Shown: positions 1-64,000 of the stretch, one piece after another
Layout: each line of letters begins with the position of its first letter
Position numbering within the stretch: position 1 is the stretch's first letter
Origin: an uncultured Hyphomicrobiales bacterium
Lineage (GTDB): Bacteria > Bacteroidota > Ignavibacteria > Kapaibacteriales > UBA2268
NCBI GenBank assembly: GCA_964577665.1
Contig: CAZOBD010000004.1
Span: 81 to 64,080 of the forward strand
DNA: 64,000 nt
Direction: 5' to 3'
Made by a program: the position numbers and the translations under genes
Notes under the pieces: model-generated
Databases searched by the model: none
What the model was told of the DNA's origin: nothing
Seen by the model: the letters and a program-made list of their open reading frames with translations, nothing else

Positions 1-201
1 CATGTGCGGAGCTTTAGAAACTGCTTCGCCGCAGGCGCTCTACGCAATGACGGGAAGAATAGCCGGATTTCTTTAGTTATAGGTTTGATAAGGCATGGTC
101 ATTAGGAGAAGGAAATTCTCAATTACCAACATTCCGGCTAATAAGTTATCTATTATTTCCCTCGTTCTATCAGGGATTGGACAGTGCATATCCTATTACA
201 T

Positions 202-241
202 AAAAAAGCGCGGAGACTGATGCCGCCGCGCTAAAAAAAAT
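202..241. terminator. Bidirectional rho-independent terminator: hairpin AGCGCGG-N12-CCGCGCT flanked by A-runs on both sides, downstream of rplI
   Basis: Perfect 7-bp GC-rich inverted repeat at 207-232 with poly-A on + strand (poly-T on - strand) immediately after the rplI stop. Confidence 0.5.
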
Positions 242-257
242 CTGTTTCACAAAAAGA

Positions 258-704
258 CTATTCTTCGCTGATAACCCAAATTTTCAGGGAAGCCATCACT
301 TCCGGATGGAGTTTTATTTTTACGTCGAAAACACCGAGTGATTTGATAGGCTCCTCAATAATAATGTTCCTGCGGTCAATATCAAATCCGCGCACTTCAA
401 GTTCCTGCGCGATCATCTGACCCGTAACCGAGCCGTAAAGTTTTCCTTCCTCGCCTACTTTCATGGCAATGCTTATCTGCATTTCAGCAAGCTGTTTTGC
501 AAGCTCTTCCGCCATGGATTTTTCTTTTGCCATTTTCCTGACGTAGAGTTTCTTTTCAACTTCCAGCTTCTTCATGGCTCCGGAAGTTGCATTATATGCA
601 AGCTCTCTCGGTATCAGGTAATTTCTTGCATAACCGCTTTTTACGGTAACTATATCGCCCATTTCTCCAAGTTTTTCGACAGGGGCTCTTAAAACTACTT
701 TCAT
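258..704 (-). CDS. rplI: 50S ribosomal protein L9
   Basis: 148 aa; N-terminal MKVVLRAPVEKLGEMGDIVTVKSGYARNYLIP and overall length/charge pattern typical of bL9. Confidence 0.9.
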   Translation of the reverse strand: MKVVLRAPVEKLGEMGDIVTVKSGYARNYLIPRELAYNATSGAMKKLEVEKKLYVRKMAKEKSMAEELAKQLAEMQISIAMKVGEEGKLYGSVTGQMIAQELEVRGFDIDRRNIIIEEPIKSLGVFDVKIKLHPEVMASLKIWVISEE

Positions 705-746
705 TTCTGAAATCCTTTTATATTAATTTTTTTATTTCAATTTGAA

Positions 747-1268
747 TTATTCTGCCTTATCTGTTTCAGACTTTTCTTCTTCTTTTGTTATTTCCGTTTC
801 TTTTTCTGGTGCTTTTTCTGGTGCTTTTTCTGGTGCTTTTTCTGGTGCTTTTTCTGGTGCTGCTTTAATATTTTTATCTTTCTTGGATTTATCCTCACCT
901 TCAGGTACTCCGAAGAGCCCTCCGTATGCCATACCGTCCGCCAGACCTTTATTTTTGCGGTATTCGAAAAGTCTGTCGGGGAGTAAAAGTGTCAGATGTC
1001 TCAAAACAGTATCTTCAAGCACCAAAAAACGTTCGAGAATAGGAATTGTTGCGGGGGTAGAGTTAAATACGATATGGACGTAAAACCCGTTAAACTTTTT
1101 GTTAATGGGGTATGCCAGTCTCTTGCGTCCCCAGCGGTCCAGTTCGGAAATTTCTCCGCCATGGTTTTCAATGTAACCGGTCACTTTTTCTATAACAGAC
1201 TCAATGTCTGTATCTTCCAGAGCCGCATTTACAATGAAAGTCGTTTCGTATCGACGGCGTAAGCTCAT
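747..1268 (-). CDS. rpsF: 30S ribosomal protein S6 with C-terminal low-complexity (APEK)5/acidic extension
   Basis: 173 aa; N-terminal RRYETTFIVNAALEDTDIESVIEKV...GGEI...DRWGRKRLAYPI matches the bS6 fold signature; sits directly upstream of rplI. Confidence 0.85.
   Translation of the reverse strand: MSLRRRYETTFIVNAALEDTDIESVIEKVTGYIENHGGEISELDRWGRKRLAYPINKKFNGFYVHIVFNSTPATIPILERFLVLEDTVLRHLTLLLPDRLFEYRKNKGLADGMAYGGLFGVPEGEDKSKKDKNIKAAPEKAPEKAPEKAPEKAPEKETEITKEEEKSETDKAE
808..872. repeat. 5 tandem copies of a 15-bp unit (CTTTTTCTGGTGCTT) inside rpsF, encoding (APEK)5 on the - strand
   Basis: Direct reading of sequence 808-872; produces the spurious antisense ORF 742..1083 (FSGAFSGAF...). Confidence 0.8.
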
Positions 1269-1362
1269 TATTGTACTCCTGCTTAATTATGTTGTATTAA
1301 TATTACTTTTTTAACTAAACTTTTTAGTCAAAGAACAACAAATATAAGAGTTTATTTTCAAT

Positions 1363-1608
1363 CTACAAAATTATTTTTTTGAAAATATGCTGTAATTCAT
1401 ACTGTCCAGAAATTATTATTTTAGATACCGGCATGATATGGCTGTTATAGGGCTTACACAGATCAGCGGCTGTCAAAGTTCCGGTTTGGTACCTTTCCAG
1501 CAGAGATGCATTTATAATATCATCTGCAAAAGGCACGTCTGCCCCGAAACAAAAAATAAACAGCAGAAGTACTGCAGGAGGTATATATGGGAGGATTCTT
1601 TTCAGCAT
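1363..1608 (-). CDS. Hypothetical small protein with N-terminal hydrophobic segment
   Basis: 81-aa ORF, hydrophobic N-terminus (PPAVLLLFIFCFGA); no recognisable family. Confidence 0.3.
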   Translation of the reverse strand: MLKRILPYIPPAVLLLFIFCFGADVPFADDIINASLLERYQTGTLTAADLCKPYNSHIMPVSKIIISGQYELQHIFKKIIL

Positions 1609-1706
1609 TGTTTTATTTATTTATTCGTAAAATTTAACAAATTACTAAAATATTATTAATTTTGAATAAAATAAATTTCAGAGAAATTTTCGATTTTAAA
1701 GATATT

Positions 1707-4700
1707 ATGAAAAAAGTACTGATAGTAGAAGACCACAGGCATACTAAAGAAATGTTCCTCAGGAAACTTGAAAATACCGGTTTTGAAGTGCAGACAGCAG
1801 AAACCGGACAGGAAGCGTTTGACAAAGCCGCCGTGTTTTATCCGGACATTATACTGCTCGATTATTATCTGCCTGATTTCAACGGCAGGGAAGTGATAAA
1901 AAAATTGAGGGAAATGAATTTACATTTTCCGTTTATTGTCATCACAGCCATTGATGAGGTTCACACTGCCGTGGAAATGATGAAAATGGGAGCATCGGAT
2001 TATCTTGTCAAAGACAGACAGCTTATAGAACTTATCCCCTCTCAGATACATAAAGTATTGAAACAAAAAGCTAATGTCAGAAAGCTGAAGCACTCAGACG
2101 ACTATCTTTTGGAAAGCAACAGGCGGTTTTATGATCTTTTTCAAAATTCCATCGACCCTGTTTTTTATATTGATAAAAAGGGAGATTTCATCGAATTCAA
2201 CAATGCCTTTAAAAATATTTTTGAATTTGACAACCGGGATACACTGACGCAAAGCTTCAAAACATTTTTTGAAAACGAAGATGAATTTAATCTGCTGATG
2301 GAAGACCTGCAAAACCGTCAAATTAAAAACCGTCTTGTTACCCTGAAGACCTCCTCGAATAAAAAGATTGAATGCACTTTGAACATAATTCCCCGGCAGG
2401 ATTCAGGCGATGATTTTTATGATTATCTGGTAATAGCCCATAAAAGCGAAAAGGAAGCATACCCCTACGGCAAAAGTGATCTTGATGAAAATTTTGCAAA
2501 AAGCATCATTGAAATAGCCCAATCTATCGTCTTGGTGCTCAATAAAGAAGGGAAAATTCTGCATTATAATACCTATCTGGAAGGTCTCACCGGCAAACCG
2601 CTCTCCGAAACATCAGGCAGCGACTGGTTCGATACTTTTATTGAAAAGGATAAAAGCAGAGAGCTGCGCGAGTTTTTCCATAAAACTCTGCAGGAAAACA
2701 AAGTGGAGAGCATGGTTAACCCCATAGTTGCAAAAAACGGTGAAAAAATTGACATACAATGGTACGACCGTGTTTTGAAAAACGAAGAAGGTGAATCTGT
2801 GGGACTTTTGGCTATCGGGCATAATATTACGGAACGCACCCGCTATGAAGAAGAATTAAACCGAAGCCGCCGCCAAATGGAAAGCGTTTTCGACGGTATT
2901 CCGGATCTTATTTTTCATCTTTCACCTGATTTTAAAGTCAGCCGAACTAATAAAGCTGCTGCCGACCTGAAACCTGATTCCGAAGGCAGGGATATTTTCG
3001 ATGTATTACCGCAGCTAAATGATATTTCGATGTTTCTGCATAATGTGCAAACAAAAAGAGAGCGGCAAAAAACAGAAATAAAATCCCAAAGCTTAAGCAG
3101 ACAGCTTAAGGATAATTTCTGGGAAGTTACAGCCGTTCCCCTTATGCAAAGCGAGGGATGCGGTATAGTTCTTATATTAAGGAACATCACAGAAAGTAAA
3201 TTAGCCGGGCAGACCAAAAGTCTTCTTGCTTCTATCGTAGAATCTTCGGAAGATGCAATAATCGGGCTGTCCCTTGAAGGAGAAATACTAAGCTGGAATT
3301 TAGGCGCTGAAAAAACATACGGTTATTCACAATCGGAAATTATCGGCAGACATATTTCACTAATAGTTCCAAAAGATAGGCATACTGCCATTGAAAAAAC
3401 TCTCGAAAGGGTAAAAAACAAAGAGATTATAGAGCGATATGAAGCCTACCATATCAAAAAAAACGGAGAGAGAATTTTTGTTTCACTAACTGTCTCATAT
3501 TTTGAAGATGCTCAAAACAACGCTGTAGGCGTTTCTGTTATTTCCAGAGATATAACAAAGTCTAAAAAAGCAGAAAAAGCCTTGCAGGAAAGCAAAACCC
3601 GCTTTAAAGAGCTTTACGACAATATGAGCAGCGGAGTAATCTTTTATGAAGCTGCCCTTAACGGCGAAGATTTTATCATCAAGGATATGAATCCTGCCGC
3701 AGAGAAAATTGAAAAATTGAGTAAATCCGAGCTTATTCACAAAAGACTAAGTGAAATAGTGCCGAAAGACCTGAATAAGGGACTTTTCGACATATACAAG
3801 CAGGTTTGGCAAAGCGGCGAACCGCAGGAGTATCTGTTTACCTTTTATCAGGATGCTGATAAAATCAGCGGTTGGCGCAAAAATTATATCTACAAGCTGC
3901 CATCAGGAGAAATCGTTTCGATTTTTGACGATACATCCGAGAAAATTGCATCAGAAGAAGCTTTAAAAGAAAGCGAAGAGCGCTACCGCGGCTTCGTGCA
4001 GAATTTCAAGGGAATAGCATTCCGCTGGACCGTCGATTATATACCCCTGCTTTTTCACGGTTCTGTCAAGGAAATTACAGGATACCAAGAAGAAGACTTT
4101 ACCCAAAAAAGAATAAAATGGGGAGACATTATCCATCCCAAAGACATGGAATCAATCAAAGCCCAAAGTGAGCTCGTAGGTATCATGCCAAATTACGAAC
4201 ACGATTTCGAGTACCGCATTATCCGTCGTGACGGCGAAACGGTATGGGTGCACGAGCACCTTCAGAATATTTGTGATGAAGACGGTAATCTCCAATACAT
4301 ACAGGGTACGATATATAACATTACCGAACGGAAAAAAGCAGAATTTGACTTGAAACGCTCTCAGGAGCAGCTTCGAAATCTTGCCATGCACCTTGAAACT
4401 GCACGTGAAGAAGAGAAAAAGAGAATTGCCCTTGAAATACATGACGAACTAGGCCATGCTTTGACTGCTCTTAAGCTGGACCTGGCATGGCTGCTAAAGA
4501 AAAAATTTCTCCGAAGGGAAGCCCTTCTCGACAAGATCAGAACAATGTATGAAATAATAGAATCGACAATCCGTAAAGTGCGTTTAATCTCTACCGAACT
4601 GCGTCCCAGCGTTTTGGATCATTTCGGTTTGGTAGCGGCTATTGAATGGCAGGCGAAAGAATTTCAGAAACGTACTGCATGCAGAACCCGGCTTACTATA

Positions 4701-5015
4701 TCTCCACAGGAGATAAACGCCGACGAATACAGAAAAACAGCCCTGTTCAGGATTTTTCAGGAGATACTTACCAATGTAGCGCGTCATGCCAACGCTTCGA
4801 GGGTGGATGTCAATCTTGAAATGAAAAACGGTACTCTGGAATTAAAAGTCAGCGACAACGGAAAAGGTATTAAACAAGAGCAGATAAAAGACGTTAAGTC
4901 TTTCGGTCTTATCGGAATGTACGAAAGAACCAATGCCATGGGAGGACATCTGACAATTAGCGGTATCTCCGGCATCGGCACAACCGTAACAGTAAAGATT
5001 CCTATGGAGGAATAA
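1707..5015 (+). CDS. Hybrid sensor histidine kinase: N-terminal response-regulator receiver (REC) domain, multiple PAS/PAC domains, HisKA_3 dimerisation/phosphoacceptor domain and HATPase_c
   Basis: REC motifs (KVLIVEDH..., IILLDYYLPDFNG, acceptor Asp); repeated PAS-like blocks (NITERTRYEE, ISRDITKSKKAE, YNITERKKAE); H-box EEEKKRIALEIHDELGHALTALKLDL typical of NarX/DegS-type HisKA_3; C-terminal HATPase G-boxes (DNGKGI, GLIGMYER, GIGTTV). ORF opens at 1662 but MKKVLIVEDH at 1707 is the likely start. Confidence 0.8.
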   Translation: MKKVLIVEDHRHTKEMFLRKLENTGFEVQTAETGQEAFDKAAVFYPDIILLDYYLPDFNGREVIKKLREMNLHFPFIVITAIDEVHTAVEMMKMGASDYLVKDRQLIELIPSQIHKVLKQKANVRKLKHSDDYLLESNRRFYDLFQNSIDPVFYIDKKGDFIEFNNAFKNIFEFDNRDTLTQSFKTFFENEDEFNLLMEDLQNRQIKNRLVTLKTSSNKKIECTLNIIPRQDSGDDFYDYLVIAHKSEKEAYPYGKSDLDENFAKSIIEIAQSIVLVLNKEGKILHYNTYLEGLTGKPLSETSGSDWFDTFIEKDKSRELREFFHKTLQENKVESMVNPIVAKNGEKIDIQWYDRVLKNEEGESVGLLAIGHNITERTRYEEELNRSRRQMESVFDGIPDLIFHLSPDFKVSRTNKAAADLKPDSEGRDIFDVLPQLNDISMFLHNVQTKRERQKTEIKSQSLSRQLKDNFWEVTAVPLMQSEGCGIVLILRNITESKLAGQTKSLLASIVESSEDAIIGLSLEGEILSWNLGAEKTYGYSQSEIIGRHISLIVPKDRHTAIEKTLERVKNKEIIERYEAYHIKKNGERIFVSLTVSYFEDAQNNAVGVSVISRDITKSKKAEKALQESKTRFKELYDNMSSGVIFYEAALNGEDFIIKDMNPAAEKIEKLSKSELIHKRLSEIVPKDLNKGLFDIYKQVWQSGEPQEYLFTFYQDADKISGWRKNYIYKLPSGEIVSIFDDTSEKIASEEALKESEERYRGFVQNFKGIAFRWTVDYIPLLFHGSVKEITGYQEEDFTQKRIKWGDIIHPKDMESIKAQSELVGIMPNYEHDFEYRIIRRDGETVWVHEHLQNICDEDGNLQYIQGTIYNITERKKAEFDLKRSQEQLRNLAMHLETAREEEKKRIALEIHDELGHALTALKLDLAWLLKKKFLRREALLDKIRTMYEIIESTIRKVRLISTELRPSVLDHFGLVAAIEWQAKEFQKRTACRTRLTISPQEINADEYRKTALFRIFQEILTNVARHANASRVDVNLEMKNGTLELKVSDNGKGIKQEQIKDVKSFGLIGMYERTNAMGGHLTISGISGIGTTVTVKIPMEE

Positions 5016-5053
5016 AATAAAAGACAAAAAATATTTAAATAAACAGGATTTAT

Positions 5054-5473
5054 ATGACAGTAAAGCATCATTATATTGAAGTATCAACTCGGGGATTTAA
5101 TGATATTGTCGATATCAGCGCCTTAGTTTTTGAAAAAGTCAAAGAAAGCAAAATAAAAAACGGTAATGTACTGGTTTTTTGCCCCGGTTCGACTTGCGGT
5201 ATTACAACTATTGAATATGAATCAGGATGTATCAGCGATTTTAAAGATTTTTTCGAGCGGAATGCACCTCAAAACATTGAATACAAGCACAATCTTCGAT
5301 GGGGAGACGGTAACGGTTTCTCTCACGTCAGAGCTGCTCTGCTGAAGGCAAGCTTTGTTTTTCCTATCATTGAAAACGAACCCGTATTGGGCACTTGGCA
5401 GCAGATAGTATTAGTTGATTTCGACAACAATCCCCGAAACAGGAAAGTAATCGTTCAGATTACGGGAGAATAA
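5054..5473 (+). CDS. yjbQ: YjbQ/UPF0047 family protein (secondary thiamine-phosphate synthase-like)
   Basis: 139 aa, motifs ...VLVFCPGSTCGITTIEYESG... and ...GNGFSHVRAALL... typical of the YjbQ family. Confidence 0.65.
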   Translation: MTVKHHYIEVSTRGFNDIVDISALVFEKVKESKIKNGNVLVFCPGSTCGITTIEYESGCISDFKDFFERNAPQNIEYKHNLRWGDGNGFSHVRAALLKASFVFPIIENEPVLGTWQQIVLVDFDNNPRNRKVIVQITGE

Positions 5474-5477
5474 ACTT

Positions 5478-6584
5478 TTATTCAGAATTCTTTCTGACGG
5501 AAACTATATGGATGTCAGAGCCGCTTTGAGAAATCGCCTTAATCTCAAATGAAGGAGCTGAATCAATAGAATTGACTGACAGAGCCCGAAATGAGTGATA
5601 CCCCTGTCCAAATAGTTTCGGAGCAATAAAAGTATGTAATTCATCCACAAGACCGCTTTGAGCAAAAGAGGAGAAAACTTTCGCCCCCCCTTCGACTAAA
5701 AGAGCAGACATTCCCAGACTATTTCCTATTTTAGAAACTACGTCGTTAATTTCCAGTTTATCGGATTCATCAAGTATGCAGGGCACAAGATTAACCCCGG
5801 CAACGCTTAAGACACCTGCTTTTCTAGATGAAGCTGCTGCCTCTGAACAAAAAACATAAGTATTGCATCTGTCGAAATCACTTAGGACTTTTAAAGTAAG
5901 GGGCAGGGAAAGCTGAGTATCAAGAATCAGCCTTTTAGGACAGTGACCTTCCACATAGCGGGTTGTCAAGCTCGGGTCATCAGATGAAACAGTCTGATTG
6001 CCAACTAGTATGGCATCAACCGAGGCACGTAAAATATGTCCTCTGCGTCTGCTTTCTTCACCGGTAATCCATTTTGATTCACCATGTGCAGTGGCAATAT
6101 TTCCGTCAATAGTCTGCCCTGTTTTCAAAATTACATAAGGAAGACCGGTAGTGATATGCTTTATGAAGAATCTGTTAATCCATCTAGATTCATCTTCCAG
6201 AACTCCTTCCACTACTTCGATACCTGCTTCACGAAGCCTTTTGGCGCCACCTCCCTCAACTTTTGTATTAGGATCGCTCATCCCTATTACAACTTTGGAG
6301 ATTTTCTTTTCAATAATTGCATCCGTGCACGGCGGAGTCTTGCCGGTATGGTTGCAAGGTTCGAGATTGACATACAATACTGATCCTTCGAGTTCTGATT
6401 CCGGCGCTGAATTTATTGCCTCAATTTCCGCATGTGGTTTGCCGTATTCTTTGTGCCAGCCTTCGCTGATAATCTCTCCGTCCTTAACCAAAACTGCACC
6501 AACACGCGGATTAGGATTAACCTGCCCGCTACCTTTCAGCGCCAGCTCAAGCGCTCTTTTCATCAAAAGTTCATCGTTGTTCAT
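5478..6584 (-). CDS. ribD: Bifunctional riboflavin biosynthesis protein RibD (pyrimidine deaminase / reductase)
   Basis: 368 aa; CMP/dCMP-type zinc deaminase motifs HAEIEAI and PCNHTGKTPPC in N-terminal half, RibD C-terminal reductase half (GGAKVFSSF...). Confidence 0.85.
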   Translation of the reverse strand: MNNDELLMKRALELALKGSGQVNPNPRVGAVLVKDGEIISEGWHKEYGKPHAEIEAINSAPESELEGSVLYVNLEPCNHTGKTPPCTDAIIEKKISKVVIGMSDPNTKVEGGGAKRLREAGIEVVEGVLEDESRWINRFFIKHITTGLPYVILKTGQTIDGNIATAHGESKWITGEESRRRGHILRASVDAILVGNQTVSSDDPSLTTRYVEGHCPKRLILDTQLSLPLTLKVLSDFDRCNTYVFCSEAAASSRKAGVLSVAGVNLVPCILDESDKLEINDVVSKIGNSLGMSALLVEGGAKVFSSFAQSGLVDELHTFIAPKLFGQGYHSFRALSVNSIDSAPSFEIKAISQSGSDIHIVSVRKNSE

Positions 6585-7417
6585 TCTCTGTCCAGATTAA
6601 TTGATTTAGTGACTGTATAAGCCTCCGGTTTGGCAGGAATAATATATACTGCAATTGCTTCGCTTATTTTTTTTCCATCGCGGTCTCTGCCGTCCCATAC
6701 CAGTTCATAAGTATAAGTGTCACCAATTTTTTCGGGCTTCACAGGCATTACCATCTGCATAAAATTTTTGCCTTCCGACGAATCCCAGACCGGTGGTTTT
6801 CTAACCATTTTTGATACACCGTAAAGCTCAATTCTCAATGTTTCCGAGTCGGGTATATATTCGTTTTCTCTTTCTTTAAGCCTTGTTGCTTTCAGTGTGA
6901 ATTTATATTTATCTTCCGATATTTTTTTGAAACCGGGTTCAAGCAAAAGAAACTCTTTATTAAAAATTTCATTTGTACTTAGTTCTGAACAATTAACTCT
7001 GAAATATCTGGGAGTTTTATTCTCACCCCTCTCTTCAAAAATGAAATCGCAGAAGCAGCCTTCCTCACCCCAATTTTCAGGTTTTGGCATTTTTATATCG
7101 GCAGTAAATATTTCAACATTGTTTTTTGTTTCCTTTTTTATTCCGTACGATCTGACAAATCCGCTTTGCTTTGCTTTGACCGATTTTATATCTCTGCTAA
7201 AATCATAAACGATAACTATTAAATTTGAGATGGATTTATAGAAATCGTAAGATTCTTTCCCTAGGGCAGTATTTTTAACAATGTGAAAAACCAAAGAATC
7301 GCCTTTGTCGCTTACGCTTACCTCGGGTTTGTATCTGCTGTGAAGAATGATGGCATTTTGAGATCTGCATCCTGCAATAATCATTATAACAGCAAATATA
7401 AACAGAACTATTTTCAT
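6581..7417 (-). CDS. Hypothetical lipoprotein
   Basis: Signal peptide with lipobox (FAVIMIIAGC); 4-bp overlap with ribD start; no family recognised. Confidence 0.45.
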   Translation of the reverse strand: MKIVLFIFAVIMIIAGCRSQNAIILHSRYKPEVSVSDKGDSLVFHIVKNTALGKESYDFYKSISNLIVIVYDFSRDIKSVKAKQSGFVRSYGIKKETKNNVEIFTADIKMPKPENWGEEGCFCDFIFEERGENKTPRYFRVNCSELSTNEIFNKEFLLLEPGFKKISEDKYKFTLKATRLKERENEYIPDSETLRIELYGVSKMVRKPPVWDSSEGKNFMQMVMPVKPEKIGDTYTYELVWDGRDRDGKKISEAIAVYIIPAKPEAYTVTKSINLDRE

Positions 7418-7525
7418 TGAAAACCAAAATAAATTCTAAATTATTCTTAATTTGAAAAAGAAATTTAAGGTATTATTTTTAAAAAATAAAAATATTTTTT
7501 TTATTTAATTTTAGTAAATCTAAAA

Positions 7526-8305
7526 ATGAAAAATCTTTTAATAATAACCATCATTCTTTCTGCTTTTTCGAGCAGTTATATTCTTACTGCCCAAGGAAAA
7601 GGCTCATCAGGCGGCAGCTCATGCTACGAATCAAGATATATAGTGCAAATGCCGACTGCGGGAGTTATCGATAAAGGTCATTTCCTTGTGTATTCAGAAT
7701 ATTTTTCCGGCGGCGGTTTTCTGCTTCAAATAGGCGCCGCTCCGTTCCGGGATTTTAATTTCGGAATAAGCTTCAGCGGCACAAACTTTGTTGGAGCAGG
7801 TGAAATAGAAACTCAGAAATATCCGGGCATACAGATAAGCTATAGAATTATTAACGAAACTCTTTATTTTCCGGCTGTTCTGATAGGTGTAAACACTCAA
7901 GGCAGAGAAAAATATCTCTCAGAATACGAATCCTTTTTAATAATGTCTCCCGGTATCTTTCTTGCTTTGAGCAAAACTTTTAACTGGCAAATGGGAGAGT
8001 TTTCTCTTCACGGCGGTATTAATTATTCCATTGAAGGAGTTCCCTCGAGCCGTCTTCCGAATATCTATTTTGGAATTGAGCATTCTATAGGCTCTTCAAT
8101 GTCATTAAATCTGGAATATAATGCAGCATCTGCAATTATGGACGAAAGCTTAATGAAAAACAGGGGACTGCTTAATCTTGCATGGAGAATTTCAATATCG
8201 GAAGGATTTACAATAGAACTGCAGGCAGTTGACCTCCTTGAAAATCTTCAACCTGCAGGCGGCTTCAGAAGAAATATTGGTATGGAATTCATTAAAGCTT
8301 TTTGA
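7526..8305 (+). CDS. Hypothetical secreted protein, possible outer-membrane beta-barrel
   Basis: Signal peptide (MKNLLIITIILSAFSSSYILTAQG), alternating amphipathic strands, C-terminal aromatic residue (…FIKAF). Confidence 0.4.
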   Translation: MKNLLIITIILSAFSSSYILTAQGKGSSGGSSCYESRYIVQMPTAGVIDKGHFLVYSEYFSGGGFLLQIGAAPFRDFNFGISFSGTNFVGAGEIETQKYPGIQISYRIINETLYFPAVLIGVNTQGREKYLSEYESFLIMSPGIFLALSKTFNWQMGEFSLHGGINYSIEGVPSSRLPNIYFGIEHSIGSSMSLNLEYNAASAIMDESLMKNRGLLNLAWRISISEGFTIELQAVDLLENLQPAGGFRRNIGMEFIKAF

Positions 8306-8368
8306 ATATTACCCAAATTTCATTATCTTTTTAGCAAAGATTATTTTTAATAAACGATAAAAATTCTT

Positions 8369-9856
8369 ATGGAACAGACCGCTGACCTGACCATAGACGT
8401 AAACTCTTATACGCTGACAGCCTTCTTGCTCTATATGCTGATTATAGTAGGCATAGGCATATTCTCTTCAAAATTTTCCTCCAAAGGTATGGCAAACTTT
8501 TTTCTCGGGGGAAGGAAGCTAAACAGATACGTTGTTGCCCTGTCTGCGGTAGTATCAGGACGCAGCGCGTGGCTGCTTTTAGGTTTTACGGGAATGGCTT
8601 ACGTTAGGGGTATGTCGGCAATATGGGCTGCCGCCGGCTATATTGTCTCTGAGTTTCTCCTTTTCTTTTTTTACGCCCCCAGACTGAGAAATTTTACCGA
8701 AAAAAGAGACTGCATAACTCTCCCCGATTTCTTTGCAGAAAGGTTTAATGACAGAACCGGTTCTCTGCGCATAATATTGGTTTCCGTAATAGTTCTCTTT
8801 ATGGTTAGTTATGTATCGGCGCAGTTCGTCGGCGGCGGTAAGGCATTCGCTTCCAGTTTCGGATTAAGCAATACGGCAGGAGTTTTAATAACTGCCGGAA
8901 TAGTTTTGTTTTACACCGTAATAGGAGGATTCCTCGCAGTCAGCCTTACCGATATGCTGCAGGCAATTTTCATGATTATAGCTCTTTTAGTCCTGCCGGT
9001 TGTAGCTATTGTAAATTTCGGCGGCTGGGAGCTAATAACAGCCGAGCTTGCCCGCACGGACACATTATTCTTAGATCCTCTGGCACTTTCGGGAGGGGCG
9101 CTTATCGGATTTCTCGGTATCGGATTGGGTTCGCCGGGTAATCCTCACATTTTAATCCGGTATATGTCCATAGAAAATTCAAAACATCTGAAAGCATCAG
9201 CATATATAGGTACTATCTGGAATGTGCTGATGGCTGTCGGAGCTTTGTTTATCGGTATAGCAGGCAGAGCATATTTTCCTGATTCGGCTTTGCTGCCGGG
9301 TAATGATCCCGAAAACCTGTATCCTCTTCTTGCCGAGAACCAGCTTCATCCCATACTTTTCGGTATGATAATATCCTCAATTTTTGCTGCAATAATGTCC
9401 ACATGCGATTCACAGCTTCTGGTAGCCGCTTCCAGTATTGTAAGGGATATTTATCAAAAGGTTATCAAAAGAGGCAGAGTAGTTTCAGAAAAAACTCTAA
9501 TGATCCTAAGCAGAGTGATGGTAACTGTGCTGGTAGTAGCAGCGCTGATTCTTGGAATGCTTGCTCAAGAGCTGGTTTTCTGGCTCGTTTTATTTGCCTG
9601 GGCAGGTCTTGGAGCTGCTATAGGCCCCGTTTCCATTTTAGCACTGTTCTGGAAGAAGACAAGCTTGTCAGCAGTAACAGCCGGTATGCTGACAGGTACT
9701 TTTACCGTTATTATATGGTATTACATACCGTCTTTGAATGAACTGATGTATGAGCTGGTACCCGCATTTTTTCTAAGTACAGCCGTTACAATTATTGTCA
9801 GCTTGTTTACAAAGGCTCCTGAAAATTCCGAAGCAATGTTTAAGGATATGGAATAA
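8369..9856 (+). CDS. Sodium:solute symporter family (SSF; PutP/PanF-like) transporter
   Basis: 495 aa polytopic membrane protein with SSF-like blocks (GGRKLNRYVVALSAVVSGRSAWLLLG, GGFLAVSLTDMLQA). Confidence 0.75.
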   Translation: MEQTADLTIDVNSYTLTAFLLYMLIIVGIGIFSSKFSSKGMANFFLGGRKLNRYVVALSAVVSGRSAWLLLGFTGMAYVRGMSAIWAAAGYIVSEFLLFFFYAPRLRNFTEKRDCITLPDFFAERFNDRTGSLRIILVSVIVLFMVSYVSAQFVGGGKAFASSFGLSNTAGVLITAGIVLFYTVIGGFLAVSLTDMLQAIFMIIALLVLPVVAIVNFGGWELITAELARTDTLFLDPLALSGGALIGFLGIGLGSPGNPHILIRYMSIENSKHLKASAYIGTIWNVLMAVGALFIGIAGRAYFPDSALLPGNDPENLYPLLAENQLHPILFGMIISSIFAAIMSTCDSQLLVAASSIVRDIYQKVIKRGRVVSEKTLMILSRVMVTVLVVAALILGMLAQELVFWLVLFAWAGLGAAIGPVSILALFWKKTSLSAVTAGMLTGTFTVIIWYYIPSLNELMYELVPAFFLSTAVTIIVSLFTKAPENSEAMFKDME

Positions 9857-9861
9857 CCATG

Positions 9862-10030
9862 ATTTAGGAAAATCACACAAAGGGATGATTATTTTTAAGC
9901 AAGATGTCAGACACCTTTGAGGTGTCGGACATCTGATTATCAAAAAACATCCCCTCTTGAGAGCAATGACCTAACAATTGGAGGAAAAAGATGTCCAACA
10001 TCTGGCAGATGTCGGACATCTGAAGGGCAA
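9862..10030. repeat. Intergenic palindromic repeat cluster: one copy of module C (…CCATGATTTAGGAAAATCACACAAAGGGATGATTAT…, minus orientation) plus two GATGTCNNACATC-type hairpins (9903-9933, 9990-10020)
   Basis: Module C recurs at 12790-12835, 12955-12998, 13673-13715, 37506-37548 and 53140-53180; hairpin arms recur at 37287, 49363, 56667 and 60817. Confidence 0.7.
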
Positions 10031-10404
10031 AGTAAAAAATAAAAAGATAAAACAATATTTTAAATTATCTTAATCATTGGAATATTCTACTGAGATGATT
10101 CCGAGTCTAACTGATTTTTCTAATATTTAAAAGTTAAGAGCGTCTATAATTATTATTAGTTTAACCATAGACTTAAATATGAAGAAAAAGAATAAATGCT
10201 GTATGAAGGGATGCAAGAACTGTAAAATTTTTAAAAAACTGAAAAAAAAGAAGAAAAACAGTTGATTATTAAAAATCCTTACTAATATTTTAAAGTATTT
10301 CTTTTATCGTAAATTTTAAAAAAAATAATTCCTTGTAAAATCCAATATTTTTCCTTATATATGGATATTATAAATGTTAATTTTTTGTTAACGGAGGACT
10401 CCTT

Positions 10405-12549
10405 ATGAAAAAATTATTTACCTTCATTGCTGTTTTCATTCTTTTCTCGTTTAACGCATCATTTTCTCAGGATATTGTCAGCACTGATCCACAGCCGAGA
10501 AACGTAGTGCTCGAAGAATTCACGGGCATTTACTGCGGTTTTTGTCCCTACGGACATGAAATAGGTCAGGCAATACAGGACAATAATCCCGGCAGAGTAG
10601 TACTGATTAATATTCATGCAGGCAGTTATGCCAATCCGCAGCCCGGAAGCGGGCATCCTGACTTCAGAACACCCTATGGCGACGCGCTTGTGCAGATGTC
10701 TAATCTTGCCGGTTACCCGGCAGGTCAGGTCAACAGACAGCTTTTTTCAGGAGAAGAATATCAGCAGCAGCGAGCCGGAGCTCTTGCCCTAAGCAGAGGC
10801 GGATGGGAAGCTGCTTCTAACGTAATTCTGGCGGATGGTAATTCTCCCGTGAATATTGGAGCAAAAGTTGAAAGAAAATCCCTTACTACACTTGAAATCA
10901 CTGTTGAGCTGTACTACACATCTGATGTTTCCCAAAACAACAAACTTAATGTAGTCCTTCTGGAAAACGGCTTCGTAGGTTATCAGGGAGGCAGTAAAGG
11001 CGGCGATGATTATGTACATAATCATATTTTGAGAGACATGATTACAGGACAGTGGGGCGAAGTCATATCAGAGACTTCGCAGGGTTCCCTTGTTACAAAA
11101 ACATACACTTACGAACTTACCGACAGGGTCGATCCCTTGGGAAGCGAGCTTCAGCTTGCATTTTTCGTTACAGGAGCGGACAACAAATATATTTATACCG
11201 GTACCGGGATTGAAGTTCCCGGAATAGAACCTAATGCTAAACTTACTACAACCGATGAACCATTAAAAGCAATTTTCAGCGGAAGCACGGTGGAAAAGAC
11301 TGCTGCCCTTGAAAATATTTCCGATATGGAAATCACATTTGATATTACCTTGAGTGCAATTTCGGAAACTGCTGCCGGATGGCAAGCCGGACTAAAATAT
11401 CCTGACATTACTCCTCTTACTTTGGCACCGGGTGAATCCCGTGAAATATCTTATTACATTACATCAGATAATGAATACGGTAAAATGAGCGTAGAGCTGA
11501 ATGCCGCAGAGAAGGAAACTGAACTTATGCTTTCCTATTCCGACGGACTGAAAGTAATCTCAGCGGATGCAGAGAATTTCCTTGTGGCAGATAAAGCCGA
11601 AGAATCTTATTCCATCAAGCAGTTTATTCAGGATGCAGGATATTACGATTTTCTCGAAATATATCCTGAAGAATACGAATTTATAAGCAATCTTATGAGT
11701 AATGCAGAAACGATTGTATGGGACGCCGGCGTAAATTATTCTCTTACAACAAATGACATTAACTCACTTATTAATAAGATGAACAATGACGTTAATCTGC
11801 TGATTTTAGGAAACAGAATAATCGGCAATCTTAGCGGAGCAAATGCACTCGGATTTTTCGGAACGAATTATCTGGGTTATTCCACTCAGGGATACGGAAG
11901 CTCTCCCTGGCGGGTATGGCTGTCGGGAGTAAGCGGCGACCCCATAACAGGCTCTCTTGGGTTGAATTTTGAAGGAAACCTCATACAATGGCTTATTTCT
12001 ATAGTTGAAATAACCGATCCTCAAACTACAACACCAATACTGCATTTCACAAATACCGGCAAAAGAGTTATTTATAATTCACAAACTCAGACGAGAGATA
12101 CTTTTGATATTAAAGGGGAAGATGCCGTTTTCGGAGTGAAAATTGATAAAGGAGCTAGCAAACATGTGCTAATAGGTATTACTCCTTATGTTATCGTTGA
12201 TCAAAACAGAAGAGAAATAATTGTAAGAGAAGCCCTGAACTGGATAAACGGCGTAGTTGATGTAGAAGACAACTCTTTGAATGCATCATCAAATGTTTCT
12301 GCAAGTCCGAATCCTGCTGAGAATTTTCTTAATCTCCGTTATAATATAACCGGAACTAAATCTTCGCAGGTATCAATAAAAGTGGTTGATAATTTCGGCA
12401 GAATAGTTGCCTGCACTAAAACAATGCACCTTAATCCCGGAAATTATACGGAATATCTCGACCTGAGAAAAATTTCCGCCGGATCATATAATGTATTGGT
12501 CAGCATAAACGGCAAAACCGAGACAGAAAAGATAATTGTAATAAAATAA
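10405..12549 (+). CDS. Secreted protein with T9SS (Por) C-terminal sorting domain; N-terminal region with thioredoxin-like CxxC (EEFTGIYCGFCP), possibly Omp28-like
   Basis: Signal peptide; CGFC motif near N-terminus; C-terminal ~80 aa beta-sandwich tail (…SPNPAENFLNLRYNI…SYNVLVSINGKTETEKIIVIK) typical of T9SS CTDs. Confidence 0.55.
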   Translation: MKKLFTFIAVFILFSFNASFSQDIVSTDPQPRNVVLEEFTGIYCGFCPYGHEIGQAIQDNNPGRVVLINIHAGSYANPQPGSGHPDFRTPYGDALVQMSNLAGYPAGQVNRQLFSGEEYQQQRAGALALSRGGWEAASNVILADGNSPVNIGAKVERKSLTTLEITVELYYTSDVSQNNKLNVVLLENGFVGYQGGSKGGDDYVHNHILRDMITGQWGEVISETSQGSLVTKTYTYELTDRVDPLGSELQLAFFVTGADNKYIYTGTGIEVPGIEPNAKLTTTDEPLKAIFSGSTVEKTAALENISDMEITFDITLSAISETAAGWQAGLKYPDITPLTLAPGESREISYYITSDNEYGKMSVELNAAEKETELMLSYSDGLKVISADAENFLVADKAEESYSIKQFIQDAGYYDFLEIYPEEYEFISNLMSNAETIVWDAGVNYSLTTNDINSLINKMNNDVNLLILGNRIIGNLSGANALGFFGTNYLGYSTQGYGSSPWRVWLSGVSGDPITGSLGLNFEGNLIQWLISIVEITDPQTTTPILHFTNTGKRVIYNSQTQTRDTFDIKGEDAVFGVKIDKGASKHVLIGITPYVIVDQNRREIIVREALNWINGVVDVEDNSLNASSNVSASPNPAENFLNLRYNITGTKSSQVSIKVVDNFGRIVACTKTMHLNPGNYTEYLDLRKISAGSYNVLVSINGKTETEKIIVIK

Positions 12550-12589
12550 GTCAAGTATTACTCTTTAAAAATGGGGCTGTATTTAACTA

Positions 12590-12975
12590 CGGTCCCATTT
12601 TTTTTTCATCTGTTTATTTTATGCCCCACCCTAACCCTCCCCAAAGGGAGGGAATTCAATGATATTGCTCCCTCCCCTTGGGGAAAGCCGGGGTGGGGTC
12701 TCATACGGTTTTTCATCTCATTCCCAAACTCCGATTTGGGAATGTACTTTTCTTTCAAAACTCTGTTTTGCATTAACTCGTAAACAATCAACTCCTTGTG
12801 TGATTTTCCAAAATCATGGGCGTTTCATCTGTTTATATTCGATCCCTCCCCGGTACTCCCTTACAAGAAAAGGAAGGAGAAATATTATTGAAGCCCCTTA
12901 TTTATAAGGGGGTTTGGGGGATCTCTTCTATCGATTTCATTTTTTTTCCAAATATTCATCTCCTTGTGTGATTTC
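12590..12975. repeat. Mosaic of palindromic repeat modules: G/C-rich hairpin (CCCCACCC…GGGTGGGG with nested CCCTCCCC…GGGAGGG), module A (TCCCAAACTCCGATTTGGGA), two copies of module C
   Basis: 12700-12780 is the reverse complement of 53181-53260; modules shared with loci at 13522, 37160 and 53140; unusually G+C-rich for this AT-rich genome. Confidence 0.75.
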
Positions 12976-13521
12976 TTAAATCATGGGGGTTTCATATAGC
13001 ACACTCTGCCTTGTGCAGTTAATATTCAAACTGAGAATATCTGGACGAGAGTAATGTCCTGAAGGATCGAAATTTTGTCTTTCTCTTAAGACGGAGCTTA
13101 AATCCAGTTCAGCCGTGATAAATGCTTCTTTTTCACAAACAGGTTCGATTATCCATGATCCATCAGGGGCAGCAATGCAGGAACCGCCGCCGGCAGGCAT
13201 ACTTTTCATTTTAGATTTTATCAAAGATGCATGAGGCAGTTCGTCTGAAATATTTTTTGTAAAGAGTATTGAAGAAGCAGAAATAACAAAACTCCGCGAC
13301 TCTTTTGCAATAAAGCGGGCAATGTCATAAGTATTTTCCAGACTGCCGGGCCAGACAGCTATATGGACATTTATACCCTGAGCATACATTGCGCTTCTTG
13401 CCAGCGGCATCCAGTTTTCCCAGCAGTTAAGCCCCCAGAGAGTAAAACCGTCAAGCTTATGTGCCGCGATACCGCTGCCGTCACCTATCCCCCATACGAG
13501 TCTTTCTTCATAAGTAGGCAT
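12976..13521 (-). pseudogene. Truncated nitrilase / carbon-nitrogen hydrolase (C-terminal part only, catalytic Cys block [11 protein letters not shown] present, N-terminal Glu/Lys blocks missing)
   Basis: 181-aa ORF begins at conserved internal [12 protein letters not shown] block; the ATG lies exactly at the edge of repeat module B and the last 5 codons are encoded by repeat module C. Confidence 0.6.
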
Positions 13522-13724
13522 GGGGTTTCAGATGGACTCCACTTTTAAAGTGGAGTCCATCTACGAATAAATTTTTCACCATCCCCTTGGGGAGGGCTTG
13601 GGTGGGGTCTCTTACGGTTTTTCTTTTACAATACGATTTTTCCTTCAATATATGGCAAATCTACCAAAAATAATCATCCCCTTGTGTGATTTTCCCAAAT
13701 CATGGTTGTTTCATTTAAAGAAAT
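13522..13724. repeat. Mosaic repeat cluster: module B perfect palindrome AGATGGACTCCACTTTTAAAGTGGAGTCCATCT, G-rich module (CCCCTTGGGGAGGGCTTGGGTGGGG), module C
   Basis: Module B recurs at 37467-37499; G-rich module recurs at 12678 and (inverted) 53395-53440. Confidence 0.75.
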
Positions 13725-16700
13725 TTATTTTTTCATTATTTTTGCATAAAAAATATCGGTGCCGCTGCTTAGAATTACTAAGTAAGCTCCGTCAGGCTTT
13801 CCGCTGAGGTCTAATCGAGTTTCGGCACCGGATGATACGCGCTTCTCTAAAATCTGCCTGCCAAGCATATCCTTAACTGTTATTCGTAATTCACCCGTTA
13901 AATGATTCAATGGAGTAATATTGAAAACACCTTCTGAAGGATTGGGATAAATTTTGAAAGGCAATGCTTTTAGGCTGATTTCATCAACGCTTGAGACTAC
14001 ATTGTAAGGATTGGACATCTCCGAGCATCCCCACTCATTGAATATTTCTACGGTATAATTACCAAGCTTGTCAATCTCATAAGTTCTTTCATCCGCCCCG
14101 AAAATTCGCTTTCCGTCATAATACCATCTGTATCCTGCTGCTTTAACCGTTTCCAAAAGGCTGCCTTGTTTCTGCCACAGCGGAGGTTTTTCCGGCTTTT
14201 CTTTCTGCTCAACGGTTATCTCGTCATAAGCCTTGCAGTTATCAGCAGTAAAAGCGGTAACTGTATATTTACCGGGCTCTGTTATTTTTATTGAACGTGA
14301 GTCTCCTCCGTTTGACCATTCATATTTTGTAAAGCCGAAATTAACACTTAAGGTCAGTTCTTCGCCTTCGCAGAGCCAGCCTTCGCCGGAAGTGGAAATC
14401 TTTAAATCAGGTACTGAAAGCACTTCTACCGCAACACCTCGAGACTTGGCATTACACCCGCTTTCGTCTTCCACTATCAAAGAATAAACACCTTCTTTTT
14501 TTACAATGATTTCTTTTGAAGTCTCGCCGGTTGACCAGAAATAATTTTCATAATCGCCCATTGCTCTGATAATTACACTGTCTCCCCGGCAAAATTCCGT
14601 TTCTCCGATTACTTCTACTTCGGGCTGGGGCAGATTGCAGTCCAAAAGAGGTATTTCCCAAACTCCCCTGCCGTAAGTGCCTGCAATAAGTTTTTCAGAA
14701 TTTTCCTGAATTTTGAGCTCTGAAACAATAACGTTAGGCAAAGCAGCGCCATAACTCTCCCACCAGCCGGAGCCGTAATCGGAATAATAAACACCGACAT
14801 CAGTACCTATATAGAGCCTGTCGGGTGAATTTTTTTGATAAACTATAGTGTTTACAGGTATATTCGGCATATTGCCGCTCAGATTAACAGGGTTTTCATC
14901 ATCATACCGTACAACTTTATGATTCGGATCAAATCCAGAATAAGTAATCCAGACTCGTTTATTATTATTAGGATCAACTTCGATTGAACTTATTCCTGCT
15001 GCCGCTGTCTGTATCTTCTTCCATGTATCCCCGCCGTCATAAGTTACGTACAAATCACTTAAAGTACATGCGTAAATCGTTTTTGAATCCGATGGAGCTA
15101 CTTTAATATAGCGAAAAGCCGTACCATTCAGATTAGTAGTTTTTTTCCAGGAATCACCCCTGTTAGTTGACTTGTAAATATTTTGAAAACCAACATATAT
15201 TGTTCTGCCGTCGTTTGGATCTATAGCAATGGGAGTAACCCATGCGCTGTTTTCCTGTACTTGATAAACGGATATAATGGGTCCGTCAAAGTCTTTTCCG
15301 AAATTGGTTGATAAATAAAAAGAGCCGTATGGATTAGAAGAATAGCAGTACCTCGGGTTAGACGGATCAATGGCACACATCATGCCGTCGCCTGCGCCAA
15401 CATGCGTCCATTTTCCGTTTTGATATCTGCTGGTACCGTTATCCTGAGAACCTGCAATAATGTAATCATCTCCGCTTTGTGAAATATCCACTGAGTAAAA
15501 CTGCGTAATGGACATTCCGTCGCTGATAAAATGCCATGACGAACCGCCGTTTGTAGTGTAATCAATGCCGCCGTCGTGAGCTGCAAAAAGCTTAGTAGAA
15601 TTATTTTGGTATTCCATATCGTGAATATCAGCATGGACATAAGGCTTGCCATAATACCCAATCCAATGTGCGTTCATATCCCATGAATAACCAAAATTAC
15701 CCGATTTCCAAATATTAATGCCTCCGGTATGAATAGTATTGGTATTATTAGGGTGAACAGCGAGACAGAGATCATACCAGCCCTGCCCTGTTTGAGCGTC
15801 TCCGCCTGTGCCTTTGTATCTGCCGAGAAGATTAGGAGTACTATTATCTGTAACTTTCTGCCATGTCTTTCCCATATCCGTAGATATCTGAACAGAATGA
15901 AAAGATTTGGTGTTTATTATGGAACATAAAGCATACACATAATTTGAGTTTTTTCTTGTAACAGCCAGTGCAATCCTGATAACGTCGCTGAATTGCTTCA
16001 TTAACTCCCAGTTTCTGCCGTTATCGGAAGAGCGGTATATGGCAGTGCCTCCGGTATATGAAAATGTGGATGCATATACATAATTCGGATCACCGGGATG
16101 GAACTCCATGTCCTTAAAATATCCGCCGGGTGATACCTGATCCCAAAATTTCCCGCCGTCAGTTGTGCGGTATATTCCTTTTGCGGTTGCCGCAAGAACA
16201 ATATTCTCATTTTGGGGATGAACCAGGATACGTGTTATCTGATTTCCGCTTTCAAAATCGTAAGAAAGCCCTGTGGTCTCCCAAGCAGCTCCCCCGTTAG
16301 TAGTTTTTAAAAGACCTATGCTGTAGTAAGGCGAAGTAACGCTGAGAGAACCTACGGCATCACCGGTAGCTACATACACAATATTCGGATTAGTTTTTGC
16401 AATGGCAATATCAGAAACGCCGAGGGAGAGAAAATTGGTATATGGAAATACCGACCAGGTGCTGCCTCCGTCGGTAGATTTCCATACACCTCCCGAAGCA
16501 GCTCCTGCCCATAGTTCATTGAAATTTGCCGGATGAAATCTTATTACATTTACTCTGCCGATACCTTGATGCCTTACTGATGGCGTAACATCAGGCGTAT
16601 TAACCGGACCGAGAAGTTTCCACTCAAGGTCCTTAGCTGCAAGAGGCTGATCACCGTTTTTTTCATATAACATAAGTTCATTTTTCTTAAACTCAGTTAC

Positions 16701-17009
16701 TTCTTTAAGAATTTCACCGCCGTCGGGTATAGTGCCGTTTGGAAAAACTCTTGATTCCCAAAAGTACTCCCAGCGCTTAAACTGCTTCCAGCCCCGTTTC
16801 ATTTCATCGGGTAAGCCTTCCCACTGAACAGAGAAAGCATCCCTGATCTGATAAAAATCAGGCTTTTCGATTTTTTCAAGTTCTTTCAGCGGGCGGTTGT
16901 TTTTCTCAAGAAGTTCGTCGGAAATATTCTTCTCGGAAAGTACAGTTCCTCCGGCAATGATAAGTGAAAAAATAATTAATAAATATTTTTTAATTGTCGT
17001 CGTATGCAT
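13725..17009 (-). CDS. Large secreted BNR/Asp-box repeat beta-propeller protein (GH74/sortilin-Vps10-like) with T9SS C-terminal sorting domain
   Basis: 1094 aa; signal peptide; ≥8 S/T-x-D-x-G-x-T/S-W Asp-box motifs (STDGGSTW, TTNGGAAW, TTDGGKFW, SSDNGRNW, STDMGKTW, TYDGGDTW…); Ig-like Cys-containing region; CTD …IYPNPSEGVFNITPL…LVILSSGTDIFYAKIMKK. Confidence 0.7.
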   Translation of the reverse strand: MHTTTIKKYLLIIFSLIIAGGTVLSEKNISDELLEKNNRPLKELEKIEKPDFYQIRDAFSVQWEGLPDEMKRGWKQFKRWEYFWESRVFPNGTIPDGGEILKEVTEFKKNELMLYEKNGDQPLAAKDLEWKLLGPVNTPDVTPSVRHQGIGRVNVIRFHPANFNELWAGAASGGVWKSTDGGSTWSVFPYTNFLSLGVSDIAIAKTNPNIVYVATGDAVGSLSVTSPYYSIGLLKTTNGGAAWETTGLSYDFESGNQITRILVHPQNENIVLAATAKGIYRTTDGGKFWDQVSPGGYFKDMEFHPGDPNYVYASTFSYTGGTAIYRSSDNGRNWELMKQFSDVIRIALAVTRKNSNYVYALCSIINTKSFHSVQISTDMGKTWQKVTDNSTPNLLGRYKGTGGDAQTGQGWYDLCLAVHPNNTNTIHTGGINIWKSGNFGYSWDMNAHWIGYYGKPYVHADIHDMEYQNNSTKLFAAHDGGIDYTTNGGSSWHFISDGMSITQFYSVDISQSGDDYIIAGSQDNGTSRYQNGKWTHVGAGDGMMCAIDPSNPRYCYSSNPYGSFYLSTNFGKDFDGPIISVYQVQENSAWVTPIAIDPNDGRTIYVGFQNIYKSTNRGDSWKKTTNLNGTAFRYIKVAPSDSKTIYACTLSDLYVTYDGGDTWKKIQTAAAGISSIEVDPNNNKRVWITYSGFDPNHKVVRYDDENPVNLSGNMPNIPVNTIVYQKNSPDRLYIGTDVGVYYSDYGSGWWESYGAALPNVIVSELKIQENSEKLIAGTYGRGVWEIPLLDCNLPQPEVEVIGETEFCRGDSVIIRAMGDYENYFWSTGETSKEIIVKKEGVYSLIVEDESGCNAKSRGVAVEVLSVPDLKISTSGEGWLCEGEELTLSVNFGFTKYEWSNGGDSRSIKITEPGKYTVTAFTADNCKAYDEITVEQKEKPEKPPLWQKQGSLLETVKAAGYRWYYDGKRIFGADERTYEIDKLGNYTVEIFNEWGCSEMSNPYNVVSSVDEISLKALPFKIYPNPSEGVFNITPLNHLTGELRITVKDMLGRQILEKRVSSGAETRLDLSGKPDGAYLVILSSGTDIFYAKIMKK

Positions 17010-17109
17010 GATATTACCCTCTTATAAAAATCTTTTTTACTGCAAAAAGTCCGATAATGCGGTGCATTGAGCGATAGTCGAAATGCAGTGAAATATTTGA
17101 TAGAAAAAA

Positions 17110-20100
17110 TTAAATTTTAACAAATTTTAAAACATAATGCCTGCTTTCGTTTGTAACCGTCATATAATAAATACCGGTTGAAAGCAATGATATGTCGATT
17201 TCCCTTGAAATGAAACCTATGTTATGAGTAAATTCCCTTTCCCATTTTGTTTGTCCGAGTACGTCCCGTATTGTAATTAATAACGAAGAATTTGTGTAAA
17301 ATTTATTTTCGTATCTTAGACTAATCAAATCATAAGCTGGATTGGGTGTCAGGCTGAAAATTATTCCTTCAGCTTCTTCTTCTATTGATGAAATAACATC
17401 AAAAGGGTTCGACATAGATGAACAGCCGTATTCATTGAAAATCTCCACGCTGTAATTACCGTATTCTTCTACATTAAAATATCTGCCTTCAGCATCTTCA
17501 ATGACTTCTCCGTCAGAATACCAGATGTGCTTTTCGGCAGGAGGAGCTGTCAATGTTGAACGGTATTGTGAAATTACGGGCTTTTCCGGTACAGGATAAA
17601 ATTCAGCGCTAAAAGGTTCGCTTTCTCCTCTGCATCCGTCGGCTGTAAATCCATAAATTCTGTATATACCCGGTTCTTTTATCCAAATCATTCTGCCGCC
17701 GGAGCCCGTGTTCCAGGTAAGATCTTTAAATCCGAAACCTACCATCAATTTTACGCTGTCGCCTACACATACAGGATAATCACCAATAGGATTAATAACC
17801 AGCTCAGGAACATAATTAGAGCGTACCTTTATTTCTTCTGATCTTGCCCTGCAGCCCTGCTGGTCATAGACCGTAAGATTGTAAGTACCTGACTTTTTTA
17901 CGGTAATGGAACTGCCCGTTTCACCGGTTGACCACTCATAGCGGTAATAACCGTCGGGAGCCTGCAAAATAACACTGTCTCCTTCGCAAAATTCCAATTC
18001 TCCTTTTATTGTAAGCTCGGGCGTTTCAATATCGCAGTTTATTATCTTTGTTTCCCACAATCCTCTGCCGAAAGTTGCCGCCCTGAGTTTTCCGCTGGGA
18101 TAATGTATTTCCAGTTCGTTTACGATCACATTAGGCAGTCCCTTACTAAAGGAAACCCATCCGCCTGTCTCTTCATCCCTGTAAAAAACTCCGATGTCCG
18201 TACCGATAAAAACACGTCCGGGACTGTTTTTCTGATGTATCACACAGTTAACGGGTACATTGGGCAAGGAGCCCGTTATGTTCACAGGGTTTTTATCAAT
18301 TATTTCAATTACTTTATCGTCGGGATTATATCCTGATTGAGAAATCCAGATATGCGACGGATCTTCGGTGTCAACTGATATATATGTTATATATGAAGAA
18401 CTTGTATAAATATTTTCCCATTCTTCGCCCCCGTTTGTCGTTCTCCAAAGTGTACTTCTTGAAGAAGCGTAAATATAATCAGGATTTTTTGAAGATACTG
18501 CTAAAGCGTTCAGCGAGTAACTGCTCCCGAAATTTGATATTTTCTCGGCATTATTCCTGCTTCCGTTTACTTTCCATACATTTCTGTATCCGATATGAAT
18601 AATACCGGGATTTTCCGGGTCAATTACATAAGGTGTAACCCAGCTTCCATATTCATTGGCGTCTGAACTGTTAAAAAAGGAAGAAAAATTATTGCCGCCA
18701 TCTTTGGATTTGTATATATCTCCGTTGTAAAGCGAGCAGTAAACAGTATTTTTATCCGAATAATCAACAAGACATTCCATGCCGTCGCCTCCTCTTACGT
18801 GGAACCAGCCGGGAATGTCTCTTTTTTGAGTGCCGTTGTCCTGACTGCCTCCGAAGACGACCTTAGAGTCTTCTTCCGAACATGCAAGTCTGTAAAACTG
18901 CATGATAGACATACCGTTTGTAATGTCCGTCCAGTTTTTCCCCTCATCGGTTGAGTAGTAAATACCTCCGTCGTTTCCTGCAAAGATAAAACCGTTCAGT
19001 GGATTAAAGATTAAATCGTGCTGATCGGCATGCAGGTAATCTACTCCGTAAGAGCCTGTCCAATGTCCGTTAAGTTTCCATGTGCTTCCTCCGTTAACAG
19101 ATTTCCAGAGATTAATCCCTCCTGCATAGATTTCGTCCTTATCAAAAGGGTTTACAGCAGCGGCTAAATCGTAATTTCCTTGACCGCCCTGATCGCCGCC
19201 GTTTCCGTCTCTGCCTAAAATATTCGGTGAATATGAAACACGCTGCCAGTCCTTTCCTTCGTTTACGGAAACGTAAAAACCTCCGAACCCGTTTGATGAT
19301 GCTTCGGAAACAAGGGCATATACATTTTCGGGAGCGTCGGGGGTTACTTCAAGGACTATTCTGTTTGCATTTGAAAAACTTTTCACTATGTTCCACTTTT
19401 CACCCGTGTCAGTGCTTTTCAAAATAGAGATATTTCCGTTCCTGTTGTAAGTGGAAACATACATAACTTCGGGATTGCCGGGTTTAAACTCCATATCGCG
19501 TGCAAAAAAAGAGGATGAAACCGAATACCAGTTTTCTCCGCCGTCGGTAGTTTTGTAAATGCCATCTCTTGCAGCCGCTATAACCACATCTCCGTTGTCG
19601 GGATGCACAAGAAGCCTGCTTACCAGATGCTGATGAGACATACTTTTGTTCAAAGAAGTTATTTCCCAGCTGCCGCCGCCGTCTGTGGATTTAATAACTC
19701 CTATGCTGTAGTTTCCGGAGCCGTAATAATAGTTCACATCGCCTGTTGCGGCATACACAATATCCGGATTTTTCGGAAAAACGGCTATATCGGAAATACC
19801 AATTGAAAGAAACTGCGTAAAAGGATGTGTTTTCCAGCTCTGCCCGAAGTCTGTTGTTTTCCATATACCGCCGGTTGCCGCACCAACCCAAAAAGTGTTT
19901 TCGTCTGTCGGATGAAAACGAATACAGCTTACTCTTCCCAGTCCTGATGATTCGTAATAAAGCTGATTTTTTGGTACGACCGAGGGGCCTAATTCAATCC
20001 ACTCTGCTTCCATAAGAGGAGAGTCGAAGTTTTGCTGCTTTTCAACGAAAGACTGCATTTCATTATAAATTTTCACGGCATTAGGAAAAGTATCTTTTCC

Positions 20101-20346
20101 GAAAAGGCGCTGCTCCCAAAAATATTCATACCGCTTGAACTGCTTCCAGCCCTGACCGCTCTTTATTTCCCTGCCGTCCCAGTAATCATAAAAAGCTTCT
20201 TGGGATTCACGGAAGCTAATAATCTTATCATTATTAAAATCATACTTATCTGCATTATACAGGAACTGCTGAGGAAATGCCTGCGCTGAAAATACAATAA
20301 AAATAACTGAGATAATAAATCCTCTCGCTGTCGTAACAATGTGCAT
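17110..20346 (-). CDS. Paralog of the upstream BNR/Asp-box beta-propeller T9SS cargo protein
   Basis: 1078 aa; same architecture and shared N-terminal motif GWKQFKRYEYFWEQR; Asp-boxes (TTDFGQSW, STDGGGSW, TTDGGENW, STDTGEKW, STDEGKNW, TTNGGEEW); T9SS CTD (…TPNPAYDLISL…YYMTVTNESRHYVLKFVKI). Confidence 0.7.
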   Translation of the reverse strand: MHIVTTARGFIISVIFIVFSAQAFPQQFLYNADKYDFNNDKIISFRESQEAFYDYWDGREIKSGQGWKQFKRYEYFWEQRLFGKDTFPNAVKIYNEMQSFVEKQQNFDSPLMEAEWIELGPSVVPKNQLYYESSGLGRVSCIRFHPTDENTFWVGAATGGIWKTTDFGQSWKTHPFTQFLSIGISDIAVFPKNPDIVYAATGDVNYYYGSGNYSIGVIKSTDGGGSWEITSLNKSMSHQHLVSRLLVHPDNGDVVIAAARDGIYKTTDGGENWYSVSSSFFARDMEFKPGNPEVMYVSTYNRNGNISILKSTDTGEKWNIVKSFSNANRIVLEVTPDAPENVYALVSEASSNGFGGFYVSVNEGKDWQRVSYSPNILGRDGNGGDQGGQGNYDLAAAVNPFDKDEIYAGGINLWKSVNGGSTWKLNGHWTGSYGVDYLHADQHDLIFNPLNGFIFAGNDGGIYYSTDEGKNWTDITNGMSIMQFYRLACSEEDSKVVFGGSQDNGTQKRDIPGWFHVRGGDGMECLVDYSDKNTVYCSLYNGDIYKSKDGGNNFSSFFNSSDANEYGSWVTPYVIDPENPGIIHIGYRNVWKVNGSRNNAEKISNFGSSYSLNALAVSSKNPDYIYASSRSTLWRTTNGGEEWENIYTSSSYITYISVDTEDPSHIWISQSGYNPDDKVIEIIDKNPVNITGSLPNVPVNCVIHQKNSPGRVFIGTDIGVFYRDEETGGWVSFSKGLPNVIVNELEIHYPSGKLRAATFGRGLWETKIINCDIETPELTIKGELEFCEGDSVILQAPDGYYRYEWSTGETGSSITVKKSGTYNLTVYDQQGCRARSEEIKVRSNYVPELVINPIGDYPVCVGDSVKLMVGFGFKDLTWNTGSGGRMIWIKEPGIYRIYGFTADGCRGESEPFSAEFYPVPEKPVISQYRSTLTAPPAEKHIWYSDGEVIEDAEGRYFNVEEYGNYSVEIFNEYGCSSMSNPFDVISSIEEEAEGIIFSLTPNPAYDLISLRYENKFYTNSSLLITIRDVLGQTKWEREFTHNIGFISREIDISLLSTGIYYMTVTNESRHYVLKFVKI

Positions 20347-20523
20347 CGCTAAATCTCATTAAATGAACAATAAATCTTTTTAATTATTAAAGAATTTCAA
20401 CAAATTTTATTTTTTAAAACTCTTTTTTAATACATATAACTTCAACAATCCTAAAAGACACAAAAACAGGCAAAAAGTTACAAATTTTCCCTTATCTTTG
20501 TTTTTTTAAATATTGGACTATTT

Positions 20524-21042
20524 ATGAAAAGTTATTTATTCATTATACTAATACTAAGCATATTGGCTTTAAGTTCCTGCGGGGACGGATTTTCCGGCTT
20601 CCACACGGTAAATTCCTTTACCGACAGCAGCAGTCTGGGAAAAATTTATTTTGCTTTTGTAGAAACAGAAAAGTTTGACACCACCGGCATGCGGCGTTTC
20701 GGAAAATATATTTTGGAAAAAGAAAATACTATTGATTTTAAAAAGAAAAATCTTCCGGTAGGTGTCGTAATTCACTTCTATAACCTTCAGGATACAGCAC
20801 AATTTGATACGAAAATGCAGGAAATAATAAAAATAAAATATCCAAATCTTACAAACGCCGAAAGCAAGCTCTATTATGTCAAAAAAGCATACATTTATTC
20901 TACTTTTTCACGAAAACTTCAGGGAGTAAATATTCCTCAAGACGTCATTCATACAACGGATGGTGTCATTCCGAGGGAAGGAGTTGATTTGAAAAAGATT
21001 ATGAAAAGACAAAATACAACAGGAAAGGATTCGCTGATATGA
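20524..21042 (+). CDS. Hypothetical lipoprotein
   Basis: Signal peptide + lipobox (ILALSSCGDG); 4-bp overlap with ltaE start. Confidence 0.4.
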   Translation: MKSYLFIILILSILALSSCGDGFSGFHTVNSFTDSSSLGKIYFAFVETEKFDTTGMRRFGKYILEKENTIDFKKKNLPVGVVIHFYNLQDTAQFDTKMQEIIKIKYPNLTNAESKLYYVKKAYIYSTFSRKLQGVNIPQDVIHTTDGVIPREGVDLKKIMKRQNTTGKDSLI

Positions 21043-22076
21043 TTGATTTGAGAAGCGACACTATGACCCTGCCCACTCGGGAAATGCGCCGCGTTATGTC
21101 TGAAGCTCCCGTAGGCGACGACGTTTTCGGAGAAGACCCTTCCGTGAATGAACTCCAGGAATATGCAGCAGACTTTTTAGGCAAAGAAGCCGCACTTTTT
21201 GTTCCTTCGGGCACTATGGGCAATCAGATTTGCGTAAACATACACACACAGCCGGGCGATGAAGTAATAATTGAAGAAGAGGCTCACATTTTCTATTACG
21301 AAACAGGTGCGCCCGCCCTGCTTTCCGGGCTTCTGCTCAGAACACTGCCCTCGGACAAAGGCGCCATGAACCCCGATTCCGTCAGAAAAGCTGTAAGACC
21401 GGATATTTACTATTTTCCGAGAACAGCTCTTATCTGCATTGAAAATACACACAACAGGCACAGCGGAGCAGTTATTCCGATGGAAAACATTATCGAACTA
21501 AAAAAAATTGCCGATGAGCGCTGTATAAAATATCACTGCGACGGAGCAAGAATATGGAATGCCGCCACAGCATTGAATATTGAACCGAATGAAATAGCAA
21601 AACATTTCGACACGCTTTCGGTATGTCTTTCAAAAGCACTGGGCGCTCCTGTCGGCTCTTTGATTGCCGGCAGTAAAGAACACATAAAAAAAGCGCTAAA
21701 GTTCCGAAAAATTCTCGGAGGAGGAATGAGGCAGGCGGGCATTATAGCTGCGGCAGGACTTTACGCCTTCAAGAATCATTATAAACTTTTGGAAGAAGAC
21801 CACCGCCAAGCCAAAGAATTTTCAAAACTTATCTCCGAATCAGATTATATTGACATAAATCCGGAAACTATTCAGACTAATATTGTTGTTTTCAGCCATT
21901 CCGAAAAATTTTCTTCAGAAGTACTTTTTGAAGAATGTAAAAGAAAAGGCGTTCTGATAATTCCTGTCGGAAAATTTTCTATCAGGTGCGTTTTTTATTT
22001 TCAAATTTCCCGGAAAGACATGCTGAAAGCAGCTCAGGTAATAAAAGATTCCGTTTCAAAACTTATGAAAAAATAG
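21039..22076 (+). CDS. ltaE: Low-specificity L-threonine aldolase
   Basis: 345 aa; N-terminus MIDLRSDTMTLPTREM…APVGDDVFGEDPSVNELQEYAA nearly colinear with E. coli LtaE; PLP-lysine region …CLSKALGAPVGSLIAG…. Confidence 0.8.
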   Translation: MIDLRSDTMTLPTREMRRVMSEAPVGDDVFGEDPSVNELQEYAADFLGKEAALFVPSGTMGNQICVNIHTQPGDEVIIEEEAHIFYYETGAPALLSGLLLRTLPSDKGAMNPDSVRKAVRPDIYYFPRTALICIENTHNRHSGAVIPMENIIELKKIADERCIKYHCDGARIWNAATALNIEPNEIAKHFDTLSVCLSKALGAPVGSLIAGSKEHIKKALKFRKILGGGMRQAGIIAAAGLYAFKNHYKLLEEDHRQAKEFSKLISESDYIDINPETIQTNIVVFSHSEKFSSEVLFEECKRKGVLIIPVGKFSIRCVFYFQISRKDMLKAAQVIKDSVSKLMKK

Positions 22077-22077
22077 C

Positions 22078-22551
22078 ATGGAAAAAAAAGAACTTTTAAA
22101 AAAGCTAAACGAAGAAACAAAACTTTTCAGGCACATAGTAAGTTCGCGGGTAAAATTCGCGGAAGTTGACTCTTTCGGAGTTACTCATAACATACAGTAT
22201 CTTTACTGGCTTGAATGGGCGCGGGTGGAATACCTGCAGAATCTCGGCGTCAAGCTTACATCAGAAACTTTTTTAACTGAGCTGCCACTCATGGTAGTCC
22301 ATACCCGGATAGATTACTTCTCACCCTGCACTTTCAATGATGAATACGAAGTTCTCTCACGTACTGCCCTTATGAAAAAATCCTCAATCCGCTTTGATAA
22401 TATCATCCGCCTGAAAAACGGACCTTTGCTCACGAAAGCATCTGCCGTGCTAGTGCATCTCAATCCCAAAACAAAGCGCCCCGCAGATATTCCTGACTTC
22501 TTCAAGGAAAAGGTTCTTTCTTTTGAAAAGGACAATGTGAAAATTCTTTGA
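22078..22551 (+). CDS. Hotdog-fold acyl-CoA thioesterase (YbgC/4HBT family)
   Basis: 157 aa; …FAEVDSFGVTHNIQYLYWLEWARVEYL… matches the 4HBT thioesterase core. Confidence 0.65.
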   Translation: MEKKELLKKLNEETKLFRHIVSSRVKFAEVDSFGVTHNIQYLYWLEWARVEYLQNLGVKLTSETFLTELPLMVVHTRIDYFSPCTFNDEYEVLSRTALMKKSSIRFDNIIRLKNGPLLTKASAVLVHLNPKTKRPADIPDFFKEKVLSFEKDNVKIL

Positions 22552-22643
22552 TATTATTCTCTCAAATTAACTCTATTTCACAGCATCATCTATTTAACAA
22601 TGATTCAAGTTTCAAAATTTTGTCTGATTTATGATTTATGGAA

Positions 22644-22883
22644 TTAAAGGATTATAAAATTCTCTTCAATTCGTAATTGGTCATTCGTAATTCTAAGGAA
22701 GCGGTACCATTGCCAGCCTAACATGAACTCAGTTTGCTGAAATTTATCCAAATCAAACGGTTCCGTATATGTTGAACTATTCGCATAGTAAGTAAATGTG
22801 AGAGAAGAAGGTTCTATATCCTGGGCATTCAAATTATAAGCACAGCAAAAAATAACTACTGCAAAAATCATCATCTTTTTCAT
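22644..22883 (-). CDS. Hypothetical small secreted protein
   Basis: 79-aa ORF with signal peptide (MKKMMIFAVVIFCCAYNLNAQ). Confidence 0.3.
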   Translation of the reverse strand: MKKMMIFAVVIFCCAYNLNAQDIEPSSLTFTYYANSSTYTEPFDLDKFQQTEFMLGWQWYRFLRITNDQLRIEENFIIL

Positions 22884-22887
22884 TGCT

Positions 22888-24255
22888 TTAACCCTCCTTC
22901 ACCACTTTGTAAGTTGTTACATTGCCACCACATATAAGTCTTATAAAGTAAATGCCGTTAGGGTATAAGGAAAGATTAATTGTTAAAGAACTACTGTCTA
23001 TTAAATCTTCCAATAAAATAGTCCCATTGTTATTGATTATTTCATAATATTGATTAGTGCTACTGCAGTTAACTTCAATATTAATTGTTCCATTAGTTGG
23101 ATTGGGATAAAAAGTACTATCAACAATAGAATCATCATTAATGCTACTAGGTTCCCATCGAGCTTTTACAACAGCGCAGATATCATACTTACCCGCTCCA
23201 ATATATTTATTGTTTTTTGAAACATCTAAGGACTTTGCTGAAGTAATAATATTATTGTACTGATATGTAATTATCTCATTTAATATGTCATATACAAATA
23301 CATCTCTATAAGCAGAAATACCAATAACTAAATATCTATCATCAATTGAATATGCAATCGATCTAAAGCAGGTATCTTTTTTAGTTATGGTCTGTTTTAA
23401 TTCTCTTTTTTCAAAATCCCATATTTTTACGGGTCCACCTGCAGATGCCAGATATTTTCCGTCGTGGGAAAAACAGATGTCCCTGATAGCGTAATCGTGT
23501 GTGCCGAGAATACCTTCGTATTTCATTGGGTTTGTATTAAAAATGTGAATTGGGCTATTTGAACCATTTTGATAAAATGTGCTAACAACAAAGTGTTCCT
23601 CGTCAGGTGAGAATTTTATTTTTCCATACTCCGTATCGGTTGATTGATATGCAATTTCATCAGTTCCTAAATCCCAAATACATATTTTACATTTTAATTG
23701 CCCGATACGTGCAACAACAGCTAAGTATTTGCTACTCGGTGAAATATCTATTGATTTAAAGGAAACCGAATCTTCATCAATAGTGAATGTTTTAACTAAT
23801 TTACCTGTTTCCGTTTCAAATAAATATGCAGAGTTATTTTTATAGCTGCCGTCATAATAGTAGAAGTTACCTCCTGCAACTGCAATAATGCTGCCGTCAG
23901 AATTAAAGTCAACACAATTGGTATAATTTGGCTGCTCAAATTCTCTAATCGAGTCTCCTGTCTCAACATCAAAAAGCTTCGGGTTCCTGTAATCAGCCGC
24001 AACCGCAAGATACCTGCTGTCGGGAGAAAACTTTACGCGGTTTATTTGTACACCTAATTCCTTTACCCACAGCACATCGGGGTCATCCTGTGCAAAAGCA
24101 GGAAGAGAAAGAAGAAGTAAAAGCGCCGCCGCCAGAAGAAGGGATGATCCCCCCAGCCCCCTTATAAATAAGAGTGTGTTTGAATTGCTGTGCTCTGATT
24201 TTGTTTTCAGAGCTGCCTTCTCCACCTTTACCAGAAAACTTTTTTTTGTAAACAT
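22888..24255 (-). CDS. WD40-like/beta-propeller repeat protein with T9SS C-terminal sorting domain (paralog A)
   Basis: Repeated …(K)FSPD(S/E)RYLA…/…FSHDGKYLASAGG…KIWDFEKRELK blocks; CTD …FYPNPTNGTINIEV…IYFIRLICGGNVTTYKVVKEG; start placed at MFTKKSF (conserved with paralog B) rather than ORF-track 24285. Confidence 0.6.
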   Translation of the reverse strand: MFTKKSFLVKVEKAALKTKSEHSNSNTLLFIRGLGGSSLLLAAALLLLLSLPAFAQDDPDVLWVKELGVQINRVKFSPDSRYLAVAADYRNPKLFDVETGDSIREFEQPNYTNCVDFNSDGSIIAVAGGNFYYYDGSYKNNSAYLFETETGKLVKTFTIDEDSVSFKSIDISPSSKYLAVVARIGQLKCKICIWDLGTDEIAYQSTDTEYGKIKFSPDEEHFVVSTFYQNGSNSPIHIFNTNPMKYEGILGTHDYAIRDICFSHDGKYLASAGGPVKIWDFEKRELKQTITKKDTCFRSIAYSIDDRYLVIGISAYRDVFVYDILNEIITYQYNNIITSAKSLDVSKNNKYIGAGKYDICAVVKARWEPSSINDDSIVDSTFYPNPTNGTINIEVNCSSTNQYYEIINNNGTILLEDLIDSSSLTINLSLYPNGIYFIRLICGGNVTTYKVVKEG

Positions 24256-24382
24256 AGTTTTTCCTTTTATTTTTTCAAAAAACACACCAATTATAAATAT
24301 AATAAAAAATAAGATAAATAGTTACAAAATAAAAAACATAAAGAATCGTAAAATTATTAAAGCTACAAAATAAGGAATTTTT

Positions 24383-24637
24383 ATGACGGAGTATAAAGAG
24401 ATAAACAAAGTATTATACAGAAGCGGCAAGCCTATTGCATTACTGCTTGATATTTCAGAATTTAAGTTGTTTTTAAAAGATAAGGAAAATTTTAATATCA
24501 TAAGCAGACCTGTCGAAGAAAAAGGTAAAAGCATCAGTGATTTTGTCGGGGCTTTAAACCATTATGCAAATCCTGAACTGATTGAGAAAGAAAAAGATGC
24601 ATGGAAAAATGCAGTGAAGGAAAAATATGCTTGCTGA
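24383..24637 (+). CDS. Putative antitoxin of a VapBC-like toxin-antitoxin pair
   Basis: 84-aa ORF overlapping the downstream PIN-domain gene by 11 bp; no family recognised by eye. Confidence 0.5.
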   Translation: MTEYKEINKVLYRSGKPIALLLDISEFKLFLKDKENFNIISRPVEEKGKSISDFVGALNHYANPELIEKEKDAWKNAVKEKYAC

Positions 24638-24983
24638 TGCAAATGCCATACTTCGTATATTTTTGAACGACATACCCGATCAAAAAGAAACAGCCCTTGA
24701 ACGGATAAAACAGCAGAAAACTAAAATTCCCAATGAAGTAATTGCAGAAGTCGTTTATGTGCTTACCACTGTTTATCACGTTACAAGGGAAGAAATAGCT
24801 TTAAATTTAGAAGGCTTGCTTAAGTCCCGTGACATTATTGCTGAACCTTTGCAAATTCTTGCCGTGAATTTCTTCAGGAATGAGGCTCTTGACATAGTAG
24901 ATTGTTTTCTTCTGGCGGGCAATTATCTTTTCAACGAGGATGTTCTGACCTTTGACAAACGGCTTTTAAGCAAATTGAGATAA
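24627..24983 (+). CDS. vapC: PIN-domain ribonuclease toxin (VapC-like)
   Basis: 118 aa; acidic PIN residues in expected positions (MLADANAIL…, …VVYVLTT…, …DCFLLA…, …TFDKRL…). Confidence 0.7.
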   Translation: MLADANAILRIFLNDIPDQKETALERIKQQKTKIPNEVIAEVVYVLTTVYHVTREEIALNLEGLLKSRDIIAEPLQILAVNFFRNEALDIVDCFLLAGNYLFNEDVLTFDKRLLSKLR

Positions 24984-25018
24984 ATCATTATACTTCCGGT
25001 ATTATAAATTGTTTTTCC

Positions 25019-25060
25019 GGCGGTTAGAATTGTGCTTCTGGCGGTTAGAATTGTGCTTCT
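25019..25060. repeat. Perfect 2x21-bp tandem direct repeat GGCGGTTAGAATTGTGCTTCT
   Basis: Direct reading; lies just downstream of vapC. Confidence 0.8.
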
Positions 25061-25203
25061 AAGGGCTTAGTTGAACGATTCTGTCTATTTATCATATATT
25101 TTTCTTCCTTTATCAAGCAATTCTCTTAGTTTATCATTCAATTCTATCTGTTTATCAAACAATCCATGGCAATATAATTTTTTTTATTTTCGGAAGAAGG
25201 CTC

Positions 25204-26565
25204 TTATCTCTTCACAATAATTTTAATTGTTTTAAAAAAATCGCTGCAAGAAATATTACAGAAGTAAGTGCCTGATGATAATCCGTCTGCATTTATGTTC
25301 ATTGTATTTAAACCTGCTTCAAGATACCCCTCAAATACTTTTTTAACTAATTGACCGTTGATATTATTTAAATCAATATTAGTTATGCCGTTATGTGGAA
25401 GGTTGAAACTTATAACAGCTTCATTTGTTATTGGGTTAGGATAAATAATGCTGTTGTTTTCATTAAAAGGTTCCTCAATAATACTTGGTACCCATTTTGC
25501 ATTTAATAATAATACTCTATATCCATAACCGGAACCAATATATTGATTATCTGATGAAACATCTAACGATAGTGGTGTACCTTTTACAGAATTAAGATGA
25601 TAAACATATTCAGTATTATTTATATCATATATAAAAACATCTCTATAAAATAAAAAACCCATAACAAGAAAATTGTCATCCATAGAATATGCAATCGATC
25701 CAAAGCCGGTATCTTTTTTAGTTATAGTCTGTTTTAATTCTCTTTTTTCAAAATCCCAAATCTTAACATCTCCCGCTGCAGATGCCAGATATTTCCCGTC
25801 GTGGGAAAAACAGATGTCGGCGATAGCATAATCATGTGAGCCGAGAATACCTTCGTTTTTCATTGGGTTTGTAGAAAATACATAGATATAGTTGGTTTTT
25901 GATTCTGGATATGGGTAGGTTTGGCATATAACGAAATGCTGATCATCAGGTGAAAATACAACTTTACTTATATACTGATAATTGCTTTGATATATTATTT
26001 CATTTGAAATTAAATTCCAAATTTTTATTAAATACCTATTTGTTCCACTTTTAAAAACAGCCGCTAATAATTCACCATTGTGTGAAATATCAATTGAAGT
26101 AACATAAACTGAATCTTCATTCAGATCAATTTTTTTTAATTCATCTCCAGTTTCCACACTATATATATTGATGTAATCATTATATCCGGCGCTTGCTAAA
26201 AGAGAGCCGTCATCAGTAAAATCAAGTGTATTTGTTCCTCCACCAATAAATTCTCTAATCAAATCACCTGTTTCTACATCGAAAAGCTTCGGATTCCTGT
26301 AATCAGCCGCAACCGCAAGATACCTGCTGTCGGGAGAAAATTTCACGCAGTTGATTTTCACACCTAATTCCTTTACCCACACCACATCGGGGTCATCCTG
26401 TGCAAAAGCAGGAAGAGAAAGAAGAAGTAAAAGCGCCGCCGCCAGAAGAAGGGATGATCCCCCCAGCCCCCTTATAAATAAGAGTGTGTTTGAATTGCTG
26501 TGCTCTGATTTTGTTTTCAGAGCTGCCTTCTCCACCTTTACCAGAAAACTTTTTTTTGTAAACAT
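25204..26565 (-). CDS. WD40-like/beta-propeller repeat protein with T9SS C-terminal sorting domain (paralog B)
   Basis: First ~75 codons and ~210 bp of 5' region essentially identical at DNA level to paralog A (23975-24262 vs 26275-26572); second near-identical tract 23380-23530 vs 25695-25845; CTD …IYPNPITNEAVISFNL…TYFCNISCSDFFKTIKIIVKR. Confidence 0.6.
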   Translation of the reverse strand: MFTKKSFLVKVEKAALKTKSEHSNSNTLLFIRGLGGSSLLLAAALLLLLSLPAFAQDDPDVVWVKELGVKINCVKFSPDSRYLAVAADYRNPKLFDVETGDLIREFIGGGTNTLDFTDDGSLLASAGYNDYINIYSVETGDELKKIDLNEDSVYVTSIDISHNGELLAAVFKSGTNRYLIKIWNLISNEIIYQSNYQYISKVVFSPDDQHFVICQTYPYPESKTNYIYVFSTNPMKNEGILGSHDYAIADICFSHDGKYLASAAGDVKIWDFEKRELKQTITKKDTGFGSIAYSMDDNFLVMGFLFYRDVFIYDINNTEYVYHLNSVKGTPLSLDVSSDNQYIGSGYGYRVLLLNAKWVPSIIEEPFNENNSIIYPNPITNEAVISFNLPHNGITNIDLNNINGQLVKKVFEGYLEAGLNTMNINADGLSSGTYFCNISCSDFFKTIKIIVKR

Positions 26566-26639
26566 ATAAACCTCCACGGGATAAATTTTCAATTTTGCAA
26601 TTTACAATTTTCAATCAATTTAACAATGATTCAATTTTC

Positions 26640-26720
26640 AATGATACCGCGTCAGCGGTTAAATATTTGTAGCAAATTGTTTTAAAAGAATATCTTACCG
26701 CATCAGCGGTTAATTATTTA
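26640..26720. promoter_or_regulatory. Two copies of an ACCGC(G/A)TCAGCGGTTAA(A/T)TATTT palindrome-containing site upstream of paralog B (candidate operator)
   Basis: Copies at ~26646-26668 and ~26700-26722; each contains inverted repeat ACCGC…GCGGT; location is 5' of the minus-strand gene start at 26565. Confidence 0.3.
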
Positions 26721-26855
26721 ATCCCTGACTAGATAACTCTAACTTTTCTTTGCACTTATTACTTCTCAAAATCTCATATCTTAATATCACACGTACTAAT
26801 AAGACACATGAAACGCAAAAACATCTCAGGATTTATTTGAATTTATCTGTTTATT

Positions 26856-27155
26856 TTACTTCTCAACGAAATATTTATACTCGGGCTGCGAGCCCGGATT
26901 GCTAAGCGGAGAAAGCCACATTCTAATGATTTCTACAAGCTGTTCAGGAGATTTTGTCCGCATTTTTTTGTTGAATTCCTTAATAAGAGCCTCAAGATAA
27001 GCGTGGCGCTTCGAGTAAAAAAGATTTTTTTTTCGGAGGGACATAAGGGCATAATTGTCAATACGCTCCCTTCCCTTTCCCGGCACTTCGGGAGGTATTT
27101 TTTTGTAGATGTCTATTGTATCATTTCTAAACTTGTAATAGCGGACTTTCGCCAT
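26856..27155 (-). CDS. Hypothetical protein
   Basis: 99-aa basic ORF, no family recognised. Confidence 0.35.
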   Translation of the reverse strand: MAKVRYYKFRNDTIDIYKKIPPEVPGKGRERIDNYALMSLRKKNLFYSKRHAYLEALIKEFNKKMRTKSPEQLVEIIRMWLSPLSNPGSQPEYKYFVEK

Positions 27156-27159
27156 TTTT

Positions 27160-27395
27160 CGACCCCTCCCCGTCCCTCCCTTACAAGTAAGGGAGGTAGC
27201 ATTAATTTTTAATTTTTCAATTATCTTATAAAATAGTTAATATTTTTTTAAAATCAAAATAATATAATCTGATACATACGAACAAAAGCCGCACTCAGCA
27301 AAGAATGCGGCTTTCTAACTATCAGTTTAGGGGAGTTCTAAATATTGCTAAACTGTCATTCCTGCATTCGCAGGAATGACAGTTTTTAGAACCCG
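27160..27395. repeat. Intergenic hairpins: CCTCCCTTACAAGTAAGGGAGG (27170-27200) and a ~60-bp imperfect palindrome GTTCTAAATATTGCTAAACTGTCATTCCTGC-ATTC-GCAGGAATGACAGTTTTTAGAAC (27330-27392)
   Basis: Direct reading; G/C-rich CCCTCCC motif shared with the other mosaic loci; sits between two minus-strand genes, so may act as terminator/insulator. Confidence 0.6.
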
Positions 27396-27415
27396 CGTTT
27401 ATTCAGATGAAATTC

Positions 27416-28774
27416 TTAGCTGCGGAGAGACTGTCTTGCTTTAACATCCATTGATTCCTTCAGAGAGATAATAATTTTCTCTGCCAGCTGCTCTCCGACC
27501 ACACTTTCAAGATTTTCAGTGTTAGAAATAAATTCTGTAACTGCGTCTTCAATTCTTTTGCGTACTATTTCGGAAGCCTGTCCGACCAAAGCCGTAACGA
27601 GCAGATGAATGTCATGCTGCTGGCCGCGCAGAGCCTCGAGCTGGCTGCGGTTTGCATCTTCCATCTTCTTGAGCATCTTGTCCATGCGCTCCTCTTCTTC
27701 GGTATAAATAAGAGTAATGGCAAGCAGTGCCAGCATAGTAAACTCAAGGAAAATAGCCAAAAGAATAAAAGAAGGTTTCGAAGCCGGGATAAACTTCAAC
27801 CCGCGGATACCCACAGCAACGATAAGGAAAGCTGCGCCGCCGTATGCCAGACCTGTTACGTTGTTCGCATATTTTTCAGTAAAGTGATGCGCCATGTATA
27901 TTCTCAAGCCTGCAAAGATGAGTAAATGATTTCTTCTCCAGAGAAGGCTGGATTTTGTATCTTCGATTTCTTTAAGCACGAAGTCAGAGAAGAACTCCTG
28001 TATTCTATTGTAAAGCGCTCTGTTTCGAAACGCAACCAAATCTACATTTTCGTCATAAAGATCATCAAAAGTAATTGCCTGACGGGAAGAGGCAGATTCA
28101 TCCGAGCCTGTTCTGTCCCAAACAGTACGGAAGTATCTTTCTACATCCATGGGATCTTTTTCTCTTAGTTTGTCGTCGGGCATGGTAAGAAGTTCGACAA
28201 TGGTATCCGTAAAGCCTGTCTGCAGCCTGATTTTAACCTTGGTATGGTCTATCTGCTTGTCGAACAGCACGGACATAAAACCTATGCTGGTAGGCAGAAT
28301 CATCGTAACCAGAGCTGTAACAAAAACTGCCAGCACAAGCGCAAGCCACCATAGCCCTACCCATGGCTCCAAAATAATAGCATGCTCGCCGAGCACTTCC
28401 GACTTTGCATAAAACTCCTGGGCGCCCTTGACATAACCGTGTTTTGGTTCGGTTCTTTCTTCAAAAGAAAAGTCGAAGATAAAGTCGCCGTTAATATACT
28501 CTTTTTTGATTTCAACGTCTCTGCCCTGATAAAGGTTTTCTTTGTCCTTTGATACCGAAGCCCATACCAGACCCTCAAACTCAACGAAACCTATTTTCGT
28601 AAGCTGCTCGCCTGAAGGCTGGAACAAAGGAACAACGAAACCGGCTATGCCGGCGGGAATTACCTTCAATTGGAAGACCACAAATAAGACCACAACCATT
28701 ACAATTGCAATGATTATCTGCTGCGGGCCAAGTTTCTGACTCTTGGACTTTTCGCTATAGGGTGAATTAGCCAT
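27416..28774 (-). CDS. Hypothetical polytopic membrane protein with C-terminal coiled-coil
   Basis: 452 aa; ~5 predicted TM helices; C-terminal ~100 aa heptad-like charged segment (…EEERMDKMLKKMEDANRSQLEALRGQQ…). Confidence 0.45.
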   Translation of the reverse strand: MANSPYSEKSKSQKLGPQQIIIAIVMVVVLFVVFQLKVIPAGIAGFVVPLFQPSGEQLTKIGFVEFEGLVWASVSKDKENLYQGRDVEIKKEYINGDFIFDFSFEERTEPKHGYVKGAQEFYAKSEVLGEHAIILEPWVGLWWLALVLAVFVTALVTMILPTSIGFMSVLFDKQIDHTKVKIRLQTGFTDTIVELLTMPDDKLREKDPMDVERYFRTVWDRTGSDESASSRQAITFDDLYDENVDLVAFRNRALYNRIQEFFSDFVLKEIEDTKSSLLWRRNHLLIFAGLRIYMAHHFTEKYANNVTGLAYGGAAFLIVAVGIRGLKFIPASKPSFILLAIFLEFTMLALLAITLIYTEEEERMDKMLKKMEDANRSQLEALRGQQHDIHLLVTALVGQASEIVRKRIEDAVTEFISNTENLESVVGEQLAEKIIISLKESMDVKARQSLRS

Positions 28775-29083
28775 TTTTGTTTCAATCTCCTTAAAATTTA
28801 TAAATTATGACTTAGATTTCCTTTTTCAATGTGCAAATATACAAAACTTATGTGTTTTGTACTTTGTGAAAATTTCTAAACACAATATAAAAATATATTT
28901 TTTCAGCGCCAATAACGGTTTGTATGATTTTTTTGTAGAAATTTCCCATACACTTTGTAGTTATTTTTACTACATAATTTTTCCAAAATAAATTTTTCAG
29001 AAAAAACTAACAGAAATATTATTTTGTTTGTGTGCAAATTATTAAATTGTAAAGAAACAGTTTAGCGAATATCGGCGTTAGGT

Positions 29084-29959
29084 ATGAAAGAACCAAAAGA
29101 AAATATAATAACGGTCAAAGGATTGCATAAATATTACGGCGACGAGCATATCTTAAAGGGAGTTGACCTTACTGTTCAAAAAGGCGAACTTGTTTCAATC
29201 ATAGGTGGTTCCGGCTGCGGGAAGACTACTTTTCTGCGCTGTCTTAACTGCCTCGAGCTTTTCGACGAAGGCACCGTAAGGATAGCAGGCATCACTCTTA
29301 CAAGGCAGAACCCCAAGGAAAGATTTGATAAAAAGTTTCTGAAAAAAGCAGGCGACCTGAGAAAGATGGTCGGTATGCCAGTGCAGGATCAAAAAAAGAA
29401 GGACGGCGCTGACGGACTTGACGAAGATTTTCTGCTGAAGGCACATACTTTACGCACAAGAGTAGGAATGCTCTTTCAGAATCTGAACCTGTTTCCAAAC
29501 AAAACCGTGTTAGAAAATGTAATTTCGGCACCGATGATTGTTAAAAAAGAGAGCAGACACAGAGCAAAAAGCAAGGCTGTAGAATTGCTTGAAAAAGTCG
29601 GTCTGTCTGATTTTGTCGAACGTTTTCCGTCGGAACTTTCCGGCGGACAGGCTCAGAGAGTAGCAATAGCCCGCGCCCTTGCCATGTCCCCTCAGGTAAT
29701 GCTTTACGACGAGCCTACTTCCGCACTCGACCCCGAACTGGTGCAGGAAGTTCTGGAAGTTATGGAAAACCTTCATAAAGAAGGCATGACCCAGATTGTA
29801 GTTACTCATGCCATGCACTTTGCAAGAGAAGCTTCCGACAAAGTTGCTTTCATGGACGAGGGTATTATTTTGGAAGAAGGCACCCCCGACGAGATATTTA
29901 ATAATCCGAAATTAGAACGAACTCGTGAATACTTGCATATTTTCCGGGAATCGAGATGA
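29084..29959 (+). CDS. Polar amino acid ABC transporter ATP-binding protein (GlnQ/HisP-like) with a ~50-aa insertion
   Basis: Walker [10 protein letters not shown], signature [15 protein letters not shown], Walker [13 protein letters not shown]-loop VVTHAM; insertion [41 protein letters not shown] between Q-loop region and signature. Confidence 0.85.
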
Positions 29960-31560
29960 GATATTTAAAAAATATTTACACTGCTGCAGCGATGGCTGCC
30001 TTTCTGCTGTTTTTGTATGCAGGCAGTCTTTTTTCAAAAAATGACAATGAATTCCGATGGGCAGCCGATGCTGAAGGAAACGCCCCTTATATCTTCAAAG
30101 ACCCGAGGAATCCTGCCGGACCTCTTATGGGATTTGAAGTTGACATTGCAAATGCCATAGCCGAAGAACTCGGCAAAAAGCCTGTTTTCGTTCAGAATCA
30201 ATGGGACGGGCTTATTCCCGGCTTAGGACGTATGGACTATGACGCAGCCATAAACGGTTTGGAAATTACCGAAGACCGAAAACAGGTAGTCAATTTTTCC
30301 ATACCTTACTACATTACTTACGAGCAGATCGTTGTGATGAACGAAACCAACGATATTAACACTCTTTCAGACTGTGTGGGTAAAACAGTCGGCGCTCTGA
30401 AAAACTCACTTGCCGAAAGAATTTTAATTGCAAAAGGCGGCATAAAAGTAAAGAGTTACGAAGGCGAAGTAAATGCTTTCACCGATATGAAAAACGGCAG
30501 GCTTGACGCTGTGCTTGTAGATGCTCCGATTGCTCTTTATTACGCCGAACCCGACCCGAAAATGAAACTTGTCGGACAGCCTATCGGAGAAGTTTCTTAC
30601 GGGGTTGTTACCCGCAAAAACGATACTCTCCTGCTGAACAAAATCAATTCGGCAATACTGTCCATGAGAGATTCCGGCAGACTCCGCGAAATATACGAGC
30701 AGTGGAATCTGTGGAATTACATGATGGCGCTGTATTTTAATGACAAAACAGAAACAAACATAAAGCCTGAGAAATACCAGTATTTCATAGAGTCGATGGG
30801 AGTTAAACGCGACTTCGACTACATGCTGAAGCTGTATATAAGTTTTCTGCCGCGTCTCGGCGAAGCGGCAATAGTTACATTGGAGCTGTCAATACTGGCA
30901 ATGATACTTGCCATACTCCTCGGGCTTATTATTGCCATAGTACGTATGTATGCTCCCGCTCCTTTTGCGTGGCTGGCAACTGGATTTGTGGAAGTAATCC
31001 GCGGTACACCTCTTTTGATTCAGCTTCTCTTCATATATTATGCTCTTCCCGGATTCGGAATAAAACTTTCGGAATTTGTAGCGGCAGTCATAGGACTAGG
31101 TCTTAATTATGCCGCTTACGAAGCTGAAAACTACCGTGCCGGATTAATGGCGGTGCCAAAGGGACAGATGGAAGCCGCAATTTCATTAGGAATGACCAAA
31201 GCTCAGGCTTTGCGCCACATTATTCTTCCGCAGGCAGTCAGAATTGTTATCCCGCCTATTACAAACGATTTTATCTCCCTTTTGAAGGATTCTTCACTTG
31301 TGTCGGTAATTGCAATGGTCGAGCTGACAAAGACGTACAATCAGCTTGCCGCTACGTATTACGACTTTTTTGGAACGGGACTGCTCGTTGCGGGTATTTA
31401 TCTGCTCATAGGTCTGCCTTTCGTAAAACTTGCAAAATGGGCAGAAAGAAGATTTTCTACTAATCCGCGTTTGAAAAAGAAAGGAAAGAAAGCACCCACT
31501 TATCTTTCCACTTTTTTGTTCGTAGTCGGATTGATATTGTTGTCATCTATTTTGCAGTGA
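29956..31560 (+). CDS. Fused periplasmic substrate-binding domain (SBP_bac_3) + polar-amino-acid ABC permease
   Basis: 534 aa; N-terminal signal/TM then SBP-like ~230 aa, followed by 5-TM permease with EAA loop ([22 protein letters not shown]); 4-bp overlap with ATPase gene. Confidence 0.75.
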
Positions 31561-32816
31561 GGTCCGCTTTCTTCTTCATCGTGCATCTCTTCTAAAAGTT
31601 CGCGGCGGATTTCCAATTCGTTATATTCTGCCCTTATTTCCTTTCTGTTTTTTGTTCTCAGAAGGGCTATCATCATTATCAGATTAGTGGATAATATCAC
31701 AAAAAATAATATTCCTTCGCTGAACTGCTTCATCTGATAAGCCGCAGGTATCGAATAAAACAACAGAATTGTAATTAAACCTCTCGGCGCAAGGAAAATT
31801 TCGGGAAAACAGTCTTTTTTAATGAAAATCTTGTAATGAATGTATCTTATAGTGTAAAGTATTAAGATAATTATTAAACCTATACCAAAAACATTTGGGT
31901 CCATCAGACTTTTAAGCTTTATTGACATGCCGAAAGTAACAAAGAAAAATGTCCTCACAACAAAAGCAGATTCATTGATAATAATCCTGAAATCTTTTGT
32001 TACGTTTTCCACTGCCTTAAAGCTTATCAGCTGCGAAAGATTTCCAAAAAAGAAAATCTTCGGGTTATTAAGAAAAATACCGAATATTAAAATTATCAGC
32101 AAAGAAGACAAATGCAGTTTTTTTGCAACGGAATAAAGAAGCGCGAGCATCGCCATCATCATAAAGAGCTTTACCTTTGACTTTATCTTGCTGAAGAAAA
32201 ACACAAGCAGATAAGACAAAACAAAAGACACTGCTACGGTGATTATTATCATCCAGACGCCCTGCAGCGAAATCATTCCCGGCACTTCATTAAGCACTAT
32301 AAAATTAAAAAACATAATGCCGATAATATCCGAGAATGTGGACTCATAGATGAGAAATTCCTGTTTTCTGTGAGACAGGTTCTTAATGCTGGGGATTACC
32401 ACAGCGCTGCTGATTACCGACATTGGGATTGCATAAACAAGAGATGTAAAAAAGGGTTCTTTCAGAAAATACATTATCGGCAGGGCAATAATAACCGACG
32501 TAATCAAAAGCACAGCTAGTGCCATGAATGAAGACAACCCGATTATCGGCATCTTTTCCCGGTTAAGCTCCAAATCTACCGCCGCCTCGAGCACTATCAT
32601 TATCAGCCCTATAATGCCAAGTAACTCAAGTATCCGAAATATAGTGTCTTCGTAAAACTGAGTATTATCCATAAAGAAATAATTGACTGCAATGCCTGTA
32701 CCTATTAAAAAAAGGACTGAGGGTATCTTGAACTTGTGTGAAAGCTTGTCATAAAAATAAGACAAACCGACCATTACACACAATGCAATTATTATTATAT
32801 ATGGATCAACCTTCAT
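31500..32816 (-). CDS. Cation:proton antiporter (Na+/H+ exchanger family)
   Basis: 438 aa, ~11 TM helices, N-terminal …KFKIPSVLFLIGTGIAVN… typical of CPA1 exchangers; 3' end overlaps convergent permease gene by ~60 bp. Confidence 0.5.
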   Translation of the reverse strand: MKVDPYIIIIALCVMVGLSYFYDKLSHKFKIPSVLFLIGTGIAVNYFFMDNTQFYEDTIFRILELLGIIGLIMIVLEAAVDLELNREKMPIIGLSSFMALAVLLITSVIIALPIMYFLKEPFFTSLVYAIPMSVISSAVVIPSIKNLSHRKQEFLIYESTFSDIIGIMFFNFIVLNEVPGMISLQGVWMIIITVAVSFVLSYLLVFFFSKIKSKVKLFMMMAMLALLYSVAKKLHLSSLLIILIFGIFLNNPKIFFFGNLSQLISFKAVENVTKDFRIIINESAFVVRTFFFVTFGMSIKLKSLMDPNVFGIGLIIILILYTIRYIHYKIFIKKDCFPEIFLAPRGLITILLFYSIPAAYQMKQFSEGILFFVILSTNLIMMIALLRTKNRKEIRAEYNELEIRRELLEEMHDEEESGPHCKIDDNNINPTTNKKVER

Positions 32817-32887
32817 TTTACCAAATGATTTCTCAAATTTAATTTTTTAATAAATACTACACAGGCAAATATAACAAAATTATTTTT

Positions 32888-32975
32888 ATTGAGTCTGCCT
32901 AATATGGGCGAACACATAGGTTCGCCCATACAGAACAACGTAGGGGCAGACCGGCTTGTCTGCCCTGAAAACTTT
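32888..32975. repeat. Repeat module E: hairpins GGGCGAACACATAGGTTCGCCC and GGGGCAGACCGGCTTGTCTGCCC
   Basis: Near-identical copy (with an extra GGGCGAACACGCAGGTTCGC unit) at 37172-37280. Confidence 0.7.
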
Positions 32976-33088
32976 CAATAACGCTGTTTTCTCCTTCTTT
33001 TGGCAGGCAGCTATTTTTTTGCTATATTGTCTGAATAAAAAATAATTACGTTGCTTTTTGCGTTTATTTAATAAAAAATGGAATTTTT

Positions 33089-33283
33089 ATGAGCGAATTA
33101 CCCATTCCCGAAGAAAAAATCAAAGAGATTGTTAAAGAATCACTTTCAGAAATTCTAAGCAGCAACAAATCCTTTTTTGGTGAAATACTTGCAAGAGCAA
33201 TCGAAGACATAGATTTAGCAAAAGAACTCCGGCGCGCCCAGCAAAGTAAAGAAATTCAGCAGATTGAATCACTTGAATCATAG
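33089..33283 (+). CDS. Hypothetical small acidic protein
   Basis: 64-aa ORF; no family recognised. Confidence 0.3.
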   Translation: MSELPIPEEKIKEIVKESLSEILSSNKSFFGEILARAIEDIDLAKELRRAQQSKEIQQIESLES

Positions 33284-33300
33284 AGATGATACAGAAATAT

Positions 33301-34485
33301 CTATCGGATAATAATAAAACTTTCCCTGACAATAAATCTCTTACAGGAAACACATAAATAATATAATCCTGAGGGTAGATTCGTTATATCCAATTTAATA
33401 TTATCCTGCTTGTAACCCGCATCATGTTTTTTGATGTAAAGCGTTTCTCCTAAATGATTTATTATTTTAACAGAACAAGTTTTTTCAAAAAAAGCAGGCA
33501 ATTTGAAACTTAATTCATCCTCAGCAGGATTTGGAAAAACAATCATTGCTGATTCGGCTGTTTGGTGTTTTAATCCCGAGCCGCTTTCCGTTACAGTAAT
33601 ATTCAAAGAAATTGTGTCATTATCGTTATATTCGTCGGCATTCCCGTTAGGATCGCTTACCCAGAAAGAAATATTATATAATCCTTTTTCGGCAAAATTT
33701 ATTTTTTCAGGTAAATCTATTCTTAACCTGCCGAAAGTTTCAACCTCAAGACCGCTTATTACATGAGAATATATCTGCTGTTCATCATTAATCCGCCAAC
33801 TGATATTGAATTGATTCAGCTTATCAATGCCAAAATTACTAATTTCTATCTGAGCGGTATAATCTCCCGGAGTCAGAAAAGCCGGCAGATTGACATCATC
33901 AAGGGAAATATCATTTTGATGCAGCTCGACTATCTCAATATCATCCAGAAACAGCATCCATCCGTCCCTGCCCACTCCTCTAAATGCAAAATGTATTTCT
34001 TCGCCTGCATAAATACTAAGATCTATCTTTGGATATTCGAAGTTACAAGGGGGGATACTTTCGTAAAGCATCTCGAAATCACATTCTATATCGGCGCCAT
34101 TGTTTGAAACCAAAAATTGATATTTTTCCCAATTATCTTCTTTATTGCTCGAATTTCCTGCCCGCCAGAGAATGTAATTATTTTGAGTAAGCTCTATCTT
34201 CGGAGATATCAGCCAGTCATCAGCCTGCTTTTCAACTTCATATTTGGAAGAAGTAATCACAAAATTGTTATTTGGTTCGTGAGGAATCTCTCCGACAACC
34301 CATGCCTCTTCACTGCCCTTAAAATACTCAAGTACCGAATTATGCCCGTCGTTGTTTATTGTAAGATAAATTGGAGACAAGGTATCTGCCGACTCAAAAT
34401 CTTCATTAAATATCAGTTTTTGTGCTTTAATGTCATGAAAGAAAAGTAAAAACAATACTGAAATGAAAATTAGTTTCATGTTCAT
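33301..34485 (-). CDS. Hypothetical secreted protein with T9SS C-terminal sorting domain
   Basis: Signal peptide MNMKLIFISVLFLLFFHDIKAQ; CTD …VFPNPAEDELSFKLP…YYLCVSCKRFIVRESFIIIR. Confidence 0.5.
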   Translation of the reverse strand: MNMKLIFISVLFLLFFHDIKAQKLIFNEDFESADTLSPIYLTINNDGHNSVLEYFKGSEEAWVVGEIPHEPNNNFVITSSKYEVEKQADDWLISPKIELTQNNYILWRAGNSSNKEDNWEKYQFLVSNNGADIECDFEMLYESIPPCNFEYPKIDLSIYAGEEIHFAFRGVGRDGWMLFLDDIEIVELHQNDISLDDVNLPAFLTPGDYTAQIEISNFGIDKLNQFNISWRINDEQQIYSHVISGLEVETFGRLRIDLPEKINFAEKGLYNISFWVSDPNGNADEYNDNDTISLNITVTESGSGLKHQTAESAMIVFPNPAEDELSFKLPAFFEKTCSVKIINHLGETLYIKKHDAGYKQDNIKLDITNLPSGLYYLCVSCKRFIVRESFIIIR

Positions 34486-34626
34486 TTTCCCGCTGAATGT
34501 CAAAATATAAACGCTGCCCTTAACCAGATACACTCATATTCATTAATTGTTAGCGTAAATATTACAATATTCGGCATTTTAATAGAGCTTATGATATTAA
34601 TATATCATCATTAAGCACAACTTCTC

Positions 34627-35652
34627 TCAATAGCTCATAGCATCAAGTTTTACTTTGCCTCGGAAAATCCAGTAAATGCTTATGGTATATGCCAGAACGA
34701 AGGGCATACCTATTATTGCTATGATCAGCATGATGTTAAGAGTTCTCTGCGAAGAGGCAGCATTGTAAACATTCAGACTATGCTCGGGATTTGGACTTGA
34801 AAGCACAATATTTGGGAACATTCCTATTGCAAAAATTGCAAGCAGAAACAGTATGCTTGCACAAGAGCTTAAGAATGCCCTGAAATAGCGCTCATGATGT
34901 ATTTCCCTCGGTATGTTGGCTATTGCAAGCATGTTCAGCAAAGCTATGAAAAATATAGCCGGGAAATCGCGGAAATGCTCTGTCATGTGAGGCACGTATA
35001 GGAGAGTTGCCATTGTAACTGCTACGTAACATATCACAAAAAATATTATTGTATTGTTTACCCAGCCTTTTACTGTCTGCTGTATATCGCCTTCGGTTTT
35101 CATAACAAGGTATATTGCGCCGTGCATCATAAAAAGAGCAACAGTTGTTATGCCCACCAGAAGTGAATAGGGATTGATAAGGTCCCACAAGCCTATGTAA
35201 GCTTCTAAGTCGGCGCTGATGGGTATTCCTAAAATTATATTTCCTAAAGCTACACCCATAAGCAAAGCTATTACAATGCTTGAAACGCTGAAAGCTATAT
35301 CCCAGGCATTGCGCCATTTCTGAGAGTCTCTCTTGCTGCGGAATTCAATCGAAACTGCCCGGAAAATCAGTACGAACAAAAGTAATATAAAAGCTGTGTA
35401 AAACCCCGAAAAGACTGTGGCATAAACGTGTGGAAATGCCGCAAAAAGCGCTCCGCCGCCCGTTACAAGCCAAACTTCATTTCCGTCCCAAACAGGACCT
35501 ATCGAGTTTAAAAAAATACGTCTGTTTTTATCGCCTTTTATCAGAAGGTGCAGGGATCCTACGCCCAAATCAAAACCGTCTAAGATGGCATAACCCGTTA
35601 GAAGCACCCCTACTAATATAAACCAGGTAATATTTAAATCTATTCCAAACAT
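34627..35652 (-). CDS. cydB: Cytochrome bd ubiquinol oxidase subunit II
   Basis: 341 aa; N-terminus MFGIDLNITWFILVGVLLTGYAILDGFDLGVG characteristic of CydB. Confidence 0.85.
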   Translation of the reverse strand: MFGIDLNITWFILVGVLLTGYAILDGFDLGVGSLHLLIKGDKNRRIFLNSIGPVWDGNEVWLVTGGGALFAAFPHVYATVFSGFYTAFILLLFVLIFRAVSIEFRSKRDSQKWRNAWDIAFSVSSIVIALLMGVALGNIILGIPISADLEAYIGLWDLINPYSLLVGITTVALFMMHGAIYLVMKTEGDIQQTVKGWVNNTIIFFVICYVAVTMATLLYVPHMTEHFRDFPAIFFIALLNMLAIANIPREIHHERYFRAFLSSCASILFLLAIFAIGMFPNIVLSSPNPEHSLNVYNAASSQRTLNIMLIIAIIGMPFVLAYTISIYWIFRGKVKLDAMSY

Positions 35653-35664
35653 GGCTCCTCCCTT

Positions 35665-37041
35665 TTATTGATTTCCCAAAATGGTTTTTTGACTGGTATA
35701 TTCCGATTGTATTTCTTCAACTGCGTCAGGTCCGTGCTTGATTTTCCTATCGAGCAAAAATAAAAACAGAAAAAGAAGCAGCAGGTATATCAGTGTAAAA
35801 AGTATCAGGGAGAATAGAACTTCTCCATAAGTAACGGATTTTGAAACAGCGTCGCTCGTTCTAAGCAAGCCGTAAACTATCCAGGGCTGCCTGCCTATTT
35901 CCGCAGAAGCCCAGCCGAGCTGGTTTGCGGCATGAGGAAGCAGTATAGAAAAAATAAGAATTACCCAGTACCATTTAGCCTTGAAAAGTTTTCCCGTAAT
36001 CCAGAGCAGAATACCCAGAAAAGCTATTGCAATGATTGCCATCCCGATTGCCACCATTATGTGATAAGTTTGAAAAACTACGTTTACAGGCGGCCTTTCG
36101 TCTTCGGGAAAAGCATTCAATCCCGTTATTGGAGCTTCCCAGTCCCAGTGGGTTAAAAAGCTCAGCATCCCGGGGATTTTTAGACCTCCTATTACTTCCT
36201 GCTTTTCTTCATCTACCCATCCCCATAAATACATGTCTCCTACTCCGCTTGAGTCATAGTGCGCTTCAAAAGCGGCAAGTTTTGCAGGCTGTGTTTCGGC
36301 TACCTGCACTGCGCCTGCATGGCCTGTTGTAAGCTGCGACAGCGAAGCAAAAGCAACAATTATCAAAGCAATCTTCAATGACTGTTTTGCAAAATCGAGG
36401 TGTTTGTTTTTCAAAAGATAGTAGGCGCTTACGCTGAGAACCAGAAAGCCTCCTGCAAGCCAGCAGCCTGAAAGAGTGTGCGTAAGTCTCTCCATAGTGG
36501 AAGGATTAAAAACAACTTCCCAGAAATCCAGTATTTCTGCCCTTTGCATCAAGCCTTCGCCAACAATGTGATGACCGGCGGGGGTCTGCTGCCAAGAGTT
36601 TGCAACAATTATCCACACTGCGCTGAGATGCGCTCCGAAAGTAACCATAATAGTCGCGAAAAAGTGCATTCCGGGCTTTACTTTATCCCAGCCGAAAACC
36701 AGAATGGCAAGAAATCCGGACTCAAGGAAAAAGGCGAATATTCCTTCTGCGGCAAGCGCGCTGCCGAAAACGTCACCCACATAGCGGGAATATACCGACC
36801 AGTTCGTGCCGAACTCAAATTCCATCACTATGCCTGATGCCACTCCTACGGCAAAAGTGAGTGCAAAGACCTTTACCCAGAATTTGGTCATTGTTTCGTA
36901 GAGTTTATTTTTAGTTACCATATACATGCCTTCCATTATTACCATTATTATGCCGAGCCCGATGCTCATTGGCGGGTAAATGTAATGAAAGCCTATGGTT
37001 ACGGCAAATTGTATTCGGGCGAGCATTTCTGCATCTAACAT
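35665..37041 (-). CDS. cydA: Cytochrome bd ubiquinol oxidase subunit I
   Basis: 458 aa; MLDAEMLARIQFAVTIGFHYIYPPMSIGLG… and Q-loop region typical of CydA. Confidence 0.85.
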   Translation of the reverse strand: MLDAEMLARIQFAVTIGFHYIYPPMSIGLGIIMVIMEGMYMVTKNKLYETMTKFWVKVFALTFAVGVASGIVMEFEFGTNWSVYSRYVGDVFGSALAAEGIFAFFLESGFLAILVFGWDKVKPGMHFFATIMVTFGAHLSAVWIIVANSWQQTPAGHHIVGEGLMQRAEILDFWEVVFNPSTMERLTHTLSGCWLAGGFLVLSVSAYYLLKNKHLDFAKQSLKIALIIVAFASLSQLTTGHAGAVQVAETQPAKLAAFEAHYDSSGVGDMYLWGWVDEEKQEVIGGLKIPGMLSFLTHWDWEAPITGLNAFPEDERPPVNVVFQTYHIMVAIGMAIIAIAFLGILLWITGKLFKAKWYWVILIFSILLPHAANQLGWASAEIGRQPWIVYGLLRTSDAVSKSVTYGEVLFSLILFTLIYLLLLFLFLFLLDRKIKHGPDAVEEIQSEYTSQKTILGNQ

Positions 37042-37159
37042 AACCTGCTCCTCTTTTAGATGTGAATGATAACGATGTTTTCACGAAACAGCGTTTTCCA
37101 TTATTTTGAACAAAAATAGCTTTTTTCAGCACAATATGCAAATTTTTTTAGGGAGAGAG

Positions 37160-37580
37160 TTCAATGGGTGAACACGAAGGTTCGCCACTACATGCCAAAC
37201 AGAACAACGTAGGGGCAGACCTGCGTGTCTGCCCTGAAAAAGAACACGCAGTTCTATGGGCGAACACGCAGGTTCGCTACATTAAAGATGTCCAACATCT
37301 TTTTCCTCCATACTGTGCATCCCCTCCCCAAGAGGGGATTAAAGGGTGTGTTCCTTATACGTGAGATTCTGAAACAAGTTCAGAATGACATCCATGATTT
37401 CTTTTTGCATCTCATTCACAAACTCCGATTTGGGAATGTACTTTTCTTTCAAAACTCTGGGTTTTTAGATGGACTCCACTTTAAAAGTGGAGTCCATCTA
37501 CGAATAATCATCCCTTTGAGTGATTTTCCCGAATCATGGATGTTTTGTCTGAATTTTAAGTCTAAATGCCGAAGCTGCAG
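37160..37580. repeat. Largest mosaic repeat cluster (~420 bp): modules E, GATGTCCAACATC hairpin, G/C-rich CCCCTCCCCAAGAGGGGA, F (CTGAAACAAGTTCAG), A, B, C concatenated
   Basis: 37310-37395 is the reverse complement of 53395-53490; module B identical to 13530-13563; module E to 32905-32970; module C to 13673 etc. Confidence 0.8.
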
Positions 37581-37746
37581 CAAAATTTCTGAGATTACTT
37601 TCTTTTATCAAAGACGGATATACATTTCTTAAGGAAAAATCCGTTGCTACTGCTTTACAAACTTTTCACAAATAAAAAATAAACAATTATTCTGCAAAAT
37701 TCGTAAAAAAATAGTGAAAAACAGCCTGCCGAAAAGAAACAAATCG

Positions 37747-40700
37747 TTAATAGCCTGCTATTATAAGTTTTTTACTTAAACTGCCGCTTTTTGTTTTCAG
37801 AACTGCTATGTAAACTCCGTCGGACAAATGGGATAAATCTGTCTGAAAAGTATTGAATCCGGCTTTGGAGTAATGATTTTCCAATAAAGTTGAAACTTTA
37901 TTACCAATAGTATTAAACAACTCTAAAGTTATTTCGCCCGGAGAGGGCAGATAATACTGCATAGAAACTATGTTTTCTGCCGGATTGGGATACATCTCAA
38001 ATTTAATATTACTGTCGAAAAATTGGTTTATTCCTGAAACCTCTCCGTCCAGCACTGCAAGGTAACTTCCGAGTCCGTTCATAATAGTGCTTACGTAGTT
38101 TCCCGCAGTATCTACCCTGCCGCCTAAATTTTCCCATGCTCTTTTACCGGTATTCCACATAAAAACACATATATTTTCTTCATTTTTATCATCAGGTATG
38201 ATATCGTCATATTTAATCTTGATGATATTTTTTCCGGTTAAACCGTTCATAGAAAGCGGGAATGCAGAAATGGAATATAAAGGGCTGACTTTCAGAAAAC
38301 CATCGTTGAAACCTTCGGGAATTGTCGAAAATTGGGATGATGCAATACCGAATTTGTCAATCACTTTATTTTCACTGCTTATGTAAAGAGTGCATAAACC
38401 GCTGTTTTCAAATATTTTCTGCTGCTTCGGATAAAATCCGTAATCAAACGGAACTTTAAACTCGTTCTCCTCGTTGTCTTTTGCGCTGATGAACATTTTT
38501 CCTTCATCCATATAATTTTTATTCACCTCGGCGGTATAATAGTTTTCCTTTTGGGCAGCCATTTTTATGTCAAAGGAAGATTTTTCCAAGACAGAAGTAA
38601 GAGTTCCGCCGCCGGGGTACATATTCTCCATATAAAAATCAATGATCAGGGAGCCGTCTGCCTGAATATCCCACTGGGGCACTATTCCGAATTCCCCGGC
38701 AACTTTTTTCAATGTCTGTTTCTTCTCTAAAATTTGATTATCTTTTTTCATTTTACTTACAGCATCAATGTAAAGGGTTGAAAATTCATCTTCACCCGTC
38801 CATGGGTTCTGGTATAAAACCCATATTACATCGCCGATGGCAGCGCCGACCACTTTTATTTTGCCGTCTTCTCTTGTTTTACCCTGATCCTTGAAAAGAG
38901 CTTCGCTGTCGCTAATCATTTTTACATGAGAGACCATTGCTCTGTGTGCGAGAGAGCCTGATTCACTATAAATTGTAAGGTCTAAATCACCCGTTTCAAC
39001 ATCATCAATAAAATCGTGAATTTCAAAATCGAGAAGATGGTCAACTTCAAAACCGTATCCTCTTGATGATCTTCCGTCTCCGGGTCCCCTTTCGGGAGCA
39101 CTTCTGCCGTCTTCTTCGGGAGTTCTTATGGGGCAGGGTATCCCCTCGTAAGTTCCTTCCCGCTCCTGATTCCACTGCGACCAGCAGTCCATTCCGTTTA
39201 CCGACCATTGCTCGGTTATTTTATATGAGTTATCGGGATAGCGGTCGGGGGTGGACATTTCGCTGCTCCAATTGTCGCAATAGCTTCTGTCGCAGTCCAT
39301 AAAGCCGAAATTGTAATGCCTGAACACTGAATTCCCCTCATCATCTTCATATTCGTCTTTGAATCCCATCATGTAATGTCCCAGCTCATGCCCTATCATT
39401 CTGGGATTTTCCGGAGCATCTCGGAGGTACCAGTCATCTTCAGATAAAATGTAAATGGTATTTGCTTTGCTGTCAAAAAATCTTCTCGGAAGATGAACAT
39501 GACCTTCATCAGGATCAAAAATACCGTTTACCCGGGCGCAGGGCCATTGTGTGTTGTTTGCATAAAATCTAATGTCACAGTCGTCCCAGTGCTGTTTATT
39601 ATCGTAAACGACCACTTTGTTGAAAAAAAGATGTCCGTCGGTTACATCAAAAAGATAGTTCGATGCATCTTTGAACCAGTCCTCTATAGCCTCAAGCACT
39701 TCCCTTTTGGCATCCCACTCGACGGATACAATCAAATTATACTCGTAAGTTCCTGAAATCATATAAATATCCTGAGGTCTGTCTTCATAGTAAATATGAT
39801 AGAAGGGAATAGATTTGCGAAAATCAAGATTATTCAAAGAAACTTTGTACATAACATTGTCAACGGCTGAATGTCCCGGTTTGGCAGCGGGTTCCTCATG
39901 CAGGTACTCATCCAGATATATCCTCAGAAAATGCCCCCGTTCAATATCACTTTTCCTGAGAGCAAAAGCACCCTCGCTGCTTGTATAATATTCGCCAAGA
40001 TATTCCTGAGGAAATCCATAATGAATATGTTTCCAAACTCTGAAAGGTCTGCCGGGTATCCTGATGCTGTCTATATCATGGATACGTATTGACCAGAACA
40101 TATCGGAAAAAGGGGCAGCCGCAGCCAATAGACCCGACTGCGTAGAAATCAATATTCTTTCTATATCAATAAACATATCGCTGATGTCTGCATTAATGCC
40201 TGAGTTGTCGGCATCTATCCAGCTTGCGCCATACTTAGAATGAGACACTTTGTCTTTCCCGAAAGCATACAATCCTTTATCTTTCTTAAATGTTATCTTC
40301 TTCAGTCCTGCGTCTTTATTGCCCGTAAGAGAAATTTTACCGTCCTTAATTTTGTAAACACCCTTGTCTGAAGCCGCAAACAAAGCATCATCAGATTCTG
40401 TTATGTCTTTAAAGACGGCATCTTCTTCGGTAAATTCTTCATACCAGCTCTTCCCGCCGGATTCACCCTGATATAATCCTTTTTTTCCGACGGGTACTGC
40501 CCAGATTATATCTTTCTTATCAACGAAAATCTTTTCAAAATTGTTAGACCAAGTATTTATTTCCTGCCATTTTGCTCCATTGTCCATACTGTAGAAAAGT
40601 TTGTTCATTTTGGCATCTTCAAGCAAAGCATAAATGTATCCTTTTGAATCTTTATCCAATGAGATATATTTGTGATAATCCTTCCTGATGTTTTTCCAAA

Positions 40701-42051
40701 CCATATCCTTTTCATCGTATTTGTATAATCCCCGGTTCGTGCCGGCAAAAAATCCCGGATTGTCGTAAGATTTGAAAAACTGGACTGATATATCGCTCTT
40801 TATCTCTTCGCCGAATGTTTTTGGAAGCGAGCTCTGCCATGAAATTCCGCCGTCTTCAGACTTGAAAATGCCGTCCATGTTTTTAAAGCCGGCATAAATA
40901 ATGTCTTTATAAACAGCGACGGCGCTCAGGTTGTCATTTGCAATACAGCGGTTAATAATGCTCCACCCTGCACCTTTACTGTCAGAAAAGATAATGCCTC
41001 TTTTTTCTTCGGGGCAGGCTGCTATGCTATTATCATCATCCGCTGAAAAATTATTTTCGTTCAATTCAAAATCCGCGGTTTTCTTCCATGATTTCCCAAA
41101 ATCATCACTGTATTGAGTCTCTCCCCCTTTACTCATAAAAATATCGTTGTTTCCAAGCATAAAGGCATAATTAATTTCTTCCTGTCCTCCATAAACTATC
41201 CTTCTGTCAGCTCCGCCGTTTAAGGAAAGTATTAACATTCTGCCGTTAGACCCCTTTTGCAGATAAAACAGATTTCCGAAGCGGTAAAAGATTTTTTCAA
41301 AAATATCTCCGCCCTGAGTTTGATAGACAATTTCCCAGTTTTGTTTCTGCGGATTGTACTTCACGTGTTTAGATGAAATTTTTTCAGTGAGCTTGTATTC
41401 CGAAAAGATGAGATGAGCAGCTTTTTTTTCATCAAGGTAGAAAAAATCGGCTTTTTGAAGTTTTTCAGCTTCCCACAGTTTATTCCATTTTTTTCCTTCG
41501 TTTCCGGAATGAGCAAGTTCATTAACGGCACATACGAATAAATCCGAACCCGAAACTTCCATTCCAAGTATTTCCAGACGGTTGAAATATATCTCCGTCC
41601 AGCTTTTGCCTGAGTCTTCAGTTTTATAAACATACCAGCCCCTAATATTGGGGTTAATATTATTATCAAAAACGATGATATAAAAAACACTGCTGTTTTG
41701 AAAAATCAGGTCTTTAACATCATCACCATAAATCTGAGTCCATTTTTGCCCGTTTTCCGATGAAAGATACGGTATGATTTTTCCATCTTTATTTTTTATA
41801 CCACACACAACCGTTTCGTCCTTACCCCAGAATTTCATCACCGCTCCGGGCAGACCTCCAAGTAAAATATCCCAATGAGGTTTCCCCTCGGCTTTTTTGC
41901 AAATCTCGCCTTTTGCTGTGCCTGCAAATAAACCTTTATGAAATTGAACTGACGTAAAATTTCCTTTTACGCCCGGCTTTTGCCAAGTGTCCTCAGCCTG
42001 TGAAAATGAAAAGATAATCAAAAAGAGAGTAAAAGAAGTAAAGATTTTCAT
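37747..42051 (-). CDS. Giant secreted T9SS cargo protein: N-terminal BNR/Asp-box beta-propeller region, central HEXXH zinc-metalloprotease-like domain, C-terminal T9SS sorting domain
   Basis: 1434 aa; signal peptide; Asp-boxes (TEDSGKSW, SDDFGKSW, SEDGGISW, SMDNGAKW); zinc-binding-type motif RMIGHELGHYMMGFKDEYEDD; CTD …MYPNPAENIVSMQYYL…VYIAVLKTKSGSLSKKLIIAGY. Confidence 0.65.
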   Translation of the reverse strand: MKIFTSFTLFLIIFSFSQAEDTWQKPGVKGNFTSVQFHKGLFAGTAKGEICKKAEGKPHWDILLGGLPGAVMKFWGKDETVVCGIKNKDGKIIPYLSSENGQKWTQIYGDDVKDLIFQNSSVFYIIVFDNNINPNIRGWYVYKTEDSGKSWTEIYFNRLEILGMEVSGSDLFVCAVNELAHSGNEGKKWNKLWEAEKLQKADFFYLDEKKAAHLIFSEYKLTEKISSKHVKYNPQKQNWEIVYQTQGGDIFEKIFYRFGNLFYLQKGSNGRMLILSLNGGADRRIVYGGQEEINYAFMLGNNDIFMSKGGETQYSDDFGKSWKKTADFELNENNFSADDDNSIAACPEEKRGIIFSDSKGAGWSIINRCIANDNLSAVAVYKDIIYAGFKNMDGIFKSEDGGISWQSSLPKTFGEEIKSDISVQFFKSYDNPGFFAGTNRGLYKYDEKDMVWKNIRKDYHKYISLDKDSKGYIYALLEDAKMNKLFYSMDNGAKWQEINTWSNNFEKIFVDKKDIIWAVPVGKKGLYQGESGGKSWYEEFTEEDAVFKDITESDDALFAASDKGVYKIKDGKISLTGNKDAGLKKITFKKDKGLYAFGKDKVSHSKYGASWIDADNSGINADISDMFIDIERILISTQSGLLAAAAPFSDMFWSIRIHDIDSIRIPGRPFRVWKHIHYGFPQEYLGEYYTSSEGAFALRKSDIERGHFLRIYLDEYLHEEPAAKPGHSAVDNVMYKVSLNNLDFRKSIPFYHIYYEDRPQDIYMISGTYEYNLIVSVEWDAKREVLEAIEDWFKDASNYLFDVTDGHLFFNKVVVYDNKQHWDDCDIRFYANNTQWPCARVNGIFDPDEGHVHLPRRFFDSKANTIYILSEDDWYLRDAPENPRMIGHELGHYMMGFKDEYEDDEGNSVFRHYNFGFMDCDRSYCDNWSSEMSTPDRYPDNSYKITEQWSVNGMDCWSQWNQEREGTYEGIPCPIRTPEEDGRSAPERGPGDGRSSRGYGFEVDHLLDFEIHDFIDDVETGDLDLTIYSESGSLAHRAMVSHVKMISDSEALFKDQGKTREDGKIKVVGAAIGDVIWVLYQNPWTGEDEFSTLYIDAVSKMKKDNQILEKKQTLKKVAGEFGIVPQWDIQADGSLIIDFYMENMYPGGGTLTSVLEKSSFDIKMAAQKENYYTAEVNKNYMDEGKMFISAKDNEENEFKVPFDYGFYPKQQKIFENSGLCTLYISSENKVIDKFGIASSQFSTIPEGFNDGFLKVSPLYSISAFPLSMNGLTGKNIIKIKYDDIIPDDKNEENICVFMWNTGKRAWENLGGRVDTAGNYVSTIMNGLGSYLAVLDGEVSGINQFFDSNIKFEMYPNPAENIVSMQYYLPSPGEITLELFNTIGNKVSTLLENHYSKAGFNTFQTDLSHLSDGVYIAVLKTKSGSLSKKLIIAGY

Positions 42052-42857
42052 GGCAGTCTCCCCGTTGTATATAAAAGGAACAATTAAAATGCAGCTTATT
42101 TCTCTTGGTCAGTCTTTTTTTTCAAGAAGTTTGCAATTGTGATTTTCTTATTTCAAAAATTTTTATTATTCAAAATTTGAGTTTTATAATTTGCAAAAGA
42201 AATCTAAGATTTACAAAATTATTTTCAGATGAATCAAATATTTCACTCACCTTTACAAGTAAACAAGATATAAATGAGACTTGTGAAAAATCAATATTTT
42301 TTCTAAGATTTGAGATTCCTTTAAAGACAGGAATCTAAATAATGTTTGATAAAATCTACTTGAGATTCCGCAATAAGATTCCTCTGATGAATACAGCAGC
42401 TTCTTTTGTCTCTCCGGCAAGCTGCCGGCTATTCCGAACATTTTTACCAGCAGATGACTCTTGTTTGGTCTGTACATTTTTTACTGATTTTTTTGCGTAA
42501 CAGTTTAACCCTTGGAATATTTCTGATTTACGAAAATGTTATTCTTTTTTATAATTATCCAATATTTTATATTACCTTTTAAAGTGAACTCATTATTAAA
42601 ATAAAATAACGAGTCATGCTGTGTTGAATTAAAGCCAATAAATTAAAAAAATTCGCAGAATTGTGAAAATTGCATAAATTACTGAATAATGTTCAAATTA
42701 GGCTTTAGAATGTAAATTTTTTCGATAGTTATATTGAGATTATTTTTCTTTTTTCATTTTTTTTCTTAATTTAATTAAGGATTCAATACTAAAATATATT
42801 TGGAGGCAGAATAAGCATAAATACCGAATTTTTCTAATGACTTTTTAAGGAATAATT

Positions 42858-45572
42858 ATGCGTTTACTTTCTGCAGGTATTTTGCTTCTTTTTGCATTTC
42901 TTCCAATGCAAAGCGAAAATGTTTTCAATTCTTTCTTAGGAAATTACAACTCACATACTCTTGAATCACAAAAATTGATACTCCACTGCCAGGGCGGACG
43001 TATTGAACTTACTCCCTTTACTGAGGAGATTATAAAAGTGGAGGTTTTTGAGGATGCAGATACCCAGAAGAGGCGTTCTTTTGCTGTTTTCCGCAATCCT
43101 GAAAAAGTCCAGACTAAACTTACAAATAATCCTGATTTTCTTGTTTATTCATCAGGCACAATAAAGACAATGATTCGAAAATATCCATTAAAGCTTTCTT
43201 TCATCAAAGACGGAGATACGCTTCTTAAGGAAAAATTCGGTACATATCACATGGGCTGGGGTTTCGGAAACACTTTTGAAAAAGAACCCGGCGAAATGTT
43301 CTTCGGCACTGGAGAGCGCGCTCTGCCGCAGGATAGAAACAATTATTTTTTAAGAAACAATAACTCCCACAGATTCAGATATACATGTGATCACGGCTGG
43401 ATGTCCATAGGAATACCATTCTACATATCCTCAAAAATGTATGGTTTATTTATGGACAATCATGAAGTAGGGATTATGGACTTTGGAACTGTATTTCAGG
43501 ATGCTGTAATAATTAATGCTTACAGCAATCATTTAAGATATTATGTAATATTTGGAGATTCATACGGTGATATTCTAAAAAGATACACTAAGCTCACCGG
43601 ATTCCAGAGATTTTTGCCAAGATGGGCTTTAGGCTATATGCAGTCAAGAATGATATATTTTACTTCAGACCAAACAAGAGAAATAGTAAGCAACATGCAA
43701 AATGATAGTATTCCTTTAGATGTAATATTGCTTGATGTCGGTTGGTTCGGAGCGCATGACAGTCTTGGAAGTAATACATGGAAAGGCGGATTTCAAGACG
43801 GCACTGTCCTTGTTGATGACTTATTAAAAAAATCAATAAAAACAATTCCAATTTTTAATCCTTACTTTTTAGTCAATAATGAAAATTTTGACAAAGGGAT
43901 GGAATATGATTGTTTTGTTAAAAATGAGAATGATATGCCATATGAAATTGATATTCTTGAAAAGCCCAGCGTTTTAGCAGATGTTTCTCATCCTGCCTCT
44001 GAAGAATTTTTATGGAACTTATATGATCCATTGGTCAGAGACGGTATTGCCGGATTTTGGCTTGACTATGGAGAGCCTCAGCACCACGAAGAAGATATGA
44101 AACATTATTTAGGCAGCGCTGCATATGTTCACAACATTTTCAATCTTTTTTGGATGAAAATGATTTTTAAGAAATCTAAAGAAATTTATCCTGATAAAAG
44201 AATGTTAATGATTTCCAGATCAGGATGGGTTGGAATGGGAAAATATGGTGTCTGCAATTGGTCTGGCGATGTTGACAGATCATATCTTGGAATGAAATTT
44301 CAAATTCCCTTAATGATTGGAGCCGGCATAAGCGGTGTACCTTATTTACATTCTGACATCGGCGGCTTCTCCGGTTCTCCTTCTTTTCCCATAAGATTTA
44401 TTCGATGGATGCAGTTAGGAGCTTTCTCACCGATAATGCGTACTCATAATGCGGAAATTCCTGCAGAACCATTCAGATATGAAGAACCCTACAAAAGCAT
44501 TCTTAGAAAATTCATTAACCTGAGGTATAAGTTAATTCCTTATAATTATACACTTATGTGGGAGAACCACAAAACGGGTATCCCTTTAATGAGGCAGATG
44601 GACTTTTATGAAAATGACAATCCGAATCTCTATAGAATTGATGATCAATATTTTTGGGGGGAGAATTTTATTTCGGCACCGGTGATAGATTCTCTGGCTT
44701 TAGAGAGAAATGTAATACTACCCGAAGGCAGGTGGTTTTCTTACTGGGATCACAGCATATATGACGGAAGCGCAACTGTTACTGTTCCTGCTCCCCTGGA
44801 TGAAATGCCTCTGCTGGTTCGCTCGGGAAGCATAATTCCGACAGCTCCGGTTTATCAGTCTTTAGATTATTACAACAGCGACAGTTTAATTGTAGAGTAC
44901 TATTATGACGAAAAGGTATCATCCTCTTCGTTTTCGATGTACAACGACGACGGCATAACCGACGAAGCATATAAGCGCAGCCGGTACGAAGTCATCGAGT
45001 TCAAAGCTGATAATTCACAAAAAGGAATAAATTTCAATATCGATTCCAAGGGTCCCGGTTTTCAAACAAAACCATTTATAAGAGGGATGCTGATTAAAAT
45101 GATAAATGTTACAAAGGATCAGTATTCGATAGAGCTGAACGGAAGTTCTTTGAAATTTTATTCAAATAAAGATGATTTTACTCAAAATGACTCGTGTGTA
45201 TGGTGGGACCGTAAGAATTCAATTCTTTACGTCAAATTCACGTGGAGAAATGATCCATCCTCAATTGAAGTAACTTACGGCACAAGCAGTGTTTCTTCAT
45301 TTGAAGGAAAATGCAAATTACTTGATAACCCCTATCCCAATCCATTTTCAAAAACTGTTTTCATAACTGTAAACATAAAAAAATCCGGTATTTATAAGCT
45401 GCGAGTTTTCGATGTTAACGGCAAATCAGTATTTGAACAAAACAACTATTATCTACCGGGAAAATACGTAACTGCATGGAGTCCTGATGAAATCTCTACG
45501 GGTTTATATAAAGCAGTAATCTCTTCCGAAGAAATTTTGGAAAACAGAAATCTGATTTTTATTAATGAATAA
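42858..45572 (+). CDS. Glycoside hydrolase family 31 (alpha-glucosidase/alpha-xylosidase-like) with T9SS C-terminal sorting domain
   Basis: 904 aa; signal peptide; GH31 nucleophile region GFWLDYGEP (cf. WIDMNE) and acid/base region CNWSGDVDRSY (cf. HWTGDV); CTD …NPYPNPFSKTVFITVNIK…. Confidence 0.75.
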   Translation: MRLLSAGILLLFAFLPMQSENVFNSFLGNYNSHTLESQKLILHCQGGRIELTPFTEEIIKVEVFEDADTQKRRSFAVFRNPEKVQTKLTNNPDFLVYSSGTIKTMIRKYPLKLSFIKDGDTLLKEKFGTYHMGWGFGNTFEKEPGEMFFGTGERALPQDRNNYFLRNNNSHRFRYTCDHGWMSIGIPFYISSKMYGLFMDNHEVGIMDFGTVFQDAVIINAYSNHLRYYVIFGDSYGDILKRYTKLTGFQRFLPRWALGYMQSRMIYFTSDQTREIVSNMQNDSIPLDVILLDVGWFGAHDSLGSNTWKGGFQDGTVLVDDLLKKSIKTIPIFNPYFLVNNENFDKGMEYDCFVKNENDMPYEIDILEKPSVLADVSHPASEEFLWNLYDPLVRDGIAGFWLDYGEPQHHEEDMKHYLGSAAYVHNIFNLFWMKMIFKKSKEIYPDKRMLMISRSGWVGMGKYGVCNWSGDVDRSYLGMKFQIPLMIGAGISGVPYLHSDIGGFSGSPSFPIRFIRWMQLGAFSPIMRTHNAEIPAEPFRYEEPYKSILRKFINLRYKLIPYNYTLMWENHKTGIPLMRQMDFYENDNPNLYRIDDQYFWGENFISAPVIDSLALERNVILPEGRWFSYWDHSIYDGSATVTVPAPLDEMPLLVRSGSIIPTAPVYQSLDYYNSDSLIVEYYYDEKVSSSSFSMYNDDGITDEAYKRSRYEVIEFKADNSQKGINFNIDSKGPGFQTKPFIRGMLIKMINVTKDQYSIELNGSSLKFYSNKDDFTQNDSCVWWDRKNSILYVKFTWRNDPSSIEVTYGTSSVSSFEGKCKLLDNPYPNPFSKTVFITVNIKKSGIYKLRVFDVNGKSVFEQNNYYLPGKYVTAWSPDEISTGLYKAVISSEEILENRNLIFINE

Positions 45573-45681
45573 TCGTCCAACTTTTCAAAATCATTACACT
45601 TAATAACGAATTACAACGTTTTAATATCCTATAAATGAATTTTAGCATGAAATTTGTTGCAACAATCATTTAAAGGAGCCT

Positions 45682-46983
45682 ATGAAAGCAGAGAAACTCG
45701 AACTGCCCCTGCTGCAGGACGCAAACATCAAAGGAAAAACAATTCTGATGAGAGTTGACCACAACGTGGTTAAAAAAGGCGAGATAATAGACCCTTACCG
45801 AATAGATGCCACAATCGGCACAATTTTCCACATATATGCCCGCGGCGGTAAAGTCATTCTTATGACTCATGTAGGAAGACCCCGCAATAAAAAAACCGGT
45901 GAGATAAAAATATCCGATCATACTTCCATTGAGCCTATTGTTGAATACTTGAACAAAAAACTCAATATAAATCTTGTTGCTGCTGAACCGGGAGAATATG
46001 GCAGCGAAGGTATTGAGCATCTCGATGATTCAATTAAAACACTTCTAAGGGATATGGATGAAGGGACAATTGACGGCATCTATCTGCCAAATACCCGCTG
46101 GTTCAAAGGCGAGGAAAGCAAGGATGATGCGGCTCAAAAATTTGCAGAAGAGCTTGCAGAACTTGCCGATATTTATGTAAATGACGCCTTTGGAAGCTGG
46201 CAGCCACATGTATCAACTTATCATATTGCAAAACAGCTTCCATCATACGCAGGACATTTAATGCAGAAAGAATTAATCAACTTAGAAAGAATATACGATC
46301 CGAAAAAACCTTTCATTGCAGTTGTAGCCGGTTCAAAATTTGACACAAAAATAGATTCACTTTATGAATTGATAAAAAAAGCCGATAAGCTTATTCTCGG
46401 CGGGGTTATGTATAATGCCTGGCTTTCCGCAAAGTACAACTTCGACATAAAAGGCATTAGCGACGAAGATATGAAACATGCGCGGGATTTCGTAGAGTTT
46501 TCCAAAAAATACGAAGGCAAACTTATTGAATTGCCATATATCGTTGAGTCCGATACACTCGAAGGAAAATTTGAAGGAAAGCACAGAACACACAATATAA
46601 AAGAACTCAAGCCCGGCACTAAATTAAATTATGTCTTAGATGTAGCGCCGGAGTCTTTCGACAATGAGGAAATAAAAGATGTTTTCCATGAAGCAAAAAC
46701 CGTTTTTGTCAATGCGGTAATGGGATTCACCCCGCACTTTAACGAGGGAACAATAGCTCTCGACCAGACCATTGACGAAAACCGAGAAGCATCAAAACTA
46801 TATGGCGGCGGCGACACCATGCAGGAGCTGAAAAGATTGCTGCCGGGGCTTTACATTGTTGCCATTGACAGCCCGAAATATTATATATTTACAGGAGGCG
46901 GTGCAGTTCTCCGCGCTATCCAAGACGGAACATATCTCGGCTTGGAACCGGTAAAAGCTTTACATGAGCAGTATTCCAAATAA
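45682..46983 (+). CDS. Divergent phosphoglycerate kinase-like paralog
   Basis: 433 aa; PGK-like blocks with substitutions (RVDHNVV vs RVDFNVP; MTHVGRP vs SHLGRP; C-terminal GGGDTMQEL vs GGGDSAAA); AGGAG RBS 6 bp upstream. Confidence 0.6.
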   Translation: MKAEKLELPLLQDANIKGKTILMRVDHNVVKKGEIIDPYRIDATIGTIFHIYARGGKVILMTHVGRPRNKKTGEIKISDHTSIEPIVEYLNKKLNINLVAAEPGEYGSEGIEHLDDSIKTLLRDMDEGTIDGIYLPNTRWFKGEESKDDAAQKFAEELAELADIYVNDAFGSWQPHVSTYHIAKQLPSYAGHLMQKELINLERIYDPKKPFIAVVAGSKFDTKIDSLYELIKKADKLILGGVMYNAWLSAKYNFDIKGISDEDMKHARDFVEFSKKYEGKLIELPYIVESDTLEGKFEGKHRTHNIKELKPGTKLNYVLDVAPESFDNEEIKDVFHEAKTVFVNAVMGFTPHFNEGTIALDQTIDENREASKLYGGGDTMQELKRLLPGLYIVAIDSPKYYIFTGGGAVLRAIQDGTYLGLEPVKALHEQYSK

Positions 46984-47017
46984 GTATTTGTAATTGTTTA
47001 ATCATTGGAGCAGATAT

Positions 47018-48205
47018 ATGCAGAGTATGGACAATGGAAATTTTAAATTCAAACATGTATTAATCCGCGTGGATTTCAATGTTCCCTTAGATTCAAAGCT
47101 AAACGTTGTAGATGATATGAGAATTACCGAATCTCTTCCATCCATAGACCAGATAATTGATGACGGAGGCATTCCCATAATTATATCCCATCTCGGGAGG
47201 CCCGGAGGAAGTCAGGAGAGAAAGTTCTCATTAGCTCCCGTTGCCAAGTATATGCATCAAAAATGGGGCTACAATGTAATTTTTGCCGAAGACTGCATAG
47301 GTCATCATCCTGAAAGAGCAGTTCAGCAGGCAAAACCCGGGGATGTAGTATTATGTGAAAATTTACGTTTCCATGAAGGAGAAAAGAAAAACGATATCGA
47401 ATTCGCAAAGCAGCTTGCAAAGCTCGGAGACTGTTACGTAAATGATGCTTTCGGTACTGTTCATCGCTATCATGCCAGCATACATGCACTACCGGGGCTT
47501 TTTGAAAAGAGATATATGGGCAAATCCGTGCAGTTTGAACTTGAATACTTAAAAAACGCTTTAAACAATCCTGCTTCTCCTTATGTAGCCGTTATAGGCG
47601 GAGCTAAAATCTCAGGAAAAATTGAAGTTATCCGCACTCTTATCGATCAATGCGACAAAGTACTTATTGGCGGCGGCATGATATTCACCTTTTTTAAAGC
47701 CATGGGTTATAATATCGGCAGATCAATTTTTGAAGAAGATAAAATATCTCTTGCTAAAGAACTAATAGAGCTATCAAACGAAAAAGGCAAGTCACTGATG
47801 CTTCCCGAGGATATTGTAATTGCCGATAATTTTTCTCCCGATGCCGAAGACCAGACCGTTGCCGTGGATCAAATCCCATCGGACTGGATGGGAATGGACT
47901 TAGGTGATAACACAATAAATAAATATAAAGAAGTCATCTTAAATGCCAACACAATCACATGGAACGGACCCATGGGTGTTTTTGAATTCAGAAAATTTGC
48001 CCGCGGCACAAAACAAATAGGCAATGCCCTTGCAAACGCAACTTCAAAAGGCGCAATAACCATTCTCGGCGGCGGTGATTCCGCTGCGGCAATGAAAAAA
48101 ATGCACCTTATTAACAAGGTAACGCATCTGTGCCCCGGAGGAGGAGCTTGGCTGAAATATATGGAAGGCGGAGAACTCCCCGGAATAGAGGCTTTGAAAA
48201 AATAA
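47018..48205 (+). CDS. pgk: Phosphoglycerate kinase
   Basis: Canonical PGK blocks (LIRVDFNVPLD, ISHLGRPGG, …ILGGGDSAAAMKK…); ATG at 47018 with GGAG RBS preferred over TTG at 46994. Confidence 0.85.
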   Translation: MQSMDNGNFKFKHVLIRVDFNVPLDSKLNVVDDMRITESLPSIDQIIDDGGIPIIISHLGRPGGSQERKFSLAPVAKYMHQKWGYNVIFAEDCIGHHPERAVQQAKPGDVVLCENLRFHEGEKKNDIEFAKQLAKLGDCYVNDAFGTVHRYHASIHALPGLFEKRYMGKSVQFELEYLKNALNNPASPYVAVIGGAKISGKIEVIRTLIDQCDKVLIGGGMIFTFFKAMGYNIGRSIFEEDKISLAKELIELSNEKGKSLMLPEDIVIADNFSPDAEDQTVAVDQIPSDWMGMDLGDNTINKYKEVILNANTITWNGPMGVFEFRKFARGTKQIGNALANATSKGAITILGGGDSAAAMKKMHLINKVTHLCPGGGAWLKYMEGGELPGIEALKK

Positions 48206-48278
48206 CTCTACTACGGTAAAGAATTTCTATATCCGGAAAAATAATTACATACTGTTCTTTGGGTTATAAATAAAATAA

Positions 48279-49337
<1,059 letters not shown>

Positions 49338-49362
49338 AAACTATCTGAAAAGAATAATTAAA

Positions 49363-49410
49363 ATGTCCGGTATAATTACATGCCGGACATTTTTTTATTT
49401 TTTATTTATT
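49363..49410 (+). terminator. Rho-independent terminator after gap: ATGTCCGG-N12-CCGGACAT hairpin + T-run
   Basis: Perfect 8-bp stem followed by TTTTTTTATTTTTTATTT; stem belongs to the GATGTCCGGCATC palindrome family. Confidence 0.7.
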
Positions 49411-49547
49411 TAGTAAGTTTTCCACACAATTTTGTGGACAAAATGTGGAAAAGCATATCCTCATGTTGAAATATTTTACTTTGCCGTTCAAGAAAATTTA
49501 TTTTACTTGCCTGCATCTATTTGTCAAAAAAATAATCTGAATAATAA

Positions 49548-52500
49548 ATGAGAGATTTTGTACATCTTCATAATCATACGCATTTTTCCCTGCTGGATTC
49601 CATAACCGAACCAAAACAGCTGATTGAAGCCGCTCTAAAAGATGAGCAAAAAGCCATTGCTCTTACAGATCACGGAGTTATGTTCGGTTGTTTTCAATTT
49701 AATAAAATTGCGGGTAAACTTGGTATTAAGCCCATCTTAGGCATGGAAGCTTACGTCGCAAACGGGAGCAGGTTCGATAAGATTTCAGGAAAAGATAAAA
49801 ATAAAAAGAAACGCAATTATTTTCATCTGGTTCTGCTTGCAAAAGATATGCAGGGCTACAAAAATTTGATGAAGCTCACATCTCTCGGTCACACAGAAGG
49901 TTTTTACTATAAACCGCGGATTGACCGCGAGCTGCTTGAAAAATATCACGATGGCTTGATTGCAACAGGAGCCTGCATGGCAGGTGAAATAAATCACTGG
50001 CTTATTCAAAATGATATGGAAAAAGCTCGCGAAGCCGCAGTTTTTTATAGAGATCTTTTTGGTGATGATTTTTACATCGAGCTTCAGAACCATAACCTTA
50101 AAGAAGATGTATTTATATTAAACAGAGGTCCGAAACTTGCGGCAGAGCTTGGAATTAAAACGGTATGTACTAATGACGTACACTATCTGGAAAAAGAACA
50201 TGCCATTGCCCATAATGTTTATCTACTAATAAAAGATGTTAAGGGCAATGCAGAAAATATTGACATTAACAAACTTCGGTACCGTACTCCTGAGATGTAC
50301 TTTAAAACCCGAGAGGAAATGAACAAGCTCTTTGGGGATTATCCTGAAGCACTGGACAGTACGGTAGAAATTGCAGAAAAATGTAATCTCACATTTGAAA
50401 GCAAGCTTTTTATGCCTGAGTTTCCCATACCGAAAGAATCTTCTTCCACTACACTCGAAGAATATCTTGAAGAACTGACATTCAACGGCTTGCGAAAAAA
50501 ATACAAAGAAATAACTCCCGAAATAGAAGAACGCGCCCGTATGGAGCTTGATATAATCAAAAAAATGAAATTCCCGGGATATTTTCTTATTGTGCAGGAT
50601 TTTATCCGTGCCGCCAAGGAAATGGGAGTTCGCGTCGGTCCCGGACGCGGTTCCGCAGCAGGAAGTATTGTAGCTTATGCGCTGGATATTACAAATGTGG
50701 ACCCTCTGCCCTACAATCTTCTCTTCGAGCGCTTCCTTAATCCGGAAAGAGTAACTATGCCCGATATTGACATCGACTTCAACGATGAAAAACGGGATCT
50801 GGTAATCAATTACGTGAAAAGACTTTACGGAGAAAATGCCGTAGCCATGATTATTACTTTCAATAAACTTTCCACAAAAGCTGTTTTAAAAGATGTAGGC
50901 AGAGTGCTCGGCATTCATCACAGCGAGATCAATGACATAACTAAAAAAATTCCTGTGGTGCAGGGCAAAGTCACCCCTCTTGAGGATGCCCTTGAGCTTC
51001 CCGAACTTCAACATCTGAAAGACAGCAAAGATAAAAAAATCAGAGATTTAATAAGATACGGAATCCTTCTTGAAAATAAAAACAGAAATCCTGGCACTCA
51101 TGCAGCGGGAGTTGTCATTGCGCCCGATGAAATCACGAAATTTGTTCCCCTTTACCAAAACAGCAAGTCAAAAACTCAAAGCATTCCCGTTGCCACTCAA
51201 TACACCATGGAAGAAGTGGAAGGTTCCGGTCTTCTGAAAATGGATTTTCTGGGACTGCAAACACTTTCCATCATAGATCACACTCTGCAATTAATCGAAA
51301 AAAATTATGACAAGAAAATAGACCTTGACGCTATAGATTTCCACGACCCCAAGACTTATCAGCTTCTTTCGGAAGGCAGAACCCTTTCGGTATTTCAGTT
51401 CGAATCAAAGGGTATGCAGGAGTATCTTAAGCAGCTTAAGCCGCATAATCTGGAAGAAATCACGGCTATGAACGCACTTTACAGACCGGGACCAATGGAA
51501 AATATTCCTGAGTTTATTGCGAGAAAACACGGCAAAAACAAAATAGAATATCTCCATCCTATCATGGAGAAAGCATTAAAAACTACTTACGGAATAATAG
51601 TCTATCAAGAGCAGGTAATGCAGCTTGCACGGGACATTGCAGGTTTTTCCCTTGGAGGTGCTGATATTTTACGGCGCGCTATGGGTAAGAAAAAAGTTGC
51701 CGTTATGGAGCAGCAAAAACCGGTTTTCATAGAAGGAGCAGCAAAAAACGGCATAGATAAAAAAACTGCAGAAGAGATTTTCCATTTGATAGAAAAATTT
51801 GCCAAATACGGTTTCAATAAATCTCACTCTCTGGCTTATTCATATCTTGCATTCCAGACTGCATGGCTAAAAACTCATTATCCCGGTGAGTTTTTAGCTG
51901 CAAATATGAGCGCCGAAATCTCCGATCAGGATAAAATCGTAATGCTGATTGACGAAGCAAAGCATTTTGGAATTGAAGTAGTACATCCGGATGTCAACAA
52001 ATCTCTCGGTCAGTTCTATTCCAAAGATAAGAAAATCTTCTTCGGACTTACCGGCATAAAGAATGTGGGTACTCCTGCCGTAAACAGCATTATCAAAGCC
52101 AGAAACGAAAAGACATTTGAATCATTCTTTGATTTTGTTTCCAGGGTCGATACAAAACTTGTTAACAAAAAATCTTTAGAAGCGCTTGTATGCTCAGGAG
52201 CTTTTGACAGTCTGCATGAAGGAAGACGGGCAGCCTTATTCGCTTCTGTTGAATCTGCACTGGATTATGCCAGAGCGGTTTCTCAAAATGAAATGATACA
52301 GATGGACAGTCTTTTCGGCGAAAGCGCCGAAGCTGACCTCAGCGAACCGGAACTGCCGGAAATTGAGGAATGGCCTGAAATGATACGTCTGGAACATGAA
52401 AAAGAGTATCTGAATTTTTATATAAGCGGACATCCCCTGATGAATTTTTCTCCCTATGTAAACTCACTTTCTACGTGTAAAATATCAAAGTTTCCACCTG

Positions 52501-53021
52501 AGCTAAGCGGCGGTAAAATTTCGATATGCGGAATTGTTACCGGCATATCAAGAAAAATTGATAAAAACAACAATTCTATCGCATTTGTAACAATCGAGGA
52601 TTTCGACGGAAAAGCCGAATGTAAGTTCTGGAGCGAGACTTATAAAAAATTTGGATGGATGCTGGAAGAAGACAAAGTTCTTCTTATTGAAGGAACGGCT
52701 GAGTATGACGGTGAAAAGCTGAGTCTTACTGCAAGCAATGTAGCAGAGCCGGTGGAAGCCGCAAAAGATAGAGTAGAAGGATATGATATTTGGATAAACC
52801 TGAACGGCGACAGCGATGCCGAGAAAATCAAGAGTTTTCAGAAGCTGTGTAACAGTCCGGACACAACAGGCACTGTTATGTTTCACCTTCGCAATAAAGA
52901 AAATAATTTCTCCAAAGATTATATAGCTTATGATATTAATATAGATTTTGAAGAGAAAACGGTAAAAGCAATTGTCGATATTTTCGGAAAGAATTTTGTA
53001 CGATTCTTAAAACATGTTTAA
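49548..53021 (+). CDS. dnaE: DNA polymerase III alpha subunit
   Basis: 1157 aa; PHP domain start FVHLHNHTHFSLLDS; polymerase core and C-terminal OB-fold region of expected length. Confidence 0.9.
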   Translation: MRDFVHLHNHTHFSLLDSITEPKQLIEAALKDEQKAIALTDHGVMFGCFQFNKIAGKLGIKPILGMEAYVANGSRFDKISGKDKNKKKRNYFHLVLLAKDMQGYKNLMKLTSLGHTEGFYYKPRIDRELLEKYHDGLIATGACMAGEINHWLIQNDMEKAREAAVFYRDLFGDDFYIELQNHNLKEDVFILNRGPKLAAELGIKTVCTNDVHYLEKEHAIAHNVYLLIKDVKGNAENIDINKLRYRTPEMYFKTREEMNKLFGDYPEALDSTVEIAEKCNLTFESKLFMPEFPIPKESSSTTLEEYLEELTFNGLRKKYKEITPEIEERARMELDIIKKMKFPGYFLIVQDFIRAAKEMGVRVGPGRGSAAGSIVAYALDITNVDPLPYNLLFERFLNPERVTMPDIDIDFNDEKRDLVINYVKRLYGENAVAMIITFNKLSTKAVLKDVGRVLGIHHSEINDITKKIPVVQGKVTPLEDALELPELQHLKDSKDKKIRDLIRYGILLENKNRNPGTHAAGVVIAPDEITKFVPLYQNSKSKTQSIPVATQYTMEEVEGSGLLKMDFLGLQTLSIIDHTLQLIEKNYDKKIDLDAIDFHDPKTYQLLSEGRTLSVFQFESKGMQEYLKQLKPHNLEEITAMNALYRPGPMENIPEFIARKHGKNKIEYLHPIMEKALKTTYGIIVYQEQVMQLARDIAGFSLGGADILRRAMGKKKVAVMEQQKPVFIEGAAKNGIDKKTAEEIFHLIEKFAKYGFNKSHSLAYSYLAFQTAWLKTHYPGEFLAANMSAEISDQDKIVMLIDEAKHFGIEVVHPDVNKSLGQFYSKDKKIFFGLTGIKNVGTPAVNSIIKARNEKTFESFFDFVSRVDTKLVNKKSLEALVCSGAFDSLHEGRRAALFASVESALDYARAVSQNEMIQMDSLFGESAEADLSEPELPEIEEWPEMIRLEHEKEYLNFYISGHPLMNFSPYVNSLSTCKISKFPPELSGGKISICGIVTGISRKIDKNNNSIAFVTIEDFDGKAECKFWSETYKKFGWMLEEDKVLLIEGTAEYDGEKLSLTASNVAEPVEAAKDRVEGYDIWINLNGDSDAEKIKSFQKLCNSPDTTGTVMFHLRNKENNFSKDYIAYDINIDFEEKTVKAIVDIFGKNFVRFLKHV

Positions 53022-53139
53022 ATTTACACTTTTGAAAAGGCAAAAACGTAATATTTTATAGAAACTTCCATTTTTCAGGAAGATTTACGATATTTATAAA
53101 GCGGCTGATATCTTGAAATAAATAGATTAATAATAAATC

Positions 53140-53490
53140 AGCCATGATTAGGGAAATCACACAAGGAGATGATTATTTTAGAGTTAATGCAAAACAGAGT
53201 TTTGAAAGAAAAGTACATTCCCAAATCGGAGTTTGGGAATGAGATGTAAAATGTCATTCAAAGTACATTCCCAAATCGGAGTTTGGGAATGAGATGTAAA
53301 ATGTCATTCAAAGTACATTCCCAAATCGGAGTTCGGGAATGAGATGTAAAATGTCATTCTGTCCCTGTGATGAACTTGTTTCAGTATTGTTTCAGAATCT
53401 CACGGATGAGAGGGACACACCCCTTAATCACCTCTTGGGGAGGGGATATTCTTAACTTGAGATGCTGAAACAAGTTCAGCATGACAGCCA
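53140..53490. repeat. Mosaic repeat cluster incl. module C (inverted), 3x50-bp perfect tandem array (53211-53360) each with module A palindrome TCCCAAATCGGAGTTTGGGA, G-rich module, module F
   Basis: Direct reading; 53181-53260 = reverse complement of 12700-12780; 53395-53490 = reverse complement of 37310-37395. Confidence 0.8.
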
Positions 53491-53526
53491 AACGATTTTC
53501 AAAGGTAAAATACAAAAAATAAACAG

Positions 53527-53745
53527 ATGAAACAAAAAAATATTATTGATGATAAAATGAGCAATACAATGAAAAATATATTATCTGCCGTTTTCGCCAT
53601 TATCGTCGCACTTATTTTTCTTTATTTATTAGGCTTTTTGCTAAAAGTGGCATTTCAAGTTTTTTTTAGTGTTCTTGGTGTTATCATAGTGGTTCTAATA
53701 GCTCTGCCGGTTTATGTAATCTTAAGAAAAAAATTATTCAGATAA
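53527..53745 (+). CDS. Hypothetical small membrane protein
   Basis: 72 aa with two hydrophobic helices. Confidence 0.3.
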   Translation: MKQKNIIDDKMSNTMKNILSAVFAIIVALIFLYLLGFLLKVAFQVFFSVLGVIIVVLIALPVYVILRKKLFR

Positions 53746-53758
53746 TCGGATTTATTAT

Positions 53759-55015
53759 ATGAAAAGGTATATTCTGCTGGTTTTAATAGCTTTATCGCCT
53801 TTGGGCATAAAAGCCGAATATAACGAAACTACCGTAGAGCTTGCCCGCACTTTCGGAAAAGACATTTTTGACCTCAATGGAGTCCCCTACCTGCAGCCAA
53901 TGGTCGAAGCCGTTAATGCCACATCTAATTCCCGTTTTTTCAATCAGGCTTATGTGCCCAAAAAAGTTGACAAACCCTATTACCGCGTCAGTCTGCACGG
54001 CATGTTAGGCTTTACCCCTGACAGTAAAAAAACTTATTCGCCTAAGCTTCCTGCCGAGCCTTATAACGTAGATGAATTATCAAAATACTTAATAATTGAT
54101 GAAACAGGTATCAATATTATCAATCAGGATACCGCTGCGCTGCTGAATTATTTTTTTAAGACTGTACTTTACAACGGACTGGAGAGCGGCGCCATACCTC
54201 CTGAGCCGGATAAAGCCGCTACCGTGATGGGATATCAGCCGAACACAAAATTTACATTTTCGAGGGATTCCCTCAATAAACTTGTCAAAGAGCATCCGCT
54301 CTACAGCTTAATCAACGCAATAAACCCTGAATACAGCCAGATTATTCTCGATGCCATATCAGATTTCCCCGAATCTTTTTCTTTAGCAGACGGTGGGAAT
54401 GTAAACTCTGTTTTCGCTTTTGTTCCCCAGTTTGAAATAGGATCTTTGTGGGGAACTGAGCTTTTAATTCGTTTTGTGCCGCCTGTTTATCTTGGAGAAA
54501 ATATAGGCGATTTTGCCTTCTGGGGTATTGGTCTGAAGCACAGTATTTCACAGTACTTTTATGAAGATGAAACCGACAGACCCTTCGATCTGGCAGTGCA
54601 GGCTGTTTATCAAGGCACTCATCTGGAAAATACAATAGGTGTTACAAATGCAGAACTGACGGCAGATGCTGCTATATTAAACTTTAATATCCACGGAAGC
54701 AAACATTTTGAAGGTATTGTTGACATATATACAGGTATATCTGCAGATTACATAAGTATCGATTCGGAATATAAATATTATATACCAATCGAGCAGCAAA
54801 AACAGCTCGGCTTGGTCGATCCCGTTACTTTAGAGCCCAATCCCCCGGAATATCCGGGCGATACCAAGCCTCAGCATGCAAATATATTATTAGATGATTT
54901 TAATGTTAAATGGATAATCGGTTTAGCAAAGCAAATCGGTCCGATTGCTGTTTATGCAGATTTTAACTTGAGCAAATTCAATATTTTCACAGGGGGAATA
55001 GAATACAGATTTTAA
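53759..55015 (+). CDS. Hypothetical secreted protein, possible outer-membrane beta-barrel
   Basis: Signal peptide MKRYILLVLIALSPLGIKA; C-terminal …GGIEYRF (terminal Phe). Confidence 0.4.
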   Translation: MKRYILLVLIALSPLGIKAEYNETTVELARTFGKDIFDLNGVPYLQPMVEAVNATSNSRFFNQAYVPKKVDKPYYRVSLHGMLGFTPDSKKTYSPKLPAEPYNVDELSKYLIIDETGINIINQDTAALLNYFFKTVLYNGLESGAIPPEPDKAATVMGYQPNTKFTFSRDSLNKLVKEHPLYSLINAINPEYSQIILDAISDFPESFSLADGGNVNSVFAFVPQFEIGSLWGTELLIRFVPPVYLGENIGDFAFWGIGLKHSISQYFYEDETDRPFDLAVQAVYQGTHLENTIGVTNAELTADAAILNFNIHGSKHFEGIVDIYTGISADYISIDSEYKYYIPIEQQKQLGLVDPVTLEPNPPEYPGDTKPQHANILLDDFNVKWIIGLAKQIGPIAVYADFNLSKFNIFTGGIEYRF

Positions 55016-55024
55016 GGTTTTATT

Positions 55025-55315
55025 ATGTCAGTTACAGATTATCAAATAAATGCTGCCGTAGAACTTGCAAAAAAATACGGCATAAACAAATTGCTGCTTT
55101 TTGGCAGCGCATTAACTGATCCTGAAAATGCTAAAGATCTTGACCTCGGCATCGAAGGTTTGGAAGGAATGAAATTTTTTGAATTTGGTGGTATTTTGGA
55201 AAATTTAATAAAAATTCCTGTTGATATCGTCGATTTGACCTTTGAAGACAGATTCATCAGATATATAAAAAAAACAGGTAAATTCATATATGACTCATCG
55301 GGAAAAACTAATTGA
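55025..55315 (+). CDS. Minimal nucleotidyltransferase (MNT/HI0073-like antitoxin)
   Basis: 96 aa; NTase fold motif LLFGSALTDPENAKDLDLGIE (GS…D.D). Confidence 0.65.
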   Translation: MSVTDYQINAAVELAKKYGINKLLLFGSALTDPENAKDLDLGIEGLEGMKFFEFGGILENLIKIPVDIVDLTFEDRFIRYIKKTGKFIYDSSGKTN

Positions 55316-55751
55316 AGAAATTGAAACAGAACTTGAATATTTAAGCCAAACTGTTCAGGCAGTTAACGATTTACTGATTTCGATAGAGAGTAGAAAACCG
55401 TCAAACATAGAAATAGCAGCCTCAGCACAGTTTCTATCTCAGTTTTATAATGGATTGGAAAACATTTTTATTAGAATTATCAAATTTAAAAATATTCCTT
55501 TACCTAAATCTGATATTTGGCATTCAGAGCTTCTAAATTTATTTTATATCGACAGTGATGTAGTTAAAATACCTATTATAAAGACAGAAGAGTTTACAAT
55601 TCTAATTTCCTATAAAAAAATAAGACATGTTATTCGGCAGGGCTATCATTATCATTTACATTGGGATAGAATTAGAATAGCCTTGATGAACATGCCTGAA
55701 TTTTATGAAAATATGAAAAAAAAATTTTTGAATTATATAAAATCAATTTAA
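55290..55751 (+). CDS. HEPN-domain partner protein (HI0074/nucleotidyltransferase substrate-binding-like)
   Basis: 153 aa; overlaps MNT gene by 26 bp; candidate Rx4-6H motif in IRQGYHYH; size and arrangement typical of MNT-HEPN pairs. Confidence 0.5.
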   Translation: MTHREKLIEEIETELEYLSQTVQAVNDLLISIESRKPSNIEIAASAQFLSQFYNGLENIFIRIIKFKNIPLPKSDIWHSELLNLFYIDSDVVKIPIIKTEEFTILISYKKIRHVIRQGYHYHLHWDRIRIALMNMPEFYENMKKKFLNYIKSI

Positions 55752-55755
55752 AATT

Positions 55756-56640
55756 ATGGCAACAATTATCGATGGAAAAGTAATTTCAAAAGAAATTAAA
55801 GAAGAAATCAAAGAAAAGACAAAACTTTTGCTGGAAGAAAAGGGTATCCGCCCCGGTCTGGCAGTTCTGCTTGTCGGGGAAAATCCGGCATCTCAGGTGT
55901 ATGTACGTTCAAAAGAAAAGACAGCTTCCGAGCTCGGCTTTTATTCTCTGGTTGAAAGAGTGCCGGATACAATTTCAGAAAAAGAAGTCCTGGACTATGT
56001 GCAGAAATGGAACAAGGATGAAAAAATTCACGGCATTTTGGTACAGCTCCCGCTGCCGAAGCATATCAACGAAAGCAAGGTAGTTAACTCCATCAAGCCA
56101 TCTAAAGACGTTGACGGTTTTCATCCCGAAAATATCGGCAGGCTGGTAATAGGTCTTCCCGGTTTTATTCCCTGCACCCCCCGCGGCATTATGGAAATGC
56201 TGAAACGCACTGAAATCGAAACTTCCGGCAAGCATGTGGTGGTTGCAGGCAGAAGCAACATTGTCGGCAAGCCGATTGCAAATCTGCTCTATCAAAAAAA
56301 TGAAAATGCAAACTCTATTGTAACAATAGTTCATACCGGCGCAAGAGACATACGCCCCTATACTTTGCAGGCAGATATATTAATTGCGGCTATGGGTGTA
56401 CCCGAAAGAATAAAGGCTGAAGATGTAAGAAAAGGCACAGTCGTAATAGACGTCGGCATAAACCGCGTGGAAGACCCGACCCGCGAAAAAGGCTACCGGC
56501 TCACCGGCGACGTTGCATACAAAGAAGTATGCAAAAAGGCATCTGCAATTACACCCGTGCCGGGAGGAGTAGGCGTAATGACCGTGGCTATGCTCATGCA
56601 GAACACTTATGACGCCGCGGCAGGTCTTTTGGAGTATTGA
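55756..56640 (+). CDS. folD: Bifunctional methylenetetrahydrofolate dehydrogenase/cyclohydrolase
   Basis: 294 aa; MATIIDGKVISKEIKEEIKE…PGLAVLLVGENPASQVYVRSK… and GRSNIVGKP NADP-binding region. Confidence 0.9.
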   Translation: MATIIDGKVISKEIKEEIKEKTKLLLEEKGIRPGLAVLLVGENPASQVYVRSKEKTASELGFYSLVERVPDTISEKEVLDYVQKWNKDEKIHGILVQLPLPKHINESKVVNSIKPSKDVDGFHPENIGRLVIGLPGFIPCTPRGIMEMLKRTEIETSGKHVVVAGRSNIVGKPIANLLYQKNENANSIVTIVHTGARDIRPYTLQADILIAAMGVPERIKAEDVRKGTVVIDVGINRVEDPTREKGYRLTGDVAYKEVCKKASAITPVPGGVGVMTVAMLMQNTYDAAAGLLEY

Positions 56641-56666
56641 TTTTGTACAATTACAGATTGATTGCA

Positions 56667-56708
56667 GATGTCCGGCATCACTTAGATGTCGGGCATCTTT
56701 TTTTTTCA
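56667..56708 (+). terminator. Rho-independent terminator after folD: GATGTCCGGCATC-ACTTA-GATGTCGGGCATC + T9
   Basis: Near-perfect 13-bp stem followed by TTTTTTTTT. Confidence 0.7.
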
Positions 56709-56806
56709 ATTTGCTTTTAAAATCCAATTATGATTATTTCGTTAAAACAAATGGAGTAAGAAAATAATAGAACAGAGATTTAATATATTGTAAAGGAGGT
56801 GATACC

Positions 56807-57523
56807 ATGAACAATGAACTAAATCAGAATTTTTATGTAAATCAAACAGTAACGGCAGATATTGAAGAGGCGCAGAAAGCTTTTCTTTCAAAGGTTTATG
56901 CCTGGATGACCGGCGGACTGCTCATTACCGGCTTAACCGCGTGGTACACTGCTTCCAGCGGTTTAGTAAATTCAATTCTGCAAAGCGGCTTGTTTTTCCC
57001 GCTACTGCTTGTCCAGCTTGCATTTGTTTTCGGATTATCCGGTTTTATTCACAAAATAAGCAGTTCCCTTGCAGGAATATTGTTTCTGGTATATTCACTC
57101 CTGACAGGTTTGACATTTTCTACAATATTTCTGGCATATACCGCACAGTCCATCCAAACAGTATTTTTTATCTCAGCGGGAATGTTTGCGGCTCTAAGTT
57201 TTTACGGTTACGTAACAAAGAAGAACCTTTCGGCTGTGGGCAGTTTTATGTTCATGGGGCTTATAGGAATAATAATAGCTATGATTGTTAACATCTTTAT
57301 TCAAAGCTCCATGCTGTATTTTGTAATAAGTGTAATCGGCGTTATTGTGTTTGCCGGACTTACGGCTTATGATACTCAGAAGCTGAAGGAAGTTGCAGTA
57401 ATGCAGCTTGGCGAAGGGGAAGAAATAGCTGCAAAAGGTGCAATAATAGGCGCTTTGAAATTATATTTGGATTTTATCAATTTATTCCTTTTCTTGCTGA
57501 GAATTTTTGGCGGCAGAAGATAA
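56807..57523 (+). CDS. Bax inhibitor-1/YccA family membrane protein
   Basis: 238 aa, 7 TM; N-terminal …FLSKVYAWMTGGLLITG… typical of BI-1/YccA. Confidence 0.7.
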   Translation: MNNELNQNFYVNQTVTADIEEAQKAFLSKVYAWMTGGLLITGLTAWYTASSGLVNSILQSGLFFPLLLVQLAFVFGLSGFIHKISSSLAGILFLVYSLLTGLTFSTIFLAYTAQSIQTVFFISAGMFAALSFYGYVTKKNLSAVGSFMFMGLIGIIIAMIVNIFIQSSMLYFVISVIGVIVFAGLTAYDTQKLKEVAVMQLGEGEEIAAKGAIIGALKLYLDFINLFLFLLRIFGGRR

Positions 57524-57542
57524 TTTTTGCGGAGCGTTTATT

Positions 57543-58769
57543 ATGGAAGATGTTAATATATTATTTGCGGTAGAAGCGGAACACTTGATTTTGAACGGCT
57601 TCTTTGATGAAGCCGTTTCCCTTTTAAAGAAAGGTATTGAGAAATATCCCGATTACCCTGCTGCTTATGCTATTTTGGCAAAAGCCTACGATAAATCCGG
57701 TGATTCAGGGTCAGCAGAAGAAACCATAAATGAAGGCATAGGGAAATTCCCTGATAACACTTCTATCGTAAAAACAAAAGAAAGACTGGAATCATCTAAA
57801 CAAAATGAATTTGAAGAAGAACATACACCGGAAGATTCAACCGAATGGCAAGAAATTCCCGAAAATGAAGATTCCGGAAAACACTCTGAATCCGATGAAG
57901 AAGAAATTTCCGGCAATGAAGAATTATCAGAGCCTGACAGCTATCCCGAATCAGATGAAATTGAACATCCTTCTGCCGACAGCAGCGAAACTCCGGAAAT
58001 TTTAGTAGAAGAAACAGCCTCTGATGCGGAAACAATAGAAACAGAATTTGAAAAAATCGATGACGAAGATTCCGGAGCTGATGATGAAGACACACAAAGT
58101 ATTGATGAGCCTGAGCAAGAGGAATTAATTTCAGATGAACAAATTGAATTCGATGATTCGATTTTAAATGATATTATGGAAGAAGAATCTGAGGAAGCAG
58201 GTGAAATTTTACCGGAAGAGAATACGGATTTTGATGAACCATCACTTGTTGAGCAGATAAATGAAGAAACAGATACCGATAGTATATTTCTTCCGGCAGG
58301 TTTCTTGCTTGAATATCAGGAATTTGACAAAAAGCCGGACACTGACCGTCCTTACAATTCCCGAAATATTGATACTATTCCCGGATTTGAATTCTTAGCC
58401 GGAGAGATAGAATCATTCCAAACGGCAGCGCCTGCCAATTCTTTTGCAAACGCTGATATAACTGAAAAAGACTATGATAATATGGACGAAAAAGCAAAAG
58501 AATTAACAACCCTTTCTAAAGAAATAAATGAAAGCAGGAAAAAGATTGAAGAAAGTAATACGGAAGAATATGACAGCATACAAGAAGAAAACAATGTAAA
58601 GAAAGAAAAGCCGCCTGAAATAGCTACCGAAACTATGGCTAAGATACTGGTGGAGCAGGGAGCTTTTGAAAAAGCAGTCGAAATTTACCAAAAGCTGATT
58701 GACAAAACGCCGGAAAAAGCTGAAGAATACGACAGCAGAATTCAAGAACTTCTTTATAAGAGAGAATAA
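57543..58769 (+). CDS. Hypothetical TPR-like protein with ~200-aa highly acidic low-complexity middle region
   Basis: TPR-like helices at both ends (…YPAAYAILAKAYDKSGD…, …GAFEKAVEIYQKLIDKTPEKAEEYDSRIQELL); D/E-rich core. Confidence 0.45.
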   Translation: MEDVNILFAVEAEHLILNGFFDEAVSLLKKGIEKYPDYPAAYAILAKAYDKSGDSGSAEETINEGIGKFPDNTSIVKTKERLESSKQNEFEEEHTPEDSTEWQEIPENEDSGKHSESDEEEISGNEELSEPDSYPESDEIEHPSADSSETPEILVEETASDAETIETEFEKIDDEDSGADDEDTQSIDEPEQEELISDEQIEFDDSILNDIMEEESEEAGEILPEENTDFDEPSLVEQINEETDTDSIFLPAGFLLEYQEFDKKPDTDRPYNSRNIDTIPGFEFLAGEIESFQTAAPANSFANADITEKDYDNMDEKAKELTTLSKEINESRKKIEESNTEEYDSIQEENNVKKEKPPEIATETMAKILVEQGAFEKAVEIYQKLIDKTPEKAEEYDSRIQELLYKRE

Positions 58770-58927
58770 TCGCATACGGCAAAAATTGATAAACCGTTTA
58801 TTTTTAATGAATATAATTAAATAAAATTAATTGTTAGTTAAAAATAATTGTATAAATTATATTTTTCGTATTTACGAATATTTAAATTATTTTAACATAA
58901 CAGTTTTATTTCAGGGCTTTATTAACA

Positions 58928-59311
58928 ATGAATTTTAGCTTTTTAAAAAAGAAAAAAAGAAACCATATAAATTATCTTGAGCTTACTCCCTTTAGAAAAC
59001 TTGAACACATCGAAAGAGATGACGGCTTGGTGGATGTGCTGGTGCCTAAGTTTAAAAATGAATTTTTCATAGGTCTGATACCACCAGGCAAGAGCAGGCA
59101 TATACGCGCTAATCTGGATGAAATCGGCACATCTGTTTGGCTTTTAATTAACGGAGAGAATAAAGTCCTTAATATTTCTAAAACATTACAGGAAAAGTTC
59201 GGCGACCGCGTCGAGCCGGTAAACGACAGAGTGACTAATTTTTTAACGCAATTATATCAAAATGGTTTTATTTCATTCAACGAATTTACGAAAGGATCAA
59301 AAAATGGGTAA
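58928..59311 (+). CDS. PqqD-like / RiPP-recognition-element (RRE) family small protein
   Basis: 127 aa; pattern …ANLDEIGTSVWLLINGENKVLNISKTLQEKFGD…VNDRVTNFLTQLYQNGFI… matches the PqqD fold signature (NETA.ILELIDG…DV..FL..L…G.I). Confidence 0.45.
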   Translation: MNFSFLKKKKRNHINYLELTPFRKLEHIERDDGLVDVLVPKFKNEFFIGLIPPGKSRHIRANLDEIGTSVWLLINGENKVLNISKTLQEKFGDRVEPVNDRVTNFLTQLYQNGFISFNEFTKGSKNG

Positions 59312-60764
59312 AGTACTCGGCGGACTGGAACCGCAAAAAGTATGGGATTATTTCGAAGAAATCTGCCAGATACCAAGGCCTTCCAAAAAGGAAGATAAAA
59401 TTGCAGCCTATATGTTAGACTGGGCGCGCAAGCACAATTTTGAAACACAAAAAGATAAACTCGGAAATATAGTTATACGGAAAAAAGCCACTGTCGGCAT
59501 GGAAAACCGTAAATCTGTCTGCATACAAGGGCACATTGATATGGTCTGCGAAAAAAATGCAGATGTTGAATTTGATTTCGATAATGATCCGATACAACCT
59601 TATATTGACGGCGACTGGGTAAAAGCTAAAGGCACAACCCTCGGCGCCGATAACGGCATCGGTGTAGCTATGGGTATGGCTATTCTTGATTCGGATAACA
59701 TCCCCCACCCTGCCATGGAACTGCTTTGCACTCTTGACGAAGAAACAGGACTTACAGGCGCCATGCAGCTCGGTTCAAATCTGCTGGATTCTGATATCTT
59801 GATAAATCTGGATTCGGAAGAAGACGGACATTTCACTATCGGCTGCGCAGGCGGACTTAACACTTCAGGTTCATTCAAATATGATTCTGATTTCGTACCG
59901 GAAAACACTGCCTCTTATCAATTATCTGTGAAAGGACTTAAAGGCGGACATTCCGGCATTGAGATACACGACGGCAGAGGAAACGCCATTAAGATGATGA
60001 ACCGTCTCTTAAAAAATCTGACACATGAGTTTAACATCAGTCTTTCTTCTATTAACAGCGGCAGCAAGCACAATGCTATCCCCCGTGAAGCTTTTGCAAC
60101 TGTTGTTGTCCCGACTGTTACTGAAAAGGATTTTAATGAATTTATCAAAAGCTTTGATAAAACTTTAAAAAACGAATGGAAAACGAAAGAACCCAACATT
60201 AACGTTTCGGCAGAAAAAACAGACATGCCCAAGCGTGTAATGACCGAAGATTTTCAGACAAGGCTGCTCAATTCCTTTTATGCAATGCCTCACGGCGTTA
60301 TCCGCATGAGCCCTGACATCGCAGGTCTCGTACAGACTTCGACTAACTTTGCCATTGTCGAAACCCGCGAAGACGAAGTTTATGTTCTCACAAGTCAGAG
60401 AAGCTCCATCGAATCCGAAAAAGCCGACATCGCCAGTATGGTAAAAGCATCTTTGGAACTCGGAGGCGCTCAGGTAAAACTTGGCGACGGCTATCCTGCG
60501 TGGACTCCGGATGTAGAATCACCAATTCTGAAAACAGCCGTTAAAGTTTACAAAGACCTGTTCGGCAAAGAACCTGTCATCGAAGCAATTCACGCCGGTT
60601 TGGAATGCGGTTTGATAGGCGAGAAATATCCTCACATGGATATGCTGTCCTTTGGACCAAATCTGGAAGAAGTACATTCACCCGACGAAAGAGTGCAGAT
60701 TTCCACAGTCGATAAAGCTTGGAAACTCCTGCTTGCCGTATTAAAAAGCGTGCCGGAGAAATGA
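59304..60764 (+). CDS. pepD: Aminoacyl-histidine (Xaa-His) dipeptidase, M20 family
   Basis: Near-colinear with E. coli PepD (…GTTLGADNGIG…, …LKGLKGGHSG…, …AIPREAFATV…, …IHAGLECGL…); ATG at 59304 preferred. Confidence 0.85.
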   Translation: MGKVLGGLEPQKVWDYFEEICQIPRPSKKEDKIAAYMLDWARKHNFETQKDKLGNIVIRKKATVGMENRKSVCIQGHIDMVCEKNADVEFDFDNDPIQPYIDGDWVKAKGTTLGADNGIGVAMGMAILDSDNIPHPAMELLCTLDEETGLTGAMQLGSNLLDSDILINLDSEEDGHFTIGCAGGLNTSGSFKYDSDFVPENTASYQLSVKGLKGGHSGIEIHDGRGNAIKMMNRLLKNLTHEFNISLSSINSGSKHNAIPREAFATVVVPTVTEKDFNEFIKSFDKTLKNEWKTKEPNINVSAEKTDMPKRVMTEDFQTRLLNSFYAMPHGVIRMSPDIAGLVQTSTNFAIVETREDEVYVLTSQRSSIESEKADIASMVKASLELGGAQVKLGDGYPAWTPDVESPILKTAVKVYKDLFGKEPVIEAIHAGLECGLIGEKYPHMDMLSFGPNLEEVHSPDERVQISTVDKAWKLLLAVLKSVPEK

Positions 60765-60816
60765 TATTATGATGAATTTCTCTTCCGAATTTGATTTGGA
60801 GGATATTAGTTTATGT

Positions 60817-60855
60817 GATGTCCAACATCTTTCTGGTGTTGGACATCTTTTTTTC
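60817..60855. terminator. Bidirectional rho-independent terminator between convergent pepD and mutS2: GATGTCCAACATC-TTTCTG-GTGTTGGACATC + T8
   Basis: 12-bp stem, T-run on + strand; same palindrome family as 56667 and 49363. Confidence 0.65.
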
Positions 60856-60864
60856 TATTAAAAA

Positions 60865-63240
60865 TTAGAACTCAACTAAGGTAATGCCGTCGCCGCCCTC
60901 TTCTATTGTTCCGAGGCGGAAGTTTTGAACGGAAGGGTGATGCTGTAAGAAATCATGAACTGCTTTTCGCAATGCGCCCGTTCCTTTGCCGTGAATGATA
61001 TTTAAAAAACTTATACTTCCAAGAAGAGCATCGGATATATAGGTATCAAGCTCTTGCAGTGCTTCGTTTGCTCTCATGCCTCTTAAATCCACCTGCGAGC
61101 GGGCTCCGTAGTTCATATAATCAAGTGCTGACGATTTTTTATCACGTTTTCTTTCCACTTCATGAAGTTTGCTCAGTTTAGTCCTGAACTTCATTCCGCC
61201 GAAATCAACAAGTGCAGTTTTACCGTTGCTGTCGAGTTCGATTATTGTGCCTACATTCGAACTGTCTTCCATTGCTACGCTGTCTCCTTCGTGGAATTCT
61301 TTTTTCTCATGCATTTTCTGCTTTTTATCAAGGCGTTCGGCAATAGATTCAATTTCTTTCTTGCGTTCTTCATATTCTTTTTTTATATCTCTTATAGGAC
61401 GTTTCTGTTCATTTATTTCGCTGATAGCATTTTCGATTAATTTATTTGCTCCGTCAACAATTTCTCTTGCTTCGTCGCGTGCCTCGTCCATTATTTTGCT
61501 TCGCTTTTGCTTTATTTCGCTGAATTTTTCTTCGAATTTCTTTCTTTCTTCTTCGGCTTTTAGTTTTTCTCTGCGGGCTTCGGTGTGATAGCGCCCGGCT
61601 TCGGCTTTGTATTTTTGTAAAATAGAAATACTTTCTTCAAGCTCAGATTGCTTTTTACCGAGATAAGACTTAGCTCTTTCAATAATATGCTTTGGAAGCC
61701 CTAAGCTTTCCGCAAGAATAAAAGCATAGCTGTTTCCGGGTACTCCCGCTAAGAAATTATAGGTCGGCACAAGATTTTTATCGTCAAACTCAAGTGAAGC
61801 ATTTTCGATTACGTCTTTCGTAAGGGCATAGCTTTTCAAAGAAGACTGGTGCGTAGTGGCTACAAAGAAGACTTTCCTCTCTATCAGGCTGTCCAATATG
61901 CCCGAAGCAAGCGCCGAGCCTTCCTGAGGATCTGTTCCAGAGCCGATTTCGTCTATTAAAACAAGCGCATCGCCCGCACATTCATTTAAAATGTTATTCA
62001 GCTTAATTATTTGTGAGCTGAACGTACTCAAATCATTTTCAATTGACTGATGATCTCCAATGTAAGAGAATACAGTCCTGATATTTGTTCTGCACTGGCC
62101 CAAAGGAAAAATTCCGCTTAAGGCAAGAGCTAAATTTAGCCCGATACTCTTCAATGCAACCGTTTTCCCGCCGGCATTCGGTCCCGAAATAAGATGTCCG
62201 CGCTTGTCCGAAGTGAAATCTATCGTCAGCGGAATCACATTTTTCATGCCCTTACTGTGGACAAGCAGGGGATGGCGCGCATTTAACAGCGAAACTTCGT
62301 TTTCTTCCGTTATCTCAGGCTTTATGCCCCCGTACTCGAGGGCATATTGCGCTTTTGCAATCACTGAATCATAGTGCGAAAGAATATCCACCGACCTCAA
62401 AAACTCATGCGCCTCCTGCCCGATCTCTTGCGTTATCTGCTGTAATATTTTAAATATCTCCCGCTTCTCTTCATTCAGCAGCAAAGAGATTTCATTGTTC
62501 TTTTCAATGATTTCCGACGGCTCCAAAAAGACTGTTGCCCCCGTTTGACTGACTCCGTGGATGATCCCATGGATATGACGCTTATGCTCGGCTTTTACCG
62601 GCAGCACAAAACGCCCTTCCCGCATCGTTACGAAGTCTTCCTGCGTCATATCGTCCTCACTTACCTGCTTCAAAAGCTTTTGAAGCCGGCTTCGTAGGCT
62701 TTGAGACTTCTCAAAAAGTGATCGCCGTATCTTCTGAAGCTCCCGCGTGGCATTATCGCGCACTTGACCGTTCTCATCGATGGCATCTGTTATGTGCTTC
62801 TCAAGTATTCTGTTCTCATGCAGCTCTAATGCCTCCTCCGCAAGCAGCGGATACTTCTCCTCTCGCTGTAAAAAATACTTTTTAACCAGCCGAGACACCC
62901 TTACAGCATCAAAAACCGTCAGCGCATCGGTTGAAGAAAGCACCGCATTCTCTATCAGGCTCTTATGAAGCTTCGGTTTCACCTCCCCGACGCCTTCTAA
63001 CGGTATCTCATCATCTTCCGTCATTAGCTGTGTCATTTCAAACGTCATTTCATGCTCCTGCCGCAGCCAATAAACCTCTTTTTGCGGCTCCGAACGCAGT
63101 ATTAAATGCTGCCCGCCGCCTGTACGGCAGTACTTACCGATTTTTTCCAGCACCGAATAAAATTCCAGCTCCTTCAAAGTCTCTTCCGCCAGCATCTGTT
63201 CGCTTTTTTTCCTCTCCTCAGCCAATTTTTCCAATTCCAT
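60865..63240 (-). CDS. mutS2: Endonuclease MutS2 (MutS domain + C-terminal Smr domain)
   Basis: 791 aa; Walker A GPNAGGKT; C-terminal Smr (…LNIIHGKGTGALRKAVHDFL…). Confidence 0.9.
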   Translation of the reverse strand: MELEKLAEERKKSEQMLAEETLKELEFYSVLEKIGKYCRTGGGQHLILRSEPQKEVYWLRQEHEMTFEMTQLMTEDDEIPLEGVGEVKPKLHKSLIENAVLSSTDALTVFDAVRVSRLVKKYFLQREEKYPLLAEEALELHENRILEKHITDAIDENGQVRDNATRELQKIRRSLFEKSQSLRSRLQKLLKQVSEDDMTQEDFVTMREGRFVLPVKAEHKRHIHGIIHGVSQTGATVFLEPSEIIEKNNEISLLLNEEKREIFKILQQITQEIGQEAHEFLRSVDILSHYDSVIAKAQYALEYGGIKPEITEENEVSLLNARHPLLVHSKGMKNVIPLTIDFTSDKRGHLISGPNAGGKTVALKSIGLNLALALSGIFPLGQCRTNIRTVFSYIGDHQSIENDLSTFSSQIIKLNNILNECAGDALVLIDEIGSGTDPQEGSALASGILDSLIERKVFFVATTHQSSLKSYALTKDVIENASLEFDDKNLVPTYNFLAGVPGNSYAFILAESLGLPKHIIERAKSYLGKKQSELEESISILQKYKAEAGRYHTEARREKLKAEEERKKFEEKFSEIKQKRSKIMDEARDEAREIVDGANKLIENAISEINEQKRPIRDIKKEYEERKKEIESIAERLDKKQKMHEKKEFHEGDSVAMEDSSNVGTIIELDSNGKTALVDFGGMKFRTKLSKLHEVERKRDKKSSALDYMNYGARSQVDLRGMRANEALQELDTYISDALLGSISFLNIIHGKGTGALRKAVHDFLQHHPSVQNFRLGTIEEGGDGITLVEF

Positions 63241-63247
63241 AAACCAT

Positions 63248-63694
63248 TTATCCCAGTAATTCTTTCACAATTTCCTGTACTTTCTTCCCATCGGCACGTC
63301 CTTTCAGCTCTTTCATTGCCGCTCCCATCACTTTTCCCATATCTTTCATCGACGAAGCACCTTCTGACGCGATTTTTTCCTTCACTAACGCTCTAATTTC
63401 TTCATCTGTCAGTTGTTTCGGAAAAAATTCCTCAATCAATTCCAGTTCTTCACGCTCTTTTTCATACAATTCAAATCTTTCCGCCTTTTCGTACAGCTCC
63501 ATTGCTTCTTTTCGCTTCTTTGCCGCAGAATTTAAAATCATCAATTCATCATCTTCATTCATTTCCCTGTCTGCGCCGCTCTTATTAAACTCTATTATCG
63601 CCGCCCGAAGCATCCGTAACGCATTCAAACGATTCTTTGCACCGCTTTTCATAGCAGCTTTCATCTCTTTATTAACCTTTAACTCAAGTTCCAT
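63248..63694 (-). CDS. yqeY: GatB/YqeY domain protein
   Basis: 148 aa; …EMKAAMKSGAKNRLNALRMLRAAI… typical YqeY. Confidence 0.8.
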   Translation of the reverse strand: MELELKVNKEMKAAMKSGAKNRLNALRMLRAAIIEFNKSGADREMNEDDELMILNSAAKKRKEAMELYEKAERFELYEKEREELELIEEFFPKQLTDEEIRALVKEKIASEGASSMKDMGKVMGAAMKELKGRADGKKVQEIVKELLG

Positions 63695-63887
63695 AGTATT
63701 TGACCCGATTTATTCTTAATATTAACAAATTTCTACACAAAAAAACACTGTTTGAATTAGATATACTATCAAAGCGGCTAAACATTGTATTATCGCATGA
63801 AAATTTTAAACCTTCTGTAACTTTACTTAACAAAATATTTTTACCGCAAAACGTATTTTATGTAAAAATTTCTTATATTTACGTCTT

Positions 63888-64000
63888 ATGAATGAAAAAG
63901 TAAAATATTGGGTCGAACTCGCAGAATATGATTTGCGAACCGCAGATGCAATGCACTCTACCGGAAGATATTTATACGTCGGTTTTATGTGTCATCAAAC
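63888..64000 (+). CDS. HEPN-domain protein (5' partial, continues beyond window)
   Basis: MNEKVKYWVELAEYDLRTADAMHSTGRYLYVGFMCHQ… matches HEPN N-terminal helix pattern (A.YDL..A…….RYLY..F..HQ). Confidence 0.45.
   Translation, partial: MNEKVKYWVELAEYDLRTADAMHSTGRYLYVGFMCHQ

Follow-up and report, generated by a model that had tools for sequence, protein, structure and literature searches.

A three-copy tandem array in a REP-like repeat cluster downstream of dnaE in an uncultured Ignavibacteria/Kapabacteria-like bacterium

REPINs are usually lineage-specific and inherited vertically. The REP and BIME elements of E. coli and Pseudomonas are short imperfect extragenic palindromes which occur in multiple copies and build locus-specific mosaics with other motifs. 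According to the survey by Di Nocera et al. (2013, PMC3733652), REP units are often reiterated in tandem along with flanking DNA, and REP superfamilies are tagged either GTAG or CGTC. The CGTC superfamily, in which Rickettsia RPE and Neisseria dRS3 are included, is characterized there by a tag that often reads TGTC or CCTC, by stems of 8-9 bp opening with A-T and then T-A, by loops of 4-5 nt, by a 3-nt tail close to CCA and by a predominance of head-to-head dimers. In the same survey (PMC3733652), CGTC REPs are reported from Chlorobi, Bacteroidetes, Thermotogae, Spirochaetes and Proteobacteria, and are described as having no dedicated transposase.

The sequence analysed here is a stretch of 64,000 nt (henceforth the window) which carries a tandem array between dnaE and a 72-aa hydrophobic ORF (Table 1). 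Tandem Repeats Finder reported 3.0 head-to-tail copies of a 50-nt unit at 53210-53359 (99% matches, score 293), and the repeat search gave identities of 100, 100 and 98% for the three array copies. They differ at one position only, 53334, where unit 3 has C in place of T. The original prediction of a 3x50-bp array with this substitution in its third copy was thus confirmed, only its coordinates (53211-53360) being off by one. Its placement of the repeat mosaic downstream of dnaE was also correct, as the ORF on the 5' side encodes all DnaE domains. The genes found within 48339-56640 were gap, dnaE, the 72-aa ORF, the DUF6588 gene, an MNT/HepT toxin-antitoxin pair and folD. In two relatives (L076 and L077), the DUF6588 gene is likewise preceded by a small ORF. 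DUF6588 homologues carry Ignavibacteria, Kapabacteria or Bacteroidetes MAG labels, and the closest orthologues (76% and 70% identity) lie in another gene neighbourhood, not syntenic with dnaE.

Two other kinds of sequence were rejected for the array. It resembles a CRISPR array in consisting of direct repeats that each contain a palindrome, but its period is as long as the unit itself and the copies abut without spacers, as had been noted at the outset. The units number only three, the palindrome is also dispersed singly, and the seven flanking genes examined (48339-56640, reaching some 5 kb to the 5' side of the array and 3 kb to its 3' side) include no cas or cas-like gene. A coding sequence was rejected as well: no ORF across the cluster is longer than 44 aa, and a period of 50 nt puts successive units in different frames. 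Spurious ORFs do arise from the region, for example IPKSEFGNE and MLNLFQHL; literature searches for the motif and for such spurious peptides returned nothing relevant.

Table 1. Features of the repeat cluster, its neighbouring genes and related single-copy loci (positions in the window)
Feature	Position	Strand	Basis or remark
dnaE (DNA polymerase III alpha), 5' neighbour	49548..53021	+	Pfam PHP, DNA_pol3_alpha, finger, HHH_6 and OB domains
P module (CCATGATTnGGGAAATCACACAAGGAGATGATTATT), non-hairpin, first in each window mosaic	53133..53179	+	D4/D20/I3-I5/I10/I11
Conserved 5' flank of Q (GAGTTAATGCAAAACAGAGTTTTGAAAGAAAAGTA), last 6 nt only within the tandem unit	53180..53215	+	I1, I2, alignment A1
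Tandem unit 1 (AAAGTACATTCCCAAATCGGAGTTTGGGAATGAGATGTAAAATGTCATTC)	53210..53259	+	TRF; D5 repeat family
Q hairpin, copy 1	53216..53241	+	CTC tag reads GAG at 53242-53244
Tandem unit 2, same sequence as unit 1	53260..53309	+	TRF, repeat search
Q hairpin, copies 2 and 3	53266-53291, 53316-53341	+	
Tandem unit 3, T to C at 53334 giving an A-C mismatch in the stem	53310..53359	+	sequence, folding
Disrupted T REP, TGTC-ATTCTG(+11 nt)AA-CTTGT-TTCAG(+11 nt)AAT-CTC	53352..53401	+	vs intact 37363-37390, A1
U module (GGGACACACCCCTTAATCACCTCTTGGGGAGGGGAT), short G+C-rich hairpin	53411..53447	+	I13, 92% to 37319-37355
Intact T REP, minus-strand TGTC-ATGCTGAA-CTTGT-TTCAGCAT-CTC	53459..53486	-	D17; -11 kcal/mol
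72-aa hydrophobic ORF, then DUF6588 protein, 3' neighbours	53527..55015	+	
Single-copy P+Q mosaic, Q hairpin 12719-12744; module V in T's place	12709..12812	-	I1
Single-copy Q module, hairpin 37413-37438, one stem mismatch	37403..37459	-	I2

Each unit holds a 26-nt palindrome, CATTCCCAAA-TCGGAG-TTTGGGAATG, with 10-bp arms and a 6-nt loop, which we named hairpin Q. A palindrome in each unit had been noted before; the 20-nt sequence quoted then proved to be the core of Q and was extended to 26 nt. Read head-first, Q is TCTC-ATTCCCAAA-CTCCGA-TTTGGGAAT-G. The RNA form has a folding energy of -14.9 kcal/mol (z = -3.7), and the unit-3 substitution costs one stem pair, which changes the energy to -10.7 kcal/mol. 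With up to 3 mismatches permitted, the 20-mer core was found five times in the window, always at no more than 1 mismatch (0.01 occurrences expected from shuffles): at 53219, 53269 and 53319 on the plus strand, and on the minus strand at 12722-12741 (exact) and 37416-37435 (1 mismatch). Q is thus represented by five copies in these 64 kb, at three loci, all of them intergenic.

The 50-nt unit itself is not what recurs. It is composed of the last 6 nt of the Q flank, the Q hairpin, a GAGA tag, the 7 nt TGTAAAA and TGTCATTC, the last of which equals the TGTC head plus the first four stem bases of another repeat, T. The sequence shared with the loci near 12.7 and 37.4 kb is a segment of 57-104 nt which begins 15-62 nt 5' of the array and takes in no more of a unit than its first 42 nt, the final 8-9 nt belonging to a different repeat module. 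This is seen in the alignment of 53148-53251 with 12709-12812 (104 nt at 93%), in that of 53195-53251 with 37403-37459 (57 nt at 96%), and in a further match of 42 nt at 98% from the repeat search. The related copies that the original prediction placed at about 12.7 kb (single, inverted) and 37.4 kb (degenerate) exist, both inverted, but not as copies of the whole 50-bp unit; likewise, there is a repeat family, yet its element is the Q module, which the unit combines with the beginning of T. From the alignment of the three regions, the Q module consists of the hairpin and a conserved 21-nt 5' flank. The unit end falls inside T (TGTCATTC/TG, the slash marking the border), whereas T at 37363-37390 is intact. 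The borders of the unit thus differ from those of the modules, and the 50-nt unit is not itself a mobile module.

The array is embedded in a mosaic of modules which we designated P, Q, R, S, T, U and V, and which are common, in shuffled form, to five intergenic regions of the window. Module order varies among the regions at 9.85, 12.6-13.7, 37.3-37.6 and 53.1-53.5 kb: it is P-Q-V at 12.7 kb, P-R-Q-T-U-S at 37.4 kb and P-Q-Q-Q-T'-U-T at 53.2 kb, and more P-led mosaics are present at 9.85 kb and 13.6 kb. The six copies of P, distributed over the five intergenic regions, are all sense-oriented just 3' of a gene stop codon, and P shows no significant fold (z = 0.2). As an observation in its own right, all mosaics in the window are sense-oriented 3' of genes, which hints at a role at the RNA level that a selfish or neutral reading would not predict.

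The T module has the consensus TGTC-ATKCTGAA-CTTGT-TTCAGMAT-CTC and is intact at 37363-37390 and 53459-53486, both on the minus strand. The former lies 19 nt off the head of the 37.4-kb Q; next to the array, Q and the disrupted T stand head-to-head with 7 nt between them. The inverted T pair around U (53352-53486) forms one long hairpin in the minimum-energy fold. An inverted pair flanking a short spacer and folding as one hairpin is reminiscent of the REPIN-RAYT system, but one T partner is broken by insertions and no RAYT gene is linked to the pair.

With regard to the systems described above, the locus combines a stable imperfect palindrome of 20-40 nt, extragenic dispersal and a mosaic with tandem reiteration, as REPs and BIMEs do, and the array is a head-to-tail REP cluster of an already described kind. 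It differs from the REP/BIME elements of E. coli and Pseudomonas in that there is no GTAG tag, the head of Q being NCTC, no RAYT gene is in view, and the host belongs to the FCB group and not to Proteobacteria; between the modules P to V of the window and the PU/REP motifs of E. coli there is no sequence relationship. As for T, its sequence appears to fit the CGTC-type description of PMC3733652 feature by feature: a TGTC head, an 8-bp stem (ATKCTGAA/TTCAGMAT), a 5-nt loop (CTTGT) and a 3-nt tail. This tail is CTC here and CCA in L031 and L044, and the CCA-tailed type occurs in a Bacteroidetes MAG.

Q, a possible member of the superfamily, was compared with the text description in PMC3733652. 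Similar to CGTC REPs as they are described there, Q has an xCTC head (CCTC is a variant listed for the superfamily), a 9-bp stem starting with ATTCC, a head-to-head pairing with another REP and an occurrence in Chlorobi/Bacteroidetes-type lineages without a dedicated transposase. The stem ATTCCCAAA/TTTGGGAAT comprises 9 bp plus a C-G pair with the last base of the tag, and is in this respect a stem of the CGTC type. In contrast to that description, TCTC is the commonest head and the loop has 6 nt, or 4 nt should the covarying pair 13-18, the 11th, be formed. Furthermore, a CCA tail is absent, since the base next to the 3' arm is paired with the tag's final C.

How, then, did the array arise? 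We consider it fairly probable that it is a recent local duplication within the REP cluster which, if transcribed, would serve as a REP-like 3' stem-loop barrier or stabiliser for the dnaE mRNA. The near-identity of the copies fits the recent expansion that was originally proposed. The unit crosses a module border, which points to local duplication after Q and T had been juxtaposed head-to-head, and not to repeated insertion of a mobile unit. In a BIME-like cluster of selfish-looking hairpins between dnaE and the operon for the small membrane protein and DUF6588, a 50-bp stretch would then have been triplicated head-to-tail once the mosaic had been assembled. The likely route is slippage during replication or an unequal exchange between sister strands, favoured by extruded hairpins; the neighbouring T stem is also interrupted at this place, by two insertions of 11 nt each. 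The borders of the duplication (GAAAGA/AAAGTA and GTCATTC/TGTCCC) show no microhomology, so that simple slippage is at best a candidate mechanism. If the array is co-transcribed with dnaE, three stable stem-loops would be added to the 3' UTR, and these could act in a REP-like manner, as a stabiliser of the mRNA 3' end or as a partial transcription barrier.

The tandem arrangement with its copy number of 3 is seen in one MAG assembly only. The exact DUF6588 protein is on record from a 65,068-nt NCBI contig and from Logan assemblies only, so that the window is probably part of a metagenome-assembled genome (MAG); the host, too, is known from these sources only. Same-strain Logan contigs, built from short reads, end at 53187-53197 (166-176 nt past the dnaE stop codon) and resume at 53504 (23 nt before the 72-aa ORF), so that three independent Logan assemblies break at both edges of the repeat cluster, and the 317 nt between the contig ends are made up of multi-copy modules throughout. 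Exact-protein look-ups, searches with ORFs crossing the array and metagenome scans yielded no second sequence across the region; the metagenome scans, with the unique flank and with the extended Q module, gave 0 hits each. The coincidence of the Logan breaks with the cluster edges is what would be expected if an assembler, in threading these 317 nt, had produced the tandem units or had at any rate set their number at three. We nevertheless regard such an artefact as unlikely. The junction GTCATTC/AAAGTACATT occurs nowhere else in the window, so the array is not a chimera of the copies seen here. The private substitution of unit 3 makes the 127-nt span 53209-53335 unique, which means that reads of 150 nt could fix the copy number, and tandem reiteration of REPs is common, both according to PMC3733652 and at other loci found here (see below). 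Still, the region should be handled as an assembly-fragile spot of the MAG.

To place Q among other genomes, we used the pattern CATTCCCAAA-N6-TTTGGGAATG, the 20 specified bases of which are expected to match about once by chance in 596 Gb (our own calculation). At least 71 genome-contig stretches from 27 assemblies were matched, vs about one expected. Among the matches listed, the majority of carriers were Ignavibacteria, and the others included a Bacteroidetes MAG, Cloacimonadota (with a single-cell genome among them), Calditrichota, Marinimicrobia, Kuenenia and other Planctomycetota, Armatimonadota and Hydrogenedentota. A few bins bearing Q carry proteobacterial labels, for which mis-binning is possible, and only two viral contigs contained the pattern. 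The stem is identical in these lineages while the loops are lineage-specific: Ignavibacteria carry CTGGAG, the Bacteroidetes MAG TCGGAA, Cloacimonadota and Marinimicrobia GAGGGC, one bin TTNNAA and the window TCGGAG. In contrast to REPINs, the Q stem is thus identical across several phyla.

Q is asymmetric. In most copies among the matches listed, an invariant AG follows the 3' arm, and the other arm is often without a matching tag; the 99 heads listed read TCTC (47), CCTC (27), ACTC (15) or GCTC (10), i.e. a tag NCTC. The anchor GGAAYGAG was encountered 162 times in 0.6 Mb vs 13 times for a reversed control motif, and 105 of the 162 occurrences belong to stems with 7 or more base pairs. Variant inner stems with compensated changes were found (CGTTCCCAAGC/GCTTGGGAACG, CGTTCCGACGC/GCGTCGGAACG and CGTTCCCAATC/GATTGGGAACG), as was GGAACGAG. 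Most of the stem was selected by the search pattern itself, and covariation is therefore informative at pairs 13-18, 4-27 and 12-19 only. In the 86 distinct sequences listed, the unforced pair 13-18 was CG in 37, UA in 33, UG in 8, GC in 4 and unpaired in 4, and double changes were observed at 4-27 (AU 79, GC 5) and at 12-19 (AU 81, GC 4, UA 1). Q is a stable hairpin with a covarying stem.

Of the 85 copies listed, 77 are intergenic, and the 'genic' ones are located in short ORFs, some of them built from repeats (L070, L072). Orientation was balanced among the matches listed, with 13 sense and 11 antisense copies between co-directional genes, 9 between convergent and 5 between divergent ones. 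Clustering of 398 neighbouring ORFs did not reveal any element-specific neighbour gene; the clusters comprised T9SS-tail proteins (type IX secretion cargo), response regulators and aldehyde dehydrogenase. A motif scan detected one RAYT-like gene, in an Ignavibacteria MAG (L059, 2765-3475), which matches NCBIfam REP_Tyr_transpos with E = 1e-15, below the curated cut-off, has no Pfam or PDB match, and is situated 2.7 kb from a Q copy.

Tandem arrays involving the Q motif were found by Tandem Repeats Finder at nine other loci among those examined, from four assemblies and two IMG/VR viral contigs. Most of them have a period of 24-31 nt, the exception being a two-copy duplication of 173 nt in L052 which contains the full hairpin. 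The short-period arrays reiterate the tag together with the arm next to it and some of the loop, and several finish in one full palindrome (for example L072 2404-2565, and L034). Among the short-period arrays, the whole hairpin is reiterated in the window array only.

A MITE was rejected, the three Q copies being bounded by other repeat modules and having no duplicated target sequence. A related possibility is that Q is a non-autonomous mobile hairpin (REPIN/MITE-like) moved by a RAYT-type or other ssDNA transposase, with the arrays as by-products of cleavage and joining at the CTC tag. The asymmetric conservation of the invariant CTC tag, the identical stem with lineage-specific loops in many phyla, the recurrence of arrays of tag and tag-proximal arm (L072, L016, L034, L079, L025) and the RAYT-like gene of L059 would all be consistent with such an enzyme. 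However, the borders of the window unit match neither the tag nor the hairpin and include a piece of the neighbouring REP, no transposase adjoins any of the 85 listed Q copies, and the gene of L059 is flanked by a different palindrome. Moreover, no direct repeat flanks the array and no target-site duplications are visible in the alignment of the three regions, and CGTC-type REPs are reported without a dedicated transposase in PMC3733652. Taken together, we find a mobile origin of the arrays quite unlikely. We would also call it doubtful, and decidedly improbable, that Q and its GGAACGAG-type relatives make up an uncatalogued tag-bearing REP class (xCTC-ATTCCCAAA...TTTGGGAAT) whose half-arrays are the footprint of a conserved ssDNA processing or mobilising enzyme, the 3x50 array being its unusual whole-hairpin product.

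As regards function, no part of the window matched Rfam 15 at the gathering threshold, and scanning 53000-53560 by E-value gave only noise (best Yfr21, E = 0.2, 23.5 bits vs a threshold of 100 bits). An intrinsic terminator was rejected, there being no G+C stem with a U-tract on the plus (dnaE) strand within the array; a terminator-like arrangement occurs on the minus strand, in unit 1 only. A CsrA-type sponge presenting GGA loops was rejected too, as loops vary across genomes and orientation to genes is random. The phase-variable spacer of the original prediction found no support: no promoter-like site is present in or upstream of the array, and a unit of 50 nt is atypical for contingency loci. 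Rfam, the terminator and promoter scans and the cross-genome orientation provided no evidence for the array as a switch or an RNA gene, and the array probably has no dedicated function. That it is a functional RNA or regulator (a structured 3' UTR, a small RNA, a GGA-loop protein sponge, a phase-variable spacer, or an element that terminates or insulates between dnaE and the operon) is highly unlikely: folding above shuffles (z = -4.7 for 53120-53530, z = -3.7 per unit), the GGA within the loop UCGGAG, the sense orientation of the window mosaics 3' of genes and the terminator-like minus strand of unit 1 can be cited in its favour, but no Rfam family is matched at the gathering threshold, orientation to transcription is random across genomes, loops often lack GGA (TTGTAA, GAGGGC, TTACAA), the one substitution among the array copies breaks the stem without compensation, the sense strand has no U-tract and the array no promoter-like site, and the terminator-like orientation fits only one of the three loci.

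With local duplication within a REP cluster as the preferred reading, the array and its neighbours are best annotated as a REP/BIME-like cluster and should be labelled neither CRISPR array nor small RNA nor coding sequence. Beyond this locus, one REP-like stem, with loops that differ by lineage, is common to Ignavibacteria, Bacteroidetes, Cloacimonadota, Calditrichota and others, and parts of this stem-loop readily become reiterated in tandem. Should an enzyme and not slippage lie behind this pattern, it would be relevant to the spread of transposase-less (CGTC-type) REPs.

Every hairpin mosaic in the window starts with module P, a 40-nt repeat (CCATGATTnGGGAAAATCACACAAGGnGATGATTATT) which, at z = 0.2, shows no fold. 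All six of its copies in the window lie in sense orientation at or just past the stop codon of a gene (table), and three of them are preceded by ATGAAACnnCCATGA, a mini-ORF of the type MK-x-P-stop. Module P was not detected in the fetched loci of other genomes. Two additional palindromic repeat families, S (inverted dimers) and R, were observed in the genome of the window, with some of their copies falling outside the P-led mosaics.

An incomplete carbon-nitrogen hydrolase gene (12976-13521, minus strand) was also noted, lacking its N-terminal half and covering positions 120-251 of the 256 of the Pfam profile. Repeat mosaics are present on either side of this gene, and its final codons and stop are provided by module P. 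The gene is probably a pseudogene that was created by rearrangement at the flanking repeats.

Elsewhere in the window, the two paralogous WD40 beta-propeller proteins share 95% identity across 300 nt (23938-24237 versus 26248-26547) and a second common segment of 258 nt at 85%, sequence matches which suggest recent duplication or gene conversion. Between them lie two 21-nt arrays of 2.6 and 3.6 copies (25007-25163). A perfect tandem array of 5.2 copies of the 12-nt unit CTTTTTCTGGTG (800-861) is located within overlapping ORFs at 742-1268.

In other phyla, the CTC tag of the REP-like Q-type hairpin and the tag-proximal arm occur in head-to-tail arrays with a period of 24-31 nt, reaching five or more copies and usually closed by one complete palindrome. 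Sister hairpins adjoin Q copies within the same genomes (fetched loci L072, 2355-2400, and L048, 7110-7150); these have the same outer frame as Q and different, compensated inner stems, for example GTTCCGACGC-GGA-GCGTCGGAACGAG and CCTTACCAAA-TTCCGA-TTTGGTAAGG.

Coordinates of repeat modules, half-hairpin arrays and WD40 genes
Feature	Location	Strand	Remark
P	window 9848-9896	+	
P	window 12782-12828	-	
P	window 12950-12996	-	
P	window 13668-13714	-	
P	window 37502-37548	-	
P	window 53133-53179	+	
S	window 9901-10023, 37286-37310, 56665-56700, 60815-60850		AGATGTCCRACATCT
R	window 13530-13563, 37466-37499		TAGATGGACTCCACTTTTAAAGTGGAGTCCATCTA
Half-hairpin Q-type array	L072 2230-2630		
Half-hairpin Q-type array	L016 2800-3040		partly masked by a run of N
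Half-hairpin Q-type array	L034 435-535		
Half-hairpin Q-type array	L079 9852-9914		
Half-hairpin Q-type array	L025 2815-2913		
WD40	window 22888-24285	-	T9SS sorting tail
WD40 paralogue	window 25204-26592	-	T9SS sorting tail

A RAYT-like tyrosine transposase is encoded in an Ignavibacteria MAG (JBDTLQ010000006.1; locus L059, 2765-3475, minus strand). The protein contains the motifs NHLH and YIHKNP and matched NCBIfam REP_Tyr_transpos with E = 1e-15, below the cut-off, while Pfam gave no match. The palindromes flanking its gene (CGCTGTGTCTCCCGC/GCGGGGACACAGCG) are unrelated to Q.

At the array locus, module P differed by a single base between samples (L074, approximately 7603, corresponding to window position approximately 53150), reading ATGATTTGGG in run SRR7048224 and ATGATTAGGG in both SRR7048225 and the window. 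Closely related strain variants are therefore present in the source samples, and these could be used in seeking copy-number variation.
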